The position numbers were made by a program, and so were the translations under genes. The notes beneath the pieces were generated by a model, which was not told the origin of the DNA, made no database searches, and saw only the letters and a list, made by a program, of their open reading frames with translations. Shown piece by piece: positions 1 to 64,000 of a DNA stretch of 64,000 nucleotides. Every line of letters begins with the position of its first letter. Within the stretch, counting starts at the first letter, position 1. The stretch is from positions 16,336 through 80,335 of IMG/VR virus record IMGVR_UViG_3300002143_000079. One strand, written 5' to 3'. This DNA is from a virus.

Positions 1-1538
1 GTATTGTAGGAACCAGTCAAATAGAATAATAATCTACTCTCACTTACCGGATTGTTTTTTACAATGTCAACGTTCGATGAAAATAGATAGTCTGTATTTT
101 TATACAATTTAATAAAATTGGAATCATATGAAGAACCTGTTTTATTCGCAAACGAATTTGCATTAAAATCGACATATGAAGCTGAAGAAGTCAGACTTGT
201 GACCAATGAAGTATCATTCTTTATTATGATATATCGACTTTGATTCAAATTAACATCTGTCGAATTACAAATCATCGAATTCAAATGAGTAATCGAACTC
301 TGAGTCAACGTTAAATCCGTCGAACTGGTGTAGTAATATTTGGCTATGTGATTCTGTTCGTAAAACTCACCAATATTCGCATAAAACCTGTTAATTGTCG
401 AAGAATCAAATATGAATTCTTTTTCGATAAGTGGTTCATCGGCGATACATTCAAATTCCGATGCCTTATTTAAACTACGTCTGTAAACTTTATGTCTATG
501 AACTTTTCCCGTCAACGTTTTTAGATTTTTATAGGTTATATCAAGAAATGCCTCTTTCAAAAATAAATCTTCCCCATCAACTCTCTGTGAAAGATATATT
601 GTAGGATCAGGAACACCATCGGGGTTAAGGGATGATGTAATCAATCCCGAAGATGTTAAGTATGTGCTCGAATTTAATGTTTGTGTGAATGATGCTGATA
701 CAATAGGCACTATTTGAGTCGTATTATTAATGTAATATGTGAATGGTCTATCCAATTGAAGTTCGGTCGTATTTGTTACTCCATCAACAAAGAAAGATTC
801 CGTGATATTAACAACTTTGTTTTTCAATACGTTATTATCTAGGTATGATATTTCACTTATGTAAAGTTCGATTTCTCTATCTTTATTTTGTAAATTGAAT
901 GAATTTAAATCAATTGCAGATGAGGTGTCGGTGTATGAGAGTCGATAATCTAAATCAGTTTTCCGAATATCTATGGAATGTATATCAGTGTATATTTTTG
1001 GAAATAGTGAATATCCCTTAACGCTGCCGTTAATAGTTTCAATGGTTTGTGAACCACTGGATATTGACTCATTTAATATAAGAGATAAAAATTCCTCAGT
1101 TTCAACCGAGGGTGTATTGAAAAATGTAACTTTAGATGAGTTATCCAAAGTTGGGTTAATCTTTATATTTGTGTTCCAACGAACAACTTTACCATCAACC
1201 GTCGTTCCCATCAATACAACTTTACCAAAGCCGGACGGTGTGGATTCATAAATATGGATAGAAACTACCAAATCGGTTGTATCGGCATAAGAAAAATAAC
1301 CCGATTTAGCGGTTTCGTAATACAATACTCCACCTTTAGAATCCAATATTTCCAACAAAATGCCGGATCGAGGCTTTAACTTATTCGACCCGTTTATGGT
1401 GAACATATTTTTACCAGCCGTCAACGTGGGATTTAAATCCGATATGACGAAATATTCTGAACGATATGACGTATCTTCAATATCGACTGGTCGATTTAAT
1501 AGACTGTATTTTGTTCCCTTTTTGGTGCTACCATGCAT
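1..1538 (-). CDS. Partial large putative virion structural protein (runs off the window start)
   Basis: Manual translation from ATG at 1538: MHGSTKKGTKYSLLNRPVDIEDTSYRSEYFVISDLNPTLTAGKN...; TATTTAT motif 10 nt upstream; absent from ORF track, consistent with truncation. Confidence 0.7.
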   Translation of the reverse strand, partial: MHGSTKKGTKYSLLNRPVDIEDTSYRSEYFVISDLNPTLTAGKNMFTINGSNKLKPRSGILLEILDSKGGVLYYETAKSGYFSYADTTDLVVSIHIYESTPSGFGKVVLMGTTVDGKVVRWNTNIKINPTLDNSSKVTFFNTPSVETEEFLSLILNESISSGSQTIETINGSVKGYSLFPKIYTDIHSIDIRKTDLDYRLSYTDTSSAIDLNSFNLQNKDREIELYISEISYLDNNVLKNKVVNITESFFVDGVTNTTELQLDRPFTYYINNTTQIVPIVSASFTQTLNSSTYLTSSGLITSSLNPDGVPDPTIYLSQRVDGEDLFLKEAFLDITYKNLKTLTGKVHRHKVYRRSLNKASEFECIADEPLIEKEFIFDSSTINRFYANIGEFYEQNHIAKYYYTSSTDLTLTQSSITHLNSMICNSTDVNLNQSRYIIIKNDTSLVTSLTSSASYVDFNANSFANKTGSSYDSNFIKLYKNTDYLFSSNVDIVKNNPVSESRLLFYLTGSYN

Positions 1539-1559
1539 AATGATGCCTATAAATAGGTA

Positions 1560-4500
1560 TCAATATACTATTTTCGAGTGTCCATCTTCTTTCTTTATCT
1601 CAATTTGACCATCCACCATATCTTTCATCATATCCAAATGACTTATTATCAACATAAAATCGAAATTCGACTTCAATATTGCAAATAGGGATTGCATAGA
1701 TGACAAATTATCCGAATCCGCACACCCAAATCCCTCGTCAATAGCGATGAAATTGGGTCTAGGTAGGTTTGAGAGATTGATTAATGCAACTCGGATGACC
1801 AAAGAGGTTAAGAACTTCTCCAACCCACTCGCCATTTCTAACGGCCACTTCTTATCACTATACACCAGATTGGTGACGACATTTTTTCCATCGGTTTCTA
1901 TATTTACCGAGAAATCCACAATCTGAGATAAAATTTCATTGACGTCACTTTCAATAACCGGGACAGCCTTGGATATTAAATCAAATGGAATACCGTCACG
2001 GGAAACCGATTTGACGTATAAATCGTATAACTTCAAATCAGATTCGGTTTTTTTCATCTTATCTCGGTTGACAATTTTCTCCTGCATGTTCTTTTCATAT
2101 CCACTCAAATTTGCAGACAAGTTGATTATCTTGGTATTATTCTGTTTGATTAATATATCGGTGTTTCTAATCTCCTGTTGTATTTTACCTACTTTCAACT
2201 CCACTTCGAGGTTATATTTGATATTCGATTCATTGTCGTAATAGAGTTTGATGTCGTTATCCAACTTAGTTAGGTGAACACTGTTCGACTGGACGGTTGA
2301 CTCCAAAGATGTAATTTCTCGGTTTATAGAGATGATACGTCTGTCGCAGTTATTCAACTTGACTTTTAATAAATCACACTTTCGTTGCAATTCTTCGACA
2401 TACACCAATGACTCAATGTGTTTTTTCTTATCCTCATAATTGATGACTAAATCATTAGCCTCTACCTTATCATTGTCGAGGGAGCTTTCCGCATCCAACG
2501 CATCTTTAACAAATGAATTGTTGACACAATATTTGCAGTTTGGATCATATTGGTGGTTATGTAATCTATTGATTTTATCTAATTTAGCAGTGATGAAAAT
2601 CTTCTTCGTCTCAATGATGTGTTTAATAGATTGTAATTGTTCTCGCAACGTTTTTAGTTGATTGAATTTTTGTGAAACGTCGTCGGTGTCAATAGATTTC
2701 AATTCTTCTTTGGTATTTTCCAACTCAATTGATTCCAACTTCAAAGATTCCTGCAATGTTACAATCTGACTCTCCGATTTTGCAATGGTTGTAGATACTG
2801 AAATACGTGTCGATTCGAGGGATGTAATATTCTTCGGAATATTGTTCTCAATTTTAATCAACTTGGTGGTTTCTTCAAATAACGAAGAATTCAATTTTTC
2901 CTTTTCACCAACCAGTCTATCCGACTCTTCATTTAAAGTCACCAAATCTAATTTGAATCCATCAATGGATTCACTCAAATCGTCAATCGACACACCGTTA
3001 TCATAACGGTGGTATAACTTGACATCATTATTCAATTCTTTAAGTGTCTCCGACGCACTACTGTGTAGTATATCGAAGATATTCAATCCCATAAATTGTG
3101 ATAACAAATCTTTACGTTCGGACTGTCCCATATCAACAAAATTACCCGATTTGTTATTTTGGATGGATAACACCGTTAAGATGAAATCCTCATAACTACC
3201 CACAAAATCACGGATTAAATCATTGGTGCTACGACGAGCCTCTCCGTTTAATTCGATTATGGAACCATTTTCCTCTTTCCAGAATTTGACATCCACTTTT
3301 ACATTTCCCTTTTTATCCGACTTACCATTTCGTTCAATGAAGTAATCGGTGTTATCTATTTCAAAGTTGAATTTACAGTGGAATGTAGCCTTTTGTGAAT
3401 TTAAAATGTGCGTTGCTTTAAATGCTCTATCACATTTATCAAATATACAAAAACTCAATGCAGACATTAACGAGGATTTTCCCGAAGCATTGGATGCAAA
3501 CAATCCAATTACATCTTTCATCTTTGTAAAATCAATGACGTTATCCTCACCGTAACTAAACATGTTACTAAACTCGAATTTTTTAGGTTTCCATCGAATG
3601 TTTCGGACCAATTTATCTTTGTCAATCAACTGATTCTGTTGTGTATTGATTTGAAAAATCGTCTCATACATATCATCGGTAACCTCTTTATCCGATGTAT
3701 GAGCCATAAGATATTCTTTAATTAACTTGTTCTGATGTTCCACAGAATTCAAATCAGCCAATGAAAGTTCTTCCACACTGACCGCAGCTGAGTTTGGTGT
3801 GGTTCCACTAGCGGATTTTAAATACACCAAATGTTCTACCTCACAACGTTTACGAATTTCATCAATGACAGCTTTGATTTCTAAATAATCTGAGTCATTA
3901 CATCTCACTCGTAATTTGACTTTCTTAGGAAGATTTGATAAATCCGTTTTAAGGTGTCCCTTATCAATGTCGATAGTATAGAAACCCCTTTCATTACCAA
4001 TATCAAATTGTTTGTGTATTCGTTGTTTTAAATTCCACAATACATACCCATGGCTGTCAAGAGATTCTCCGTGATTTTGTTGGATTAAACTACCAACATA
4101 TACAATTTTCGTATCGGAATCTGGAATTTCAAGTGTCTGATATTTGTGAATATCCCCCAATAAGACAATATCATGTCCATCAAATAGATTTGCGGTCACC
4201 GATTGATTGTTAATTCGATACCCGACGTCGGAGACTGCATCATGAACAGCTCCATGATACAACGCAATGACGTGTCTTGCTTGATTGGTGTATATTTTAG
4301 GAATGTCGGTGGCTCTGATATAACTCTCTACGGGATCGAACACGGACATGTGGTTGAATACAATGTCTCCTAAGATATAAATACCAGTATCCTTCAAGTA
4401 GAATAGATTTTTGTGATTGATAGCATTGACAATCGGACTCAAACTATCCATTCGACTCTTGTTGGTCAAAGTTGCGTCGTGATTTCCCGCAATCAATATA

Positions 4501-4760
4501 GTCGGACGCAAATCAGCAAGTCTTCGTAAGAAATCAGAAGCTATACCCACACATTCGGGACTGAGATTTGATTTAGAGTGAAATAAATCACCCAATATTG
4601 CGACACATGTATTTTCCGGGGTCTTCGCAACGACCTCATATAACCTTTCAAACACGTCGAGATATTCATCGTGTCTTTTTGTTAATCGGATGTGAATATC
4701 CGCAATGTGAAATATTCCAATAAACTCCGTCACATCACAGTTCAATTTTTGCACGTTCAT
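1560..4760 (-). CDS. Fused SbcD/Mre11 nuclease - SbcC/Rad50 ATPase (T4 gp47+gp46-like)
   Basis: Metallophosphoesterase motifs ADIH, GDLFH, GNHD, GDIH; Walker A ASNASGKSS; coiled coil with CKYC zinc hook; signature ASGLE; Walker B IAIDEGFG; H-loop ISH. Confidence 0.93.
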   Translation of the reverse strand: MNVQKLNCDVTEFIGIFHIADIHIRLTKRHDEYLDVFERLYEVVAKTPENTCVAILGDLFHSKSNLSPECVGIASDFLRRLADLRPTILIAGNHDATLTNKSRMDSLSPIVNAINHKNLFYLKDTGIYILGDIVFNHMSVFDPVESYIRATDIPKIYTNQARHVIALYHGAVHDAVSDVGYRINNQSVTANLFDGHDIVLLGDIHKYQTLEIPDSDTKIVYVGSLIQQNHGESLDSHGYVLWNLKQRIHKQFDIGNERGFYTIDIDKGHLKTDLSNLPKKVKLRVRCNDSDYLEIKAVIDEIRKRCEVEHLVYLKSASGTTPNSAAVSVEELSLADLNSVEHQNKLIKEYLMAHTSDKEVTDDMYETIFQINTQQNQLIDKDKLVRNIRWKPKKFEFSNMFSYGEDNVIDFTKMKDVIGLFASNASGKSSLMSALSFCIFDKCDRAFKATHILNSQKATFHCKFNFEIDNTDYFIERNGKSDKKGNVKVDVKFWKEENGSIIELNGEARRSTNDLIRDFVGSYEDFILTVLSIQNNKSGNFVDMGQSERKDLLSQFMGLNIFDILHSSASETLKELNNDVKLYHRYDNGVSIDDLSESIDGFKLDLVTLNEESDRLVGEKEKLNSSLFEETTKLIKIENNIPKNITSLESTRISVSTTIAKSESQIVTLQESLKLESIELENTKEELKSIDTDDVSQKFNQLKTLREQLQSIKHIIETKKIFITAKLDKINRLHNHQYDPNCKYCVNNSFVKDALDAESSLDNDKVEANDLVINYEDKKKHIESLVYVEELQRKCDLLKVKLNNCDRRIISINREITSLESTVQSNSVHLTKLDNDIKLYYDNESNIKYNLEVELKVGKIQQEIRNTDILIKQNNTKIINLSANLSGYEKNMQEKIVNRDKMKKTESDLKLYDLYVKSVSRDGIPFDLISKAVPVIESDVNEILSQIVDFSVNIETDGKNVVTNLVYSDKKWPLEMASGLEKFLTSLVIRVALINLSNLPRPNFIAIDEGFGCADSDNLSSMQSLFAILKSNFDFMLIISHLDMMKDMVDGQIEIKKEDGHSKIVY

Positions 4761-5710
4761 AAATTCATTTTTAACTTACACATTTCATCGAAGTCGATAA
4801 ATTTTGTATTGTTGATAATCTCCCAAGTTTTTTCAAATCCAAGTTTTGACGGGTCTTTCTCCGTCATGACAACACACTTTGTTTTAATGTTGTTTTTCAT
4901 TAAGAATGTCACAATATTGAGACATTCTGACAACGCATCGTTATCTAATACCACGTTTACCGACGTTACTCCATTTAATATCAACGATTCTCGTAGTTTT
5001 CTGGACAATGTTTTCCCAAATAACGGAACACAATTATATCTAATCGCCATTGCATCAAAAGAACCTTCAACCAATGTTATTTCCTGTGTGAAGTCCACCA
5101 AAGATTCAAACCCAATCACGTTTTTACTTCCCTCATAGTTCTTATACTTTAGAGAACATTGGTCATAATAACTACGACCCACGAAAAAATTCAAATTGTT
5201 ATCACCATCGTATGAAGGAACGATGATTCGTTGACGATAATCACCATCTTCACAATATCCAATTTGGTAACGATGAATATCGTAATCAGATACGTTCCTT
5301 GCTTTCAAATATTTCAACGCATTTCTATATTCTGGAGAGTTGTGATATTCGGATAGTGGTCTATAATCTTTTGGAAGATTGACAATCTCAGCCACATTTT
5401 CTTTTGGTGAGAATAGATTTCGTAAATTGACGACATCAATATCCACGTCGATATTATGCGTCGATTTTATATCAACTAGTCGGTATAATTCACGGGAAAC
5501 GTTGAGTTTTTTGAAAAGAGATCGAAGAGTTAACCCGGAAAAATCACATGACCAACAATTATACTTACCTGTAATTAAGTTGACTTCCAACTTTCGTTTG
5601 TAATGTTTACATTTAGGGCAGAAATAAACCGCATCAGTGCCTTTTCTAATTTTAGCCTTCTGATTTAACGCTTTGTTTAAAACTGATACAATCTCTTCCT
5701 GATGTAACAT
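4757..5710 (-). CDS. DNA primase (DnaG-like)
   Basis: N-terminal zinc finger CPKC...CWSC; RIIVP..D...FFVGR; TOPRIM motifs VEGSFD and LDND. Confidence 0.88.
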   Translation of the reverse strand: MLHQEEIVSVLNKALNQKAKIRKGTDAVYFCPKCKHYKRKLEVNLITGKYNCWSCDFSGLTLRSLFKKLNVSRELYRLVDIKSTHNIDVDIDVVNLRNLFSPKENVAEIVNLPKDYRPLSEYHNSPEYRNALKYLKARNVSDYDIHRYQIGYCEDGDYRQRIIVPSYDGDNNLNFFVGRSYYDQCSLKYKNYEGSKNVIGFESLVDFTQEITLVEGSFDAMAIRYNCVPLFGKTLSRKLRESLILNGVTSVNVVLDNDALSECLNIVTFLMKNNIKTKCVVMTEKDPSKLGFEKTWEIINNTKFIDFDEMCKLKMNL

Positions 5711-5746
5711 GTCCGTAAACTACTCTAAATTATAGAAAAGGTCAAT

Positions 5747-6244
5747 TTAATATAACGAAAGTATCATTGCATCATACATATCGGAATTACGTTCGTCCCA
5801 ATTTCCTTTTTTATTGAGAACGTCAAATTGGTGGATTGGGTGAATCTTCTCCAAATACATCTTGACGAATTCTTTGGATTTTATACCTTTTTCACGACAC
5901 TTTCCGAGAACTTTTTTACGAGTAGTATTAACATTGAGAAGAACGACTGGATGATTCCATTCTTCAGCCACGATATACTCAAATACCGCGTTGAATCGTG
6001 CCAATTTAATTATCACCTGTTGTGAGGTGAATCCCCCAGCAAAACCACTGAGTGCGGATTCGAGATGAATTGTTTTAACTTGGGGAAGAAGTTTATGAGA
6101 CTTCAATGTAGTCAGAACGTGGAAGGTTTTTTCTTTGGAAGTTTCCAACTTTTTTATATCTATGAATCCCGCGTCGAGTATAACGTTGTTTTCACAGAAA
6201 GACCACCCCACGGTTGTAGTAGACGCATCAAATCCTAATATCAT
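5747..6244 (-). CDS. RuvC-like Holliday junction resolvase
   Basis: MILGFDASTTTVG start, central E (IHLES), C-terminal DMYDAM acidic pair. Confidence 0.75.
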   Translation of the reverse strand: MILGFDASTTTVGWSFCENNVILDAGFIDIKKLETSKEKTFHVLTTLKSHKLLPQVKTIHLESALSGFAGGFTSQQVIIKLARFNAVFEYIVAEEWNHPVVLLNVNTTRKKVLGKCREKGIKSKEFVKMYLEKIHPIHQFDVLNKKGNWDERNSDMYDAMILSLY

Positions 6245-6276
6245 ATCACATATATAGTATGTGTCACGATATAAAA

Positions 6277-6504
6277 TTAACCTTTGTATTTCTGAGTCGA
6301 ATGACCCTTGAGATAGGAAGAATCTTTCTTAGGAAGTTTGGAATTTTTTCCACCACGGGTAAAGCCATCTGCGAAATCATTGGCAATACCATCGGTAAAT
6401 TTAACTCCCGCTGATTTCGCATCAAACGCCCCACCAACTTTGGATTTATTATATCTGTCTTCCAAACTCGTCTTCAAAGATTCTCTGTTAATTTGATTTG
6501 CCAT
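6277..6504 (-). CDS. Small basic hypothetical protein
   Basis: 75-aa ORF with TATTTAT 5 nt upstream. Confidence 0.6.
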   Translation of the reverse strand: MANQINRESLKTSLEDRYNKSKVGGAFDAKSAGVKFTDGIANDFADGFTRGGKNSKLPKKDSSYLKGHSTQKYKG

Positions 6505-6520
6505 ATATAATAAATATCAG

Positions 6521-8962
6521 TTAAATGTCGAATCGTATAATAAAATTCAAAGGAAAATTACCTTCATTTTTTATAGGTGTTCCTAACTTAGCCACAGCTA
6601 TCAAATCTAATCCATTATATAGACCTATGGTTGTAATGTATGGTGATAGATATGAACCAGTTGGGTTTATCGAACTAGATACCCACCTATCTTGAAATGC
6701 GTCTTTAATAGTTGGTGTTATTCCACGATTAGTCAAGGAATCCAAATAATCTTTCGCATCAACATATTGACTTCTAATACCTACACTTTTTGAGGTGATG
6801 AAGTTTTGATAGTTGTTAGGAGTCAATTTATCAATGAAATATTTCCATATGATTCTAATGTCGTCATCATCGGTGATACCATCAGCATTTACATCCAATA
6901 CGTCATCTAAATTGTTAATTATGTAGTTATAATCAACCGTTGTCAAGGTGGTAGAATTGAGGGCAATTTGTGATTTATCCTCAAATGAACCACTTAGATA
7001 ATAGTAAAACAAACTTCCTTCAACAGTTTCTTCAAATCCAGATGGATAATCGAACGGAAACAGGTTCCACCAAGTTTCCACACCTGTTATTTTTTTGTAA
7101 ATGGCTCTTAAAATTTTATCACAGTCTTCAAAATCAAATTTACCACTTTTATTTAAGTCCAATGATGCTGTTGGATAGGTATAAGATGTCGGATTTGTAG
7201 AATAGTTAAATTCCCCCGGTTCAACCGTACATATGATTTCCTTTTCATATAAAGACGTCTTGCTATTATAAGATATGTCGTAAATTGGCTCATCATTCAC
7301 ATCACTCTCAAACATATAGTCGAAAATTGAACCGGATGTGGATATGACCATTTTTCCAGTTTTATAAAAGACATTACCAACGTGATGATGTGCCTCAAAA
7401 TCAGACAAGTTAAATATGTTAAAATCTCCATTAAGATTCAACGCCAAATCATCCCTATCCTGTATGATTTCAATCAATCTATTAGAATCCGTCAATGCAA
7501 TTGGTGAACCAACAATGACATTTTCATCGAAAATACAAACATCGTGTGCAAAGAAATTGTAAGGATAACCGTATTTCTTTTTTGGTTTGAACTTCGCATA
7601 GACATTATCCCAACTATCATCGGTATTTTGGTATATGTAGAACATACCCAAGTAATCATTTTCCTCCAAATCATCACAATCTTCTGCTTTGAAAAGGGTA
7701 TTCTGGATATAGGAAGAACTGAACTCGGATAAAAACTTCGGAGATGAAATTAGAAGATTGCTGTCATACAAATCAACCGCGTGTCCAAATCTGTTAAATT
7801 TAAACGAGTCACTATCTCCAAATAATTTCGTTTCACGCCAGTATGAACTACTTGATGTGTTTAGTTCACACTCAATTAAATCGAATACATAAACACATCC
7901 ATTACGGTAACAGTTAGAACCACTAAATTCTTGATAACTTCTGTCGTATGGAGCACCTATCGCAACCGTGACGGAACTTGAGGATGAACAATATAGTGAA
8001 ACCGCGTTACCAAAACCATCTGGTAATGTAATGATAGGTGAATATTGTGGTACTGGTATAAAGTTAAGATTTTCTACTTCTCGATTAGATTCAAACGTCG
8101 TTACTACTGACCACGCATCCGATGACGAAATATACTCATACAAATACACTTTAGAATCGGAATTCATAATACTTCCGTTACCCACAACCAACTTATTGTA
8201 ATTTTTGTCTAATTTAAGGCATCCACCAAAAAAACTTTCAGCACTAGATGTCAATACGCTGTGATAAGTATATCCACTTGACCCACTCTTGAATACGAAT
8301 ACTGACCCACTGACGTTCGTAAATGGACTGCCTACCGCTATAAACTCCTGATTCATAGAAACGGACCAACCAAATGAATTAGACCCTGTATCGGTCAATC
8401 CCGTGTCCGAAGCATAGAGAGAAACGAGTAATGAGGATGTCGAATTTGACATATCGTGTAATTCGACTACACCATCATCGTCTCGAACGACATTATCAAT
8501 GTGTAGTAAGGTGTAAACCATTTTGGTTGAACCTACGACGCATAAATTATCATAAACATCTAAAGACCGACCGAAATCTGATTGAAGTATTTTTATGTTA
8601 TCAAAATCCGCAATCAATATAGATGAACTATCATACACCGAGGTATCAATACTAGAACTAGTTCCCAACTCGGTAATGACCTCGTTACTACCTGAAATTA
8701 ATGAATCTGATGAGGTTGTGTAATTTTCTGTAAAAAGGGTAAAATCTCCGTTTAAAGAAGTTCGTCTTACAGTAAAATTATACGCAAATCTATCCGTCGT
8801 CAAAGCATCGTATTTATAAAAATCCACACTACCTTCTTCCAATATCGCATTTGAGGAAGAAGAGAAGTTTTCAAACGATGGATTTCCAATAGCGCTGTAA
8901 ATTTCATTTATCGCAACCGCATATCCAAAATCTTTCTTATCTATGTATATGTTTTTATGCAT
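6521..8962 (-). CDS. Virion/baseplate protein with FG-GAP-like propeller repeats, DxNxxG loops and C-terminal tail-collar-like motif
   Basis: Repeats FGRSL/FGWSV/FGNAV/FGHAV with VGSP/IGAP; DLNKSG, DVNADG; C-terminal YITTIGLYNGLDLIAVAKLG. Confidence 0.65.
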   Translation of the reverse strand: MHKNIYIDKKDFGYAVAINEIYSAIGNPSFENFSSSSNAILEEGSVDFYKYDALTTDRFAYNFTVRRTSLNGDFTLFTENYTTSSDSLISGSNEVITELGTSSSIDTSVYDSSSILIADFDNIKILQSDFGRSLDVYDNLCVVGSTKMVYTLLHIDNVVRDDDGVVELHDMSNSTSSLLVSLYASDTGLTDTGSNSFGWSVSMNQEFIAVGSPFTNVSGSVFVFKSGSSGYTYHSVLTSSAESFFGGCLKLDKNYNKLVVGNGSIMNSDSKVYLYEYISSSDAWSVVTTFESNREVENLNFIPVPQYSPIITLPDGFGNAVSLYCSSSSSVTVAIGAPYDRSYQEFSGSNCYRNGCVYVFDLIECELNTSSSSYWRETKLFGDSDSFKFNRFGHAVDLYDSNLLISSPKFLSEFSSSYIQNTLFKAEDCDDLEENDYLGMFYIYQNTDDSWDNVYAKFKPKKKYGYPYNFFAHDVCIFDENVIVGSPIALTDSNRLIEIIQDRDDLALNLNGDFNIFNLSDFEAHHHVGNVFYKTGKMVISTSGSIFDYMFESDVNDEPIYDISYNSKTSLYEKEIICTVEPGEFNYSTNPTSYTYPTASLDLNKSGKFDFEDCDKILRAIYKKITGVETWWNLFPFDYPSGFEETVEGSLFYYYLSGSFEDKSQIALNSTTLTTVDYNYIINNLDDVLDVNADGITDDDDIRIIWKYFIDKLTPNNYQNFITSKSVGIRSQYVDAKDYLDSLTNRGITPTIKDAFQDRWVSSSINPTGSYLSPYITTIGLYNGLDLIAVAKLGTPIKNEGNFPLNFIIRFDI

Positions 8963-8963
8963 T

Positions 8964-11663
8964 TTATGTGTAAGGGTCGTAAGAACCTTGATTTTCTAAA
9001 TAGTGTTCAATAAACGATTCATCTTTTAACATCGAATTTAAATTAGACGAAGTGGTATAGGATGAACCTGATAGATACAATCGGTTATAAGTAGTATCGG
9101 CGATATTCAATTCATCCAAAAGTTCATTCACAATGATTTTACCAAAATCAATCGACCAATTATCATAAATTCCACTTCCTTGAACAGAATCCACAAAAAC
9201 AACCAATTCAGTTGTTGAGTGGTCATAACTTACAAACCGACCAGTCATTGTGTTATTATAATCCCTCGAACCGGTTTGACCCATTGATATACTCGATGTT
9301 AACCGAGTAATATATGTTGGTACATTACGATATCCACCATAATGAGGATCGGATAAGTCAATGGATCCAGTGTCAAGATAAAAAGTTTTCAATCCCACAC
9401 TCATTGTCATTTCATTATCTTCACCACTGGAAATGTATGAATATAATTCTTTGTTGTTTACCTTCGTTGTTAAAAATCCCAAACCAGAAAACATTGGAGT
9501 TCCATGTGGGTCATGTAATTTGGAAATTTTAACCTTGTAATCCGTTAAATTATACTCTTTCGTACCGTTAAGATTGATGTCAAAATTCAATGTTGTTGTT
9601 GATTTCAATGCACCCTTCAAAATTGTTGGAGATGTATAATCATTTGTATATACCAACTGTTGATAATTTACATTTGGATCCAATATTGTGTAATTTCTAC
9701 CCAAATGTATATCCGTCAAAGAATATTCGGTTGTGAATGGATGTTGACCCCATGCAAATGTAAACCTATATGGTTTATCAACCGCATCCGTAATTCGTCG
9801 TTGTGATGCAACACTACGATTTCCTTTAGCTAGAACGGCACTTACATCCGCTAATCCAACAGTTGCGATTCCCCCAGCCACTACTGCCCAATCCGTCAAT
9901 GATTCCCCGAATGGTATGAACGATTGTGAAAAATTATTCTTTCCCCATGCAATAATTCTACCGTCAGTTTTTAACGCAATGGTGTGGTCATCACCACATA
10001 CTACATCTTGAATACCCGTTTCTGCACTAGTTGGTATTAATGATTGACTGTAATCAGAGTTTGATGACCATGAGTATAAATCACCATTATTATCTAATAT
10101 GATACCATGTTGACTACCAATTTCTACTTTATCTATATTTCCCACTTGTGGAATATTGGTAAATAAATTACATGAACTGTGGCCAAATCCATAAATTCGT
10201 CCGTTGGTATGTATCGCTACACTACCACTAGGTCCGGCTTTGATGTATCTATAATTGTTCGTTACAGTTGGTAGTGAACCGGTGTAAGTTGATGTTCCCC
10301 ACACATAAATTTTGCCATTATCGTCAATTGCAATTGCGTGTTGGTCACCAACTGATATGTCCCTCACTTTGGTATCAAACGTAGGAATAGTCGTTGTTAT
10401 TGTTGAGTCACCCCACGTAACCACATCACCCGAAGATTTCAATGCAACTACGAAATTCGTACCACATTCAATTTTTCGGAAATATCCCAACAAATCTTCA
10501 TGTGGTAATGAAACTACATCCAAATTTGTACCGGCTTCACCCACATAAATAAGATTAGAGTTGTAACTGATTGGAGTTACCACATCATTAATTGTATATC
10601 CATGAACGACGAAATCTTCAATGACATCACGATTGACATACAGAATGTTATTCTTGTAATACTGCCAATTAATAGATGAACTTACTCCAATATCGTTTAC
10701 GGAGAAGTTGAAATTGGAAAAATTAACATACGATGCGGAATTGAAGTAGTTAATATCCTTATTTGCATCGGATACTATTACACTGAAAATGTTTTCTCGT
10801 GCGTGAAGATTTCCACGACCATCATCAACAATGGTATAAACTTGGTCACCCGAATCTTCGATTATTTCCACACTATTTTCAACAATTTTATCACCAAAAT
10901 ATGCTTGAGGAATGGTTACAACTTTTATATTATCATATACAACTCGATTTTTTGCATCCAAAAACACATCAAAATTTTCCAACCCCAATAATTTCGTTGG
11001 GTCATTTGAATTGTTGTAGAACAAGTTCTTGATTTGATTGTAAGTAATACGTTTGTAGGTATTATTCAAATTTTGAGGCTCTATATCAGGATTAAATTTG
11101 ACATAACTATCAACTTGAATACCATCTTCAAAAGTCAAAAAATTATCCTCGGATTGTTCGAGACATAAATCACATGATGAGTTTGTAAATGGAACATCCA
11201 TAGTCAAATCAAATCTATACGTTGGACCATTATAAGGATCACGACTCGTACTTAATTCGTTGTAACTTTCCAACAAGAAAAATTCGGAGGCGGCTTCGAT
11301 ACTGATGTAGGAAGATGTATCTTCTACCAAAATTTCATAATTACTTATGTTTCGTAACGAAGATGTACATCCAAATTGCCAACCATCCCCATAATCTATA
11401 AATTCTAAAGCTAGTGGAGTAGATAAGAAGCCCGCTACTCCGGTGGTGAATGATTCCGCGATAAACGATGAACTTGTGGAACTTGATTCTTCCGATGTGA
11501 ATGTATCCCCACTTTCCGAAGAAAAAGATGATGAATATATCACATATTCAAAATCTACATCACCTAGAAGTAAACTGGTGTTTTCCTTGCTTGTGGCTCT
11601 CCATCTTTTTGAAACGACAAATGGAACGGCACTAACATCATCTTTCTTGAGACTCTTAATCAT
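8964..11663 (-). CDS. Virion protein with RCC1-like repeats
   Basis: Repeats such as ISVGDQHAIAIDDNGKIYVWG and VVCGDDHTIALKTDGRIIAWG. Confidence 0.7.
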   Translation of the reverse strand: MIKSLKKDDVSAVPFVVSKRWRATSKENTSLLLGDVDFEYVIYSSSFSSESGDTFTSEESSSTSSSFIAESFTTGVAGFLSTPLALEFIDYGDGWQFGCTSSLRNISNYEILVEDTSSYISIEAASEFFLLESYNELSTSRDPYNGPTYRFDLTMDVPFTNSSCDLCLEQSEDNFLTFEDGIQVDSYVKFNPDIEPQNLNNTYKRITYNQIKNLFYNNSNDPTKLLGLENFDVFLDAKNRVVYDNIKVVTIPQAYFGDKIVENSVEIIEDSGDQVYTIVDDGRGNLHARENIFSVIVSDANKDINYFNSASYVNFSNFNFSVNDIGVSSSINWQYYKNNILYVNRDVIEDFVVHGYTINDVVTPISYNSNLIYVGEAGTNLDVVSLPHEDLLGYFRKIECGTNFVVALKSSGDVVTWGDSTITTTIPTFDTKVRDISVGDQHAIAIDDNGKIYVWGTSTYTGSLPTVTNNYRYIKAGPSGSVAIHTNGRIYGFGHSSCNLFTNIPQVGNIDKVEIGSQHGIILDNNGDLYSWSSNSDYSQSLIPTSAETGIQDVVCGDDHTIALKTDGRIIAWGKNNFSQSFIPFGESLTDWAVVAGGIATVGLADVSAVLAKGNRSVASQRRITDAVDKPYRFTFAWGQHPFTTEYSLTDIHLGRNYTILDPNVNYQQLVYTNDYTSPTILKGALKSTTTLNFDINLNGTKEYNLTDYKVKISKLHDPHGTPMFSGLGFLTTKVNNKELYSYISSGEDNEMTMSVGLKTFYLDTGSIDLSDPHYGGYRNVPTYITRLTSSISMGQTGSRDYNNTMTGRFVSYDHSTTELVVFVDSVQGSGIYDNWSIDFGKIIVNELLDELNIADTTYNRLYLSGSSYTTSSNLNSMLKDESFIEHYLENQGSYDPYT

Positions 11664-11708
11664 TAATCATAAATATGAGTCACATTATGATTTTCATTCA
11701 ATAATCAA

Positions 11709-12797
11709 TTAAAAGTCAAGTCGGACACGAATTAGAAGTTCGTTTGTGAAGTCTTTTTTGGTTGGACGACTCATCTTCGCAATAGCAACCAACTCATTTA
11801 GTTCGTTATATAGACCAACTGTGGTAATATAGGTTTTTGGTTCGGCCTGTAATTGCGTGATAATTTCACCCTTTGTATAATTTTCATCCGTGGTTTGATA
11901 AACAAACGATGGATTGTTGGAGAAATTGAAATCTTGATTCTTAACTCGTATGAAATAGTGAGCAGACGGAACAATTTCCGATTTTCTTACTCGCATCATA
12001 CCATTTGCACTTGGGGTCAATTTACCAAATAAAGACTGGTGATTGACGATAGACGATGTAGCGGAGTTGTTATATACGTGACCCGCGTAATGTCTTAATT
12101 TATCCGCATTTAAGATTAAAATACCATTCTTAGGATAAAATAGACCCAATCCTTGATATTCCGATGCGGCAGCCGTTGAACGACCCAAAGACTCATCAAA
12201 ACTACCCGAAACAACCTGATAAACTAGTCGTTGTTCTTTTTGTTCCGCCGCTGTCAATATTGGTAACTCGTCAATCAATTGAAGACTTGCACTAGTATTT
12301 GATCCGGTAATTTTAAATGTCCATTGACCTCTATCAACTTGGTCTTTCATTAAATCGGATGAGAAAGCAATTACGAAAATTTCTGAACTGGTTATGTAAG
12401 TTGCGGCTGCGGAACTACCCGTTTTGAAACTAAACTTCCCATCAACATCCGCAATACCCAACAATAAATTTTTATATTGGGTGTAAACAGCTGCGGAACT
12501 GGAAAATACCGATGAACCGGAAGTTGCTCCACCGTTGTTTGAATCACCATAACTTATTGAAAATAACAATTGTCGGTTACTTACATTATCATCGTAGACG
12601 TTGGTATAGTACATTCCATTCAATACGTCATATATACCATTGGCACCGGTTAATTGCGTTTGTGCGCTGGATGTATAAAATGCTGATTGAGATATTTTGA
12701 CATCGCCGCCGGGAAAGTAACCACTGGAAACTGTGGTTGTTTTACCCGAAATGACATCGGTGACTTCAAATGGTTGATATATCTTAAAATTTGACAT
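11709..12797 (-). CDS. Putative baseplate/tail structural protein
   Basis: C-terminal YITTVGLYNELNELVAIAKMSRP shared with 6521..8962; structural cluster. Confidence 0.65.
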   Translation of the reverse strand: MSNFKIYQPFEVTDVISGKTTTVSSGYFPGGDVKISQSAFYTSSAQTQLTGANGIYDVLNGMYYTNVYDDNVSNRQLLFSISYGDSNNGGATSGSSVFSSSAAVYTQYKNLLLGIADVDGKFSFKTGSSAAATYITSSEIFVIAFSSDLMKDQVDRGQWTFKITGSNTSASLQLIDELPILTAAEQKEQRLVYQVVSGSFDESLGRSTAAASEYQGLGLFYPKNGILILNADKLRHYAGHVYNNSATSSIVNHQSLFGKLTPSANGMMRVRKSEIVPSAHYFIRVKNQDFNFSNNPSFVYQTTDENYTKGEIITQLQAEPKTYITTVGLYNELNELVAIAKMSRPTKKDFTNELLIRVRLDF

Positions 12798-12805
12798 AAA
12801 GTAGA

Positions 12806-13438
12806 TTATTCGACGGTTACGGTCACTGGAATACTTACACCACCACCGCTTTCATTACCAACGATGGTCAATGTGGTAGTCGTTGTACGAGTAAGTTTCG
12901 AGGATGGGATAAATGCGAATTCCAATCCAACAACTGCTTGAGAACTTTCTGCCGATGTATCACCCGCAAATGATGTGACGGTTCCAACTGTCGTGCTCGT
13001 TGGTGCTTGAACTTTAACTATCAACGAACCAACTTTTGTATTACCTAAAATTGCGGTATATCCACCATTGACGTTGTAATTATTTGGTGTAGTAGATGGA
13101 GAAATGACAATTTGAGCGGTATATGTAGATGCGATACTGATAGAACTTTGTGCGATAGATACTGTAGGAATGAATGTCGTTCCTTCTTCCAAGGTCACCA
13201 ATTTGAACTTCATTACTTGCGTTTCGTCGGTATTTGGTTCAAAAACCGGAGTATTAATCAACGCAATTTCCTTCAACTCTTCTGAATCGGCGTTTTCGTT
13301 GAAGAGGCTGTAATCAATTTCGTCGTCAGCTAATGCAAACGATGAAATTTTTAAACTTCCGTTAGTCGCAAGAAGTTCTCTTCCTTTTTTTGTTAAAACT
13401 GCGTCAACAACGATGGATTTGTTATCTAAGTATGCCAT
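12806..13438 (-). CDS. Putative baseplate/tail structural protein
   Basis: N-terminal VDAVLTKKGRELLA resembles tail-fibre attachment N-termini; S/T-rich. Confidence 0.6.
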   Translation of the reverse strand: MAYLDNKSIVVDAVLTKKGRELLATNGSLKISSFALADDEIDYSLFNENADSEELKEIALINTPVFEPNTDETQVMKFKLVTLEEGTTFIPTVSIAQSSISIASTYTAQIVISPSTTPNNYNVNGGYTAILGNTKVGSLIVKVQAPTSTTVGTVTSFAGDTSAESSQAVVGLEFAFIPSSKLTRTTTTTLTIVGNESGGGVSIPVTVTVE

Positions 13439-13486
13439 ATAATCAATTAATAAATAGTTTCAAATTTGGGTTTTTTGTTTTTATTT

Positions 13487-16400
13487 TTAAACTGTAATAC
13501 CACCTTCCATGTTTTTGATGGATGCACCGACTGGTATTGTTATTATAGGTTCTCTATCTGATTCATTTGGTTCGTTTATCGTGGTAAACTTGGTTTGTCT
13601 CGATTTACCGGTATAAACCAGTCCAGTATCCAAACTACCGGTATCAAAATACAATTCTTTACGAAATGGAATATTCTTACGGCTGATATGACGGAAATTC
13701 TCCACATCTGTTAAAGTTGTATATGCAGAAGACGTTACAAACGAACTACCACTGATAACTAACGTGACCTTTTTAAAGTCTTTTACCACGTTATTTGAAT
13801 CAACCCCATCATCGGAATAACTCAATGTTCGTTTTTCGTTCAAAGTATAAGCTTTGTATGTCTGTCCGTCGAATTCCACATATCCAAAAGTATTTGGAAA
13901 TATACTGACCATATACTTATCGGGGGTATCTTGGATATTTTCGAACGCTGAGAATGTATTGGTCACAAACGTCGAGTTTACATTGGAAGTTGCAGCCACG
14001 GGTATTTCCGATGCGTTAAGAGATATTAATTCACCCTGATCAATATCCGCGATAATTTCTTTCAGGTCTATAATTGCATCCAAAGTTTGAATTTCACCTA
14101 TAAACACTGCTTTTTCTTCAATACGACTTCTCTCCAAAATAGTTGGTTCAACCAATATTCCTTTATAAACTCTATTTCTAGCAGGCAAGACATTTTTCAA
14201 TGTATCAAAAATGCTTTTATCTACGAAAATTTTGTATATCGTAAATAACTCATTGAATAAAATACGATTGATGTAGTTTTCCCCATAATAGTTTTTCCGT
14301 AAGGTTTCTAGTCCCAAATATTTACGTCCGAATTTTTCTCTTGGGTCGGAAATACTTGATACGATTTCATAATCCCCGAAGAAATTCAATATGTCTTTAT
14401 TTCGTTCGTGTATTGGTGATAGGAATATACCCAATTTATTAGCATCACTGTAGTAATTGTATTTAGATTTCGAGGTCCGTGTATTTGTTGGGGATAATGT
14501 ATTATCCAACGTGGTCAATGATGTATATTCTACTTTATCATTTTCAAACCGACTTGGTCCAACCTCTCCTGTGAAATATTCATTACTGATGTCAAATTCA
14601 CGGCTTTGGTGTGGGAATAGTGAATAGGACTGACTTACACAACTCGATGTATCGAAAGAATCGGAGATGTTGCTTCCCGTAAAATTATACATCAATGCGT
14701 AAGCCGAACTGTAATATCTATTGGCATTATCAACTCTAAATCCAGTAAGTTGTGAAGAACTATAACTTACATCAAATGGAATTCCAAAGTGGAACCGGAA
14801 TAAAATTTCTTCATAACTTGATGATGGTTGTCCTTGGTAGTAAGAGTTAAAATTCTTACACTTGATGTAGAAATTCTCATCCGATAACGCAACTGATTGG
14901 AATACAAACTTATCCAAACATCCGTAGAACTTGACCACTTCATAACCACCGATTTCAGTCAAGAAGAAATTCTCTTGGTCATTTTCAGCAATCAAATCCA
15001 AGTCATCAACTTCATCTTCCAATAAAACACTTTGATTTGCCGTAGGAATGTTACCCAATTCCGAAATCAAGTTTAAATTAGTGTCTACATTTCCGAAATA
15101 AGTTAATCCACCAACATTGTCAAATGCGGTATTCAAGGATCCACTAAGATAGAAACTAAACTTTTTATCAATTGGTTCCAGACAATATTCGTTTCTATGA
15201 ACACATATGTCGTATCGAGTTGGAACCAAATTGTCATCAGATGCAGTTTCAAAATTTGAATCAATTGGATTCTTTCTAAGTAAAAGACTCATCACTTCAC
15301 CATTGAACATGTAGAAAGGTTCCGTCACCGCCGCAAATGATTCATCACCACTTTTTATAACGAAGTATAAACTACCCAACGTATCGCTTATTTTTATGAA
15401 TCCAAACGAATAAATTTGGTCACCACCGGAGAATGAACTATGGATAGGAACAATGACCTGAGAGGTTGGATATTTTGTGGTATCAATATACAATTTGAAG
15501 TCAACCGATTTAAATGGTTCTAAATTTACAAACTCCACCCGTTCTTCCTCGGAACCAATGAATTCCAATAAATATTCCTTTTCTTCAATGGTATATGATG
15601 AACTAATTTCATTTTGCGTATATCCCCCACCAAATTCTTTCACCAGAATAAGATTGTTTGGGATACCATATATCGCAAATATCTGTCTCAGACACTCTTC
15701 GGTTCCTTTACTTTTATATATTGATGGTAAATTAGTTAATAATCTCTTCCATATAGTTTTCGTTTTATCATCAACGGAAATTGAGTTGTTATACTTATTG
15801 GATTCTGAACTATTGAGGTATAATTCATCCACTTCGGAATATTCCAATGTTCCACTTAGTCCCGGTGGAACTTTAAAGCCAAATCCATTCAAAATATTCG
15901 TGATTAACTTTCCAGTCAATCCCGTTGAAGTATCATCGCCGATATTTTTGTAAATACCGATATTGGAAATGTAAAGATAGATGTTATCAAAGTGATGACC
16001 AACCATACTCAAGAACTTGAGATACTCATCGTTATCAGTGTCATTATATACATACTCCGGGGTGTTGTTTATAAGACTATCACGATTGTTGATGTCATAC
16101 TCAGCACTATCGGTATCCAATGTGGCAACATAACTAGACGCACTAGAATCCGTTGTCGATTCAACAAATGTCTCAGATGAAGTATCGTAAATGAAATATC
16201 CAGTCTTGTAGAGATATGATTCATAACCATCAAAACTTGCAAATATCGAATCAATTTCTTTATTGTTTAACTCAATTTTGTTATACACCCCAATTTTATC
16301 ATTGGTTGCTGAATTAGTTGGATCAAAGGATTCCAATTCATCATTTTCTTCTTCTAAAACCGTTATTCTTGATATTTTATTTTTAAATATTTTGACTCGT

Positions 16401-18142
16401 AAGTTAGCCGATGAGAAGATGACAAATTTGCTAAAATCAGTATAATCTACGTTGATATTTGCAATCTTCTTGTTGACATCAATTTTATTTTTGATGTTAC
16501 GATTCACTTCCAATTCATCAGACGTGTAATACTTCGTTCCCAAAGTTCGTGCAGATAGTTCGTTTATATCAATGCTGAAATTGGGTTTATTTAATTTGAT
16601 TGTATTCTTTTTAACACTACTCTCAAAGTTAATAGTTTGGAAGAAAGGTTCAATGGAAATGTTGACTATATCTGAGAAATCTCCAATGACATATTCGGAT
16701 GGAATACCATCTTTCAATTTCAACCAAAGTTCATTTCCATTTATTTTAAGAGTCAGTATTGGAAAAATTTGACCATTAATTTTCAACGCATTTTTAAGTG
16801 GACTCTTGAACTTATTTTTGAAATCCGATTCAATCGTTGTGAGAGTGTTTTTTAGAAATACATTAAATACACCATATAGATACTTTAATGAATCCGCATA
16901 TTGCAATCTAACATCCGCTGGAAAATTGGATGGGGATTTATAGGATGCCAACCGACGTAACAATTTTTTATCACATGCGGCAAAATTTATTTCGTTGACC
17001 GATGTATTAAAATTGTTAAAGGTATTTACAAATTCATAGTTGAATTTGAGATAATTTAGTAGATAATCTTTTATACCGAGGTAAGAAATGCTTTTTTGAA
17101 TCTCACCGTCGTAAATAGTTTCACCGTAAAACACACTACGTAAAATTTCAAACACACCATCAGAATCATTTTCCGCCAAACCAAATAATTGTTTTAGAGA
17201 ATTGATTTCGGATTTGAAATTATCCTTTGTTAGATTATAAACATCGGTGATGTTGAATGTGTTTACATAATATTCAAAATCATCGTAAATTCGATTGTTG
17301 ATAAATGTGTTATAACCCAATGATAGAAATTCACTATTTAACTTAAAATCAGAATCGGATACGCGGCTTGGAAAATTAATTTCCACACCACTATTTCGGT
17401 GATTTTTATTATACGCAAATAATGTAACTGGAAAATCTTCCGTAGTGTCCAGTATGATTTGTCGTGTGGATGGTTTGTAAATTACATTATTGACATATTC
17501 AACTCCACCATTAAAAGAACCATCCTTTATTTTACTAAATTTGACAAGTGTTATATCCCCACTGACAAAGTTTAGATTGTAGACTGTTCCCGATTTCAAA
17601 CTCAAGGATTTATTTCCATCAAATAAAATTTGATTACCATCAAAAGTAACGGAAATGTTATTGACTACATTTTCACTATTGAACGATTTTACTAATTTTA
17701 TTTCTCTACGAGAATTGCTTATCTCTTTGATTATTAAAGGATTCGTCTGTGAGAAAAAATTCGATATAGGAGTCAACGATAGATAGAAATTGGCATCGGT
17801 GATAGAATTCTGTTCAACAATATCTTTAACAGAAATTAAGACATCCCGATTTCCATTTTGAATCAAATTGGAATTTGGTGGAAAGTAGTAATCTCGGAAT
17901 ACATTGTTATCAATATCCTCATATCGGTAAAAAAACTTTGTAGTGGTTGTAAAGCCAACCAAAGTGGATGAGGTGATTGGTTGTTTTTGACTATTATAGA
18001 CACCAATCTCAATTACATCTTTTGTCGAATTACCAAAGAAATATTCTTGTGTAGATGAACTCGTAAACAATACATTCTCTCTCGAATTTATATAGCCTAC
18101 GTCATTTATCTCATTGGGTGATTCTTTTAATATATTGAACAT
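13487..18142 (-). CDS. Large baseplate wedge-like protein
   Basis: 1551 aa; LPSIYKSKGTEECLRQIFAIYGIP resembles the P2 gpI/T4 gp7-type wedge motif. Confidence 0.62.
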   Translation of the reverse strand: MFNILKESPNEINDVGYINSRENVLFTSSSTQEYFFGNSTKDVIEIGVYNSQKQPITSSTLVGFTTTTKFFYRYEDIDNNVFRDYYFPPNSNLIQNGNRDVLISVKDIVEQNSITDANFYLSLTPISNFFSQTNPLIIKEISNSRREIKLVKSFNSENVVNNISVTFDGNQILFDGNKSLSLKSGTVYNLNFVSGDITLVKFSKIKDGSFNGGVEYVNNVIYKPSTRQIILDTTEDFPVTLFAYNKNHRNSGVEINFPSRVSDSDFKLNSEFLSLGYNTFINNRIYDDFEYYVNTFNITDVYNLTKDNFKSEINSLKQLFGLAENDSDGVFEILRSVFYGETIYDGEIQKSISYLGIKDYLLNYLKFNYEFVNTFNNFNTSVNEINFAACDKKLLRRLASYKSPSNFPADVRLQYADSLKYLYGVFNVFLKNTLTTIESDFKNKFKSPLKNALKINGQIFPILTLKINGNELWLKLKDGIPSEYVIGDFSDIVNISIEPFFQTINFESSVKKNTIKLNKPNFSIDINELSARTLGTKYYTSDELEVNRNIKNKIDVNKKIANINVDYTDFSKFVIFSSANLRVKIFKNKISRITVLEEENDELESFDPTNSATNDKIGVYNKIELNNKEIDSIFASFDGYESYLYKTGYFIYDTSSETFVESTTDSSASSYVATLDTDSAEYDINNRDSLINNTPEYVYNDTDNDEYLKFLSMVGHHFDNIYLYISNIGIYKNIGDDTSTGLTGKLITNILNGFGFKVPPGLSGTLEYSEVDELYLNSSESNKYNNSISVDDKTKTIWKRLLTNLPSIYKSKGTEECLRQIFAIYGIPNNLILVKEFGGGYTQNEISSSYTIEEKEYLLEFIGSEEERVEFVNLEPFKSVDFKLYIDTTKYPTSQVIVPIHSSFSGGDQIYSFGFIKISDTLGSLYFVIKSGDESFAAVTEPFYMFNGEVMSLLLRKNPIDSNFETASDDNLVPTRYDICVHRNEYCLEPIDKKFSFYLSGSLNTAFDNVGGLTYFGNVDTNLNLISELGNIPTANQSVLLEDEVDDLDLIAENDQENFFLTEIGGYEVVKFYGCLDKFVFQSVALSDENFYIKCKNFNSYYQGQPSSSYEEILFRFHFGIPFDVSYSSSQLTGFRVDNANRYYSSAYALMYNFTGSNISDSFDTSSCVSQSYSLFPHQSREFDISNEYFTGEVGPSRFENDKVEYTSLTTLDNTLSPTNTRTSKSKYNYYSDANKLGIFLSPIHERNKDILNFFGDYEIVSSISDPREKFGRKYLGLETLRKNYYGENYINRILFNELFTIYKIFVDKSIFDTLKNVLPARNRVYKGILVEPTILERSRIEEKAVFIGEIQTLDAIIDLKEIIADIDQGELISLNASEIPVAATSNVNSTFVTNTFSAFENIQDTPDKYMVSIFPNTFGYVEFDGQTYKAYTLNEKRTLSYSDDGVDSNNVVKDFKKVTLVISGSSFVTSSAYTTLTDVENFRHISRKNIPFRKELYFDTGSLDTGLVYTGKSRQTKFTTINEPNESDREPIITIPVGASIKNMEGGITV

Positions 18143-18189
18143 ACCTTACTATAACTATTAAAACGACTTACTAATTTACAATCAATGTG

Positions 18190-18660
18190 TTAGAATGTTT
18201 TTGGGGTATAAGGAAACTCAACATTAAAATCAGACTTAGATTGACCCTCTCCCCTATCAATACGAAGTTGAATAATCAATTCTCTAGTAGCGTTCAATTG
18301 AGATTCCAACCGATTTATCTCATCTACCGCGTTATTGGTTTCGGTTACCTTATATTGGAGGTTTGTAATAGTGTTCTCCAACATCTGTATAGTTAGTTGA
18401 GAATCATCATTTTGAGTATCGGGTGTATTGTTCGTCGGAGTCACATCTACGAATTCTTCAAATGCAAGTGGATATAGAATGGCCAATTTATCATCTTTAT
18501 ACTCAAGATTATTCAACGACAACTTTAAAAATTGTTGATTAAATACGTCAGATTCTTGTTTAAAAAAGAGATTACCAACGGAATTGTAACTGTATGTGTA
18601 CAATAATGTTCCGTTTCTAAACGAATTGATTTCGTCACCAAATTTATTCAAATCTGCCAT
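18190..18660 (-). CDS. Hypothetical protein with C-terminal coiled coil
   Basis: 156-aa ORF in structural operon. Confidence 0.6.
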   Translation of the reverse strand: MADLNKFGDEINSFRNGTLLYTYSYNSVGNLFFKQESDVFNQQFLKLSLNNLEYKDDKLAILYPLAFEEFVDVTPTNNTPDTQNDDSQLTIQMLENTITNLQYKVTETNNAVDEINRLESQLNATRELIIQLRIDRGEGQSKSDFNVEFPYTPKTF

Positions 18661-18661
18661 A

Positions 18662-19906
18662 TTATCTTATGATTTTAAAAACACTACCATTATCAAATAA
18701 TTGAATAGAACCGTCGTCTAACTCAGTTTTAATGAGTATTCGATAATATCTCTCCTGAGCCAATCCCGTCGTATCTAAATAGAAATAATTTCCATATTCA
18801 TCACAACTCAATTTAGTATAATCATCAAAGTCAATAATGGTTTCGGAACTTTCATTGTCTTTAATAGCGTAGAAACTTGATGTTGGTAGGTATTTTGGAG
18901 TTAAATAAGCAGTCTGTGCAGACACAAATCGTTTTAGTGGGTTTTGTTCACGTGCAGATACCGTAAATTTCACCTTAGCCCCACTCTTATATTCCTTTTT
19001 TATACCTTTTATGGAAACATTCACACCGAGACTTGCGGTTACTGGTGATAAACTGGCCGTTACAAAGGATGAGTCATCCCATTTAACGTCTAAATATGGA
19101 GAATAAATGGTATTCGTCTCACGACCGAAAAACTTGAGATTACTTGTCGCATCTTCATTCAATTCATCGGAAGTGAGTAGTATAATTCCTTCGTTTGGAA
19201 TACAACCACAAATCCACGCTTGGCAAATACGAGTAACATCAAGTTCTATATCTGAGGATTGGTAACTGAAAGATTGACTGCATATGTAACTAGCCCCGGA
19301 AACGGCGGAACAAAAACTTTGACTTGGATCATTGGAACAGCTGACTGGTGCCGAGTAATACCAAGTTCCCCCTCCCCGAGCAAACACCGCAACCGACGCA
19401 GTATCCAAGTAATTTGCCCCGGATAAATTTGTATCTAAATCAATATTTGGATACCAAACACTTGAAGTATCTGGATATTCTCGATAAGACCAATTTACTC
19501 CTGTATTGCCACCACCCGCAGCAAAAATACCCGTTCCCATATCCCAACTTTGACTTATTGGGTATGCATAGATTTTATAATCTACCCCAATTTCCTTCGA
19601 CTCCACCGTTCGGAGATTGAGAATGAATTTTGGATTTACCACACTTCCATTAGCAATAGATTCACTAATGGTGGTCAAATCGAACTTCAATATAGAACGT
19701 TTTATGAAGGTTTTATACTCCGTAACGTAACGGTTTAAAAGATAATCATAAGACCCCGATATATACCCCGATAAAATACCCGTGAAATTCTCCAAACTAC
19801 CAGTGAACCCGCATATTGAACCACTAAATGACCCCGATGCACTACCGGATACGTAATTGCTACTCGAAATACCGGAAAAATAATCAACTGTGAATGATAA
19901 TGACAT
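18662..19906 (-). CDS. Structural protein with C-terminal half of a DNRLRE/CBM96-like domain
   Basis: RSILKFDL...LNLR...IYAYPISQSW...NEGIIL...SPYLDVKW pattern. Confidence 0.55.
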   Translation of the reverse strand: MSLSFTVDYFSGISSSNYVSGSASGSFSGSICGFTGSLENFTGILSGYISGSYDYLLNRYVTEYKTFIKRSILKFDLTTISESIANGSVVNPKFILNLRTVESKEIGVDYKIYAYPISQSWDMGTGIFAAGGGNTGVNWSYREYPDTSSVWYPNIDLDTNLSGANYLDTASVAVFARGGGTWYYSAPVSCSNDPSQSFCSAVSGASYICSQSFSYQSSDIELDVTRICQAWICGCIPNEGIILLTSDELNEDATSNLKFFGRETNTIYSPYLDVKWDDSSFVTASLSPVTASLGVNVSIKGIKKEYKSGAKVKFTVSAREQNPLKRFVSAQTAYLTPKYLPTSSFYAIKDNESSETIIDFDDYTKLSCDEYGNYFYLDTTGLAQERYYRILIKTELDDGSIQLFDNGSVFKIIR

Positions 19907-19921
19907 ATGTAATAAATAATA

Positions 19922-20272
19922 TCAAGTAGACGAAACTATCAGAGTATTTTCAGAATCATCAATCATTTGATTCTCAGAGTCGTCAACTAAGTCAAACTCA
20001 ACCGCAACAATTTGGTCACATAATATAAATCCATTGACACTACCCGTTGCACAATCAATACTACCGGTGAAGGTTCCGGTGAAATTATCCATACGAGAAG
20101 ATACCAATTGGTTTGAATCCGATGTTCTTGCCACCGACGCGGTAATATAACCTATAATTAATTTGTTTATAGCACCGACTTCAATATATGGATCCAACGC
20201 AAAATTTTTCTCAACGTAATCGGGATAGTTCATTACGTAAGTATCTTTTTGACAATATATAAAATGATGCAT
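19922..20272 (-). CDS. Small structural protein, paralog of 20277..20570
   Basis: MHHFIYCQKDTYV...PDY..KNF; FxGxFxGS repeats. Confidence 0.6.
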   Translation of the reverse strand: MHHFIYCQKDTYVMNYPDYVEKNFALDPYIEVGAINKLIIGYITASVARTSDSNQLVSSRMDNFTGTFTGSIDCATGSVNGFILCDQIVAVEFDLVDDSENQMIDDSENTLIVSST

Positions 20273-20276
20273 ATGA

Positions 20277-20570
20277 TTAACAACTTCCCGTATCTGGTTC
20301 TATCCACATACCACTACCTGAAATAAATGCCGACCCACTTGTTATATCTCCCGAACCAGTCAGGGAACCCGAAAAATACCCACTGAAAGATAAAACTTGT
20401 AAATTCAACCTATCTCTCGAAATTTCACTTGAACCAGTTACAACAAACGTAACAACATTACGAGTAAACGCATTTATTTCCAAAATTTCATCTCGTCCGA
20501 AATTTTTCAAATAATAATCCGGGTCATTACAAATGAATGTGTCGGATGATGGAAATATGAATTTATGCAT
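20277..20570 (-). CDS. Small structural protein, paralog of 19922..20272
   Basis: MHKFIFPSSDTFI...PDY..KNFGRDEILEI. Confidence 0.6.
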   Translation of the reverse strand: MHKFIFPSSDTFICNDPDYYLKNFGRDEILEINAFTRNVVTFVVTGSSEISRDRLNLQVLSFSGYFSGSLTGSGDITSGSAFISGSGMWIEPDTGSC

Positions 20571-20571
20571 A

Positions 20572-22536
20572 TTACAATACTTTACCTCTAATATCGACGT
20601 CTGGATATTTTACTTCAAAAATAGTTGGGTCGATTGGTGGGTATATAATTTTATTCTTTGTTGCGGATGGTAAATCATATTCATAAATTGAATAATTATC
20701 CCCAGCCAAATTCTCGATTTCCAGATGAGCAACTGATTGAACTCCTTCAATTTTAGCAATTTCTAATTCCAATTGACCGATGTTAATTGGTTGTGAAAAT
20801 TGCCATGATTCGGAATTGAAAAAGTTTTTAATGGAGTCTATACACTCCGTCAATACTTCTTTTTTGTTGTAAGTGGAATACGTCAAAATTGTAAAATCGA
20901 CACCGATGTTAACGACGAATCCATCAATGATATTTATTCTATCTGACATCATTCGGTATTTCGATAGATAATTCCGTAAATTGTGTGCAAGTGCTTCGTT
21001 AACCGGAGTTAAATTGCCATTATCGTCGTATGCAAGAACATAGAGATTTATACCCAATGGATTTACGCCTTCCAAATTTACTTTACGATAGTCTTTATTT
21101 TTTTCATCAACAACGATGTTGTTGTTTTCATCAATTAATCCTTGAATATACGTCGTATTGTTGGTATATAAATCATTTTCCGTTATCACATGGACTTTAG
21201 ATACCTTACCAAATTCCGCTGGCATACTCAATGTTCTCGCAATATAATCTTCTTTAGTCACCATTCTATTTTGTGTCGCAAAGTTTGAAATTGCATTTTG
21301 TTTGATTTCCAAAATACTTTCTTCACCCGCACCACCGGTAGCTGATGTGGAGTTTTCAACACGTAAACTATTTTTGATGGTATTTACCAAATTTAATTCG
21401 GATGGTAAATATTCTTCAACCTCATCGAAAGCAACTTTACTGATAGTGGTAATATCCCCAACGTTTGCGTTTGATTCTACTCCCCCACCAATAATATATT
21501 TGACCGTTAGAGTTGTATTGAATGGTGATAATCCATAAGAATTAGAATTGACGAATGCGGTTGGATCCAACGTCAAATTATATTTACTGATATTGGCAAA
21601 TCCTACACCCAACAACTCTGAATTAGGTATTAAAATTTCCTCTTCCAAACTATCCGTAGATGGTCCAAATTGTATATACGTTTTGTTATTTTCGTCTACA
21701 TCAATAGTATAACGTCGATTGGTTCGCAAGTATTTCAATATGTTAGGTACGGATGAACGATATTGAGAAAATGTTTCAAAATTTAATTGGTTGTTTTCAA
21801 CCGGCAACTCCACTAAATCTTGGGCAAGATAATCAACCTGATACCAATTGTTGTTATCCGCGTCAATTATGCTAATCACCTTAATAACATTCGTTTCAGC
21901 CAATTCCACTCGAAGATTTGGGTTTTGACTGGTAACATTGAATTCCCGTGTAATAATTTTACCGGAATAAGCTTTGGTGGATTTTCTTAAAAGATAAAAC
22001 TCCGGTTCTCCTACATCGTTTCGTGAGAACACTTCGTCGGTTCGGGGTGACGTTACACTGTCAATGGAAAAATCAAGAGTTTCTGTGGTTATAAACGCAG
22101 CTCTATTTGAGGATAATACTTCCATACCCTCCCTCACTCGCATAGCATATCTCGTATCTGGTTCGAATGTGCCGTCGGATAATCGTTTTGATGGAACTAT
22201 GATATACGCATCTAAAGTTGTTATCGCGGGTTTAGTAGGTTTGGAGATGTATCCTAAATACTTAGCCAGTTGAATAACATTCTTACGTTCTTCTGCAAAA
22301 TTAATCAATCCTTCTTTGTATTGATAATCAATGTAAAAAGATAAAACATCACCAACATACGCAGCCATGTCGATAAACATTGTGCCCGGTGCTGCATCAC
22401 TAAAATCTTTGTAACTTCTTGGATAGTATTGTTTAGAGAACTCAATCAATCCTTGTTTCAATTGACCAAAATCTCGTCCAAGATATTTTACCTCTCTTGA
22501 TTGAGGTTTAAAATTTTTATCTAATACGGTTGCCAT
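20572..22536 (-). CDS. Baseplate wedge subunit (T4 gp6/baseplate J-like)
   Basis: RDFGQLKQGLI..., AYVGDVLSFY, LAKYLGY, YIIGGGVESN, ATGGAGEES, QNRMVTKEDY. Confidence 0.88.
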   Translation of the reverse strand: MATVLDKNFKPQSREVKYLGRDFGQLKQGLIEFSKQYYPRSYKDFSDAAPGTMFIDMAAYVGDVLSFYIDYQYKEGLINFAEERKNVIQLAKYLGYISKPTKPAITTLDAYIIVPSKRLSDGTFEPDTRYAMRVREGMEVLSSNRAAFITTETLDFSIDSVTSPRTDEVFSRNDVGEPEFYLLRKSTKAYSGKIITREFNVTSQNPNLRVELAETNVIKVISIIDADNNNWYQVDYLAQDLVELPVENNQLNFETFSQYRSSVPNILKYLRTNRRYTIDVDENNKTYIQFGPSTDSLEEEILIPNSELLGVGFANISKYNLTLDPTAFVNSNSYGLSPFNTTLTVKYIIGGGVESNANVGDITTISKVAFDEVEEYLPSELNLVNTIKNSLRVENSTSATGGAGEESILEIKQNAISNFATQNRMVTKEDYIARTLSMPAEFGKVSKVHVITENDLYTNNTTYIQGLIDENNNIVVDEKNKDYRKVNLEGVNPLGINLYVLAYDDNGNLTPVNEALAHNLRNYLSKYRMMSDRINIIDGFVVNIGVDFTILTYSTYNKKEVLTECIDSIKNFFNSESWQFSQPINIGQLELEIAKIEGVQSVAHLEIENLAGDNYSIYEYDLPSATKNKIIYPPIDPTIFEVKYPDVDIRGKVL

Positions 22537-22538
22537 AA

Positions 22539-22958
22539 TTATATATTGACACTTTGTAAGTCAAATGTTACCGAATCTTCAGTTTTCGTCTGTTTGATAG
22601 TAAACGACACAGATATTCTCAGTTTATAATTATCATCTCCTACGGGGTTTTCAACATTAATAATGTCAATTTCATCAATACTTACCTCTGGAATCCAATA
22701 TGAGATTTCTTCAAAAAGGATATTTTTAGCAATTTCGTTCAAATTATCCGTTTTTTGTTCAAAAACCAGCTCATACAACTTTGTTCCAAATTCCGGTGAC
22801 ATTCGGCGTTCACCCTTCTTGGTCTTTAAAAAATTCATGAGATTTTGTTTCACTTGATTGTTTGTATCAAATGTTTGCTGAAAATACCCACCAGTTCCCC
22901 TTATAAAAGGAACTTCTAACCCAATAGGTGCATATGATGCTGATGTTCGGGTGGCCAT
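22539..22958 (-). CDS. Baseplate gp25/GPW-like protein
   Basis: QNLMNFLKTKKGERRMSPEFGTKLYELVFE motif. Confidence 0.88.
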   Translation of the reverse strand: MATRTSASYAPIGLEVPFIRGTGGYFQQTFDTNNQVKQNLMNFLKTKKGERRMSPEFGTKLYELVFEQKTDNLNEIAKNILFEEISYWIPEVSIDEIDIINVENPVGDDNYKLRISVSFTIKQTKTEDSVTFDLQSVNI

Positions 22959-22960
22959 TA

Positions 22961-23377
22961 TTATCTCTTTTGTTTAGCTATTTTATCGGCAGCCTGTAAT
23001 ACCGAAGCATAATTCTTCGTAAAGACCCCAGACAACGAATCAGGCACCGCCTCTGGTGAGTCTAATACCGAGGGGGCACTCTGTTGAGACGCCATCATCG
23101 AATTACTATCGTCATTGGGGATTTTAACGGTGGTTTCGTTTAAAATCTGATTTAGGATAGGGTTCGTTGAAAAGGTTTTAGGAGCCACAACTGGTGCTGG
23201 TCTGGAATCGGTGATTCTTTTAGACGAGTCAACCACATTTTTTAATATTTTGGTGGTATTTTCAACAACTGGTTGTTTTTGGTTCTTGAAATATTCATCC
23301 AAAATTGCAGGTAATGCGGTTTTTAACTCCGTATTAACGATTTCACGAATTAGTTTTTTAAATTGATCTGCATTCAT
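22961..23377 (-). CDS. Hypothetical protein
   Basis: 138-aa ORF in structural operon. Confidence 0.6.
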   Translation of the reverse strand: MNADQFKKLIREIVNTELKTALPAILDEYFKNQKQPVVENTTKILKNVVDSSKRITDSRPAPVVAPKTFSTNPILNQILNETTVKIPNDDSNSMMASQQSAPSVLDSPEAVPDSLSGVFTKNYASVLQAADKIAKQKR

Positions 23378-23389
23378 AACGTATATATA

Positions 23390-25015
23390 TTAAAATTTTC
23401 TCGGACTTTCTCTTCTATTTGAGGCTGGCCATCCACCGGGAACACCCGTTCCAGAGAATGTGTTTATTTTAGTTGATGGAACACCATCTACAATTTCTCC
23501 ACCATCTCCACCCGGAGCATAACCCCCACCCGTCAAAAATACTCGACGACTCATAATGGTATGAATCTTATCACGTAAACTACGTAATTGTCTGATTTGC
23601 ACCGGAACTTGGGTATTTTTAGGAGTCGGAACACCCACATCTTCATGGGTGTGTTCGTGCCAGTGGGTATGTTCCTCCAACCATAAACATAAGTCGTATA
23701 ACCAATCAGCTAAAGTCTGACCCAATACCGCTGGTTCGTTTGTATTATTATGTTCTCCCAAATATATAGCTGGTGAGTTAAACACCGTCTTGGTATTTGT
23801 GGTAAAAACTATTTGATTATGGGCATCGACAGTATATTCACTATCAGTTGTTACCATATAACGTTTCTTCGAAAAATGTAACGTCTCCCCAAACCTAGAC
23901 GCAAAAATTAATCTATCACTATGTATTACAATTTGATCCCCACTCAATTCGGGCATTTTAAACGTGGTTGCGTTTGGTGGATTAAATTTGACCTGTTCCT
24001 CACCAGAATTTGTTGAAAAGTATTTTTTGTAACACGTTGTTTTAAATCTTGATACCGTCAATCCACTTGTTATGTGAATAGAACTACCATCGTTGTTTAT
24101 ATCTTCAATTAAATATCCACCAACATTCTTCTCATTTGGTGAAGAGTTAACATCATCTATCTTATTTAAGAGTGGATGTAATTGTTGTGTATTATCTTTC
24201 GCAATAGGTCTTTGTCTATTACGAATCAAAATCATGGGATTGCCACCACCAACCTCTTCCTTGTCACTTTTATAGTTGTCGTAAACCCCTTTATCATTTT
24301 TACGATTATCGTCGTAGGCCCCCATTCTTATACTTTGACCAAACCGACTTTCAAAAATTGAATCTCCCTCATAATGTTTGAGATTTCGAATTTTATCATT
24401 AAACCAGAAGTAATTTCCCAAAATACCACGGAACCCCGAATAGAATCTATCATTCGTTGAATCGAGTCGAGATTCTGGCCCACGTAATTCAACAACCGTT
24501 GTGGAACCGGAATAACTCCGATTGGATATTTTCTTACCATATGTCTGTTCGTATCTAAAATCGGCGGAGGTATTGTTGTTATTTTTGGTGTTGATTTTGT
24601 TTGTATAGTAAAATTTATCCAAGATATAAACTACATTAACCACTTCATTTAATACTGGATATGTTGTAAAACTACTATCAATTGGAATTGCCCAAATCAA
24701 ATTTTCCTTCTCAACCTTTTGTTGTGTATAACATAGTCTCACTAACACAGTTCCAATTGGATAATAACTTTTATCCGAAGAACTTGCTGGAAGATTATTG
24801 TAATTTTTAGGATATTCCGATGGAATGGTAATGTTTCCCATTTCCCCATTTGCAAACAGAGGATGTTTGTCGTCGAGAATGATGTCCAAAACAACCCCCG
24901 GTTCGAACTGCGGCATGTTTTCACCCACTTGGAGATATTTGACATCTCTAAAAGTGGATAATTTGTTTACATCATCGGTTGAATTATTTAATATTGTTCG
25001 ACCAGATGAATTCAT
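23390..25015 (-). CDS. Baseplate hub/spike protein (gp5/gpV-like)
   Basis: YPVLNEVV; EGDSIFESRFGQSIRMG; EPAVLGQTL; C-terminal HTHWHEHTH HxH metal-binding tip motif. Confidence 0.7.
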   Translation of the reverse strand: MNSSGRTILNNSTDDVNKLSTFRDVKYLQVGENMPQFEPGVVLDIILDDKHPLFANGEMGNITIPSEYPKNYNNLPASSSDKSYYPIGTVLVRLCYTQQKVEKENLIWAIPIDSSFTTYPVLNEVVNVVYILDKFYYTNKINTKNNNNTSADFRYEQTYGKKISNRSYSGSTTVVELRGPESRLDSTNDRFYSGFRGILGNYFWFNDKIRNLKHYEGDSIFESRFGQSIRMGAYDDNRKNDKGVYDNYKSDKEEVGGGNPMILIRNRQRPIAKDNTQQLHPLLNKIDDVNSSPNEKNVGGYLIEDINNDGSSIHITSGLTVSRFKTTCYKKYFSTNSGEEQVKFNPPNATTFKMPELSGDQIVIHSDRLIFASRFGETLHFSKKRYMVTTDSEYTVDAHNQIVFTTNTKTVFNSPAIYLGEHNNTNEPAVLGQTLADWLYDLCLWLEEHTHWHEHTHEDVGVPTPKNTQVPVQIRQLRSLRDKIHTIMSRRVFLTGGGYAPGGDGGEIVDGVPSTKINTFSGTGVPGGWPASNRRESPRKF

Positions 25016-25392
25016 GATTTGATTTCCTTAACTTTTACTAACTCGGTGGAATTTTTTTGAACATCCTGCATCGCATCCAACAACTGTTTACGTTCCTCGT
25101 CAGTTATGGCAAATGATTGGTCACCATCTCCACCCTCATTTTGTTTGGATAAAATACGTTGTATAACCGCAGCTAATTTTACAAGTTGTTCATCGTTTTT
25201 AATTCCAGTGTCGAGATAATCACGAATAAGTGGCACGATAACCATTGCGTCGTTCACACTTTTAATCAACGGACGGAGTTCACTGATTAAAATATCAATT
25301 TGGTCCTTCTTTTCATTCTGATTAACTACAATTTCTTTACAGAGTGATGAGAACGACTTACCTTTATATATTTCAAATTCGATAGTTTCCAT
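25012..25392 (-). CDS. Hypothetical helical protein
   Basis: 126-aa ORF with TATTTAT 4 nt upstream. Confidence 0.6.
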   Translation of the reverse strand: METIEFEIYKGKSFSSLCKEIVVNQNEKKDQIDILISELRPLIKSVNDAMVIVPLIRDYLDTGIKNDEQLVKLAAVIQRILSKQNEGGDGDQSFAITDEERKQLLDAMQDVQKNSTELVKVKEIKS

Positions 25393-25403
25393 AACAATAA
25401 ATA

Positions 25404-26150
25404 TCAGATTGACCGCCTTTTACGATTTTTCCACAAATTCTTCCGATGTGACTCCGATTTGGCAACACCTTTGGTTTTTTGACGAATTTTTTCACGTCGT
25501 TCATTTTCTATTTCTTCTAAGGAAACCTTACCAAGTGTCCAACCTTTTATAGAAAGTCTTTTACCATTTAAAAACAAATTTAACCCACCACTATCAACTT
25601 TGTATTTTTTTCTAAAATCATATGGTGTAAGAGTTTCGACTATTCCCATTGATTCGTTGTAAAAGGCATATTTTGTTTTAATGTAACGTGCATTATTAAT
25701 TCCTGTATGAGCGATACGATTTTTCTCTTTTTGTTTTTTTGTCTTCGGTTTACCATACATATAGGATTTTTCACCCCTATTTGCCAAACTTTGTTTTATA
25801 CGTGTTTCCAGACGTCTTTCGGAAACCCCCGACCAACTTTTCAAATAATTGCACAAATTTTCCATACCGTAGAAATCTATAAATGCGGATTCTAATGATA
25901 ACGCCTCTATTTCCACGACGTTCTCAATCAACTTTTCATACTTTGGAGACAAACCTTTTTTAACTAGGTCATAAATCTTATTAAACAACTTATAGTTTGT
26001 CTTGTTAGGAACTTTTCCCAACCTCACATCTTTTTCATGTTTATACATTCTATTACCACACCCCTTACCGACGTAAAATACTTCGTCTGTAAGGGGATGT
26101 GACAATTGATAGGTGTAATATTTATTAACTAAGGGAACCGTTTTCGACAT
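25404..26150 (-). CDS. GIY-YIG family homing endonuclease (NUMOD3-like repeats)
   Basis: YYTYQL...FYVGKG..NRM..H; GEKSYMYGKPKT. Confidence 0.78.
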   Translation of the reverse strand: MSKTVPLVNKYYTYQLSHPLTDEVFYVGKGCGNRMYKHEKDVRLGKVPNKTNYKLFNKIYDLVKKGLSPKYEKLIENVVEIEALSLESAFIDFYGMENLCNYLKSWSGVSERRLETRIKQSLANRGEKSYMYGKPKTKKQKEKNRIAHTGINNARYIKTKYAFYNESMGIVETLTPYDFRKKYKVDSGGLNLFLNGKRLSIKGWTLGKVSLEEIENERREKIRQKTKGVAKSESHRKNLWKNRKRRSI

Positions 26151-27021
26151 AGAGCTTAGTAATCTTATTCTGATACTCTTTCATCTTATTTATCACTTTT
26201 GTAATCTGCTGCGTTTTGCACGAAGAAATTTCACGGATATAAAGATATAATGCCTTCTTATTGAAGTGGTCTATTCGATCACTATTACGGAATAACTCGA
26301 CGACTGCCTCAGCAATTTTCAAATCTTTCTTCTTGGTGAATATCTCGGTGAGATTTCTATCCCAATAATCCACCATCATTGTGATGAATTGTTTAGTTTC
26401 CATTTCTTTGTGATGTGTATCCTCAGATTGTAATCTAACGGTGTTCGCTTCATTCTCTTCACTGATATCAACTTGTTGGTTATATCGTTTGTAATTGGAA
26501 TTGTTATTGAATATCAGGTAGTTCTTCGCAATGATACTGAAATATGAAAATGCCTTACCTTTACCTTCTTCATATTTATGAATGTTAGCCACCAAATGTG
26601 AAAGCGTTTCTTTTTGTACTTCCAATGGACCTACATCGAAGTAACTGAATTTGAATGTGTTAAAGATATTCTCCACCAACTTTTCAAATGCAAACTTTAT
26701 CTTGGTGTTGAAGATTTCATTGCGTTTATCAATATCTTCTTCTTTATTATACAATACAATGGAGTCTTCCGTATCTTTGGTAAAATACATTTTTTCAAAG
26801 GACGGTTTACGAACCTTCTTCACTGGAACCTCAACTACTGGTGTAGGTGTGGGCACCGGCGTTACTTTCGGTTTTTCTTCACAAACATCGACTATCTGAA
26901 CCCTATTTACATTTTTAATTTTAGCCGATTTGAATGTCTTTTTAGAAGTAACCTTATTCCTAGAGCCGGGTTTATTCTTGACTGTTTTCTTTGTTTTTGT
27001 TTTTTGAATCATCGTCGTCAT
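26125..27021 (-). CDS. Putative phage sigma factor for late transcription
   Basis: YFTKDTEDSI...EKLVENI...KYEEGKGKAFSYFSIIAKNYLI resembles sigma region 2 (gp55-like); basic/Pro-rich N-terminal extension. Confidence 0.65.
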   Translation of the reverse strand: MTTMIQKTKTKKTVKNKPGSRNKVTSKKTFKSAKIKNVNRVQIVDVCEEKPKVTPVPTPTPVVEVPVKKVRKPSFEKMYFTKDTEDSIVLYNKEEDIDKRNEIFNTKIKFAFEKLVENIFNTFKFSYFDVGPLEVQKETLSHLVANIHKYEEGKGKAFSYFSIIAKNYLIFNNNSNYKRYNQQVDISEENEANTVRLQSEDTHHKEMETKQFITMMVDYWDRNLTEIFTKKKDLKIAEAVVELFRNSDRIDHFNKKALYLYIREISSCKTQQITKVINKMKEYQNKITKLYVENGSLS

Positions 27022-27274
27022 AGGTTTTTTCTTTTAAATCGTTTATTATATCAACCATGTTAGAAAAAACAAACCCAACTTCATCATCCTTTTCAAACAT
27101 TTCCCGGTCGTCAATAAATTTCAGTTTAGCGTAGGTATCTTGAACCATCTCTTTGAAATCCAAAATCCAGACTTCGTATATTTTTACTTTCGTAAGACTT
27201 ACGTTTAACGCTTTATAAAGAAAAATATTGATTGCCACCGACACCACTAATAAAATTGAAACTATAATTATCAT
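26972..27274 (-). CDS. Membrane-anchored hypothetical protein
   Basis: N-terminal hydrophobic helix. Confidence 0.6.
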   Translation of the reverse strand: MIIIVSILLVVSVAINIFLYKALNVSLTKVKIYEVWILDFKEMVQDTYAKLKFIDDREMFEKDDEVGFVFSNMVDIINDLKEKTYDDDDSKNKNKENSQE

Positions 27275-27592
27275 ATTTAATAAGAACTTTCATCATCGTC
27301 TGTATCCTCGACATATTCTTCGAGATATTCTATCGCCTCATAAACCAAATCCCAATCTGATCGAGTTGTTGATTTTCTTAACATTTTTAATACTGCGTTT
27401 ATATTGTTTTCGTCCATAACATAAACTACATAGTAACCAATATTCAAAAAATCAAATTAATTTCGAAAAAGTCTCGCAAACTTCGTGTGTTTGGCCAGTT
27501 TTTTCTTTTTATCGACATTTTTTACTACATTTGATGATATTAATTCCGTGTTTGTTTCATCTGTCACGACACTATCATTCAAATTACTAATG

Positions 27593-28405
27593 TCAAGGGT
27601 ATTTATGATAATTTTTTTTTTTATCGTCGGTGAATAATATGTTATTATATGCCAATAGGAGACAAATTGCAAGTGGATCAAACACGGAAATTAATAGGGC
27701 AATGAACCATTTTACAATAGTGTCCATGGGAACATTGAATTCATCCGACACATATTTAAATGTGATTATATCACTCTTACTACGAGATTCGACTTTTACG
27801 TTATTAATAGTTGTCTGCAAATTCAATAATTCCTCGTTCGAAGATTGGATTTTCTGATTCTCTAATTCAATATTCTTTTCGTTATTAGTTATCAGGTCCA
27901 AAGTTTGCGTTTGGATTTCTTGTAATTGAATTGGATTTCGAGCCAAGAAAGTATTCGTCATTGAATCATTCAATCTCTTTTCTTGATTCACCCGAAGGCT
28001 GTCGATAGTTAATATACGACTTTTGGATTGTTCAATTTTTGACTGAGTAACCAATTTTTGAGACTCATACATTGCAATTTTTTCTTCGTATGTTGAGTTT
28101 TCTAAAGAAGATTTTTGATATGCAGAACTCAAATATCCAAATATACCCAATGAAGTAATAAACATTAATACAACAACCCCAATGGTTAAGTATATTTTCA
28201 AAAACGATTTAGTCGATTCCCAATATCTAAACAAATAACTAGTCGCTACTAATTTACCCAATTCCAAGGAGGAAGCCATAATGATTGCGGCGACCATAGA
28301 ACCTGAAAATAACATGGCAATACCAATAATAGAAAAATAAGCTGCACAGGTTGCGATGAAAAAGGATGTGAAACCAACTAAATTTTTAAAAGAAAAGACG
28401 TTCAT
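27593..28405 (-). CDS. Multi-pass membrane protein with coiled coil
   Basis: Three N-terminal TM helices, coiled coil, C-terminal VFDPLAICLLLA helix; start moved to ATG 28405, 5 nt after TATTTAT. Confidence 0.7.
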   Translation of the reverse strand: MNVFSFKNLVGFTSFFIATCAAYFSIIGIAMLFSGSMVAAIIMASSLELGKLVATSYLFRYWESTKSFLKIYLTIGVVVLMFITSLGIFGYLSSAYQKSSLENSTYEEKIAMYESQKLVTQSKIEQSKSRILTIDSLRVNQEKRLNDSMTNTFLARNPIQLQEIQTQTLDLITNNEKNIELENQKIQSSNEELLNLQTTINNVKVESRSKSDIITFKYVSDEFNVPMDTIVKWFIALLISVFDPLAICLLLAYNNILFTDDKKKNYHKYP

Positions 28406-28430
28406 AAGACATAAATATGGAAATAAAAGA

Positions 28431-28458
28431 AAAAACCCCATCTTTCGATGGGGGTTTT
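28431..28458. terminator. Intrinsic terminator-like hairpin
   Basis: AAAACCCCATC-tttc-GATGGGGGTTTT with A/T tails. Confidence 0.7.
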
Positions 28459-28491
28459 CTATAAACCTATGTATATAAACGTATTACGTGA

Positions 28492-29187
28492 TTAACGATT
28501 TTCTCGTTTCCACAAATCATACTCCGTTCGACAAGCGATAAAATCACCTTGATGTAGGATACGGGGAAGATTGGTCTTCAATTCGTAATCAGGATTGTAA
28601 TTTTTCAAATATGAGGTGTTTGCTTCGTGATAAAGACCATCTGACAACTTAATACCCAAGGTTTCTTTCCAAGTGCAGACAATTCCATACTGTTGAAGAA
28701 TATACAAAGCTCGGTCAGTGACGTCCATATATTGAAGATTGGTGTTGAACTTGAATATCTCACCACGATTTTTTACATGCCAGTCGCTGTCTTGTGGTAG
28801 ATAGTATTCACCTTGTTGTCGGTCACCCAATTTACCCAAATCGTGATGAAGTGCGGCAAAAATTAGTTCTTCATCGGTGAAATCAATTTCCGCACCCATT
28901 ACTGTCCATAACTTTTTGACACCCATGGAAGCTTTACAAACTCCTAAAATATGGTCTAAGTATCCACCAATATAGGCATTGTGGAAATGTGCTTTTGCGG
29001 AAGCAGGAGCGGTTATCAATCGAAGTCCGTATTCATTCTCACTATAAAGGTGGAGAAGTTTCTCCAATCGTTCACCATCGAAATTCTTTTTAAGAAATGT
29101 GATGAATGACTCGTAATTATCTTGTAATTCTTGTTCGGTATATTCTTTCATATGACATGAATATACGTCACGACCAATAAAAGACAA
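28492..29187 (-). CDS. HD-domain protein (YhaM-like HD hydrolase)
   Basis: APAS...HNAYIGGYLDH, AALHHDLGKLG, LHQGD. Confidence 0.8.
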   Translation of the reverse strand: MSFIGRDVYSCHMKEYTEQELQDNYESFITFLKKNFDGERLEKLLHLYSENEYGLRLITAPASAKAHFHNAYIGGYLDHILGVCKASMGVKKLWTVMGAEIDFTDEELIFAALHHDLGKLGDRQQGEYYLPQDSDWHVKNRGEIFKFNTNLQYMDVTDRALYILQQYGIVCTWKETLGIKLSDGLYHEANTSYLKNYNPDYELKTNLPRILHQGDFIACRTEYDLWKRENR

Positions 29188-29354
29188 TTTATTATATCTC
29201 TGTATTTTTCAGAGTGAGTAGATATTTCTTACCGTCGTGGGATAACTGATTTATTTTAGCGTCGGTTATGTCACCATCCTTTGCCTTCTCATAAGACAAT
29301 TTCATAATTTCCTCAAGGACGGATTCTAACTTTTCCAATGTTTCTTTTTTCATA

Positions 29355-29807
29355 TTAAGTCAATGTGAATGTTCTCCACTGACTTCCAACATAACCCTGA
29401 AATGAACCCGAAGTCAAGTTGTAAATAACCGTACCAGCTTGGACATTTGTTAAATTATTGACTTGGTTTTGGGTATATTGATAAACTGCAAATCCCATAC
29501 CATCTTTACCACCCACCACTGAAACATTCGCATTGGCGCTATAAGATGATGAAGTAGAAGAACCTGCGGTGGTTGCATATGTCGAAAGACTCGATGTTTC
29601 TGCAACCACCGCAGTTTCGGAATTTTCACAACTAACAGAATGTTCTGACTCTTTGGGAATGAGATTATCCGTAAAATATCCGGTAAGTTCATGTACGGAC
29701 ATGTTTTTTGTTTCGGAAAAATCTCTATCCACGACCACAAGTAAATCTTGCGAGTCTAAACTAGCAGACGTAAGTGGGGACAATTCTGTTATTCGTTTGT
29801 TTGCCAT
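29355..29807 (-). CDS. Putative virion protein
   Basis: MANKRITEL start, S/T-rich middle, GTVIYN...FQGY end; TATTTAT upstream. Confidence 0.55.
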   Translation of the reverse strand: MANKRITELSPLTSASLDSQDLLVVVDRDFSETKNMSVHELTGYFTDNLIPKESEHSVSCENSETAVVAETSSLSTYATTAGSSTSSSYSANANVSVVGGKDGMGFAVYQYTQNQVNNLTNVQAGTVIYNLTSGSFQGYVGSQWRTFTLT

Positions 29808-29829
29808 ATATCAACACATAAATATGTGT

Positions 29830-30555
29830 TTATAATTGTTTTTTGGTTTTTTTAATGATAAATTGTACTAATTTGCTACGAACAATGTCGTCTTCGGTGA
29901 ATTGGAATGTATAAATTCCATTCTCCCGACTCTCAGCATCATCGAAAACATCATACATTTTCTTGAATCCACTTTTACCATTAATGTCGGCTTGGTCAGG
30001 ATCACCAATTACAAAGATTTTACTGAATTCACCAACACGGGTAATCAACGTCATCAATTCCTTGGTGGTTAAATTCTGTGCTTCATCCGCAACAATGGCC
30101 TTTGCATTCCAATTTAATCCTCGGAGAAATCCAACAGGAATAGAATCAATATGACCACCTTTTTGTAAAGCATCTATATCTCCATGACTAAGAAACTCAT
30201 CCAATTTATCTAATAATGGTTGGAGATATGGTGCCATTTTTTCACTACTCTCACCGGGCAAAAAGCCCAATTTACTATCACTACTTTCAACGGCGCTACG
30301 AATGTATAAGAGATCACTGACTCGTCTATCATTCATTAATTTGAGAGATGCTAAAATAGCCAGATATGTTTTGCTTGTTCCGGCTGGACCTGATACGAAT
30401 ATCATTTTGACATTTTTATCAAATGCCAATTCTAAGAAGGATTTTTGTTTTTCGGTTAATTGTTGTTTTTCTGTTATGGTTATTTGATTTTTTATTTTCT
30501 TGTTTTGCGGAACTACTGGGCTTTTGTCAGTTAGTTTATTTTTACTTTTTTTCAT
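29830..30555 (-). CDS. phoH: PhoH-like ATPase
   Basis: GPAGTSKTYLA, LGFLPG, LRG, ADEAQN, GDPDQAD, DIVRS. Confidence 0.92.
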   Translation of the reverse strand: MKKSKNKLTDKSPVVPQNKKIKNQITITEKQQLTEKQKSFLELAFDKNVKMIFVSGPAGTSKTYLAILASLKLMNDRRVSDLLYIRSAVESSDSKLGFLPGESSEKMAPYLQPLLDKLDEFLSHGDIDALQKGGHIDSIPVGFLRGLNWNAKAIVADEAQNLTTKELMTLITRVGEFSKIFVIGDPDQADINGKSGFKKMYDVFDDAESRENGIYTFQFTEDDIVRSKLVQFIIKKTKKQL

Positions 30556-30857
30556 ATAGTTTTAAGCAATCTAACATTTACTTTCTTAATCTTACTACAT
30601 AATTCGTAGTATTCATTTTCCATACAATAACTGTATATCTGTTCCATATTGGATAAGAAATTATTTTTATCCAGCGTGATAACAAAATCGGAATTTTTGA
30701 ACTTAAAAACCTCGATAACAGTGAGATCATTTTCAACAGAGTGTTGAATTGAATTGACGACACTATCCATCATTTTTAACTTATTTTCGTGGACATATGA
30801 TTTTAGTTCACCATCTGACGACGGTAGAACCATTGGTTTATAGCAATTTTTTTTCAT
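30552..30857 (-). CDS. Hypothetical protein
   Basis: 101-aa ORF ending ENEYYELCSKI. Confidence 0.6.
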   Translation of the reverse strand: MKKNCYKPMVLPSSDGELKSYVHENKLKMMDSVVNSIQHSVENDLTVIEVFKFKNSDFVITLDKNNFLSNMEQIYSYCMENEYYELCSKIKKVNVRLLKTI

Positions 30858-30918
30858 AAAAAGTTAACCGAACATAAATATCAAAATAATATACCAAAAT
30901 CAAATATACGCACAATAA

Positions 30919-30946
30919 AAAACGTGACTATTTCTAGTCACGTTTT
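30919..30946. terminator. Intrinsic terminator-like hairpin
   Basis: AAAACGTGACTA-tttc-TAGTCACGTTTT. Confidence 0.65.
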
Positions 30947-30975
30947 CAATTCAATTGATATTTTTAATCACCCTG

Positions 30976-31185
30976 TTAATCTTTACGTAGATTTTTTTCT
31001 ACGATTTCCACCGTTGAAGATTTATCCCACTTTTGCGTCAACGATTTCCAATACGTATATTCATCAATCGCATTTTCGGGGTTATTGTATTCCAACTCCG
31101 AGACACGAAATCCATCTCTAGTGACAATGTATTTATGTGAATTGACTTTGTTAACCGGTTTAGTTTTATTAATGGTATTTGTCAT
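30976..31185 (-). CDS. Hypothetical protein
   Basis: 69-aa ORF. Confidence 0.55.
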   Translation of the reverse strand: MTNTINKTKPVNKVNSHKYIVTRDGFRVSELEYNNPENAIDEYTYWKSLTQKWDKSSTVEIVEKNLRKD

Positions 31186-31225
31186 ATTTTTATGTTACAT
31201 TAGACTTCTCATTTGTCAATGGATA

Positions 31226-31519
31226 TTAACCTAGTAGAATTTCCTTTTCCTTTTTATCTGCGGTTTCACTTGCGGTTTGAAGATACTCAACCAATTCATT
31301 TTTTCTTTCTTCGGATAAAATAACGTGGTCAGCCCAAGGATGTCCGGTTGTTAGAATTCGCCAACACCATCGAATTCTTTCACTCCAACGTAAAATAGCG
31401 CCATTATTACCAAGATGCCACATACTAAACCAATATTGTTTATCGTAGATGTCATATTCAACTTCCAACGCATGACCACTACATTCACATTTTAATATTT
31501 TACCTCGATTATATGTCAT
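31226..31519 (-). CDS. Hypothetical protein
   Basis: 97-aa ORF, CECSGH motif. Confidence 0.6.
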   Translation of the reverse strand: MTYNRGKILKCECSGHALEVEYDIYDKQYWFSMWHLGNNGAILRWSERIRWCWRILTTGHPWADHVILSEERKNELVEYLQTASETADKKEKEILLG

Positions 31520-31720
31520 AATTTTTATATTTATACATTACACCAATGAAAACTTCGCCCGACTATCCGTTAATTAACAGAATAAAACATTTGAGTTTTC
31601 ATTTAGTTTGTATAGGAAGATTATCAGTGAAATTGATGTGTGGAAAGATATTATATTTGGAATTTTTAACGAAGGTGAAATTTTTCTTGAAGGGTGTGAA
31701 GAGAGCATTATTACCGTAAA

Positions 31721-32104
31721 TGGTGGAGATGATGGAAGTTGAATCCATGTCTTCAATCGTTATACCGTCAAAGCCTACATGTTTAGGATGTTTAAATTTT
31801 CGAGATTGTGTTCTGAACATACCAAACCACACAACCCTTATACTCAAGTTTTCTCGTTTGGTAACCTAAGTCGAATTACCAAACACTCACGAAAAATTCG
31901 TTGAATAGACTATCGTGTGTCATCCATTCAACGGCACAACCTTTTATTAGGCTGCGACAGCAACTTCGTCCATTTCTGGAGTGAAGTCATAGGCGATTAC
32001 GTTTTTTGCGTTTAATCTTTTTGATAGAAATTTTTAAGAGGCCAACTATCATCCTCTACATGCCTCGTACTTTATCTCAACTGAATCGAAACCAGTACAT
32101 CCCC
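31721..32104 (-). ncRNA. ssrA: tmRNA; tag peptide (A)AKNVIAYDFTPEMDEVAVAA encoded at 32009-31947
   Basis: 5' GGGGATG pairs with 3' CATCTCC-ACCA (G3-U alanine determinant); T-arm GGATTCAACTTCC; resume codon GCA after TTAAAC; tag ends AA then TAA TAA; TTGACA/TATAGT promoter upstream. Confidence 0.95.
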
Positions 32105-32160
32105 ATAAAATTCTCAAAGAACAATACCGTCACTATACTACATCTTTTCTATTTGTCAAC

Positions 32161-32907
32161 TCATTGTGCAAACGAACGTCGAATATCTTTGTAGATTTCT
32201 CGAAGCACCAACTTCTCCATATCCGGCGTTGGTTCTGGTTGAATTGATGTAATGTCTACATCATCAAGATATTCCGTTGTCAAATCTTCACCATGAGGTT
32301 CTCTAGCAGTCGAGTTAGAAATACTAACCGTTGCGGTATATGTGTATTCAACTTCTCCAACCATGACATACCCGGATTTTTTTTGAGTTTCCGAGTTACT
32401 ATTTTCACTCACCGAAGCTTCCTTGATATTATACATCTTTCTAAATGTGTCGTATGTGTAAACCATATCTTCACTGAAAGAATAAACGCCAATATCAACT
32501 TTACCATTGGAATATTTTGCGTTGACATATTGCCATTTTTTATCACGCATCATGAATGGTTCTTCACCTTGTCTTTCTCCCACATATTCTGCATACATTT
32601 CATCGGAGTTATCTTCTCGGAGATAAGCAAAACGTTGTGACTCATCCTTCAACTGTTTTATCATTGATTGTGTATTGGGTTTTTTAATCCACGATTCATA
32701 CGCCCAACTACCTTTAAATCTATCCCACCCAACACTTGCTTGTAAATTCGAGGACATTAGAAGTTCTTTGTAAAAAGCAGCTTTTTCAAAATCTTTGACC
32801 TTTAGTGCAGATTTCAATTCACGATTCATCAAATCATATTGCATGGTGTCTTTATTTGCCTCTATGATATATTCTTTGATTATACTTTTTAATTTACTCT
32901 TCTTCAT
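32161..32907 (-). CDS. Hypothetical late protein, candidate internal head protein
   Basis: MKKSKLKSIIKEYIIE start, recurrent I/L-x-E sites, TATTTAT upstream. Confidence 0.6.
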   Translation of the reverse strand: MKKSKLKSIIKEYIIEANKDTMQYDLMNRELKSALKVKDFEKAAFYKELLMSSNLQASVGWDRFKGSWAYESWIKKPNTQSMIKQLKDESQRFAYLREDNSDEMYAEYVGERQGEEPFMMRDKKWQYVNAKYSNGKVDIGVYSFSEDMVYTYDTFRKMYNIKEASVSENSNSETQKKSGYVMVGEVEYTYTATVSISNSTAREPHGEDLTTEYLDDVDITSIQPEPTPDMEKLVLREIYKDIRRSFAQ

Positions 32908-32933
32908 ACGATGTATAAATAGTTACGACAAAA

Positions 32934-32969
32934 AAGAAACCGCCGACTTTTAAGTGTCGGCGGTTTCTT
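32934..32969. terminator. Intrinsic terminator-like hairpin
   Basis: AAGAAACCGCCGAC...GTCGGCGGTTTCTT. Confidence 0.75.
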
Positions 32970-32988
32970 AGAATTATCGTCCAATTGT

Positions 32989-33696
32989 TTAGAACTTGAA
33001 TCGAACACCCGTAGTCAAAGCAAAATTACCTTCAAACTTACGAGCTGCGAGAGTCGTATCGGAGGTAACATAACTTGCATCGACATATGGAGTTACATAC
33101 TTAATGCCGGTATAGGACAACTCACCACCAGCCAACCAACTTGTATGTTTATTGTAGAAGTAACCTTCAACACGGGGAGTCAACGAGACACCACGATAAC
33201 TAAAGGTACGGTCCAAACCAACCGTTGTACCAAACAATTCCGTGTCAAAATCCCGAGCGACGGTGACATAGGGACTTGCAATCTTCGTTAAAACTGGAAA
33301 CTTATCCAATCGTAACGTTCCATAGGCCGTGAATGTATCAGTGAAAGCTCCTGCAATAACTCGTTTTTCAACACCACCTTTGAGATTGAAGACGATGTTA
33401 CCATCACCAATATTACGTGAGAGATTTGCGTCCAAGACAGCTTGTTGAGCACTTTCTCCACGGATATAATATGTCACACCAACTTCGGGAGTAACAATCT
33501 TATTCGACAACGCCACAGTGGATGCGACGAAGGCACTATTTTTCTGGAATTGCAAACCCAAGTGATTTGCTCGAGTGGTATAACCCACATCAAAACCTAC
33601 TTGTGGTGTTACCTTGAACTCAGCAGCGGTTGCTGACATTATAGTTACCAATGCGACCAGCACCAAGGCGGCCAATGTTTTCATTTGTTTAATCAT
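32989..33696 (-). CDS. Outer-membrane beta-barrel protein
   Basis: Signal peptide ending ATA-A; alternating amphipathic strands; C-terminal GVRFKF with terminal Phe. Confidence 0.72.
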   Translation of the reverse strand: MIKQMKTLAALVLVALVTIMSATAAEFKVTPQVGFDVGYTTRANHLGLQFQKNSAFVASTVALSNKIVTPEVGVTYYIRGESAQQAVLDANLSRNIGDGNIVFNLKGGVEKRVIAGAFTDTFTAYGTLRLDKFPVLTKIASPYVTVARDFDTELFGTTVGLDRTFSYRGVSLTPRVEGYFYNKHTSWLAGGELSYTGIKYVTPYVDASYVTSDTTLAARKFEGNFALTTGVRFKF

Positions 33697-33846
33697 ATTT
33701 ATTTTTCCTTATATAACAATTGTCCCCGGATGACGCATCCAGTTCCAACTTTGAGATAAGTATAGGTTAAAACAACGTTGTGTCAAATATAAAAACCACC
33801 AAAGTTATAATCCCTTGGTGGTTAGTATGTTGTATAAGGTTGTCTT

Positions 33847-35847
33847 TTAGAGTCTGGATGACATTATTTCTTTAAAAGTAATCTTTTCATCCAATCCATG
33901 ACCAAAGCCAGGTTCGTCACTACGCACACGATATTCTGGACTCATATTGGGTTCGGAGGTGTCTATATCGTCGGTTGGATTTTCATATTCCTCTTCTTGG
34001 TTCATATTTGCAACGACTTTATCAACTACATCTTCGTCTCGGTAGAAAAGTAATTTATCTTGACCATGTGGTGCGTTGTCGTAAACAACAACACCTTCTT
34101 TACTATCTTTAATACACCAACCACGTAGATATGGAATTTTATAGAATCGTGACTCTTGCAATGAAGATGTTTCACCAGAATTATCCGGTTGTTTTTGAAA
34201 CGATGGATAAGCGTGTGGTAAATCTTGTAATGTCATGCCTTCGGGAAGTTGTATATTGAATCGCAATACTGGTGTGCCACCCATTTTACTAGTGTCCACC
34301 TTTTGCCAGTTGTTATCCAACAATTGAACATTGGCTCGTTTCAATTCTTTGACGACATCATTGGCCATTCCCCGCCAATATTTTGGATCCAAACCCCCAA
34401 GATAAAGATTAATGGTTCCTTTTTGTTTAAATGCGTCACTACCATCGGGAGATAACATTTGAGCTCCACGGGAACTACGATACTTGGAAAATTCTTCGTC
34501 ACTTAATGTTTTACGCAAGTTAACAAATACCACGTCGTCAATTTCGTGGATTATATCTAAAATGCCTGCGGAATCTTGTGGTTGACTATAATCTTCACTT
34601 TCGTTTAAGTTTGTTTTCATATAATTTTCTAATTCAAATAATAAGGACTCGGCCGTGATTTCATTTTTACCATGCTTGTCTCTAATAGTTTGTAACATAC
34701 TCTTGGGATTAACACCCATTGATTTTAACTTACGTAAAATACTAATTACACTCGTACCGTATTTACTCAACTTGGTTTCCAACTCACGATACAACTCGAC
34801 GGCTGGAATATACACTTCATTGTCTTCATCTTCCAATTTATCAATGGTTTGAATAATTACCTTTGAAATATCTCTCTCACCGGATAGATAAGCTGAGCGT
34901 AAGGCTTCAATAGCCACGTCTAAATTTTTGATTTTGAGTTTATAACTGTTTTCTTCACCTTTGGTCCACGTCGCACCTTTGACATGAGACTCAGCCTCGG
35001 CTTCAGCTCTTTCACGACGGAGTTCGGTTAATTTATCCAAAATCTCATTCTTGACAACGGCATCGACTTTAGGTTTTGGTTCCGGTTTCTTATCCCCATA
35101 AACTTCGAGGTAAGGTATAAATTCCATATCTTTCTTCGTAACGTCTCTATTAGGCACCTCAAAGAATACTTTATTAACATCCAGACCAGCCAGTTTTACC
35201 ACTCGTTGATATAACTCCTGTTCTCGTGTCAAACCAACATACGTAATATACCACGCCGTAAAATAATAATTACCATCAACCAAGAAAACTCTAAAACGTG
35301 TATATGATTTGTCAAAACCACCATAACGACTCTCCATTACCGCTTCCAGACCACTATGACCTTTAGCTGAGTAATCATCCCCAATAAAATCCTCCAAATA
35401 ATCATTTAATATATCCCTCAAGACGTTATCCTGCTCACGATCGCCAGAATATGCAATAACCTTTTTATTAACCGCACTATAACCAACAATAGTCATTTTA
35501 CCACCCAATAACTTGTTTGCAAAATTAAAGCCAGTAACCACATTGTTTTTACTGATATAATAATAACTATTTTCCCCTACCTTGATGCTATCGGGACTTT
35601 CATTAATAAACATCTTTTCACTTTTCTCTCGTCTCTCCAGTTCATTCAATAAACCACCATGTTCCTGTGAGAGTTGTCTAATCATATCATGTAACATACC
35701 CATATCATGAACGACTTCTAATCCCCTAATGGCATTACCCGTTACATTATAGCCAGACCCATATTGCCGACTATAAACATTGACAAAAGTACCATCTTGA
35801 AATTTATGAGAACTGATTGGTCGATTTTTTTTAGTGAAAAGAGACAT
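33847..35847 (-). CDS. Large hypothetical late protein
   Basis: 666-aa ORF; TATTTAT upstream; segments bounded by INES/LNES/LQES. Confidence 0.65.
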   Translation of the reverse strand: MSLFTKKNRPISSHKFQDGTFVNVYSRQYGSGYNVTGNAIRGLEVVHDMGMLHDMIRQLSQEHGGLLNELERREKSEKMFINESPDSIKVGENSYYYISKNNVVTGFNFANKLLGGKMTIVGYSAVNKKVIAYSGDREQDNVLRDILNDYLEDFIGDDYSAKGHSGLEAVMESRYGGFDKSYTRFRVFLVDGNYYFTAWYITYVGLTREQELYQRVVKLAGLDVNKVFFEVPNRDVTKKDMEFIPYLEVYGDKKPEPKPKVDAVVKNEILDKLTELRRERAEAEAESHVKGATWTKGEENSYKLKIKNLDVAIEALRSAYLSGERDISKVIIQTIDKLEDEDNEVYIPAVELYRELETKLSKYGTSVISILRKLKSMGVNPKSMLQTIRDKHGKNEITAESLLFELENYMKTNLNESEDYSQPQDSAGILDIIHEIDDVVFVNLRKTLSDEEFSKYRSSRGAQMLSPDGSDAFKQKGTINLYLGGLDPKYWRGMANDVVKELKRANVQLLDNNWQKVDTSKMGGTPVLRFNIQLPEGMTLQDLPHAYPSFQKQPDNSGETSSLQESRFYKIPYLRGWCIKDSKEGVVVYDNAPHGQDKLLFYRDEDVVDKVVANMNQEEEYENPTDDIDTSEPNMSPEYRVRSDEPGFGHGLDEKITFKEIMSSRL

Positions 35848-35883
35848 ATATGATGTTTATAAATAGAGTTTTACCTCCAAAAC

Positions 35884-36127
35884 ACCCCAAGAAAAAAATT
35901 GCCCCCGTGTTTTTTTGAAAAAGAAGGTCAATTAGTCAAAAAGATGGATAGGAAAACGCTATAATTGCAAGAAAAGTGCCCCACAATAAAATAATTGTAT
36001 ATAGGAAGGCTAGAAAACGCTATAATTGCAAGAAAAGTGCCCCAGAGAAAAAAATGCCGTGTGTTTGCCTATAAAAACAGTGTTATCGGGACAAAAAGGC
36101 CCCAAAGAAAAAAATGCCGTGTGTGTG
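35884..36127. repeat. Degenerate ~60-bp tandem repeat in non-coding block
   Basis: Exact 32-bp repeat GAAAACGCTATAATTGCAAGAAAAGTGCCCCA at 35952-35983 and 36013-36044; AAAAAAATGCCGTGTGT twice, 60 bp apart. Confidence 0.85.
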
Positions 36128-36610
36128 GCGCCGACATGGCGTCAATAGAGGGGTCGGGCCCCCCCCTATCCAGAAGTGGTACCTCCCCACTTTAAGACAC
36201 CCTCTCCCCCCCATATGGTGGGGAGGGTTAACCCTGTTGACATCCCCCTCCCCATCCCTCACCTTACCCCTCTACCTTCTCCATCTTTACTTCTTTGCCA
36301 CCGGCCTCCTTGATGGCTTGGGCCAGTTGACAATCGGTGACGTGGCCATACTTCATACCATTGCCACATATTGGGCATTGAGTCATTGACTCACCACGGA
36401 TACTCCACTCAACTCGTAGCAACACATTAAGGATGTTTGTCATGGTGTTACTGTATATTAAACCCGTTGAATGTCAATGGATTATATTAACTATTTACAA
36501 CCTAACATCCATAGACATAGGGAGCAAACTCACCAGCTTCGGTATAGGTATGTTGTTCATGATATAGGTTGTTACAATACTAGCAATTTATAGAAAGTCA
36601 ACGGTTATTT

Positions 36611-36850
36611 TTACTTGCTTCGTTTTGCGAGATATTCAGCCATATCCATTGTAGTCCAATAACCACCACCGGTTGGACCTACAAAAGCCCGTAGAGCTTG
36701 CTTTTTTGTCACTTTGATACCAGCAGCACATATTGCCAACCACATATCACGGTGCATGTCAGCGAATCCAACCACGGTGGAAAGGTTGTAGTGATAGGAG
36801 TTTATACACTTTAGAGCATTGAATGCTTTTTGGTATTTCGTAGCTTTCAT
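36611..36850 (-). CDS. Hypothetical early protein
   Basis: Leaderless ORF after own promoter. Confidence 0.65.
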   Translation of the reverse strand: MKATKYQKAFNALKCINSYHYNLSTVVGFADMHRDMWLAICAAGIKVTKKQALRAFVGPTGGGYWTTMDMAEYLAKRSK

Positions 36851-36880
36851 AGTGTTAGAATATCTGAGTATTATAGAAAG

Positions 36881-37059
36881 TCAAGGGGTTTCGTTAACTT
36901 CATCAACCTCCATCACCGTCACGTTTCCATAGTGACCCTGACGAAACATCTCCCATGCTTCTTGCCGGTCAAGAGCTTGAATGGGTGCGGGATAGGTAGG
37001 ATACACTTCCCATCCTCATTTCTCACAGTCACAGTGGCGGTAAATGTCTTTGTTTTCAT
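36881..37059 (-). pseudogene. Frameshifted paralog of 38679..38864
   Basis: FTATVTVRNEDG then, one nt short, EVYPTYPAPIQALDRQEAWEMFRQGHYGNVTV aligns with YRADVTVRDEDGVMHVNHPAPVEARSRQEAWEIFYYGQFYGNVTV. Confidence 0.8.
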
Positions 37060-37090
37060 AACTCAAACAATACCAACCATTTATAAAAAG

Positions 37091-37306
37091 TCAAGTGGTT
37101 TTCATAGTTTTTTTGAACTCGAAAATCTCCATTTTCAATTTCACTACCGATTTTGAATCATATTTGCAATATCCTTTGCTGCAATCCTCCAAATAATTAT
37201 CCAACGAATTTTCCAATTTTTCCAGTTGTTTTTCGGGAGATACAATCGCCGATGGTGTTGGCTGGCTAACACAATCTGCACCGGGAATGTGTCGAATTTT
37301 ATACAT
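37091..37306 (-). CDS. Hypothetical early protein
   Basis: Own promoter; TGA stop inside next TTGAC box. Confidence 0.6.
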   Translation of the reverse strand: MYKIRHIPGADCVSQPTPSAIVSPEKQLEKLENSLDNYLEDCSKGYCKYDSKSVVKLKMEIFEFKKTMKTT

Positions 37307-37359
37307 AATTATTTTGATATGAAGACAATACTAGCAATTTATAGAAAGTCAACCAGTTT

Positions 37360-37695
37360 TTATACATCTTCTGCACAACCATGTGAACCACAACAAGGAC
37401 GAGGATTGCTATGGGGATTCATTTCTTCATCAAACGCACAGGTTTTACTGGTATAAACGTGACAACAATGACATTTGTCAGTTCCATCATCAGAATCAAC
37501 GGTTTCTTTCACAATCGACTCAACCTCATAAACCTCATTGGCTGAAACGATGATAACCACTCCAGCATCAAACTCCTTACATGGTTCGGTCAAGATAACG
37601 TGATAGGAATGAGAGTGAACCTCTGTAACTATACCGATTCCTTCTACACGACCATCCAACCGAAACATTACGATGTCATTGAAATTTGCTTTCAT
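37360..37695 (-). CDS. Two-domain protein with Cys/His-rich C-terminus (paralog 1)
   Basis: Nearly identical to 37923..38258; ends CCGSHGCAEDV. Confidence 0.8.
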   Translation of the reverse strand: MKANFNDIVMFRLDGRVEGIGIVTEVHSHSYHVILTEPCKEFDAGVVIIVSANEVYEVESIVKETVDSDDGTDKCHCCHVYTSKTCAFDEEMNPHSNPRPCCGSHGCAEDV

Positions 37696-37738
37696 TAGTG
37701 ATAATTTATCAGAGTTTTATAGAAAGTCAACCATTGAT

Positions 37739-37921
37739 TTAATAATTCCAATAGTTTACATCTTCCCACGTCAATTCGTTGGTGATAGCCATATCCGCAG
37801 TTGGATGTTGTTTGTTGTCATTCAACTCCCACAACCTATCTTTGGCTCTTTCGAGTGAGGCTGACACGTCAACCACCTCACAGGTTGATAGAAGATAGAC
37901 ACAATATGGACGTCCATTCAT
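37739..37921 (-). CDS. Hypothetical protein
   Basis: ATG immediately after upstream stop (MNGRPYCV...). Confidence 0.55.
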   Translation of the reverse strand: MNGRPYCVYLLSTCEVVDVSASLERAKDRLWELNDNKQHPTADMAITNELTWEDVNYWNY

Positions 37922-37922
37922 G

Positions 37923-38258
37923 TTACACGTCCTCCGCACAACCATGAGAGCCACAACAAGGACGTGGATTACTGTAGGGATTCATTTCCACATCAAACGA
38001 ACACACGTCGTCCGTGTGAACGGAACAACAGTGACACTTGTTCGTATCGTCGTCTGACGAACCTGTTTCTTCTACAACCGCAGAGACTTCATAAATCTCG
38101 TTAGCTGAAACAATGATGATCACACCTGCGTCAAACTCCTTACATGGTTCAGTCAAGAGAACGTGATAGGAGTGTGAATGGACTTCCGTCACTATACCAA
38201 TTCCTTCCACACTCCCATCCAACCGAAACATTACCACATCATTAAAGTTTGCTTTCAT
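37923..38258 (-). CDS. Two-domain protein with Cys/His-rich C-terminus (paralog 2)
   Basis: Nearly identical to 37360..37695. Confidence 0.8.
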   Translation of the reverse strand: MKANFNDVVMFRLDGSVEGIGIVTEVHSHSYHVLLTEPCKEFDAGVIIIVSANEIYEVSAVVEETGSSDDDTNKCHCCSVHTDDVCSFDVEMNPYSNPRPCCGSHGCAEDV

Positions 38259-38295
38259 GGGAAAACTCTACGTTAAATTTATAGAAAGTCAACCA

Positions 38296-38661
38296 TTACT
38301 TGAGACTTTTCAACTCAGCCAAGAGACTTTCCAAATTTTCTTTACCCGACTCGATTTGTGCAATAAGTTTCCCTCGCTTTTGGTGAGTGGCTTTCAACGT
38401 GGTGAATTCAACTCCCAAGTCAATCGACGATTCATTTGTCAATGCAAACACTTGCGCGGGCCAATACCATTCCTCTCCACGAATAGAGATACCCGAAGAA
38501 TTGATAGCTTGAATAACAAAAACAGTCTTGTTCTTCTTATGTTTTCTTGCCAAGGTTGACATATCCGCGTTGATAGAGTTATCAAACCCATCAAAGTATT
38601 CGTTCTTCTTGGGAACCCTAGTAAATACGACTTCATCTCCGACTTTTAGTTTTTTATTCAT
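38296..38661 (-). CDS. Hypothetical protein
   Basis: LKVGDEV start; 121 aa. Confidence 0.65.
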   Translation of the reverse strand: MNKKLKVGDEVVFTRVPKKNEYFDGFDNSINADMSTLARKHKKNKTVFVIQAINSSGISIRGEEWYWPAQVFALTNESSIDLGVEFTTLKATHQKRGKLIAQIESGKENLESLLAELKSLK

Positions 38662-38678
38662 AAATCTAATTGAAAGTA

Positions 38679-38864
38679 TTAACCGTGAACTTCGACATTC
38701 AAAACCGTCACGTTACCGTAGAACTGACCGTAGTAGAAGATTTCCCACGCTTCCTGACGACTACGAGCTTCAACCGGTGCGGGGTGATTCACATGCATCA
38801 CACCATCTTCATCACGAACGGTAACATCTGCGCGGTAGAATTCAGTGTCGTATTGTTTAGTCAT
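38679..38864 (-). CDS. Hypothetical early protein
   Basis: Start reassigned to leaderless ATG after promoter at ~38896. Confidence 0.7.
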   Translation of the reverse strand: MTKQYDTEFYRADVTVRDEDGVMHVNHPAPVEARSRQEAWEIFYYGQFYGNVTVLNVEVHG

Positions 38865-38928
38865 GTGAATGAACTCTACTTGGTTATTATAAAATGTCAA
38901 CGATTACTTGAACATTATTAATATTCAT

Positions 38929-39255
38929 TTAATTATTCACCAATGCGTGAACTCGGCACGAGTTGCATACGTGACCATCATTCTCTGGCTCCGGGCGACA
39001 GTCACATTGACCTTCACCGAACTGATCTTCCCAATCACTCAACAGACCTGCGGCGGCCTTTCTCAAGTCAGCCAGTTCCTTTTCCATGCGGTTGTAGTCA
39101 ATCACCGTCTCGACAATACGAATGCCTTGCAACAGGTTACGTTTGTATGCGAGGGTTTCTGAGGTTGCGAAGATAACACCCTCGGCCTTCTTCAACTCAC
39201 TCTGCAGTTGAGTCAAGACTTCTTCATTGGTTACGCCTTCGGAGATGATACACAT
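38929..39255 (-). CDS. Hypothetical protein with C-terminal CxC...CxxC
   Basis: Leaderless ATG after own promoter. Confidence 0.65.
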   Translation of the reverse strand: MCIISEGVTNEEVLTQLQSELKKAEGVIFATSETLAYKRNLLQGIRIVETVIDYNRMEKELADLRKAAAGLLSDWEDQFGEGQCDCRPEPENDGHVCNSCRVHALVNN

Positions 39256-39297
39256 ATGAGTCACGATACCAAGGGTTTATAAAAAGTCAACAACCTT

Positions 39298-39645
39298 TTA
39301 ACCTGAAATTTCCTGACACTCGGATATATCAAACTCCCTTGATGGCTTCTCTCCACCACACAACGTAAGAGTCAAATCCGAACTGTAATACCCGTTGTTA
39401 GAACCATAACCGGGAACCGCAACCGGATGACCATTGACGGGCTTCAATCGAATGCCGTAACCATCCACCTTTTCAAAGAAGTCGCCGTCAAGGTCAAACT
39501 CCATCCCCACGAAATCCGCAATGGTCAGATGTTCAAATGACAACCAGTGATGTTCACAACAATCTTGTCGGTGTTCAGAATAAAGAGATTGCCCATTGCT
39601 AAAACGAATGGAATCGTTGGAAACTTGTGATACAGTTACGTTCAT
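39298..39645 (-). CDS. Hypothetical phage protein (QDCCE / GSNNGYYS motifs)
   Basis: Leaderless ATG; HRQDCCE and NGYYS motifs. Confidence 0.7.
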   Translation of the reverse strand: MNVTVSQVSNDSIRFSNGQSLYSEHRQDCCEHHWLSFEHLTIADFVGMEFDLDGDFFEKVDGYGIRLKPVNGHPVAVPGYGSNNGYYSSDLTLTLCGGEKPSREFDISECQEISG

Positions 39646-39684
39646 ATGTGAGATATTATCGTAGGATTTATAGGAAGTCAACAA

Positions 39685-39888
39685 TTATTCGTCACAATAG
39701 TCATCCGCCTCGTTTGCGTTGTAATCGGCCAAGTCATCCATTCCCGAACCATCACCCGACCATCCACCACCATCATACGGTTCTTCGTCAATCTCCGTTC
39801 GTTCTTCGTAAGCCGATTCCAAGTGACTATCTTCAAAACCAAAGTCAGATTCTTCGGATTCGGTGGTAAGTTCAATTTCGTCGTTCAT
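39685..39888 (-). CDS. Highly acidic small protein
   Basis: 67 aa, very D/E-rich; own promoter. Confidence 0.7.
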   Translation of the reverse strand: MNDEIELTTESEESDFGFEDSHLESAYEERTEIDEEPYDGGGWSGDGSGMDDLADYNANEADDYCDE

Positions 39889-39930
39889 ATTGAAAATAGA
39901 TTACCAAACATTTATAAAAAGTCAATACCA

Positions 39931-40047
39931 AGATTTGCTAGGGTTTTCTCCCTATCATTTCATTACCACTCGTCTTGGATTTCAACGAGTAGTCCCTGCT
40001 CACGTTCGGCGTTACTCCCTCACTAACAGGGTGATGGGAGTTTCCGT
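39931..40047 (-). ncRNA. Conserved structured RNA element, copy 1 (unknown family)
   Basis: Homologous to 44184-44300 with compensatory changes in three stems. Confidence 0.72.
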
Positions 40048-40083
40048 TCAGTTAGGACCGTCACGAGCGTTTCTTAGTTTCAT
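40048..40083 (-). CDS. 11-aa peptide MKLRNARDGPN
   Basis: Leaderless ATG 6 nt after -10 box; RDGPN-stop shared with 44301..44417. Confidence 0.6.
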   Translation of the reverse strand: MKLRNARDGPN

Positions 40084-40120
40084 ATAATTAATTTACCAGT
40101 TATTATACAATTGTCAACAA

Positions 40121-40543
40121 TTAAGAAACCCTCTGAATACTTTTAACCGTCAGAGTTTTGTAGTTGATACCAGAAAGAATATCACCCAAATTTTGCAGCG
40201 GAATATCGCCGTCTTCACACTCCACGGAAATGGTGTATCTCACCTTGACGTTTTCTTTAACCATCGCATCAAGTTCTTTCTCGGTGAGAATTTTCCAGTC
40301 ACCGGTCTTGGTGAACTTGCCAATTGTATGCAAGTCATGACCTGCAAATTGATTGATATGCACTGAACCATCCTTGTCCACTCGATGCCAATCAAAACCG
40401 CCGAGCTTGGGTGCGGCCAAAAGTGCGAGAAAGCCAGCACTATCGAAACCAACGTGTTTTCCAGTTTCATTAAACGAGTTTCGGTAACTGTTGGTGTTGA
40501 CAACGATGATTGTTCCCTCGGTGATATATTGTTTGTGATTCAT
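40121..40543 (-). CDS. Hypothetical early protein
   Basis: Own promoter, leaderless. Confidence 0.65.
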   Translation of the reverse strand: MNHKQYITEGTIIVVNTNSYRNSFNETGKHVGFDSAGFLALLAAPKLGGFDWHRVDKDGSVHINQFAGHDLHTIGKFTKTGDWKILTEKELDAMVKENVKVRYTISVECEDGDIPLQNLGDILSGINYKTLTVKSIQRVS

Positions 40544-40762
40544 ATTTGAGATAATATAGAAGTTTTTTAGAAAGTCAACAGTTTACAGAGCCAACATTGT
40601 CCACCAACTCAATTTTCCGATTCAATCGTTCATCTGGTGGAAGTTGCCAGAAGGGTAAACTCCAATCCTCACGGAGTTTGAAAATGGCCTCGTTCAACGT
40701 GTCAAATTTCTCTTTGTTTGTCATGTGAGTGATATTATGTTAATTTTATAAAATGTCAACCA

Positions 40763-41293
40763 CTATTGGTAGAGATAGTTTGTTTTTTTCGGTGGATTAC
40801 CAATCACCGATTTGCATGTCCGACAGGTATAAATTACACCTTTTTCAATTTTGTTCTTGATTTTCGCCGTGACTTTGATGTGTCCAACACCACACCTACA
40901 ATCCAACGCAAATTTCTTGAAAATCCGTTTCTTAACCGATGTAGTGTCGTAGGAATGACAACGGCCAATATCCGCAACTTCCAGATTACGCATCACACTC
41001 CGCCATTCAGGACCATGACCTTGTTTTGCGAAAGGATACACCTGAAAACAAACGAGGTGTGCGACTTCGTGAGGAACCGTCCGGTTAAGAAAAGTTTCAA
41101 TGTTCTGTGAATAAAGTGTGGGAGAGAAAGCCACTTTGTTACCGTAACGAAACGCCTTTCCCGCGATGTTTCCCATATCACCAAACTCTATCGTGGGAAT
41201 ATCAAATACACGATTATATCGTTTTTGAGCCAGTAACAGGGTTTCGACTATTTTGTTTTCCAAACGAGTGATAAGGTCTTTGGTCAAGTTCAT
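40763..41293 (-). CDS. SprT-like zinc metalloprotease
   Basis: AGKA, TVPHEVAHL (HExxH), GHGPEWRSVM, CRCG, CRTC. Confidence 0.88.
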   Translation of the reverse strand: MNLTKDLITRLENKIVETLLLAQKRYNRVFDIPTIEFGDMGNIAGKAFRYGNKVAFSPTLYSQNIETFLNRTVPHEVAHLVCFQVYPFAKQGHGPEWRSVMRNLEVADIGRCHSYDTTSVKKRIFKKFALDCRCGVGHIKVTAKIKNKIEKGVIYTCRTCKSVIGNPPKKTNYLYQ

Positions 41294-41346
41294 GACCAAA
41301 GACTATACCAGTTTTATAAAATGTCAACGATCTCGTTTATTTATTT

Positions 41347-41757
41347 TTAGTTTCCACCCATGTATTGACCGAACTCATACACACTCATGGTTTCTGCTTG
41401 TTGGACCTTGCCTGGCTCAAGCCAGACAGTAATACAAAGCATGGCTCCATCTGTCTTGCCTGCCCAGATAAACGGATTGGGCACGTTTTCGAGATTCTTG
41501 CCTTGAAATTTGCTCTTCACAAAACGTCCACCACCACCCCATTGCAAAAAACCGGGTAGGTCAACACCGTGCATAATCACGTCTTGCAATGTTCCTTCAA
41601 ACGTGCCCAATCGTGGTTCGTAGTGATGACCACCCATATCACAGTTTGGATCCTCACCCAAAACTTCCCATACATCGTATTCATTCAGACCATGATTTTC
41701 CAAGAGAGATTTGCCGGAGTAGGTGTTTTCGAGATACCTTTTATAGTTTGGAGTCAT
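41347..41757 (-). CDS. Hypothetical protein
   Basis: 136 aa; own promoter. Confidence 0.65.
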   Translation of the reverse strand: MTPNYKRYLENTYSGKSLLENHGLNEYDVWEVLGEDPNCDMGGHHYEPRLGTFEGTLQDVIMHGVDLPGFLQWGGGGRFVKSKFQGKNLENVPNPFIWAGKTDGAMLCITVWLEPGKVQQAETMSVYEFGQYMGGN

Positions 41758-41890
41758 AAGTTATTGACTAGATATTATACCAATATCATTTGTAGTCAAT
41801 CAGAAACAGCAAACCTTTGCTATATTTTCTGATTTGGTTATCGGATGGATTGTCGGCCAGATTGCTGACTATCTTGACACCGTTGAATTG

Positions 41891-42070
41891 TCAAGGAATA
41901 TACCAAACGGGAGCACCAATATTTGTATCATATTCCCCAACCACGGCTGATGTAGCATGACCTTGTTCTTTCAACTTCGCAACCCACTTCTCAACACGTT
42001 CTTTGGTAACGTGTTTGTCAAAGTAAATCAGTGCAGCGACTTCGGTGATGTTGATGGATGATTTAGGCAT
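41891..42070 (-). CDS. 59-aa hypothetical protein downstream of the hammerhead
   Basis: MPKSSINITEVAALIYFDK...APVWYIP; below ORF-track cutoff. Confidence 0.6.
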   Translation of the reverse strand: MPKSSINITEVAALIYFDKHVTKERVEKWVAKLKEQGHATSAVVGEYDTNIGAPVWYIP

Positions 42071-42123
42071 AATTTTGTTTTGTGCTGTGTTGAGGTTCTG
42101 CGAACTGCGGCTTTGGTGCCACT

Positions 42124-42178
42124 CGACTCGTCAGTGCTGGAGAAACCAGCAGACGCGGGAGAATCCCGCGTTTCGTCG
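42124..42178 (-). ncRNA. Type II hammerhead ribozyme
   Basis: CGAC GAAA CGCGGGA-uuc-UCCCGCG UC UGCUGG-uuucu-CCAGCA CUGACGA GUCG: full core, three perfect stems; predicted cleavage between 42152 and 42151. Confidence 0.93.
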
Positions 42179-42181
42179 TTC

Positions 42182-42445
42182 CTATTCTTCTACAATCGCA
42201 ATGACGGACTTGAGCGCGTAGGTCAGACCACCTTCACTGCTCTCGATGCTGATTACATTTTTCCGTTGACCGTCAATCGTGATGACGAAGTTGATGGTGT
42301 CCGTGGTGGTAACCGACCATGTGATTGAACCACCGCAAATAAAGCCGGAGTAGCTTCCGTTCTTGGACTTCTTAACTTCGCTGATGTAGTTCGACAGCGA
42401 TTGCTTAATACGTGCGTTGACTTCGGTATTTGGTTCTTTGTTCAT
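42182..42445 (-). CDS. Hypothetical early protein
   Basis: Own promoter; stop 3 nt before hammerhead. Confidence 0.65.
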   Translation of the reverse strand: MNKEPNTEVNARIKQSLSNYISEVKKSKNGSYSGFICGGSITWSVTTTDTINFVITIDGQRKNVISIESSEGGLTYALKSVIAIVEE

Positions 42446-42478
42446 TGTGAAAAAAGACTACACCAAAACGATAAAATG

Positions 42479-42706
42479 TCAACTTACTTTCTCTAGTTTT
42501 TTCAAACTATTTTCCGCCTGTTGCATGGCCCAATCCAACTTCTCCCTTGGCACTTCATTTATATCCATAGCCACGGTATCTTCCACACTCCGTTTACCAT
42601 TTTTACGACCATACATCATACGAAAGACAAACTGCCAACCCTCTGGCATCTTAACCAGATTCGTTCTAAGATACTCTCGTGCAGTTTCTTCCAAGATATG
42701 ATTCAT
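42479..42706 (-). CDS. Hypothetical early protein
   Basis: Own promoter, leaderless. Confidence 0.65.
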   Translation of the reverse strand: MNHILEETAREYLRTNLVKMPEGWQFVFRMMYGRKNGKRSVEDTVAMDINEVPREKLDWAMQQAENSLKKLEKVS

Positions 42707-42708
42707 AA

Positions 42709-43389
42709 AACAAGATTATCAGAAAACATCAAACAGTCAATAATATTACCGGTGACCGTTATGTTGGTCAGACCAATCAACGAGTTGAAAAGAGATGGCA
42801 AGTTCATAAACGATGTAAACGAAATGCTCCCTTATACAATGCATTCCGAAAATATGGCCTTGACAATTTTACATTCTCTATACTAGAAACAACGGATAAC
42901 GATTTGTTACTTGATGAGTTGGAAATCAAACATATAGCCAATCAACGTTCTTTTAGAGATTGGAATGAAGGTGGTTACAATCTCACAACCGGAGGATATG
43001 CCAATCGTGTAGTCAGTGCTGTTACACGACAAAAATTAAGAGAATCAACACGGCAATCATATCAAAATAATTCCAATAGAGGATTTCGTGTGGGAAATAT
43101 TCCTTGGAACAAAGGATTGACTGGTTTAACTAAAGCCACACAAGTTGCGTGGAATAAGGGATTAAAAAATTGTCAAACCGCTTGGAATAAAGGTAAAACC
43201 TCGACTCAACAATATAACTTCTCAAATATCAAAACTCAAGAAGAATTTTGTGGCACTAAGAATGAATTTGAATTGAAATTCAACGTGTCTAAATCAACTG
43301 TCAAACGAATATGTCAATCCAAACATTCTACTTGGATAGGAAAAAAAGTCCAGTGTCTTGACCCCGTTACACTGGAAAACGGACAATGA
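42709..43389 (+). pseudogene. 5'-truncated GIY-YIG/NUMOD3-like homing endonuclease
   Basis: Frame extends upstream of track start: QTVNNITGDRYVGQT..RW..H...YGLDNF; GYNLTTGG; WNKG repeats; no GIY or ATG after TAA at 42706-42708. Confidence 0.72.
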
Positions 43390-43602
43390 TTAAGCACTCA
43401 GGGAGAGTGGTATAGGTCCAAATTGTATTTTGTTCGGTTACAAAAGGTGTTATAAAGCACCAAAAAACCACAACATTTAAGGGATAGTTGCCACCTGTCA
43501 AGTTTTTATTTAATGGACACTTCACTAACCCTGTTCTCCGCCGAGAAAAATCGTGAGGGTTTCAGGTTAACCCACAACCTTTAGTACGACTACCAAGAGA
43601 AA

Positions 43603-43812
43603 TTACATTGATTGATACGTTTCCGACTGTTGCCACATAGCATACCACTCTTCATGAGCTTCTGTCAACTCCGAAAGAGGAACGCCCTTGTGATAAATCT
43701 TCCCGTTGAAGATACCACCGATGTTTGCGGTCTTCTTGAACAAGGTAGTCACCCGTTGGTAACCATCCTTGTATTTGACCACTGAACCTTTGACGATTGG
43801 GTTGTTATTCAT
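43603..43812 (-). CDS. Hypothetical early protein
   Basis: Own promoter. Confidence 0.65.
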   Translation of the reverse strand: MNNNPIVKGSVVKYKDGYQRVTTLFKKTANIGGIFNGKIYHKGVPLSELTEAHEEWYAMWQQSETYQSM

Positions 43813-43853
43813 TGTGGTAAGAGATTACTTGATTATTATCGAAACGTCAAGCC

Positions 43854-44135
43854 TTAGTTGGCTTCATCTTCACTGTCTTCATTCTCATCTTCCACCACCG
43901 AATCTTGAGCCAATTCCACAACTGCGTCCAAGGGAGTGATTGCGGAAAAGGTTGTCACCCACTCACAATCACGTTCAAGTCCCGGTTCCAAGTGAGCCAA
44001 CGTCTTATACCGAAACATTTCATATTCCCGTGGCGTCATAGCACCACGGCAGATGTCCTTGAATTCGTTGAGTATCTCCATCATTTCATTGTGGAGTTCA
44101 TTCAAACGGTTTGCGTCGTCCATGTTGATATTCAT
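43854..44135 (-). CDS. Acidic hypothetical early protein
   Basis: Own promoter; acidic tail. Confidence 0.65.
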   Translation of the reverse strand: MNINMDDANRLNELHNEMMEILNEFKDICRGAMTPREYEMFRYKTLAHLEPGLERDCEWVTTFSAITPLDAVVELAQDSVVEDENEDSEDEAN

Positions 44136-44183
44136 TGTGAAAATAGACTACCAAAAGTTGATAAAAAGTCAAGGGATTTGCCG

Positions 44184-44300
44184 AGATTTGCTGGGGTTTT
44201 CTCCCCATCATTTCATTACCACCCACCTCGGACTTCGGTGAATGGCCTCATCCTGTTCGGCCGTGCCCCCATTCCCTAGTAGAGTGGGCGGGGCTTCCGT
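44184..44300 (-). ncRNA. Conserved structured RNA element, copy 2 (unknown family)
   Basis: Homologous to 39931-40047 with compensatory changes. Confidence 0.72.
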
Positions 44301-44417
44301 TTAGTTCGGCCCGTCTCGTTCGGCTTCATAAACCCGGTTAGGGTAAAGAGTTACACCAAACTTTGCCGTGATGATTCGTTTCACACGAACGTTGATGTAC
44401 TTAGGTAGGTCTTTCAT
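44301..44417 (-). CDS. 38-aa peptide ending ERDGPN
   Basis: MKDLPKYINVRVKRIITAKFGVTLYPNRVYEAERDGPN; ATG 8 nt after -10 box. Confidence 0.65.
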   Translation of the reverse strand: MKDLPKYINVRVKRIITAKFGVTLYPNRVYEAERDGPN

Positions 44418-44460
44418 ATGGGAACATGTTATCAAAGATATTCAGGTTGTCAACAGGTTT

Positions 44461-44613
44461 TTATACATCTTCTGCACAACCATGATGTCCACAGCAGGGA
44501 CGAGGCTCACTATGTGGATTCATGTCCTTGTCAAAAGAACACTCACCATCGGTGCAAACGCCACAGATATGACAGCCCGGTTCATCGTCATCGGTGAATG
44601 ATTTCTCAGGCAT
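44461..44613 (-). CDS. Stand-alone 50-aa Cys/His-rich domain
   Basis: CHICGV...CSFDKDMNPHSEPRPCCGHHGCAEDV matches the C-termini of the 37360 and 37923 paralogs. Confidence 0.8.
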   Translation of the reverse strand: MPEKSFTDDDEPGCHICGVCTDGECSFDKDMNPHSEPRPCCGHHGCAEDV

Positions 44614-44625
44614 ATGTTTGAAAGG

Positions 44626-44820
44626 TTAGGCCGCAACAATCTCGCAGCCATACACAGACGGAAAGAATGCGCCATGCTCTGTGTAGATTCGTCCGGTGCT
44701 GGCGGAATGTTTTGGAGCGGCAAAGTCAGTCACCTTGCTATTGTCACCACGAAAATCTGTCACCGTGTCACCGATTTGAACTTCTTGCTTGGTCTTGAAG
44801 TTGATGAGCTTGTGTTTCAT
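44626..44820 (-). CDS. Hypothetical early protein
   Basis: Own promoter. Confidence 0.65.
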   Translation of the reverse strand: MKHKLINFKTKQEVQIGDTVTDFRGDNSKVTDFAAPKHSASTGRIYTEHGAFFPSVYGCEIVAA

Positions 44821-44864
44821 ATGTAATGACTATACTTGATTTGTTTGGAATGTCAACGATTATT

Positions 44865-45068
44865 TTACAGTCGTTCAAATCCCGGCTTGAAGCATTTGCT
44901 GAAACATACTCGGCACATGAACACCGGCATCTTATGTTCTTTGCAGACGCCACAAGATTGATGAGCAAGTTGACCAGCATCAGGGCAGTTGCACCGCTCC
45001 AAGTCATCCTGTTCAGGCGCACGACCCGTTGCCGTTGTAAAATCTTCAATTGTCCAAGTAGCTTCCAT
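44865..45068 (-). CDS. Cys-rich hypothetical protein
   Basis: DDLERCNC...HQSCGVC..H...FMC. Confidence 0.65.
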   Translation of the reverse strand: MEATWTIEDFTTATGRAPEQDDLERCNCPDAGQLAHQSCGVCKEHKMPVFMCRVCFSKCFKPGFERL

Positions 45069-45074
45069 ATGCGA

Positions 45075-45350
45075 TTACTTTATCAGATTTTTATTGGTTG
45101 TCAATCCACTTCTTGCAGATATATCACCAAACTTTTTCTGGAAACCTTCAAAAATCAAATCACTTTCCTTTTCCCAATCGTTATCTGCTTTCAATCTATT
45201 GTAGATATACTTAGGATTAGAATAATCGGCATGAGCGATATTACGAGCGTGGTTATGACGTTGCCAACAAGCTGTTTGCGCTTCACCATGCATTTTTTTC
45301 AAATCACTTGGCCATCCAGCAATTTGTTTTGATTCTGAAACTGTTTTCAT
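45075..45350 (-). CDS. Hypothetical protein
   Basis: 91-aa ORF. Confidence 0.55.
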   Translation of the reverse strand: MKTVSESKQIAGWPSDLKKMHGEAQTACWQRHNHARNIAHADYSNPKYIYNRLKADNDWEKESDLIFEGFQKKFGDISARSGLTTNKNLIK

Positions 45351-45718
45351 TGGATATAAATTACCAGAGATATTATATCAAAAAAATCATCTAATCACAT
45401 GAAAATTATCACTTGACGAGATGATTCGTGCCACATCACATGGTTTTAGAATCCACCAAGGAATGTCAAGACCCATCTTGCATTACCGTCCTGCTTGACC
45501 TCAAAGGTCGCCGTTGAACCAGTGAAATCAATGAGGAACTTTGCCAGTTCGTTCAGGTCGTTGAAGTAGATTTTTCCGTTCATTGTGATAATATAGTAGA
45601 AATATCTAATTTGTCAACATTTGTTTATAGAAAGTAAAAATAATTGCATAGTAGCTACTGGTTACGGCTCTTTTTCGCTATTCTCCACGGCTTAAATTGT
45701 GGACGCTATGCAAATTGG

Positions 45719-45949
45719 TTACTGGAGTGCTTGTATTGCACGTTGGAATGTCGTCCAACGGTTTCCGGGCAATCCACTCTTGTTCTGGAGGTCACGAACG
45801 GTGGAGTTCTCGTAACGGTCCATGAAAACCCCAAAGGTGATTTCCTCATCCCAAGAGGATTGGAGGTTTTTACGATTCCAACCATCGGGGTCAATAACTT
45901 CAACACCAAGAACCGCACACCAGACAGTAGAAGTCAGTTTGATTTTCAT
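45719..45949 (-). CDS. Hypothetical protein (DPDGW motif)
   Basis: Own promoter; IDPDGWNR. Confidence 0.65.
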   Translation of the reverse strand: MKIKLTSTVWCAVLGVEVIDPDGWNRKNLQSSWDEEITFGVFMDRYENSTVRDLQNKSGLPGNRWTTFQRAIQALQ

Positions 45950-45980
45950 ACTTAATAGACTACTATTGTTTTATAAAATG

Positions 45981-46232
45981 TCAACCCACAATCGTCGAGT
46001 GAACAAAGATTTGTTCCAATTTCTTCATGGCTTTCTTTTTGTCATACTCATGACCGATGAAATGACACGTATCACCAATCCCCGTATAGATTCTCCATGC
46101 GTTTTTGTCAGTCGAAGAATCATTTGGTTTGGTTATGAATCCACTTTCATCACCAAAGATACTGATAACAAACAGGTTTGGAATGCTGCTAGTTTTGTTG
46201 GTGACTCGTTTCCAAGTAATCATTGGTTTCAT
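45981..46232 (-). CDS. Hypothetical early protein
   Basis: Own promoter; stop inside next TTGAC. Confidence 0.65.
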   Translation of the reverse strand: MKPMITWKRVTNKTSSIPNLFVISIFGDESGFITKPNDSSTDKNAWRIYTGIGDTCHFIGHEYDKKKAMKKLEQIFVHSTIVG

Positions 46233-46479
46233 TGGAAATAGATTACTGGATATTTATAAAAAGTCAACGACTTTCGTACGTGTGGAGAAAAATAATGGTC
46301 CATGCAATCATGAGCACCACTATCAATCCAAAATTGGCAAGACTAAACTTCTTGGTATCGAAGTCATAGATTGGATACCCAAACATTGAAGCAAGGGCAC
46401 CAATGACGAATGCGCCGATAAGAAAGGCTTGGTGTGTCATGGGTTTTAGAGTATGTCAGTTATTATCGAATGTCAACAA

Positions 46480-46683
46480 TTAATTCTTTTCTTCCAAGAT
46501 GGCTTCAAGTGTGCGTGCGAAATACACTTCCCCGGTTTCGATGCCCGCATAGTAGGCATCGTCAATGTTACCACCCGCCGCATCATCGGGTAGAAAATCC
46601 TCACGGTCTGGACCAACCTTTTTTGCAGCGGTTTCGGTGATGAGGGCGACAATCTTCGCCAACTTTTCGTTTGAAATAAGCAT
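46480..46683 (-). CDS. Hypothetical protein
   Basis: GGNIDDAY motif; follows 46689 gene. Confidence 0.6.
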   Translation of the reverse strand: MLISNEKLAKIVALITETAAKKVGPDREDFLPDDAAGGNIDDAYYAGIETGEVYFARTLEAILEEKN

Positions 46684-46688
46684 AAATT

Positions 46689-47276
46689 TTAACGGTTAAC
46701 CAACGAGTAAACCACACTCGGCTTACCCCGACCCGAATCAGTCTTGACTCGAGCAACTTCGACGAGCACACCACCCTCCATTTCCTTTTTGATATGGTTG
46801 TAGATGAGTGCGGGATTCCAACCAACACTGTTCACCAAGGCCAAGTCTTTCATGGTGAATCGCTCGGTAGCAGGATAGACCAACTCAGGCCTTTCATTAC
46901 GAGCCCGACCAACCAGACGGGGTGCAACTTCCGTTTCATCACCATCATCGCTTGTATCCACCGTGGCGACTTTGCCTTCAACCAATTCCTGATACTTCAC
47001 CATTGCGGCACCCAATCGGAGGAAACTCCATGCAGTGCGACCAAACTTCTCATTCGAGGGATACTGTTCGGTATCGTCCTCCAAGGTCTGCTTGAAGATT
47101 TGATGACCCTTCTTTAAGAGTTTGATACGAAACACTTCGTGATCCTTCAAGGTGCCATCCTCACGATGACGAGCATAGAGAGCCACCGTCTCGGTGCGAG
47201 TAACCTGTTTGTAGGTCAGAGGATTGGCACTGTAACCACCAGCACCACTAACGAATTCCGTTTCAAGTGAAATCAT
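46689..47276 (-). CDS. Hypothetical protein, possible C-terminal winged helix
   Basis: YPSNEKFGRTAWSF; ends GRGKPSVVYSL. Confidence 0.65.
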   Translation of the reverse strand: MISLETEFVSGAGGYSANPLTYKQVTRTETVALYARHREDGTLKDHEVFRIKLLKKGHQIFKQTLEDDTEQYPSNEKFGRTAWSFLRLGAAMVKYQELVEGKVATVDTSDDGDETEVAPRLVGRARNERPELVYPATERFTMKDLALVNSVGWNPALIYNHIKKEMEGGVLVEVARVKTDSGRGKPSVVYSLVNR

Positions 47277-47318
47277 GTGAGTAGATTACCAGTGGTTTAT
47301 AAAAAGTCAATAGACCAT

Positions 47319-47715
47319 TTACTTTTTGTTCAACTTTTTATGAGCCGCAACCAGTGCCTTGAGAACGGTGATAGGAAACGTCTGACAACCAACTTTGACG
47401 GTATCCTTGGAAACAATCGCGGTGTATGAATCATTCAAGACCACTTCCACCGAATCACCATTTTTCAAATAATCCTTGAGATTGGAGACTTCAGCGAGGC
47501 TGAATTCCTTTCTATCTTGCAATGTGCGCCTACCGGAGATAACATTGACGTCAAAAATGACGTAAGGATATGCCGAAACTCCATTTCCCTCCATGGTTTC
47601 AGTCAATGCCTTTGGGCCAATGGGGATACCAGTTAGATTGGAAAGGATGGTGAGTGCAGCCAGTTTTTCAACTTGGTTGTTGACTTTGATGTCAAGGGTT
47701 ATTTCACGTAGGGAT
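47319..47715 (-). pseudogene. Start-less paralog of 48177..48584
   Basis: LDIKVNNQVEKLAALTILS...YTAIVSKDTVKVGCQTF vs VSIKVKNQRENDLAILFLS...YQAIVSADGVTVEGITF; no start codon before the homologous N-terminus. Confidence 0.6.
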
Positions 47716-47934
47716 TACAACCATTCACAGTCATTCCCACAATCAGAATGAGGATTGTAAAGAAGGTTGCGACGATTCTGACTTTTTCTTCGTTGAATGG
47801 TTCCATGATAATTCAAAAAGCATTGGGGTTTTTTCGGATTATCGAAGGTTTACCCCAAACCTTACTTCATATTCCCTCAACACCATCACCTTACCAAACT
47901 TCTTTTAATTGTCAACTATCTTTCGACTTTTTAT

Positions 47935-48150
47935 TTAGTCCTTTTTGACGGTGGTAGTGGACTTAAACAAGAAGCCACAGAGCACCATCAATCCCCAAGC
48001 CTGAGCCCAAGTGATTGTGCCCAGTCCAAACAGAATTGGCATAATCCAATCCCACAACCACATCACCGGAAGGGCCAGTAGAGCACTGAATACCACGATG
48101 AGAATGACGCCACCCAAAAGAATACCGATTGCAGCAAAGATTTTTTCCAT
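47935..48150 (-). CDS. Small membrane protein
   Basis: Hydrophobic; WLWDWIMP.LFGL..ITW.QA.GL. Confidence 0.7.
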   Translation of the reverse strand: MEKIFAAIGILLGGVILIVVFSALLALPVMWLWDWIMPILFGLGTITWAQAWGLMVLCGFLFKSTTTVKKD

Positions 48151-48176
48151 AATTATTTTATTGATTTGTTGTTTGT

Positions 48177-48584
48177 TTACTTCTTGAACTTGTTAACGAC
48201 ATTGGTCAGATTCAACACGCCGTCATGGGAGAAGGTGATTCCCTCAACCGTCACACCGTCAGCGGATACAATGGCCTGATAACCATTTCCAACGTCAACG
48301 GATTCATCGGAAGGTTCAAGCAGGAACTCGAGCAACTCACCCAAACGAGCCACGGTGAAGGTCTTTGCTCGGGCATATTTATGACCATCTATTTTATTGA
48401 ATCCTTCCACCACGGCGAGATATGGATATTCCCTAGTAAACTCATACAAATCACCACCTTTTTGCAAGGTATCGGGAACCTTGGCACCAACAATTTGTGA
48501 GAGGAATAGAATGGCCAAGTCATTTTCCCGTTGGTTTTTGACTTTGATGGATACGTCTGCGAGATTATCTTGATTGATTTTCAT
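48177..48584 (-). CDS. Hypothetical early protein
   Basis: Own promoter; paralog nearby. Confidence 0.7.
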   Translation of the reverse strand: MKINQDNLADVSIKVKNQRENDLAILFLSQIVGAKVPDTLQKGGDLYEFTREYPYLAVVEGFNKIDGHKYARAKTFTVARLGELLEFLLEPSDESVDVGNGYQAIVSADGVTVEGITFSHDGVLNLTNVVNKFKK

Positions 48585-48593
48585 GTATAGAGA

Positions 48594-48845
48594 TTACACG
48601 GTTTTGATAAAACTGTCAACCTTATTCATAAGGTCTGGATAGGATGTACCGTGGATTTTTTGTTCACCTTTGGTATCCCCATTGGTAAAGCTAAGGGTGG
48701 CTTCAAACTTCCACGCACCAACTTTGCTCCACACATCGGGGTAACAGTGAACGAATATACGGTCGATTTTACTCTTTTCAAAGGGGTTTTTCAGGATTGA
48801 CGGTGTTCCCGAAAAACCCCACAAGGCACCATTTAGTAGGTTCAT
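48594..48845 (-). CDS. Hypothetical protein
   Basis: 83-aa ORF. Confidence 0.6.
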   Translation of the reverse strand: MNLLNGALWGFSGTPSILKNPFEKSKIDRIFVHCYPDVWSKVGAWKFEATLSFTNGDTKGEQKIHGTSYPDLMNKVDSFIKTV

Positions 48846-48848
48846 TGG

Positions 48849-49073
48849 TTATTCGGTGAAATTGTAGAAACCGACATAACGGGTGGTGTTTCCGTCGATG
48901 TCAGAGTTATCGAAACCATCCGTCTTGGGATTGGCCTTTTCGATTTCCGCGTGAATGGAGTGAAGCAAATCCATCTTGGCGTCATACTCTTGCAGCGACT
49001 GGCGCTGGTCCAAGGTCAGACGTTCGTTGATGGAGAGTTTCAGATTCGTGGAGAGGTTCGTTTTGTTATTCAT
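48849..49073 (-). CDS. Hypothetical early protein
   Basis: Own promoter. Confidence 0.6.
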   Translation of the reverse strand: MNNKTNLSTNLKLSINERLTLDQRQSLQEYDAKMDLLHSIHAEIEKANPKTDGFDNSDIDGNTTRYVGFYNFTE

Positions 49074-49676
49074 TGTGAAAAAAGATTACTACACATTTAG
49101 AAAAAGTCAACAGTCAATCGGCCTTTTTATGAAAAAAGTTTAGACGTATTGGTAGTCCACTTTTTCCTGCAACAGATTGAGATTGAATTCAATCTCACGA
49201 TACGTCTTGTCAAGGGATATTTTCCTGAGTGCGAATGGAGTCCACACTATCTCGCCGTTCGGTAGTTCTTTCTCTTTACGCATCGGCAACTTCCGTGGTT
49301 TAAGAAAACGAATCTTAATAAGTAGTTAATCGTTAGGGAGATACACGTCACCATGCAAAAACACCGTATCGTTGCGAAGCAGTTCATTCAGGGGAACGTC
49401 AACCAACACGTAACCCATATTCATAATCTGTTCCATTGTCAATCCATTATTCTTGCGAATGAGAGAAAGAATATGAAACGGAGTGGCCAGTTTGACTGGA
49501 TTAATGTCGTCGTTGTCTTCGGTAAATTTCATTTTAGAAATGGTTAGCTGGTTCAACCTTCGGGTGAATGAATACATCATCGTCACCACAAGTCGTATCA
49601 TGTTCCACAAAACATGGAAAGTCAACTTCTTTCGCATTGGTCAAGTTCTGCAACTGTCTGATATACTCCGGTTTAT

Positions 49677-51015
49677 CAATTCTTTAGACATAATGGAGCG
49701 ATTTTTTTGTGAATGTTTCTCAAACTCGATGGAAATATTTACAAAAAAATCGCGTATTTGTAAAAAATATTGTAATTTTACAAAAGTTTAGACTATTTAA
49801 TATTAGAATGAAGTTAATACATAAGTCATACAAGTTTAGAATCACTCCTGACAAAGAGCAGATTGAATTGCTTGCAAAACATTTTGGGGCTTGTAGATTT
49901 GTGTTTAATCGTTACTTGAATAGTAGAAAAGAAACATATCTTGAAGAAAAGAAATCACTCAATTACTATGATAATGCAAATGACTTGACTGTTCTGAAAA
50001 AAGATGAACAGTTTGTTTGGCTTAAAGAAATTAACTCTCAAAGTTTACAATCATCACTTAGAAATTTAGATACTGCTTACAATAAGTTTTTTAGAAAGCA
50101 AACTAAATTTCCAAGATTTAAAAACAAGTTTGACAAACAAAGTTTTACAATACCACAATCGGTGTATATTGAAGATGGTAAATTACAGATACCTAAATTC
50201 AAAAAAGGTATTGAAATAAATTTACATAGAGAAATTGAAGGCAAACTTCTTTTTGCAACAATATCAAAATCAACAACAGGAAAGTATTATGTAAGCATCA
50301 CTTGTGAAGTAGAATATATTCCATTTGAAAAAACAAACACAAAGGTAGGTATTGATACGGGAATTAAGGATTTAGCTATACTTTCAGATGGTAAGGTGTA
50401 TGAAAACATAAAGACACTAAAAACCAACTTAAAGAAGTTAAAATATGAACAAAGACAATTATCTAAAAAAGTAAAAGGAAGCAATTCCAGATTAAAACAA
50501 AAATCAAAACTTGCAACAATACACGAAAAAGTAACCAATATCAGAAAAGACTATTTGCATAAAGTTAGTACAGAAATCATCAAAAACCACGATGTAATTT
50601 GTATTGAAGATTTAGCTGTGAAAAATATGATGAAGAATCATAAATTAGCACAAGCCTTTTCTGATGTTTCGTTGGGTACTTTTTACACTATGCTTGAATA
50701 TAAAGCTAATTGGAACGATAAGACGGTTGTTAAGATTGACCGATTCTTTCCAAGTAGTAAAACCTGTAATGTTTGTAATTACATAAATCAAGACCTAACT
50801 CTAAAAGATAGAGAATGGACTTGTAAAAGTTGTAATACTGTACACGACAGAGATTTTAATGCAAGCGTGAATATTAAAAAACAAGGTTTAAAAATACTAT
50901 CTGGTTTAGGAACTAACTCGGATGTAAAACAAAAACGGAGTAAGGCGTTACCATTAGGTGAGTCTATGACCTCCGAAGCCCATCCCATCAGCTTTGCTGT
51001 GGGTGGGTAGTTCAC
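49677..51015 (+). mobile_element. IS200/IS605-family element carrying only tnpB
   Basis: Right end GAAGCCC...GGGTAGTTCAC ending 51015; 22-bp imperfect hairpin 49698-49753; inferred left junction after TTTAT (49672-49676); no tnpA; opposite strand to neighbours. Confidence 0.75.
49808..51010 (+). CDS. tnpB: RNA-guided endonuclease TnpB
   Basis: YKFRI.P...FGACRFVFN; RuvC residues intact GIDTG, IEDL, DRDFNA; zinc ribbon CNVC...CKSC; start set at ATG 49808. Confidence 0.93.
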   Translation: MKLIHKSYKFRITPDKEQIELLAKHFGACRFVFNRYLNSRKETYLEEKKSLNYYDNANDLTVLKKDEQFVWLKEINSQSLQSSLRNLDTAYNKFFRKQTKFPRFKNKFDKQSFTIPQSVYIEDGKLQIPKFKKGIEINLHREIEGKLLFATISKSTTGKYYVSITCEVEYIPFEKTNTKVGIDTGIKDLAILSDGKVYENIKTLKTNLKKLKYEQRQLSKKVKGSNSRLKQKSKLATIHEKVTNIRKDYLHKVSTEIIKNHDVICIEDLAVKNMMKNHKLAQAFSDVSLGTFYTMLEYKANWNDKTVVKIDRFFPSSKTCNVCNYINQDLTLKDREWTCKSCNTVHDRDFNASVNIKKQGLKILSGLGTNSDVKQKRSKALPLGESMTSEAHPISFAVGG

Positions 51016-51028
51016 ACAAAGTCAACAA

Positions 51029-51301
51029 TTACTTTGATTCAATAATCGTGACGTCACCTTGCACCAAACCAAACGAGGATGATTCCGCAAACTTGTATGT
51101 CTCTGCCACATCGTTGGTTGTCATTGGTCGAGTGAGAAGCCACATGTTGTCTTGTTTCCAAGTGACATTCACCAACTTGCGGCCCGGTGGCAACTTCTCG
51201 GTGGCCGACCCACCAAAGTTACGAGCACGTTGATTTTCGGTGCAACCAACCAAAACGAGGGCGAGTGAGAGAACGATAAAGAGTTTATTCATATAGGTCA
51301 C
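51029..51301 (-). CDS. Putative lipoprotein
   Basis: Signal peptide with lipobox LVGC. Confidence 0.7.
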   Translation of the reverse strand: MTYMNKLFIVLSLALVLVGCTENQRARNFGGSATEKLPPGRKLVNVTWKQDNMWLLTRPMTTNDVAETYKFAESSSFGLVQGDVTIIESK

Positions 51302-51308
51302 ATATACC

Positions 51309-51596
51309 TTACAACTTCCAATTTGTCAAGAGTGTGACAGTGAAAGCTTGGTCATCCCCACCCATAAAAACCAGTTGACCCACATCGTTGACAATCACTT
51401 CCCTGTTGTCAGCTTCGTTTGCGACGATGGAATAATCCCAACCATCCTCATCCGTCCAATTCACACAAAGAAATTCGTTGGTATCTTCACCATCTAAGTC
51501 AGAAAGGCCCGGATACGTAAGGACTGTATCATCCACGATTACAGCCGCAGCCTGTTCAAGACGTGAGAAAGATTCTGCAAGAGAGATTGTTTTCAT
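51309..51596 (-). CDS. Acidic hypothetical early protein
   Basis: Own promoter. Confidence 0.65.
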   Translation of the reverse strand: MKTISLAESFSRLEQAAAVIVDDTVLTYPGLSDLDGEDTNEFLCVNWTDEDGWDYSIVANEADNREVIVNDVGQLVFMGGDDQAFTVTLLTNWKL

Positions 51597-51627
51597 TTGA
51601 TTTACAATACCGGAGTTTTATAAAATG

Positions 51628-52419
51628 TCAACACTTACTTTTGAACATTGGATTTCCATCACCACACCTTGAAATAGAACACTGTTTGGATTTCGTATCA
51701 CCTATTCCCTTTTGCCATTTTTGATATACTCCGGCTTTTTTGAGAACACGTATGACAATATATTGACTTAATCCCGTTTCTTTAGCAATCAATCTCGGAC
51801 CAATTGTTTGATAAAGTTTAATTACAGTTAATTCCGTTTCTTTGGAAACCGATTTAAATTCCTTACCCGTGAATCGTATTCTATTTTCATCAGCTATTCT
51901 TTTTCTGGTTTTTTCATCTTGGGGATGTGGATGATTGTCATACCAGTTTTTTACCGATTTGGATATTTTATCTTTCCATGCTATTTCCCTGCCACCAAGC
52001 ATGTCTTTCATATATTCACTAAACTCTTTTGTTTTCCATCTTTCTTTTAATTTAAATGAATGTAATTTTCTGTTTTCTTCTACTTGCCACCATTTTTTAC
52101 ACCCGTCTCTCAATTTATTGAGATTCTTTTCTCTATTATTTTCATTCCACGTTTGGCCGCCTGTTCCTCCATCTGTTAAGTTATACCCAATAATTCTATC
52201 AGTAGATTTGAAAAAGTCAATCCAATATTTTTCTCTTTCATTTAAAATATCAGTTGCCGGACAGGTTTCAATAATTTCTTTTTTAAAATTTTCCTTACCA
52301 TATTTTTTGATAGCAGCACGAATCAACAATCCAGACCCATAATAGGTAGGATTGTTGATTGTGTCTTTGCCTATATAAACTTTATTGTTAAGTAAATTGG
52401 TCGTTTTGTATATTATCAT
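51628..52419 (-). CDS. GIY-YIG (Seg-like) homing endonuclease
   Basis: MIIYKTTN...YIGK...YYGSG...YGKENF...GYNLTDGGTGG. Confidence 0.88.
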   Translation of the reverse strand: MIIYKTTNLLNNKVYIGKDTINNPTYYGSGLLIRAAIKKYGKENFKKEIIETCPATDILNEREKYWIDFFKSTDRIIGYNLTDGGTGGQTWNENNREKNLNKLRDGCKKWWQVEENRKLHSFKLKERWKTKEFSEYMKDMLGGREIAWKDKISKSVKNWYDNHPHPQDEKTRKRIADENRIRFTGKEFKSVSKETELTVIKLYQTIGPRLIAKETGLSQYIVIRVLKKAGVYQKWQKGIGDTKSKQCSISRCGDGNPMFKSKC

Positions 52420-52465
52420 GAATATAAATATTATTCATAAAGTCAAAACGACCAAGTATCTAATC

Positions 52466-53551
52466 TTATTTCTTGAGAACCTGCCAAAACAATTTCTTAT
52501 GTTGGTCATTTGTTAGAGGTTTTGAATCTAACAATGTAAATGCCATGCCACTTCTGCCTGTTTCACCGTAAGACGATGTAATAGCTATGGCCGCATCTTT
52601 ACGTGGTTTTATCTTCAATGGCTCGACAAACGCAGTAATTCCTGCGATTATTTGATTGACCTGTTTGGCCGCATCACAAATAGAAGATGCGTATCCACGA
52701 ACCATCTCAAAACATTCCCAATCAAACAGTTCCACAAGTTTGGTTTCAAACTCAACATAGGTTGGACAATTTAATTGAAAATATAACTCAAGAGTGTTTT
52801 CAAGCGTAGCTTCTGACTTGAAACGATGCTTCACAAGATAATCAGCGGACTTCACCTTATGAATCATTTGTTGATTCTTGGAGTAAACGCAGACACCCTC
52901 TTTGCCCTTCCACAAGTCCACCATAGACAACAAATCCTCGGTTGACTTGAAAGTATAGGACTGAGGCCGTGCGACCTTCCAGACCGCAGCCCAAGAATCC
53001 AAGATAGATTGTGGAGTCAATGAGTAATCATCATGGTCAATGCAACCAATCAAAGAAAACAGTGGTTCATTACCATAGTTAATCACGATAACATTCGTTG
53101 GTGACAACCATTCAAACAACAGAGAGAAGTCCCAAGTGTTTGAATTGTATCGTTCCTTCAAATCATCCAGAATAGGTTGAAAGGCAGCCAGTTCTGCGCC
53201 ATTGTCCAACTTGGTTGCGTCAACCGTTCCACGGGTACGAAGTATGAAATGGCCACGATTTTTCGAGATGCATAACAAACTTCCATCCATTTTCTCAATG
53301 ACTGTGGTATTGGTTAGAGAATTTGGAACAGGAAAATTTTCTGGATTTTCTCCCCAATTCGTAAATTTTGGAAATGATGCAGAAACCAACTCACCATCAG
53401 AATTCCAAAGACTTGATCGGAAAATTTTGTTATCATTGGTCCACTTGACACCGATATGTTTCGGTGTAACCAAATACATCACCTCACCATGTAAAACATG
53501 TTCGTTTACATAGAAGATTTCTCGGTCAATATTACCAAGTGAAATTTTCAT
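52466..53551 (-). CDS. RNA ligase, T4 Rnl1-like
   Basis: FPKFTNWGE, motif I EKMDGSL, FEWLSP.N.IV..Y, EGV, KVKSADY. Confidence 0.85.
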   Translation of the reverse strand: MKISLGNIDREIFYVNEHVLHGEVMYLVTPKHIGVKWTNDNKIFRSSLWNSDGELVSASFPKFTNWGENPENFPVPNSLTNTTVIEKMDGSLLCISKNRGHFILRTRGTVDATKLDNGAELAAFQPILDDLKERYNSNTWDFSLLFEWLSPTNVIVINYGNEPLFSLIGCIDHDDYSLTPQSILDSWAAVWKVARPQSYTFKSTEDLLSMVDLWKGKEGVCVYSKNQQMIHKVKSADYLVKHRFKSEATLENTLELYFQLNCPTYVEFETKLVELFDWECFEMVRGYASSICDAAKQVNQIIAGITAFVEPLKIKPRKDAAIAITSSYGETGRSGMAFTLLDSKPLTNDQHKKLFWQVLKK

Positions 53552-54212
53552 TTATTATGTCGATTAAAAGAGACTCCAAATCAATGTCGGACAACTTATT
53601 CATATCCGATTCCCAAATATAACCAATTTTATAGTTATTGTCAACGGCCAATTTTCGCTTTGTTTCGTCTTTATTCCAAATGTCAGATGAGGTCATTCGA
53701 CCCCATGAAAATTGAAAAACATCATCTGATTTATAAATTTTTGGATTTGCGTGCCAGTAATCACCATTTACTTCCAATATAAACGACTCGTTTATCAAAA
53801 AATCGTAATTTGTTGACTTAATATAAAAGTGTGGTATATACTCAAATGATGAATATGATTTCCACGTATTGAATATTTTTTGAATTCTCGTTTCTAGTGA
53901 AGATGTGGATTTTATTCCAGCATGTAACCGAGATAACCGGAATTGTTTTTCCTCATCGGTTAGAGAAGCCCACAACACTTTCATATCAAGACTTTTATCG
54001 TTGCGTCGTTCTTCCGTCCACGCATGTTGAAAACTCAATATCAAATCAGTTCTTTCATCATCATTCAAACTTTCCCAAAACTTTACCATTTTAATTTTTG
54101 ACTTTTTTCTATTATTTGGTAAAGTGGATGGATATTCTACGCCGTATTTTTCCAGATTAGTATTTTGTTTTTTAGATTCAATCAAAAAACGTTCGTCTGG
54201 AGATTTATTCAA
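53532..54212 (-). CDS. Vsr/DUF559-like putative homing endonuclease
   Basis: TNLEKYGVEY repeat; YDF...LEVNGDYWHANP...IWESD. Confidence 0.75.
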   Translation of the reverse strand: MNKSPDERFLIESKKQNTNLEKYGVEYPSTLPNNRKKSKIKMVKFWESLNDDERTDLILSFQHAWTEERRNDKSLDMKVLWASLTDEEKQFRLSRLHAGIKSTSSLETRIQKIFNTWKSYSSFEYIPHFYIKSTNYDFLINESFILEVNGDYWHANPKIYKSDDVFQFSWGRMTSSDIWNKDETKRKLAVDNNYKIGYIWESDMNKLSDIDLESLLIDIINENFTW

Positions 54213-54637
54213 TAAAGCCTCGCTTATTTTACTTCCATTCTAGAAATGTCAACTCATCTAGTGAATATTTTACACCGGTTTTGATTCCCAATTGGAGAAG
54301 AGCACTATCAACCATTTCTCTGGCCCGGACTTCATCAGCCACCATTCCTTTTGATTTGAAGAATTCGATGTTAGGTCCACCGTTGAGAATACGACCAAGT
54401 TTGATACTCAACCGCGCCTGTTATTGGGTTTATCGCGACCACCCAATCGTCCGCTATTACGGTCTTTCCTTGCTGACTCATCACAGCATACCAACTATCA
54501 GGCCATAAGGCAATCGTTAATGGGCAAAAGTGGTGGACCTTATCGTGGCCCTAGTCGTCAGTCTGGTTACTGAGGGATTTTGGCTATTGTTCCCAAATCT
54601 TTAAGTAGAGTATATCAGTTCTATAAGAAGTCAACCG

Positions 54638-55045
54638 TTATTTGAACAACGTGACTGCTTTTTCGATGAGAACGACACGGGGAGTGACTTTAATCCTGAC
54701 GCACTCTTTCACGTGTTCAATCACTCCGTCATAGAGGATTACCATAGCCAAAAGTATCGGAATAATGCTGTATAACCTTATGAAAAACTTAGTCTCATCC
54801 TCACAGTTACGACTCTTAAACAACGCAATAGTGGTTGGAATTACAATTAAAGCGAGTATAATCAATGAATAACTCGCACTGAATGCGTGATCCCAAAACA
54901 TCCAAGTGAGATACTCATTGGCGACTTGGGGAGCTTGTTCGGATACCATGTCAACGGCTTTGCTGACATTGGTCTTACCAATTTCGTAAACCTCTGCAGT
55001 GATGTTGTTTACAGTTCCGAGAAAGTTTGTGGATAATACAGACAT
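54638..55045 (-). CDS. Membrane protein
   Basis: Two hydrophobic helices. Confidence 0.65.
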   Translation of the reverse strand: MSVLSTNFLGTVNNITAEVYEIGKTNVSKAVDMVSEQAPQVANEYLTWMFWDHAFSASYSLIILALIVIPTTIALFKSRNCEDETKFFIRLYSIIPILLAMVILYDGVIEHVKECVRIKVTPRVVLIEKAVTLFK

Positions 55046-55265
55046 AGTTCTTATTCAGTTATTTGTTTTGGGGAATCAATCAAAGTTGTTACGTCAACTG
55101 CAAGATATTTGAGTAATCTCATGTTTTGGATGATATAACCGATTTAGAAAAAGTCAACTCAAAGTTTTATTAAAACCAACGTCGAATGTTGTGTCAATAC
55201 GTTCTCCTTCCACATTCGCAAACAACCCGAAACGTCGAAAAGGGTGTTCCGTTGGTGGAGGGAGA

Positions 55266-55493
55266 TTATTCTACGGTAGCAGGAATGTCAAGCAATTGTT
55301 CAGACAACAACACTTGTGCGGAATTGTATCCAGACGTTTCACTCTTGGAATCATACGTGGCCACGTCCCAACCATCAAGCTTAATGTGAATGGTGGTTGG
55401 ACTGCGATACATGGTGAACCGGGGAAGGTTTTCACCACCACGTTCATCAATCGCATTCGCAATACGTTTGATTCGGTTATTGATATTGGTCAT
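55266..55493 (-). CDS. Hypothetical protein
   Basis: 75-aa ORF coupled to upstream gene. Confidence 0.55.
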   Translation of the reverse strand: MTNINNRIKRIANAIDERGGENLPRFTMYRSPTTIHIKLDGWDVATYDSKSETSGYNSAQVLLSEQLLDIPATVE

Positions 55494-55494
55494 G

Positions 55495-55695
55495 TTAGCA
55501 AGTCAAGAAGATTTCTTCGTTATTTTCAGCGAGTTCAATCACTCGTTTACTGAATTCCGAAAGCAATCGACTGTCAGCGACTTTGTTCTCCATATCCTCT
55601 TTTACGGCCTTACGTTTCCATTCAGGCAAATCACTGAGGGCCTTTTGAAAGGCGAGTTCGTAACGACTGGCGGTAAGTTTAATAGGTTGACTCAT
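55495..55695 (-). CDS. Hypothetical protein
   Basis: MSQPIKL...LPEWKR. Confidence 0.55.
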   Translation of the reverse strand: MSQPIKLTASRYELAFQKALSDLPEWKRKAVKEDMENKVADSRLLSEFSKRVIELAENNEEIFLTC

Positions 55696-55777
55696 ATAAA
55701 ATAAATATATCAATGTTTACTGATATGTCAAAACATTTTTAATTTTCTTCTACGTTTTATTCCTCTACACACTATTT

Positions 55778-56512
55778 ATGAATGTCAAGATAAAACTTAT
55801 GAAATTATGGGAAGAAAAAAACTCAACAGACCAATGGCTGAACTTGTTGAAGAACGTCGGAAAAGACAACTTCGATACTATCACCGAAATAAAGAACGTC
55901 TTAATCAAGAAAGACTCAACCGATACTATAAACAGAGGAATTTACTTGATAGTGAATAAAATTGATGGTAAATATTATGTGGGAAGCTCCATCAATTTTA
56001 CTAAGCGATGGAATTCCCACCGACACTGTTTGAAAACCAACAATCATGATTCCGAAAAATTACAACATGCAATAGACAAATATGGTATTGACAATTTTGA
56101 ATTTGTGATTATTGAACGATTGGTTGATGATTTACTATTGATAGAACAAAAATATTTAGATTTTTGTCAATTGAACAAAGAAAATTGTTACAACGTTGCA
56201 TTCAGTTCATCCAGTCCAATGTTAGGACGCAAACATAATGAGGTTACTAAGTCTCTCATATCAAAACGATTGATAGGAAAAAACTCCGGTGTCAAGAACT
56301 TCTTTCATGGAAAAGAATTTCGTAATGGTGGTTTACCACCAGACGAAACTCAATTTTCTTTTCAACACATTAACGGAGAAACTTTTAACGGAACACGAAA
56401 AGAGTTTTATACTAAACTCGGTTGTATTCAACAACAGGTGGATAGGATTGTCAATGGTAGAAGAAAATCCTATAAAGGATGGTCACTTACTCATCCTTCC
56501 ACGTCTTCTTAA
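55778..56512 (+). CDS. GIY-YIG homing endonuclease with NUMOD3-like motif (start uncertain)
   Basis: GIYLIVN...YVGSS..F.KRW..H; MLGRKHNE; GVKNFFHGK. Confidence 0.82.
   Translation: MNVKIKLMKLWEEKNSTDQWLNLLKNVGKDNFDTITEIKNVLIKKDSTDTINRGIYLIVNKIDGKYYVGSSINFTKRWNSHRHCLKTNNHDSEKLQHAIDKYGIDNFEFVIIERLVDDLLLIEQKYLDFCQLNKENCYNVAFSSSSPMLGRKHNEVTKSLISKRLIGKNSGVKNFFHGKEFRNGGLPPDETQFSFQHINGETFNGTRKEFYTKLGCIQQQVDRIVNGRRKSYKGWSLTHPSTSS
55807..55959 (+). CDS. Small basic protein overlapping the GIY-YIG gene in another frame
   Basis: MGRKKLNRPMAELVEERRKRQLRYYHRNKERLNQERLNRYYKQRNLLDSE. Confidence 0.55.
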   Translation: MGRKKLNRPMAELVEERRKRQLRYYHRNKERLNQERLNRYYKQRNLLDSE

Positions 56513-56659
56513 ATTTATCATGTCGTTTGAATAACTTCTTACTCTGTACAACCCGCGATGATGGATTGAAATCATACGATTTTCTCACAGAGTGCATCGC
56601 TTCGATTTGTGTCATTCGTTGTTTCATATAAATAAATACTATCAGTTATTTATAAAACG

Positions 56660-56977
56660 TCAAGCGTTTGTATCAATTTTCTCTATTTTTTCCATCGCAT
56701 TCAAATACTCTTGAAAACGAAGTTTATCACTTTCAATCAACCGTTGGGATTCAAACATCCACGTCACACACGTTCCGCCAAAAACCATGTTTAGATGACG
56801 CATGGTTTCCAACACCCAATCGGTTGAAAAGATAGATATGATACCCAAAACTGTGACGACAAACATTGCAATCAGACAGTGAACAAACGCCGTTTTAGTT
56901 GCACCCATGTGCAACTTTTCCAGAGACGCATTCAATTCCAGAATGCGTTTATGTTCTGACGTTTCGGTGTATTTCAT
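56660..56977 (-). CDS. Membrane protein
   Basis: Hydrophobic central segment. Confidence 0.6.
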   Translation of the reverse strand: MKYTETSEHKRILELNASLEKLHMGATKTAFVHCLIAMFVVTVLGIISIFSTDWVLETMRHLNMVFGGTCVTWMFESQRLIESDKLRFQEYLNAMEKIEKIDTNA

Positions 56978-57015
56978 AGGTGTATTGTGTATGCGGTTGT
57001 GTAAATGTCAACCGT

Positions 57016-57378
57016 TTACTTTTTCAAGAGACAGATAACCAGTGCATTTTTCTTGGAAATACTTCCACGACGGGAGAGAACGAAACGACGACCCGTGGAG
57101 GAAATCCGCACATGAGGATTCGTCACTTCGTCATACTTCTTACCACCCACCGGACAACGATACAACTGATAGGTGGTGACGGGAGACACACTACGACGAT
57201 TGGACAACTTCCACATTTTCAGAAATTCCTCACCTTGACGGTCATTCTTGACGCGTAGAATTGTCTTTTCAACCGTCTGTTTACCGTGATAGACGGTGGT
57301 AAGACTTCCATCACCATTGTCGAGATACGTTGCGGTGCGAGTCTTGTGATAAACCGGGAGATTGGAGGTGTTTTTCAT
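57016..57378 (-). CDS. Basic hypothetical early protein
   Basis: Own promoter. Confidence 0.6.
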   Translation of the reverse strand: MKNTSNLPVYHKTRTATYLDNGDGSLTTVYHGKQTVEKTILRVKNDRQGEEFLKMWKLSNRRSVSPVTTYQLYRCPVGGKKYDEVTNPHVRISSTGRRFVLSRRGSISKKNALVICLLKK

Positions 57379-57425
57379 TATGATCAAAGACTACCTGAGT
57401 TGTTATAAAAAGTCAATTACTAATT

Positions 57426-57827
57426 TCACAAATGTTTATATTTCTTCAACAGGGACTTTTCCTCTGCAGTAAGACTTCCCACAGTTTTCTTCAATAAAAC
57501 CTTGACTTTGTTTTCTTCTATGATTCGAGCTTTGTCCTCATCCTGATGTTTTTCCCACCAAGTAGCCAGTTGACGGGCCACGGGGTCATGTGCATCATAG
57601 ACATACTTTTCACGGTCTTTCTTCGACATGAAACGAATTGTCTGACAGAGATACACGGTGGCTTCGTCGGCCCTATCTTTATCACCATAGTAATTTTCAG
57701 CACCTGTCTTGGCCCAAGTAGGAAAGCCACACTTCATCTTTTTACCAAGGTGGTAGATGAATTCGCACGTGAGTTTGCTTTCCCGTTAAAGTCCCGTTGG
57801 TTCCATATAATCACATCTGCAAGGCAT
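57426..57827 (-). pseudogene. Gene with in-frame TAA at codon 14
   Basis: MPCRCDYMEPTGL*RESKLTCEFIYHLGKKMKCGF...; TAA at 57786-57788. Confidence 0.65.
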
Positions 57828-57845
57828 AAAATAGTTCTTTCTTGG

Positions 57846-58040
57846 TTAAAAGTTCACACGTAACACGATATGTCCACGGTCCAAAATATCATCGGTCCAA
57901 TCACCCTTGGTGGTTGTGTCAACCTTTTTGACAGGCAAAACTTCTTCGCTGTCGTCCATGGCGATACTGACATTTTGATTCAATTCTTCACCGGACATTT
58001 TCTTGAGACGTTCAAGGAGTTGGAGATAGGTTATATTCAT
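57846..58040 (-). CDS. Hypothetical early protein
   Basis: Own promoter. Confidence 0.65.
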   Translation of the reverse strand: MNITYLQLLERLKKMSGEELNQNVSIAMDDSEEVLPVKKVDTTTKGDWTDDILDRGHIVLRVNF

Positions 58041-58079
58041 GTGGTTAAAGATTATCAGTCATTTATCAAAAGTCAACCA

Positions 58080-58334
58080 TTACTTTTTATAGTGGATAGG
58101 ATTATCACAGTCACCTTTATGGGTGTAATCGAATCCCCGACCCGTATAAAATCGCAGATACTGGCAACCATCCACTCGCGTCACTGCGCCATCTTCGGAG
58201 TTGACAACACAGTAAACCATGATGCATGAGAAGATTATGACTACAATCCAACCAAGTGTGGATACATCATGCGTCTTACTCATCGGTGTTCCTTTTGCAA
58301 CTCGATTGAATTCTCGTATCTGTTCAGGTGTCAT
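58080..58334 (-). CDS. Membrane-anchored protein (THKGDCDNP motif)
   Basis: TM helix; DGCQYL...THKGDC. Confidence 0.65.
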   Translation of the reverse strand: MTPEQIREFNRVAKGTPMSKTHDVSTLGWIVVIIFSCIMVYCVVNSEDGAVTRVDGCQYLRFYTGRGFDYTHKGDCDNPIHYKK

Positions 58335-58369
58335 CGTGGTTAAAATATAATGGAATTCTATAAAAAGTC

Positions 58370-58400
58370 AAGCCCTTCCAGCTTTCACCGGAAGGGCTTT
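58370..58400. terminator. Intrinsic terminator-like hairpin
   Basis: AAGCCCTTCC...GGAAGGGCTT. Confidence 0.65.
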
Positions 58401-58426
58401 TGAACCTTTTGGAAGACCGTTAAGAA

Positions 58427-58882
58427 TTAGGAACGGACGATACGATCACATTCCACGAAGAGGGGCATGAGGTGGGGGTGTTGGGCGAGCAAAGTAGCAC
58501 GAGCTTTGTCACGGTTACGGAGGTAGAATGTATTGGCACTCAGCCCACGATTACGTTTTTCTTTACCAATAGTCAAACCCAAAGCCTTGGCGAGAGCAGG
58601 TAGGGACTTGGTGTATTCACGACGAACCTTACTCGGCTTCACACCACCCACGGCGTTCGCCAACAGGGTGCCGCGGACGGTCAATGTGATGCCCAGTTCA
58701 TCTTTGAGAATGCCCTCGACAACCGCAGTGGGTGTCGGTTCGCTCATATAGGTGAGGACCACCAAAGAGGCCTGCCACCAGTTGTAAGGATAGGAAGCAC
58801 TTTGCGTGGCTCCAATGGATTGACGATAAGCACGCACATTGTTAATGGCGTCGATGTCTGCGGACAGAGTGTTAATGTTCAT
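58427..58882 (-). CDS. Hypothetical early protein
   Basis: 151 aa; own promoter and terminator. Confidence 0.7.
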   Translation of the reverse strand: MNINTLSADIDAINNVRAYRQSIGATQSASYPYNWWQASLVVLTYMSEPTPTAVVEGILKDELGITLTVRGTLLANAVGGVKPSKVRREYTKSLPALAKALGLTIGKEKRNRGLSANTFYLRNRDKARATLLAQHPHLMPLFVECDRIVRS

Positions 58883-58946
58883 AGATTTTTTAAGATTACG
58901 AAGTCACTTTATATCACTCCAAACAAAAGTCAATGGTTATTTTAAT

Positions 58947-59160
58947 TTATCGAATTACCCCTAACTTATGAAGCTCACGATTTGCAATGGTTTCAATCAC
59001 CACCTGAGTGCGACAGACGTTGCACACAATCAGATTGTCATAGGTGACAAACGACCTACCCATCCAATACCAATTGTAGATGAATGCATTGCACTTGTCG
59101 CACGATTCCAGAAAACCAGTATCGTCGTTTTTTCAGTTCTTCAAGATTATGTGCATTCAT
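58947..59160 (-). pseudogene. Zinc-finger gene frameshifted at an A6 run
   Basis: MNAHNLEELK then, one extra A, NDDTGFLESCDKC...VCNVCR... Confidence 0.6.
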
Positions 59161-59193
59161 ACCGGGATTACATTACCGGTTTTTTATAAATTG

Positions 59194-59625
59194 TCAATAA
59201 TCACTTTGTATAAAATTGTTGGTGACTAGATTACATAATCTTATAAAGTTTTCGGATGTTAGTGAAGCTTTAGCGATGTTAATATCTTTATGAACAAATT
59301 GTAAATTTGTCAAATCATTTGTTCCTCCACGGGAAATCGGATGAATGTGGTCAATAGACATTGTATCTCTAGTCAATCTCTGACCCGTAAACGGACAAAT
59401 CAACTTCTGTTTTTTAGCGATTTTCCATAAATCAAATGGTGTAACAGTGATTAACGGATTTTTATTCTTCATTCGGCCATTACAACCGTTATTTAATCTA
59501 CCGGAAACCGTTTTGAAAACTTTTCTCCGTCTATGGTTTCTCATCCACTCACGTTTTTGTTTTTTATAATGATTATGACGTTCCGAATTGTTTTTTATAC
59601 TTTTGTATTTTTTTGCATTAGGCAT
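59194..59625 (-). CDS. HNH endonuclease
   Basis: CPFTG...SIDHIHPISRGGTNDLTNLQFVHKDIN.AK. Confidence 0.85.
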   Translation of the reverse strand: MPNAKKYKSIKNNSERHNHYKKQKREWMRNHRRRKVFKTVSGRLNNGCNGRMKNKNPLITVTPFDLWKIAKKQKLICPFTGQRLTRDTMSIDHIHPISRGGTNDLTNLQFVHKDINIAKASLTSENFIRLCNLVTNNFIQSDY

Positions 59626-59712
59626 AATTGAGTCCCCTACAAAATAAATAGGGAACCACTTGACAAAAGTATAAAAAATGATATTGTTTTAATAACAGTC
59701 GATGAAACGACG

Positions 59713-59901
59713 AGGATAGGGGACCGGAGGCTGATCATATTCCTTTACCGTTAACGCAGATTTGTTATCAAATTCGTTGACTCCGAAGCATTTTATGATA
59801 TTCTCACTTCGTAAGTGAAAGACATAGCCGGTCAGACTAGCGATAAACCGCAAAGGATAGGGCACCAACGCCTGATCATATCACTTTAACGATAACGTAG
59901 A
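59713..59901 (+). repeat. Two 48-nt imperfect direct repeats, each behind its own promoter (candidate sRNAs)
   Basis: 59713-59760 and 59854-59901, 38/48 identical, ungapped. Confidence 0.8.
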
Positions 59902-59963
59902 ATGTTAAAATAATTTGTATTACCTATTGACTTTTTATATAAATTTGGTAGTCTGTTCACACG

Positions 59964-60305
59964 ATGAAAGTAACTAAAAAACAAATTATCGATTTTGTGA
60001 AATCTCAACTCCGTAACAATGACGCGTGGGTGTTACGTGGCCTCACTCGCATTTACGAGTTTCAGACTGCGGACGAGCAAGCCGTTGGTCGCACTCACAA
60101 CCTTAATGGTGTGGGTTTCAGTGGTTGTGATGCGGAAATTCTTTCCTCATTCGCAGTTCAATATACCAAACGGGGAACACTCTCCCCCAAACAAATGGAC
60201 CTACTCCGCAAGAAAATGGTTCGTTACCACAAGCAAATTGCTTCCCTCATACCGGAGGATACGCTGTTGGCCTTGGTTGAAAAATCCTTGGTTGAAACGA
60301 AATAA
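59964..60305 (+). CDS. Hypothetical early protein
   Basis: QTADEQ...NGVGFSGCDA...LSPKQ; own promoter. Confidence 0.7.
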   Translation: MKVTKKQIIDFVKSQLRNNDAWVLRGLTRIYEFQTADEQAVGRTHNLNGVGFSGCDAEILSSFAVQYTKRGTLSPKQMDLLRKKMVRYHKQIASLIPEDTLLALVEKSLVETK

Positions 60306-60366
60306 TTTCAATTTCTATAAAATAACCGTTGACTTTTTATTAAACCTAAAGTAGTATTTGATCAAT

Positions 60367-60915
60367 ATGGAAAACGTCATTGCTAAAGTTGCAAAACAAG
60401 TCGCAGGTATTCAGGGTTGCCAATTCGCATCTCTGGTTTACACCACTAAGAAAACGGGCGAAACTGCTCGTTACACCGTCAACCTCGGTTTTTCCTACAA
60501 TACCCTTGTGGAAAAGAGTGTGACGGAATTGGAGATTCTCATGGCTGAGAATGCTGAGGTTTGGGGTGAGTTGGAAAAGGCCGCGTCTGTCGAAGTGATG
60601 GACAGTCTGAAAAAGACCTTGGAAGCTCACAAGAACGGTCAGCAGAATGCTGATTACACCAAGAAAGACCAATACATTCCGGTGGCTAATGGTGTGAACA
60701 TTAACACCGTTGACAATACGGTGCAGTTGTTTGGTCTGTTGCACACCAAGGTTTCCATTACGCCGGGTGTTTTCAAGGCCGTCAAGTCGGCCCCTATGAC
60801 GATTGCTAAGAACAAGGTCCGTAAGCAGTTGAGCATTAGCAATTTCCGTGAGTTCGCGATGGACCTGTCGCAGTTGGAGACGGTGAAGGTGAACGGCACG
60901 ACGTTCGAGATCTAA
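60367..60915 (+). CDS. Hypothetical early protein
   Basis: Leaderless ATG 60367; hairpin follows. Confidence 0.7.
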   Translation: MENVIAKVAKQVAGIQGCQFASLVYTTKKTGETARYTVNLGFSYNTLVEKSVTELEILMAENAEVWGELEKAASVEVMDSLKKTLEAHKNGQQNADYTKKDQYIPVANGVNINTVDNTVQLFGLLHTKVSITPGVFKAVKSAPMTIAKNKVRKQLSISNFREFAMDLSQLETVKVNGTTFEI

Positions 60916-60929
60916 GTCGTTCTAATACG

Positions 60930-60961
60930 GGGAGAGTGCAGTTGGTTACGAGCACTCTCCC
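60930..60961 (+). terminator. Terminator-like hairpin
   Basis: GGGAGAGTGC...GCACTCTCCC. Confidence 0.6.
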
Positions 60962-61039
60962 TAATACTTTGTGGGTGGGGGGTGGTACCTCCCAAATAGG
61001 CAGTTGACTTTTTATAAATTTCCTGTAATCTCTTTGTAT

Positions 61040-61741
61040 ATGAAAAATCCAATTTTGAACGTCGGTACGAATACCAAAACGGTGAAGGGTGATAAGCTAG
61101 GATACTCAACCGCGATAGCATATCTGGCTCCAAGTGATGAATCTGGTTACAATACTTGTCCAAATGCGTCGAAAGGTTGTCGCAAGGCGTGTCTCTTTAC
61201 CGCTGGTATGGGTAATTTCTCCAACGTCAAAAAGGCTCGAATTTATAAAACGGTGTCTTTCTTTGAAAATACCGATTTGTGGATGAAACGTCTGATTTTT
61301 GACATTAACAAGCTCGTCAAAGACAGTACCAAGGGGGGTACCACCCCGTGTATACGTATCAATGGAACCAGCGACATTGCTTGGGAAGATCAACTGGTGG
61401 ATGGTAAAAACGTCATGGATATGTTTCCTAATATCCAGTTTTATGATTATAGTAAATCAGAAAAACGAATGATGAAATTTCTAACCGGTGATTTTCCTAA
61501 AAACTATCATCTGACATTTTCTAAAAGTGAATCTAATGATGAATCTGTGATGCGAGTTTTGAAAGCTGGTGGTAATGTTGCTGTTGTATTCAAAAATTTA
61601 CCAGATACATACTTGGGTTATCCCGTCATTGATGGAGATGAAACGGATTTGCGATTTTTGGATTCGAGTAATGTTATTGTAGGACTGACTGCGAAAGGGA
61701 AAGCTAGAACGGATACGTCTGGATTTGTAGTTTCACCATAA
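61040..61741 (+). CDS. Phage gp88-like protein (three-Cys cluster, radical-SAM-like)
   Basis: TCPNASKGCRKACL, RINGTSD, FYDYSK, DGDETDLRF. Confidence 0.72.
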   Translation: MKNPILNVGTNTKTVKGDKLGYSTAIAYLAPSDESGYNTCPNASKGCRKACLFTAGMGNFSNVKKARIYKTVSFFENTDLWMKRLIFDINKLVKDSTKGGTTPCIRINGTSDIAWEDQLVDGKNVMDMFPNIQFYDYSKSEKRMMKFLTGDFPKNYHLTFSKSESNDESVMRVLKAGGNVAVVFKNLPDTYLGYPVIDGDETDLRFLDSSNVIVGLTAKGKARTDTSGFVVSP

Positions 61742-61769
61742 ATTATTCAATTATGGTAATGCAAAAAAA

Positions 61770-62048
61770 GTGATGAAACGTAAAAAGTTCACACACTTCA
61801 CTAAAATAACGGCGATGGATTTGTATCATGTCGTCAAAAAACAAAAATGTCGATGTGCATTAACAGGTCAAAAATTAAAAGCCAATACTATCTCGGTGGA
61901 TCACATCGTGGCTTTATCTAATGGTGGTAAGAATGAAATTGATAATATCAGGCTTGTACATGTGGATATAAATCGGATGAAGTTAGCATATGATGATGCC
62001 ACGTTTTTAGAAAACTGTCGGTTAGTGGTCAACCATAAATCCACTTGA
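61770..62048 (+). CDS. HNH endonuclease, paralog of 59194..59625
   Basis: CALTG...SVDHIVALSNGGKNEIDNIRLVHVDIN.MK. Confidence 0.82.
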   Translation: MMKRKKFTHFTKITAMDLYHVVKKQKCRCALTGQKLKANTISVDHIVALSNGGKNEIDNIRLVHVDINRMKLAYDDATFLENCRLVVNHKST

Positions 62049-62112
62049 GGGGTGGTACCCCCTTCCCGAAAGGGATTGACATTTTATCACAATCAAATAA
62101 CATAAGGTATAT

Positions 62113-62382
62113 ATGAAGATTCAAGCAGTAAATAAAGTTGGTGATTCTCGTACAGGTTCATTGTCAGGCCTTTCTGTCGAGGATATTGAAAAGGTGTTAG
62201 GCTTTCCCGCAAACTGTGAGGATGATCCCGACAAGGTGAAATACAGTTGGGGTTTCACCGTCGATGGCGTCCGTTGTGGCATTTGGGATTACAAAGGCGG
62301 TTATCAGTTTAACTCATTCAGCACCTTTGGACCAACGGAAATATTCATCAAACTTTTTGGTGAAAAAAACGTGGGTTATTGA
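62113..62382 (+). CDS. Hypothetical early protein
   Basis: Own promoter; KVKYSW...IWDYK. Confidence 0.65.
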   Translation: MKIQAVNKVGDSRTGSLSGLSVEDIEKVLGFPANCEDDPDKVKYSWGFTVDGVRCGIWDYKGGYQFNSFSTFGPTEIFIKLFGEKNVGY

Positions 62383-62425
62383 AAATTTTCGTTGACTTTT
62401 TATAAATCTGAAATATTCTCAATTT

Positions 62426-62688
62426 ATGAAGATTTTCGTGACTCTTTCGTTTCTGTTTATCGTTATCATTACTTGCCCGTTTTTGGATGGGTGCAGCAAG
62501 CCATGGGTAAGAATCATCCCGAACACATATCCGGGGTGGTTCTGGAAAAGAGTGTTAAATCCGTCTATTCCCGTGCTGGAAGAATTGAATATTTCTATGT
62601 AACCATCGTCGAAACAAATAGTTACGTGGTTAGTGAGGGTGTGTACAACCACACGTCTGTTGGTGAAAAGATTTACGTGGCTGAATAA
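62426..62688 (+). pseudogene. Probably frameshifted membrane-anchored protein gene
   Basis: Leaderless MKIFVTLSFLFIVII continues most plausibly, one nt short, as LPVFGWVQQ...VLEKSVK...GEKIYVAE. Confidence 0.5.
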
Positions 62689-62951
62689 AACAAAGATATG
62701 AAAATTGATACTGATGGATTGCTTGTGTGTTTAATACTCGGTCTTTTCTTCATAGGAACCTTCGTGGGTTTCCGAGCTGGAGAAGAGTCGGCCACCAAAA
62801 AGTTCAAGACAGAGTTGGTTGAACGAGGGGTGGCTGAATACAATTCAACCAATGGGGTGTGGCAGTACAAAAAGTAAAACAGGGGAGGGGTACCCCCTCC
62901 TAGAAACGAAATAACCGTTGACTTTTTATAGAACAGATATACTCTTCATTT

Positions 62952-63152
62952 ATGCAAGTTAAAAAGATTACACCCGGATTCGTTATTCAGACGTTTGATA
63001 CCGAAACTGGCAAGTGGGTGTCTCAAGAGTTTATAGCAAGCGATGAGACTGTCTATGAAAATGCCGATAGTGAACAGTTTGATGAAGATGGTGGCGACTT
63101 GGAAGGTGCAGATGAATCCTATCTGCCATTTGATATGGTTCAACCTTCTTGA
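62952..63152 (+). CDS. Acidic hypothetical early protein
   Basis: Own promoter; stop inside next TTGAC. Confidence 0.65.
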   Translation: MQVKKITPGFVIQTFDTETGKWVSQEFIASDETVYENADSEQFDEDGGDLEGADESYLPFDMVQPS

Positions 63153-63186
63153 CAAACCTCGGTGGTTGAGTTAGTATTGGTGGTCT

Positions 63187-63435
63187 ATGGATTTATTAAA
63201 TAACAAACCACCACAAGCTGGCGTAACACTAGACTCAACCACCGAAGTATCTTGCGACGAATGTCATTCTACTACTTTCAGCGAAGCAGTAATGATGCGG
63301 AAAGTTTCCCGTATTGTTACTGGAGCAGCAAAAGATTCTTACGTTCCCATTCCCGTATTTATCTGCACCGCATGCGGATGTGTGAATGACGAATTCATTC
63401 CACTCGAATTGAGAAAACCAAAAATTACCGTTTAA
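63187..63435 (+). CDS. Zinc-ribbon protein
   Basis: CDEC...PIPVFICTACG. Confidence 0.7.
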   Translation: MDLLNNKPPQAGVTLDSTTEVSCDECHSTTFSEAVMMRKVSRIVTGAAKDSYVPIPVFICTACGCVNDEFIPLELRKPKITV

Positions 63436-63473
63436 CCGTTGACATTTACCCAAACAACTGATACATTATAAAA

Positions 63474-63785
63474 ATGAAAATGACCTTGCAATGTAACCTC
63501 GCTGAAGCAGCGGAAATGATTCGTAAATCCTGTAGTGGTGTGACGGATGTAGTCATCGAAACCACCCCTACCACCCCTGGAATGAATTACGTCGAAGCCA
63601 TCTATCGTGTCACTCGACTGGAATTCCCCAATACCTACGCAAGTTCCCACAAGATTCCGGCAATCAAGCGTATGCGTGAGTTGGTTGGTGGATTGGGTCT
63701 GGCCGGAGCCAAAGCCGCAGTGGAACAGCCTGACCGGGCTATGATGTATTTCGTCACGAATGGTTGTCCAATGACGAACTACTGA
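63474..63785 (+). CDS. Protein with ribosomal L7/L12 C-terminal-like motif
   Basis: KIPAIKRMRELVGGLGLAGAKAAVE resembles bL12 KIxVIKxVRExTGLGLKEAKxxVE. Confidence 0.6.
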   Translation: MKMTLQCNLAEAAEMIRKSCSGVTDVVIETTPTTPGMNYVEAIYRVTRLEFPNTYASSHKIPAIKRMRELVGGLGLAGAKAAVEQPDRAMMYFVTNGCPMTNY

Positions 63786-63845
63786 GAGATAGGGAGACGA
63801 AAGAATTTTTATCTTTTCGTCTTCCTATTAGATACTTATCTCTGT

Positions 63846-64000
63846 ATGAGAAAATACAGAGACTATACCAATGACGATGTAATTCAAGCAGCAAAAGCCG
63901 TATCCTCCCTTGCTGGATTATTAAGGAAATTAAACCTTGTTCAAGCTGGGGGGAATTATGCGAATATGAAGAGGCTCTTACAGAACCTCAATGTCGATAC
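63846..64000 (+). CDS. Partial gene, N-terminus typical of HNH endonucleases
   Basis: YTNDDVIQAAK...SLAGLLRKLNL...GGNYANMKR; truncated by window end. Confidence 0.55.
   Translation, partial: MRKYRDYTNDDVIQAAKAVSSLAGLLRKLNLVQAGGNYANMKRLLQNLNVD

Follow-up and report, generated by a model that had tools for sequence, protein, structure and literature searches.

Two diverged copies of an undescribed folded RNA behind short RDGPN-stop frames in one phage

At two places on the minus strand of a 64,000-nt stretch of DNA from an uncultured marine phage (the window), a very short reading frame ending in RDGPN and a stop codon runs directly into an RNA-like element. An earlier note on this locus, made from the sequence, proposed a stalling or recoding peptide linked to a structured RNA, perhaps as a trap for host ribosomes or release factors. 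The arrangement raises the question of what has been retained in the two copies: the peptide, the RNA, or the passage of a ribosome as far as the foot of the RNA.

Two promoter-driven units with short frames

The observation of two folded-RNA units with upstream mini-frames was borne out, and both units were found where they had been reported, on the minus strand and each with its own promoter. Unit A as a whole occupies 44417-44180 and unit B 40083-39927, with a consensus early promoter in front of each (TTGACA-16-TAACAT at 44426..44453 for unit A, matching the consensus of 43 cassettes; TTGACA-16-TAAATT at 40090..40117 for unit B; both minus strand). The distance from the -10 box to the ATG is 8 nt in unit A and 6 nt in unit B, the same promoter and ATG layout as that of the 43 cassettes counted on the minus strand of the whole window, and the AUG of each unit lies 0-2 bases from the predicted transcript start. 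Upstream of 19 long ORFs inspected no Shine-Dalgarno motif was evident, and translation of this phage's early genes appears in every case to begin at a 5'-terminal AUG. The leaderless frame of unit A contains 38 codons and TAA (44301..44417, minus strand), with the RDGPN codons at 44318-44304, and that of unit B contains 11 codons and TGA (40048..40083, minus strand), with RDGPN at 40065-40051. An invariant AUGAAAUGA and a hairpin follow after 84 nt in both units, as described earlier. The idea that exactly 84 nt is a fixed spacing did not hold, since a single metagenome variant of unit A carries a net 3 additional nt in the linker at 44249-44253, giving 87 nt.

Directly 3' of each module, the promoter layout places the -35 box of the next cassette (44168..44172 after unit A and 39925-39921 after unit B, both minus strand), and the similarity between the two units continues across this promoter as far as its ATGAA, where it ends. 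No output under the control of the units, whether a terminator, a start site or another signal, was obvious, and a consensus promoter of its own precedes the next gene. A leader-peptide transcription attenuator was considered and rejected, since P3 is followed by GCAAAUCU with no U tract, neither unit has a called terminator on the minus strand, and the next gene is self-promoted. The same phage contains further promoter-driven RNA candidates, and a neighboring one at ∼43470 has no ATG 6-8 nt past its -10 box.

The RNA fold and the search for relatives

The module is a real, previously undescribed folded RNA of ∼150 bases, present in two diverged copies in one phage. RNAalifold and shared-structure pairing place it at 44180..44324 in unit A and at 39927..40078 in unit B (z = -3.3), both on the minus strand. 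In unit A, the closing helix pairs GCCGA (44324-44320) with UCGGC (44184-44180), the P1 base pairs CGG (44299-44297) with CCG (44260-44258), and P1 pairs GCCCC (44294-44290) with GGGGC (44269-44265); a linker (44254-44247) leads to P2 (44246-44237 with 44227-44218, loop GAAGUCCGA), followed by the junction AAUGAAAUGA (44217-44208), P3 (44207-44203 with 44196-44192, loop AGAAAA) and GCAAAUCU (44191-44184). Unit B has the same order of elements, with a closing helix of ACUAAGA (40078-40072) and UCUUGGU (39933-39927), a P1 base of CGG (40046-40044) and CCG (40009-40007), P1 formed by ACUCC (40041-40037) and GGAGU (40018-40014), a linker (40003-39994), P2 (39993-39984 with 39974-39965, loop GAAAUCCAA), the junction AAUGAAAUGA (39964-39955), P3 (39954-39950 with 39943-39939) and GCAAAUCU (39938-39931).

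All three stems for which compensatory changes had been claimed were recovered. RNAalifold gave 27 pairs, 5 of them compensatory. The refined structure has 28 pairs, every one of which forms in both units; 7 of them differ in both partners and 5 in one partner. This covariation amounts to one pairwise comparison, because the two copies come from one phage lineage and no independent homolog was found. When the partners were slid by 1-3 columns as a control, just 25-46% of cells paired. The P2 stem differs between the units at 7 of its 10 pairs with pairing intact, and contains three G-U pairs in unit A and two in unit B, which become A-C mismatches if read on the plus strand; the RNA is therefore on the minus strand. 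The unpaired junctions and loop are the most invariant parts of the module (39 of 41 nt identical), and the near-invariant single-stranded junctions comprise AAUGAAAUGAU, the P3 loop AGAAAA and GCAAAUCU. The earlier note located the units correctly and drew their 3' ends too short: the module reaches 44180 in unit A and 39927 in unit B, where the partner of its tail is either the module's 5' part or the P2 loop. Because the 5' partners of the closing helix are not aligned with each other in the two units, and because the tail has three possible partners (the closing-helix strand, the P2 loop and an internal GCCGA), the closing part of the fold is uncertain.

The 80-kb record contains only two copies by BLAST, and a covariance model run on it with filters off scored them at 164 and 163 bits, with the next match at 13.5. 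Collections of phage, virus, metagenome and bacterial sequences yielded no homolog of the module. A search of the whole window against Rfam 15 at the gathering score returned only tmRNA, and searches by E-value, with 4.8 kb or with each unit alone, gave best scores of 10-14 bits (E >1) against thresholds of 35-75 bits. No known RNA family fits the module, in agreement with the first impression that none could be recognized, and two copies from one lineage, the only ones known, should be taken as thin evidence. Models for hammerhead, twister, twister-sister, pistol, hatchet, HDV-like and hairpin ribozymes had no match inside the units at E values up to 10. The only hammerhead-like match is a separate type II element whose core is intact, at 42121-42176 between units A and B.

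Origin and conservation of RDGPN-stop

Comparison with its relatives shows that the frame of unit A, with its 38 codons, encodes the truncated front half of an SH3-like early protein, a finding new to this analysis. The protein P0003 is found on 10 contigs, and its close relative P0004 is an intact protein of 67 amino acids that reads ERNGPN and then, with no stop, 29 residues more. P0004 is modeled as a complete small barrel of beta strands that extend to residue 60 (pLDDT 81), and its top structural matches are SH3 domains over 55-65 residues. The last residue of the unit A frame, number 38, falls at the turn preceding the strands that P0004 forms past the junction (40-45, 48-52 and 57-60), and the alignment with the distant homologs P0006 and P0007 spans the junction, with AE-x-[DN]-G in common. 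A complete barrel of five to seven strands and ∼55-67 residues, as in the P0004/P0006/P0007 family, is not encoded by the unit A frame, and nothing of the SH3 back half (the last 29 residues of P0004) remains in the window. Judged by these alignments and the model, the frame is a fragment and not a working member of this family of phage proteins. Because a close relative encodes an intact 67-residue protein through ERNGPN, RDGPN is the native beta-turn of the SH3-like protein and not an arrest motif that arose for the purpose. The likeness to SecM RAGP and to the proline-stop of TnaC is not homology, and the proline here occupies position -2 and does not adjoin the stop.

The two frames nevertheless end in RDGPN-stop with silent changes only, as first reported (CGA/CGT, GGG/GGT, CCG/CCT and TAA/TGA in units A and B). 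All four base differences in these 18 nt keep RDGPN-stop, for which the probability under random substitution is 0.0015. A coding-pattern test of the two sequences over their first 45 nt counted 8 codons with the same residue and 3 changed in frame 0, and 1 and 9, respectively, in either of the other frames. Because all four differences preserve RDGPN-stop, selection has probably kept translation as far as the foot of the RNA core. Amino-acid conservation with silent DNA changes, as looked for in arrest peptides, is thus present in these two sequences. The third-position pattern consists of three substitutions in all, and 12 of the 15 RDGPN bases are identical, no better than the module overall. 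These bases may instead be constrained as RNA, because both minimum-energy folds place the RDGPN codons within the closing helix. The physical coupling of a mini-frame ending in RDGPN-stop to a covarying structured RNA, the core of the original proposal, is supported.

A proposed ribosome-gated RNA and other readings

How might a ribosome that terminates at RDGPN-stop matter to the RNA? The stop codon is 1 base ahead of the P1 base helix and 6 bases ahead of P1, and when a ribosome footprint was masked at the stop, the predicted fold lost P1 together with the closing helix and the long-range helices, while P2 and P3 stayed. With somewhat less than even confidence, we favor an early phage RNA of four helices whose folding would be gated by the terminating ribosome, with the RNA as the effector. 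Each unit would be a separately promoted early transcript that yields a folded RNA of ∼150 nt from a new family, its 5' and 3' ends joined by the closing helix and P1, P2 and P3 branching off. On this reading, the RNA module was fused behind codon 38 of the SH3-like early gene, replacing its back half; unit A retains the dead front half, and unit B only the last five codons, which have acquired a new promoter and, at the 5' terminus, an AUG in frame with them. If ribosomes of this phage load at 5'-terminal AUGs, then the mini-frame would be translated, with termination at RDGPN-stop. A ribosome at the stop would cover the junction, the 5' strand of P1 and, in unit B, also the closing-helix strand, so that the four-helix fold would form only after release. 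Termination is influenced by the penultimate residue of the nascent chain, and arrest at stop codons is possible with peptides of 14 residues (PMC11890864); the proline at position -2 may slow release. The ribosome would thus gate or time folding, and the folded RNA, rather than the peptide, would most likely act through its conserved single-stranded surfaces by binding a host or phage factor.

This arrangement resembles TnaC, PepNL and SpeFL in having a very short ORF with conserved C-terminal residues and stop, coupled in cis to a downstream RNA. The units differ from these in having no sequence relation to them, in the position of the proline (-2, not -1), in the lack of a regulated gene, Rho site or terminator after them, and in a motif that is inherited from a protein's beta-turn, with the stall itself hypothetical. 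Small translated frames and structured RNAs also share one transcript in SgrS/SgrT, RNAIII/hld and SR1/SR1P, whereas the peptide bodies of the units (11 and 38 residues) are unrelated, one of them a broken protein fragment, with only the last five residues in common.

It is quite possible, short of probable, that the RNA is all that matters: a stand-alone early small RNA that binds protein, base-pairs, binds a ligand or cleaves itself, with the mini-ORFs as inert relics of the truncated gene, the stop merely shielding the core from stray ribosomes and RDGPN kept as a junction strand. RDGPN is demonstrably a relic of the SH3-like gene, its codons are held by the closing helix of both minimum-energy folds, and invariance is greatest in the unpaired positions, as in ribozymes and aptamers; the intact-core hammerhead between the units and the other promoter-driven RNA candidates of this phage point the same way. 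However, third-position-only changes with a kept stop are improbable by chance, an AUG at the transcript start is retained in frame with RDGPN in both units, and coding-derived sequence would be an odd origin for an essential junction. New ribozyme classes have previously been discovered beside hammerheads, and a broader claim, that the module is a new functional class of RNA fold in phage early regions, either ribosome-gated or self-cleaving or ligand-binding beside the hammerhead, seems unlikely.

The module also contains a direct repeat, ACGG(N)CCGAAC, in which a second CCGAAC (44255..44260 in unit A and 40009-40004 in unit B, both minus strand) repeats the CCN-AAC before the stop, 49 and 47 nt downstream. 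Translational bypass like that in T4 gene 60 or the mitochondrial byp elements would have peptidyl-tRNA(Asn) leave CCN-AAC-stop, skip P1 and land on the second CCG-AAC, with P1 and the flanking repeats as a small mobile insert. As in gene 60 and byp, a codon is repeated across a gap of ∼50 nt (50 nt in T4, close to the 49 and 47 nt here) with a stop (TAA in unit A, TGA in unit B) directly after the first copy, here AAC preceded by CCN each time; one hairpin lies in the gap and another (P2) beyond it, the end of the nascent chain is conserved, and this phage carries T4-like baseplate-wedge and RNA-ligase genes (feature list from bioRxiv 10.1101/2022.08.31.505936). A G-rich triplet (GGG or GAG) ends 8 nt before the landing AAC, where a mini Shine-Dalgarno would be expected at 5-7 nt, and such an element may have no role here, because no Shine-Dalgarno motif was evident at the 19 long ORFs. 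Unlike gene 60, the units lack conserved coding past the landing site, leave the take-off codon outside the hairpin and unpaired in the shared structure, and lie outside a topoisomerase gene with no adjacent mobA. The frames after landing have just 12 (A) and 21 (B) codons, are unrelated and in different frames relative to homologous bases, and do not resemble the 29-residue back half of P0004, so the missing SH3 half is not restored; we regard bypass as very improbable. Site-specific insertion of a mobile cassette, twice and independently, into the same codon of two SH3-like paralogs is quite improbable too; the silent differences in RDGPN would then predate insertion and say nothing on module function. 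The same 15 nt do occur in three contexts (the relative's intact gene, unit A and unit B), the module contains the direct repeat, genes for homing endonucleases are close by, and T4 bypass cassettes re-insert at one position (bioRxiv 10.1101/2022.08.31.505936). However, two insertions, the loss of both back halves and the loss of the front half in unit B would be required, and the window holds no remnant of a back half.

Least probable is a cis-acting transcription modifier of the lambda nut or HK022 put type, by which RNA polymerase would read through downstream signals. The units resemble put and nut as two diverged small structured RNAs with compensatory changes directly behind early promoters, and P3, a 5-bp stem with a purine-rich loop, recalls boxB of lambda. 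In contrast, they have no sequence motifs in common with put or nut and no boxA common to both copies, their fold is different and larger with a translated 5' end, and neither heads a long operon, each sitting mid-array among the self-promoted cassettes; terminator-like sites are no commoner than in shuffled sequence (12 against 13.2 expected).

If folding of the RNA is indeed gated by a terminating ribosome, a gene fragment would have been recycled, with the last five codons of a destroyed gene kept for the ribosome that terminates there and controls the neighboring RNA, an unusual route to a device like a leader peptide. If the RNA acts alone, it would still be an unclassified, well-supported fold adjoining a hammerhead ribozyme. 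The RNA is located among early genes, a kind that usually serves host takeover and defence. If the gated reading is right, it would also extend what little is known of the RNAs of uncultured marine phages by one structured family.

The phage, its early genes and the two units

The source record, an IMG/VR virus sequence of 80,335 bases with an estimated completeness of 23%, has genes for RNA ligase 1, a tmRNA, homing endonucleases and a baseplate wedge protein of T4 type, besides an extended array of small early genes. Judged by the baseplate wedge protein, the nearest isolates are Microcystis phage Mel-JY01, the uncultured 484-kb phage LR756508 and Flavobacterium phage immuto (36-38% identity), and several studies of marine and aquatic metagenomes contain near-identical DNA, with high depth in the runs X1 and X3. 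The motif TTGAC-N-TAnnnT, followed 4-14 nt on by ATG, occurs at 43 minus-strand sites between 36400 and 59200, so that the early genes have little or no leader. Inspection of the 30 bases ahead of 19 long ORFs, taken from across the window, revealed no Shine-Dalgarno motif, which hints that the host may not use such motifs. The one-piece, phage-encoded tmRNA is located at 31721-32104 on the minus strand (Rfam RF00023, 136.5 bits; no call by ARAGORN), and its tag frame, read from the alignment, is AKNVIAYDFTPEMDEVAVAA followed by two stops.

Within the early array, the earlier note described two minus-strand units, each with its own promoter and a short frame ending RDGPN-stop with silent changes, and all of this was confirmed on the sequence. 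Unit A (44417-44184) and unit B (40083-39931) each carry a consensus promoter, with 8 nt (A) or 6 nt (B) between the -10 box and the ATG. Their frames, of 38 and 11 codons respectively, both end in RDGPN-stop, where the only differences are CGA/CGT, GGG/GGT, CCG/CCT and TAA/TGA. Common sequence is confined to the 15 RDGPN bases and what follows; upstream, the promoter of unit B differs and its six codons are unrelated. The distance from the stop to the invariant AUGAAAUGA is exactly 84 nt in both units, as had been noted, but this spacing is not a rule, since a single metagenome variant of unit A has a net three extra bases between a second CCGAAC, downstream of the stop, and hairpin P2 of the folded RNA, giving linkers of 8, 10 and 11 nt on record. 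That variant was the sole yield of the metagenome DNA contigs over unit A, which are ~99% identical and provided no covariation.

Several other elements surround the units. Just upstream of unit A is a 50-residue Cys/His-rich ORF (44461-44613, minus strand) that corresponds to the C-termini of two paralogs of 111 residues each (37360-37695 and 37923-38258, both minus strand; ...PRPCCG.HGCAEDV), a resemblance that accounts for short contig cross-matches. A free-standing homing endonuclease gene (42904-43389; phrog_7168, E = 2e-6) lies within the early array on the opposite, plus strand, ~0.8 kb downstream of unit A, and antisense over its 3' end is a candidate small RNA (43320-43500, minus strand) of ~140 nt, with a promoter (TTGACA, then TTAAAT), no ATG after it, a CCGAAC, and a terminal stem of CCAGUGU with ACACUGG followed by seven U. 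Between the units, a type II hammerhead (42121-42176, minus strand) has three stems and the core sequences CUGACGA, GAAAC and GUC, and scores 27.6 bits (E = 0.016), below the Rfam threshold of 37; it is positioned just past the stop of an 87-codon gene and ahead of a 59-codon ORF for which promoter scans gave no site. At 41519-41792, where a 136-codon gene starts, 272 bases are swapped for 1138 others in a 65-kb contig (run X1, depth 132) that is elsewhere ~99% identical, an insertion/replacement polymorphism. Very acidic small proteins are encoded directly downstream of the two units (39685-39888 and 43854-44135, minus strand); a link to them was rejected, as the two sequences are unrelated.

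Relatives of the units were sought widely. Neither BLAST nor a covariance model search with its filters disabled found any copy in the record besides these two. The earlier note had recognised no family for the RNA, and Rfam 15 yielded none, whether at gathering score or with each unit alone in E-value mode. Megablast and blastn against phage GenBank records gave either no match or matches of 27-31 nt attributable to chance, and the covariance model had no hit in Mel-JY01, LR756508 or immuto. There was no true match to four DNA patterns in IMG/VR: two gave no hits, and the 4 and 1 hits of the others were all in apparent coding sequence, with a best covariance model score of 17 bits that was due to the seeded motif. 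One pattern gave 9 hits in metagenome contigs, none fitting the covariance model, and one gave 12 in GTDB genomes without a true match; three of these, all flavobacterial, have in common a stretch that reads as conserved protein-coding sequence and is without the hairpin. The early proteins flanking the units are orphans, one neighbour of 140 residues having no relative among 5.8 billion proteins, and no related loci were found by way of neighbouring proteins. All inference is thus drawn from one pairwise comparison, and the evidence base for the module is two sequences. The structured RNA is real, present twice, and apparently new.

Structure of the RNA module

RNAalifold found 27 pairs common to A and B, 5 of them compensatory. 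A structure of 28 pairs was tested on a slightly longer alignment of the two units, and consists of a base helix under P1 in which CGG pairs with CCG (three pairs), the hairpins P1 (5 pairs), P2 (10 pairs) and P3 (5 pairs), and five pseudoknot pairs that link the P2 loop to the 3' tail. All 28 pairs form in both units, with both sides changed in 7 and one side in 5, while in controls with partners slid by 1-3 columns only 25-46% of cells were paired, upholding the compensatory stems that had been claimed. Seven of the 10 pairs in P2 are changed, and its G-U pairs would become A-C mismatches if read on the other strand, indicating that the structure is that of the minus-strand RNA. A plus-strand terminator formed by P3 and UCAUUUCAUU, flagged in both copies, was rejected on the grounds of the G-U pairs and the lack of plus-strand genes. 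Against shuffled sequence the folding of unit B stood far out (z = -3.3), and that of the 137-nt core of unit A was not distinct by energy alone (z = -0.95).

The module extends further 3' than the earlier note had placed its ends. In the minimum-energy folds of both units, a tail just before the -35 box of the next promoter finds its partner in a 5' segment, closing the whole module. The closing helix in A joins UCGGC with GCCGA, the latter 1 nt before the R codon; that in B joins UCUUGGU with ACUAAGA, nt 6-12 of the transcript. Alternative partners are the P2 loop, with two covarying positions, and an internal GCCGA, and by these predictions the 3' tail can choose among three candidates. The models show four helices meeting at a junction, with stems that vary and unpaired joining segments that hardly do: 39 of 41 nt are identical in A and B across the stretch GGUAAUGAAAUGAU to GCAAAUCU. 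A helix in which the RDGPN codons would pair with CCGAAC-CGUGAGC was discarded, being strong in B and absent in A.

Origin of the reading frame and apparent selection on its end

The 38-residue product of unit A (P0003) is recorded on 10 contigs, and its 90%-identity cluster has one other member, P0004, a protein of 67 residues on an 82,872-nt contig. The first 38 residues of P0004 are 95% identical to P0003, reading ERNGPN in place of ERDGPN, and 29 more residues follow without a stop. Even from a single sequence, P0004 was modeled as a complete small beta-barrel with strands to residue 60 (pLDDT 81), and the Atlas model and a Foldseek search both grouped it with SH3 domains and proteins of SH3-like fold, 55-65 of the 67 residues being aligned; the Foldseek E-values were weak, at least 0.07. 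A full HMMER search added two distant homologs (53 and 55 residues), whose alignments run over the junction and which have AE-x-[DN]-G in common. A search with the unit A frame extended beyond its TAA, written as X, returned only its own cluster. The continuation in P0004, the SH3-like fold and the homologs spanning the junction identify the unit A frame as the 5' half of an early gene for an SH3-like protein, cut directly after a native beta-turn. The RNA module occupies the place of the back half, of which the window holds no trace. RDGPN did not originate as an arrest motif, and the analogy to SecM and TnaC drawn in the earlier note is not supported, the sequence being a turn inherited from the SH3-like protein.

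Conservation of the 15 RDGPN bases (12 of 15) is no better than that of the module overall, and they might be constrained as an RNA junction, with codon periodicity arising by luck. Their three differences, all the same, are at third codon positions and a fourth swaps one stop for another; the probability of keeping RDGPN-stop under four random substitutions is 0.0015. Over 45 nt from the R codon, the residue is unchanged at 8 of the differing codons in frame 0 and changed at 3; in each other frame the figures are 1 and 9. Unit B, too, has a 5'-terminal AUG in frame with RDGPN, and the promoter-driven RNA candidate near 43470 lacks an ATG at the corresponding position. Together these provide moderate evidence that translation to the RDGPN stop was retained after the fusion, and the last five codons of the gene fossil look to be under selection, as judged from the substitution pattern. 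An alternative to such retention is that the module was inserted twice, into two intact paralogs.

Recoding at the stop was also considered. A T4 gene 60-type hop from CCN-AAC-stop onto the second CCG-AAC, 47-49 nt downstream, was checked against the conserved features of bypassing listed by Manning and Atkins (bioRxiv 10.1101/2022.08.31.505936). Both units resemble gene 60 in their matched codons, stop after the take-off codon and hairpins, one in the gap and one past the landing site, and a G-rich triplet lies ahead of the landing. They differ in that the take-off codon is outside the hairpin; moreover, the post-landing frames of 12 and 21 codons are in differing registers, have unrelated sequences and do not restore the SH3 back half, and we regard a hop as very improbable. 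The direct repeat could just as well serve for pairing, CGG with CCG, or be a scar left by an insertion. Read-through was rejected, since A is open for 30 codons past its TAA but B has five further in-frame stops, and selenocysteine was dismissed because the stop in A is TAA.

A possible role for the terminating ribosome

The stop is located one base 5' of the P1 base helix and six bases 5' of P1. When AAC occupies the P site, the ribosome would overlie the junction together with the CGG and the 5' arm of P1, and in unit B translation would also traverse a strand of the closing helix. When the RNA was folded with the ribosome footprint masked, the closing and long-range helices and P1 were lost while P2 and P3 stayed, so that translation and the closed fold are, by the anatomy of the units, mutually exclusive. 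Release at the stop may be slow; Pro is the penultimate residue, a position that affects termination (PMC11890864 and works cited there). The folded RNA would then act after release.

The mechanism first put forward is supported only in part: with the arrest-peptide analogy removed, there stands a putatively translated gene fragment whose last five codons look selected, fused to a structured RNA. It is possible that the RNA acts alone and that the ORFs are relics, and we consider this nearly as likely as a role for the ribosome. Our tentative preference is for an early phage RNA whose folding would be gated by the terminating ribosome, and which may act through its conserved unpaired surfaces.

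What the first reader, a model, noticed from the sequence alone, without database searches (positions are those of the whole stretch)
49672..51035. TnpB whose predicted TAM+guide resembles the phage's own repeated promoter motif
Seen: the right end finishes at TCAC (51015), so the predicted guide is ACAAAGTCAACAATTACTTT. The inferred left junction follows TTTAT. The rejoined empty site, TTTAT-ACAAAGTCAAC, differs by one base from the common promoter motif TTTAT-A(G/A)AAAGTCAAC; for example 39276-39293 has TTTAT plus 12 of the first 13 guide bases. Rejoining also restores an open frame (LTLYKPEYIRQLQNL...ANHF, ending 49534), which supports the junction. RuvC D/E/D residues are intact, and I saw no exact target in the window. 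Known: TnpB guides derive from the 3' flank, and the TAM matches the insertion motif. Inference: either ordinary homing after insertion into an abundant motif, or one guide able to bind many early promoters (RNA-guided shut-off, or attack on related phages).
Basis: partly seen in the sequence, partly recalled or inferred. Interest (0 to 1): 0.72.

Follow-up and report, generated by a model that had tools for sequence, protein, structure and literature searches.

The report
Stranded TnpB element splitting a phage promoter
A transposon remnant carrying an intact RNA-guided DNA cutter (TnpB) sits inside one early promoter of a marine T4-like phage, so its guide resembles the phage's promoter motif only because of where it landed; it is an ordinary selfish "homing" element, not a promoter regulator.

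Summary
A 1,339-bp IS605-family element (49677-51015) carries an intact tnpB, a covarying guide-RNA scaffold and a right end ...TTCAC. It follows TTTAT, the target motif of its relatives and of the studied ISGst2/GstTnpB2.

Rejoining the flanks rebuilds an early promoter (GTTGACTTTGT|ATAAA-N5-GTATATC). The motif has 34 copies in the window against 0.33 expected.

The guide-promoter likeness is a by-product of the insertion site:
- Twenty related copies in other phage contigs have unrelated guides.
- Every other promoter copy mismatches guide position 2, where published TnpB data show unwinding fails.
- RuvC is intact, so this is not a TldR-type repressor.

- The element has lost tnpA and its left-end hairpin. 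It cannot transpose and could spread only by RNA-guided homing or recombination.
- The "restored ORF" is not a gene.
- Marine metagenomes from two studies hold a near-identical phage allele that lacks the element. That allele also lacks 83 nt of left flank, including the TTT of TTTAT, so the guide should not cut it.

This scan has logged many phage TnpB elements on other DNA, including promoter-lodged ones. Verdict: new member of a known kind, modest interest.

The parts
49672..49676 (+). TTTAT: target/TAM (target-adjacent motif) pentanucleotide directly 5' of the element. On the minus strand it is the ATAAA of the promoter spacer.
   Evidence: TTTAT precedes the left end in 7 of 8 relatives. 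It is the same TAM as ISGst2/GstTnpB2 (PMC10055086).
49677..49691 (-). Stub of tnpA: start codon plus 4 codons (ATG TCT AAA GAA TTG). The rest of tnpA and the whole left-end hairpin are missing.
   Evidence: Full-length relatives carry a divergent 136-aa Y1/HUH TnpA that starts MSKKSQY at this position. There is no LE motif and no tnpA in the 80-kb contig.
49698..49754 (.). 22-bp hairpin in the tnpA-tnpB intergenic control region. It is conserved in relatives with compensatory changes.
   Evidence: Rfam hits here are only spurious miRNA-hairpin matches.
49808..51010 (+). tnpB, 400 aa, intact. RuvC residues are D183/E267/D349 (numbered from Met), with two CxxC pairs.
   Evidence: dN/dS is about 0.1 against five phage-borne relatives.
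50816..51015 (+). omega-RNA scaffold overlapping the tnpB 3' end. It has a long-range stem (50816-50821 with 51009-51014), two internal hairpins and the terminal right-end hairpin, and it ends in TTCAC.
   Evidence: RNAalifold on 17 copies gives 38 pairs, 19 with compensatory changes (alignment A1).
51016..51035 (+). Predicted guide template (16-20 nt), ACAAAGTCAACAATTACTTT. Bases 1-11 are the -35 half of the split promoter. Bases 12-16 are the TAA stop plus 2 nt of the upstream gene.
   Evidence: Guide length is inferred from the roughly 16-nt guides of studied TnpBs.
51020..51025 (-). -35 hexamer TTGACT of the split early promoter, now 1.34 kb from its -10.
   Evidence: (promoter alignment).
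49660..49666 (-). -10 region (GTATATC) of the split promoter, at the family's usual distance once the element is removed.
49592..49674 (.). 83-nt left flank that is absent, together with the element, from the natural element-free allele. It holds the TTT of the TAM, the -10 above and a second, degenerate promoter (TTGACT-17-CATGAT, 49625..49597).
   Evidence: read laying joint 49591-AT-51016 in runs X1 and X4, from two studies. Promoter scan.
49326..49532 (-). Downstream early gene (68 aa, MKFTEDND...), intact in both alleles. It is the likely real gene served by the split promoter.

Best explanation
This is a non-autonomous, 'stranded' IS200/IS605-family element of the ISGst2 type (target motif TTTAT, right-end motif TTCAC). 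It inserted 3' of a TTTAT that happens to lie between the -35 and -10 boxes of one early promoter of an uncultured marine T4-like phage.

It keeps an intact TnpB nuclease and its omega-RNA. The guide is by construction the 3' flank, so it reads through the -35 box and therefore looks like the promoter motif.

The element has lost tnpA and the left-end hairpin, so TnpA cannot move it. The only spread open to it is RNA-guided homing. In that process TnpB-omega-RNA would cut the TTTAT-ACAAAGTCAACAATTA site in an element-free relative during co-infection. Recombinational repair, very active in T4-like phages, would then copy the element in.

The phage's other promoters are not targets.

Shown: anatomy, ends, target motif, RNA structure, intact catalytic residues, absence of self-targets, and presence/absence polymorphism in nature. 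Inferred: that the ribonucleoprotein is active and that homing occurs.
For: - Family assignment and an intact D-E-D triad plus zinc finger.
- The right end is defined to the base by 20 sister copies with unrelated flanks.
- TTTAT lies 5' of the left end in 7 of 8 relatives and here.
- TTTAT as TAM and TTCAC as right-end motif are identical to experimentally characterised GstTnpB2 (PMC10055086).
- The omega-RNA scaffold shows covariation in 19 of 38 pairs.
- dN/dS is about 0.1.
- The rejoined site matches the promoter consensus 15/16, with a -10 at the proper spacing.
- tnpA and the left end are present in 17 or more relatives but absent here.
- No TTTAT site in the 80-kb contig has a perfect seed, and every promoter copy mismatches guide position 2.
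- Near-identical phage contigs without the element occur in two independent metagenome studies, with the right junction exactly at 51016 and the AT of TTTAT retained.
- 'Transposon non-restorative homing' into co-infecting phages is an already described concept (PMC13565253).
Against: - No activity data exist.
- The only element-free allele recovered lacks the TTT of the TAM and 80 further bases. So a cleavable empty site has not been seen, and the insertion history is not a single clean event.
- How a copy without a left end came to abut TTTAT precisely is unexplained. L007 shows a similar boundary at another site.
- dN/dS mostly reflects time spent in autonomous ancestors.
- Only 23% of the phage genome is in hand, so a tnpA or a self-target elsewhere cannot be excluded.
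Confidence: 0.8

Rival explanations
1. Promoter-wide RNA-guided binding. The single guide lets TnpB sit on many early promoters (TTTAT + A[A/G]AAAGTCAAC) and shut off early transcription, or attack any phage that uses this promoter type.
For: - 34 motif copies carry the TAM in the right register, and 10-11 of the first 12 guide bases match.
- dTnpB2 ChIP-seq off-target binding is driven largely by the TAM, with weak seed dependence (PMC10055086).
- One unrelated viral contig (L089) has an exact TAM+16 match in a promoter-like spot.
Against: - Every copy mismatches at guide position 2 and again after position 11.
- Mismatches in positions 1-4 abolish TnpB unwinding, and single mismatches at positions 4, 7 and 10 nearly abolish cleavage.
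- RuvC is intact, whereas known RNA-guided repressors (TldR) are nuclease-dead and no longer lie in transposon ends.
- Twenty sister elements have guides unrelated to any promoter motif.
- TAM-only contacts would apply equally to about 547 TTTAT sites per 80 kb.
Confidence: 0.05
2. Decaying relic. The copy is stranded and functionless, merely tolerated in a dispensable early-region spacer, and destined for loss. The element-free allele is then simply a deletion that removed it together with 83 nt.
For: - There is no tnpA and no left end.
- The element interrupts a promoter.
- A near-identical phage lacks it.
- The early region is a mosaic of small dispensable cassettes with a GIY-YIG homing endonuclease 600 bp away.
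Against: - The 400-aa ORF, the catalytic triad, the zinc finger and all omega-RNA stems are intact.
- The right junction of the element-free allele coincides to the base with the transposon end and keeps AT of TTTAT. A random deletion would not do this.
Confidence: 0.15
3. A different history, compatible with the same function. The element did not insert here by TnpA. A 1.42-kb block (the element plus 83 nt of another promoter cassette) was imported by recombination between repeated early-promoter motifs or from a diverged relative. On this view the metagenome allele is ancestral.
For: - The alleles differ by element plus 83 nt while the flanks are 0-3 differences in 1.8 kb, so one event is more parsimonious than two.
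- The 83 nt contain a second promoter-like box resembling the junction of the element-free allele.
- The copy lacks a left end, so TnpA could not have placed it in its present form.
Against: - The resident -35 half and the imported half fit the promoter consensus and spacing perfectly.
- TTTAT sits exactly at the boundary.
- The 83 nt occur nowhere else in the contig or in the fetched loci.
- No donor was found.
Confidence: 0.3

Closest known systems
ISGst2 / GstTnpB2 of Geobacillus stearothermophilus (IS605 family; Meers et al., PMC10055086)
   Same: It has the same TAM (TTTAT) and the same right-end motif (TTCAC). The guide RNA is encoded across the tnpB 3' end and the right end. The proposed role is cutting the element-free site to bias inheritance.
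   Different: The host here is a lytic-type T4-like marine phage. tnpA and the left end are lost, so there is no peel-and-paste step to restore. Activity is untested.
ISDra2 TnpB-omega-RNA (PDB 8H1J, 8BF8, 8EXA)
   Same: The sequence aligns full length (E about 5e-80). The RuvC triad and zinc finger are conserved, and the omega-RNA has a guide-adjacent long-range stem.
   Different: The TAM is TTGAT in ISDra2 (from my own knowledge) but TTTAT here. The two proteins are clearly diverged (bit score about 272 over about 390 residues; identity was not computed).
Free-standing homing endonucleases of T-even phages (Seg/Mob; intronless homing, marker exclusion)
   Same: Both are selfish nuclease genes in the hyperplastic early region, with presence/absence polymorphism between near-identical phages. 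Spread is expected through double-strand-break repair in co-infection. A GIY-YIG homing endonuclease lies 600 bp away.
   Different: Target recognition here is by RNA guide plus TAM rather than by protein. Self/non-self discrimination comes from the insertion itself.
TldR (TnpB-like nuclease-dead repressors; 10.1101/2023.11.30.569447)
   Same: Both are TnpB-fold proteins, some phage-encoded, with a guide complementary to a promoter next to a TAM.
   Different: TldRs have a degraded RuvC and often lack the zinc-finger C-terminus, and they are detached from transposon ends. Here the nuclease and the right end are intact, and the only fully matching promoter is the one the element destroyed.

Membership tests
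IS200/IS605-family TnpB (OMEGA) element | TnpB protein with OrfB_IS605 RuvC core, zinc-finger/TNB domain and N-terminal HTH | tested here: met
   Pfam E-values are 6.6e-29, 1.3e-22 and 2.3e-17. The protein aligns full length to ISDra2 TnpB.
IS200/IS605-family TnpB (OMEGA) element | Intact RuvC D-E-D catalytic triad | tested here: met
   D183 (GID), E267 (CIED) and D349 (DRDF) align to ISDra2 D191/E278/D361. The ISDra2 numbering is from my own knowledge.
IS200/IS605-family TnpB (OMEGA) element | Structured omega-RNA overlapping the tnpB 3' end and stopping at the right-end boundary | tested here: met
   38 consensus pairs, 19 with compensatory changes, in 17 copies. No Rfam family matched.
IS200/IS605-family TnpB (OMEGA) element | Conserved right end with cleavage motif, flanks diverging immediately after it | tested here: met
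   ...GGGTAGTTCAC| in 21 copies, with all 3' flanks different.
IS200/IS605-family TnpB (OMEGA) element | Left end with subterminal hairpin directly 3' of the target motif | tested here: not met
   Relatives have TTTAT + 5 nt + GGAGCGTAAAACCCAC...hairpin. The window has TTTAT followed directly by a 5-codon tnpA stub, and there is no LE motif in the contig.
IS200/IS605-family TnpB (OMEGA) element | Y1 (HUH) TnpA transposase (autonomous members only) | tested here: not met
   tblastn with the L006 TnpA finds nothing in the 80-kb contig. That contig is only about 23% of the genome.
IS200/IS605-family TnpB (OMEGA) element | RNA-guided, TAM-dependent DNA cleavage | not testable with these tools
   Needs RIP-seq and plasmid-interference or in-vitro cleavage assays.
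TldR RNA-guided repressors | Degraded RuvC active site and/or truncated C-terminal zinc-finger/RuvC domain | tested here: not met
   The triad and both CxxC pairs are intact. The definition is from 10.1101/2023.11.30.569447.
TldR RNA-guided repressors | Guide fully complementary across the seed to a TAM-flanked site in a functioning promoter | tested here: not met
   All intact promoter copies mismatch at guide position 2. The only full match is the split promoter itself.
Homing (drive) element in phage populations | Presence/absence polymorphism at the same locus in near-identical genomes | tested here: met
   Contigs in runs X1 and X4 (two studies) bridge 49591-AT-51016. Run X19 carries the element.
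Homing (drive) element in phage populations | The element-free allele carries the cleavable target (TAM plus guide match) | tested here: not met
   The recovered allele keeps the full protospacer but reads CAAAT instead of TTTAT. GstTnpB2 cleavage is highly TAM-sensitive. A TTTAT-bearing empty allele was not found.

The most novel reading that the evidence does not exclude
The element is an active RNA-guided gene drive in a wild marine T4-like phage population. On this reading, the element-free allele seen in two metagenome studies is a drive-resistant allele. It keeps the protospacer but has lost the TTT of the TAM through an 83-nt deletion, and it survives because TTTAT-bearing empty sites are converted. 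That would be a natural TnpB homing/resistance polymorphism readable directly from metagenomes.
Probability: 0.2. Interest if true: 0.6.

Novelty: new member of a known kind. Interest (0 to 1): 0.3.

Why it matters
It adds a cleanly dissected case of an IS605-type TnpB stranded in a lytic-type phage. Its ends, target motif, guide and RNA fold can all be read to the base, and wild element-plus and element-free alleles exist. A run labelled as a single organism holds the filled allele at 132x, so the phage may be in culture, which would make RNA-guided homing testable in phage crosses.

It also gives a caution for similar findings. When a transposon lands in a repeated motif, its guide will resemble that motif, and this resemblance does not imply a regulatory role. 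The seed-position mismatch and the diversity of sister-copy guides are the quick checks.

Tried and rejected
- Megablast of the 5-kb region against GenBank phages gave no match.
- Rfam gave only spurious miRNA-hairpin hits on the intergenic hairpin and no omega-RNA family.
- Relatives of the flanking genes in IMG/VR were either distant and not syntenic (L082-L084) or absent.
- Exact-pattern scans for the rejoined site, the left flank and the right flank found nothing in viral and metagenome contigs.
- A scan for TAM plus 16-nt guide found one unrelated 83-kb viral contig and one locus shared by four Nostoc assemblies. I judge these chance or generic sigma-70-like matches, because L089 holds only that one motif copy.
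- I looked for microhomology or direct repeats that would explain the 83-nt gap, and for the 83 nt elsewhere in the contig. Neither was found (and by eye).
- The loose-end flanks of other copies of the element in runs X1 and X2 are not in the 80-kb contig.
- The 'restored ORF' was rejected as evidence.
- No structure prediction or complex prediction was run. The sequence match to solved TnpB structures made them unnecessary.

Full report
**Context.** The window is 64 kb of an 80-kb IMG/VR contig judged about 23% complete. PHROG hits point to a T4-like phage: a baseplate wedge protein, an RnlA-type RNA ligase and a GIY-YIG homing endonuclease at 51628-52419. Public runs that hold the region are mostly marine. 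From about 36 kb onward the window is an early region of small minus-strand genes. Each lies behind the same promoter, GTTGACTTTYTATAAA-N5-GGTAaTCT, with an ATG a few bases further on.

**The observation.** The motif TTTATARAAAGTCAAC occurs 34 times at 2 mismatches or fewer, against 0.33 expected, and its strand follows gene direction.
- tnpB runs from 49808 to 51010 on the plus strand, antisense to the phage genes. It hits the three Pfam TnpB domains and aligns full length to ISDra2 TnpB (E about 5e-80).
- The catalytic acids are conserved in GID, CIED and DRDF (D183/E267/D349 from Met), as are both CxxC pairs.
- IMG/VR holds more than 80 related loci, many on 300-kb-class phage contigs. In the closest of them, DNA similarity to the window spans 49679-51015. 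In 20 of these loci the conserved ...GGGTAGTTCAC is followed at once by unrelated sequence. The right end at 51015, and therefore the guide start at 51016, is fixed to the base.
- The last 200 nt fold into a conserved scaffold. It has a long-range stem that closes just before the guide, and 19 of 38 pairs show compensatory changes.
- dN/dS against five relatives is about 0.1.

**Left side.** Most close relatives are full IS605-type elements. They carry a divergent 136-aa Y1 transposase and a left end of the form TTTAT + 5 nt + GGAGCGTAAAACCCAC...hairpin. TTTAT precedes the left end in 7 of 8 such copies. TTTAT as TAM (target-adjacent motif) and TTCAC as right-end motif are exactly those shown experimentally for ISGst2/GstTnpB2 (PMC10055086).

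The window copy differs. After TTTAT (49672-49676) come only the first five codons of tnpA, read on the minus strand. Then follow the conserved intergenic hairpin (49698-49754) and tnpB. The left-end hairpin and the body of tnpA are gone, and neither is found elsewhere in the 80-kb contig. L007 has a similar boundary at an unrelated site, L003 has a different truncation, and L030 has the left end fused straight to tnpB. Loss of tnpA is therefore recurrent. How a copy without a left end comes to abut TTTAT so precisely is unexplained. An aberrant TnpA event on a once-complete insertion is my guess.

**What the rejoined site is.** Read on the minus strand, removing 49677-51015 gives TAA-TT-GTTGACTTTGT|ATAAA-ccgga-GTATATC. 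That is a standard early promoter placed, like many others, two bases after the upstream gene's stop. The element therefore splits one promoter between its -35 and -10 boxes.

However, it begins in the -35 box, has no ATG, and is destroyed in a natural allele. The 68-aa ORF MKFTEDND... (49532-49326) is intact in both alleles. The frame is not evidence for the junction; the promoter fit and the TAM are.

**Is the guide aimed at the promoters?** I compared TTTAT plus the 20-nt guide with every site in the 80-kb contig.
- No site has a perfect 12-nt seed.
- All promoter copies carry A or G where the guide has C at position 2, and they diverge again after position 11.
- The best sites are 14/16, at 38278 and 39667.

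For Ymu1 TnpB, mismatches in the first 1-4 nt abolish DNA unwinding, and single mismatches at positions 4, 7 and 10 nearly abolish cleavage (10.64898/2026.01.09.698545). Known RNA-guided repressors of this fold (TldR) are nuclease-dead and detached from transposon ends; this protein is neither. The guides of 20 sister copies have 4-10 mismatches to the 11-nt motif, so the family does not seek promoters. TTTAT occurs 547 times in 80 kb, and only about 15-30 of those lie in promoters. An inter-cassette spacer in a dispensable early region is simply a tolerated landing place. The resemblance is a by-product of the insertion site.

**Natural alleles.** Laying Logan contigs of four runs on 48300-52400 gave three results.
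- X19 is a run labelled as a single organism, at 132x depth. It carries the element and is probably the source or a near-identical phage.
- X1 and X4 are marine or aquatic metagenomes from two different studies. Each has a contig that joins 49591 to 51016 with the two letters AT between, and the flanks show 0-3 differences.
- X1 also holds pieces identical to the element, attached to other flanks that are not in this contig.

So a near-identical phage without the element exists. Its right junction is exactly the predicted one, and the AT fits the end of TTTAT. But it also lacks 49592-49674. Those 83 nt hold the TTT of the TAM, the -10 box and a second, degenerate promoter. This allele reads CAAAT-ACAAAGTCAAC... 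and should not be cut, given the TAM sensitivity of GstTnpB2.

I could not decide among three histories for the 83-nt difference:
- a separate deletion in the element-free lineage;
- a drive-resistant allele;
- DNA that arrived together with the element by recombination between promoter cassettes.

There is no microhomology at the gap, and the 83 nt occur nowhere else in the data. No TTTAT-bearing empty allele was found.

**Mechanism.** TnpB-omega-RNA would recognise TTTAT plus about 16 nt of the -35 box and the end of the upstream gene in an element-free relative. It would cut that site, and recombinational repair would copy the element in. A 2026 review calls this 'transposon non-restorative homing' into co-infecting phages (PMC13565253). 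Without tnpA or a left end, this and ordinary recombination are the element's only routes of spread. Activity is inferred, not shown.

**Comparison and verdict.** The element is a member of the IS200/IS605 TnpB family, closest in its rules to ISGst2 and in fold to ISDra2. It is degenerate on its left side, and functionally it is analogous to the Seg/Mob homing endonucleases of T-even phages. This scan has already logged many phage TnpB elements on other DNA. They include TTTAT/TTCAC copies and promoter-lodged ones judged a 'lucky fit' (e1-5642313, e1-5745755). The finding is real, but its ordinary reading is the right one. The element-free allele with a deleted TAM is the one feature worth following up.

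Noticed in passing
L015:4176-4925: In a sister element, a 249-aa GIY-YIG homing-endonuclease ORF is inserted into the 3' end of tnpB and the omega-RNA region, and runs in frame into the TnpB C-terminal residues. Its N-terminus (MIIYK.TN...YIGK) resembles the window's GIY-YIG gene at 51628-52419. This is one selfish nuclease nested inside another.
   Followed up: partly
window 49698-49754: A 22-bp hairpin lies between the tnpA stub and tnpB. It is conserved across relatives with compensatory changes (for example gtgaatgtttc/gaaatatttac against gtaagtgtttc/gaaacacttac). It ends 8 nt before the tnpA start codon, so it may gate tnpA translation as in IS200. I did not test this.
   Followed up: no
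window 48589: All four public runs laid on the region, including the 132x run X19, carry six extra bases (GAAACG) after 48589 relative to the window. The site lies at the junction of two small minus-strand ORFs. It is either an assembly difference or a strain difference in the IMG/VR contig.
   Followed up: no
window 59190-59218 (minus strand): This is the only other TTTAT site whose next 7 bases match the guide exactly (TTTAT-ACAAAGT, mismatch at position 8). It lies at a gene end just upstream of another early promoter. It is probably chance (about 0.03-0.1 expected) and too short for cleavage.
   Followed up: partly
L089:5478-5498; L085:3991-4011: Exact TTTAT plus 16-nt guide matches occur in an unrelated 83-kb viral contig, in a promoter-like spot between two genes. 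They also occur at one intergenic locus shared by four Nostoc assemblies. I judge these chance or generic -35-box similarity.
   Followed up: partly
L038:1858-2579: In this relative tnpA is split by an insertion of about 720 bp: residues 1-107 and 110-136 map about 720 bp apart.
   Followed up: no
window 49586-49630: A degenerate second early promoter (TTGACT-17-CATGAT, 49625..49597) sits next to a short imperfect tandem repeat (TTGTGG-N13-TTGTGG on the minus strand). This is the region where the element-free allele's 83-nt gap ends. It looks like a remnant of cassette shuffling.
   Followed up: partly
runs X1 and X2: Pieces 100% identical to the element occur in the same metagenomes attached to other 3' flanks that are not in the 80-kb contig. 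Sister copies therefore sit elsewhere, either in the unsampled part of this phage or in other genomes.
   Followed up: partly
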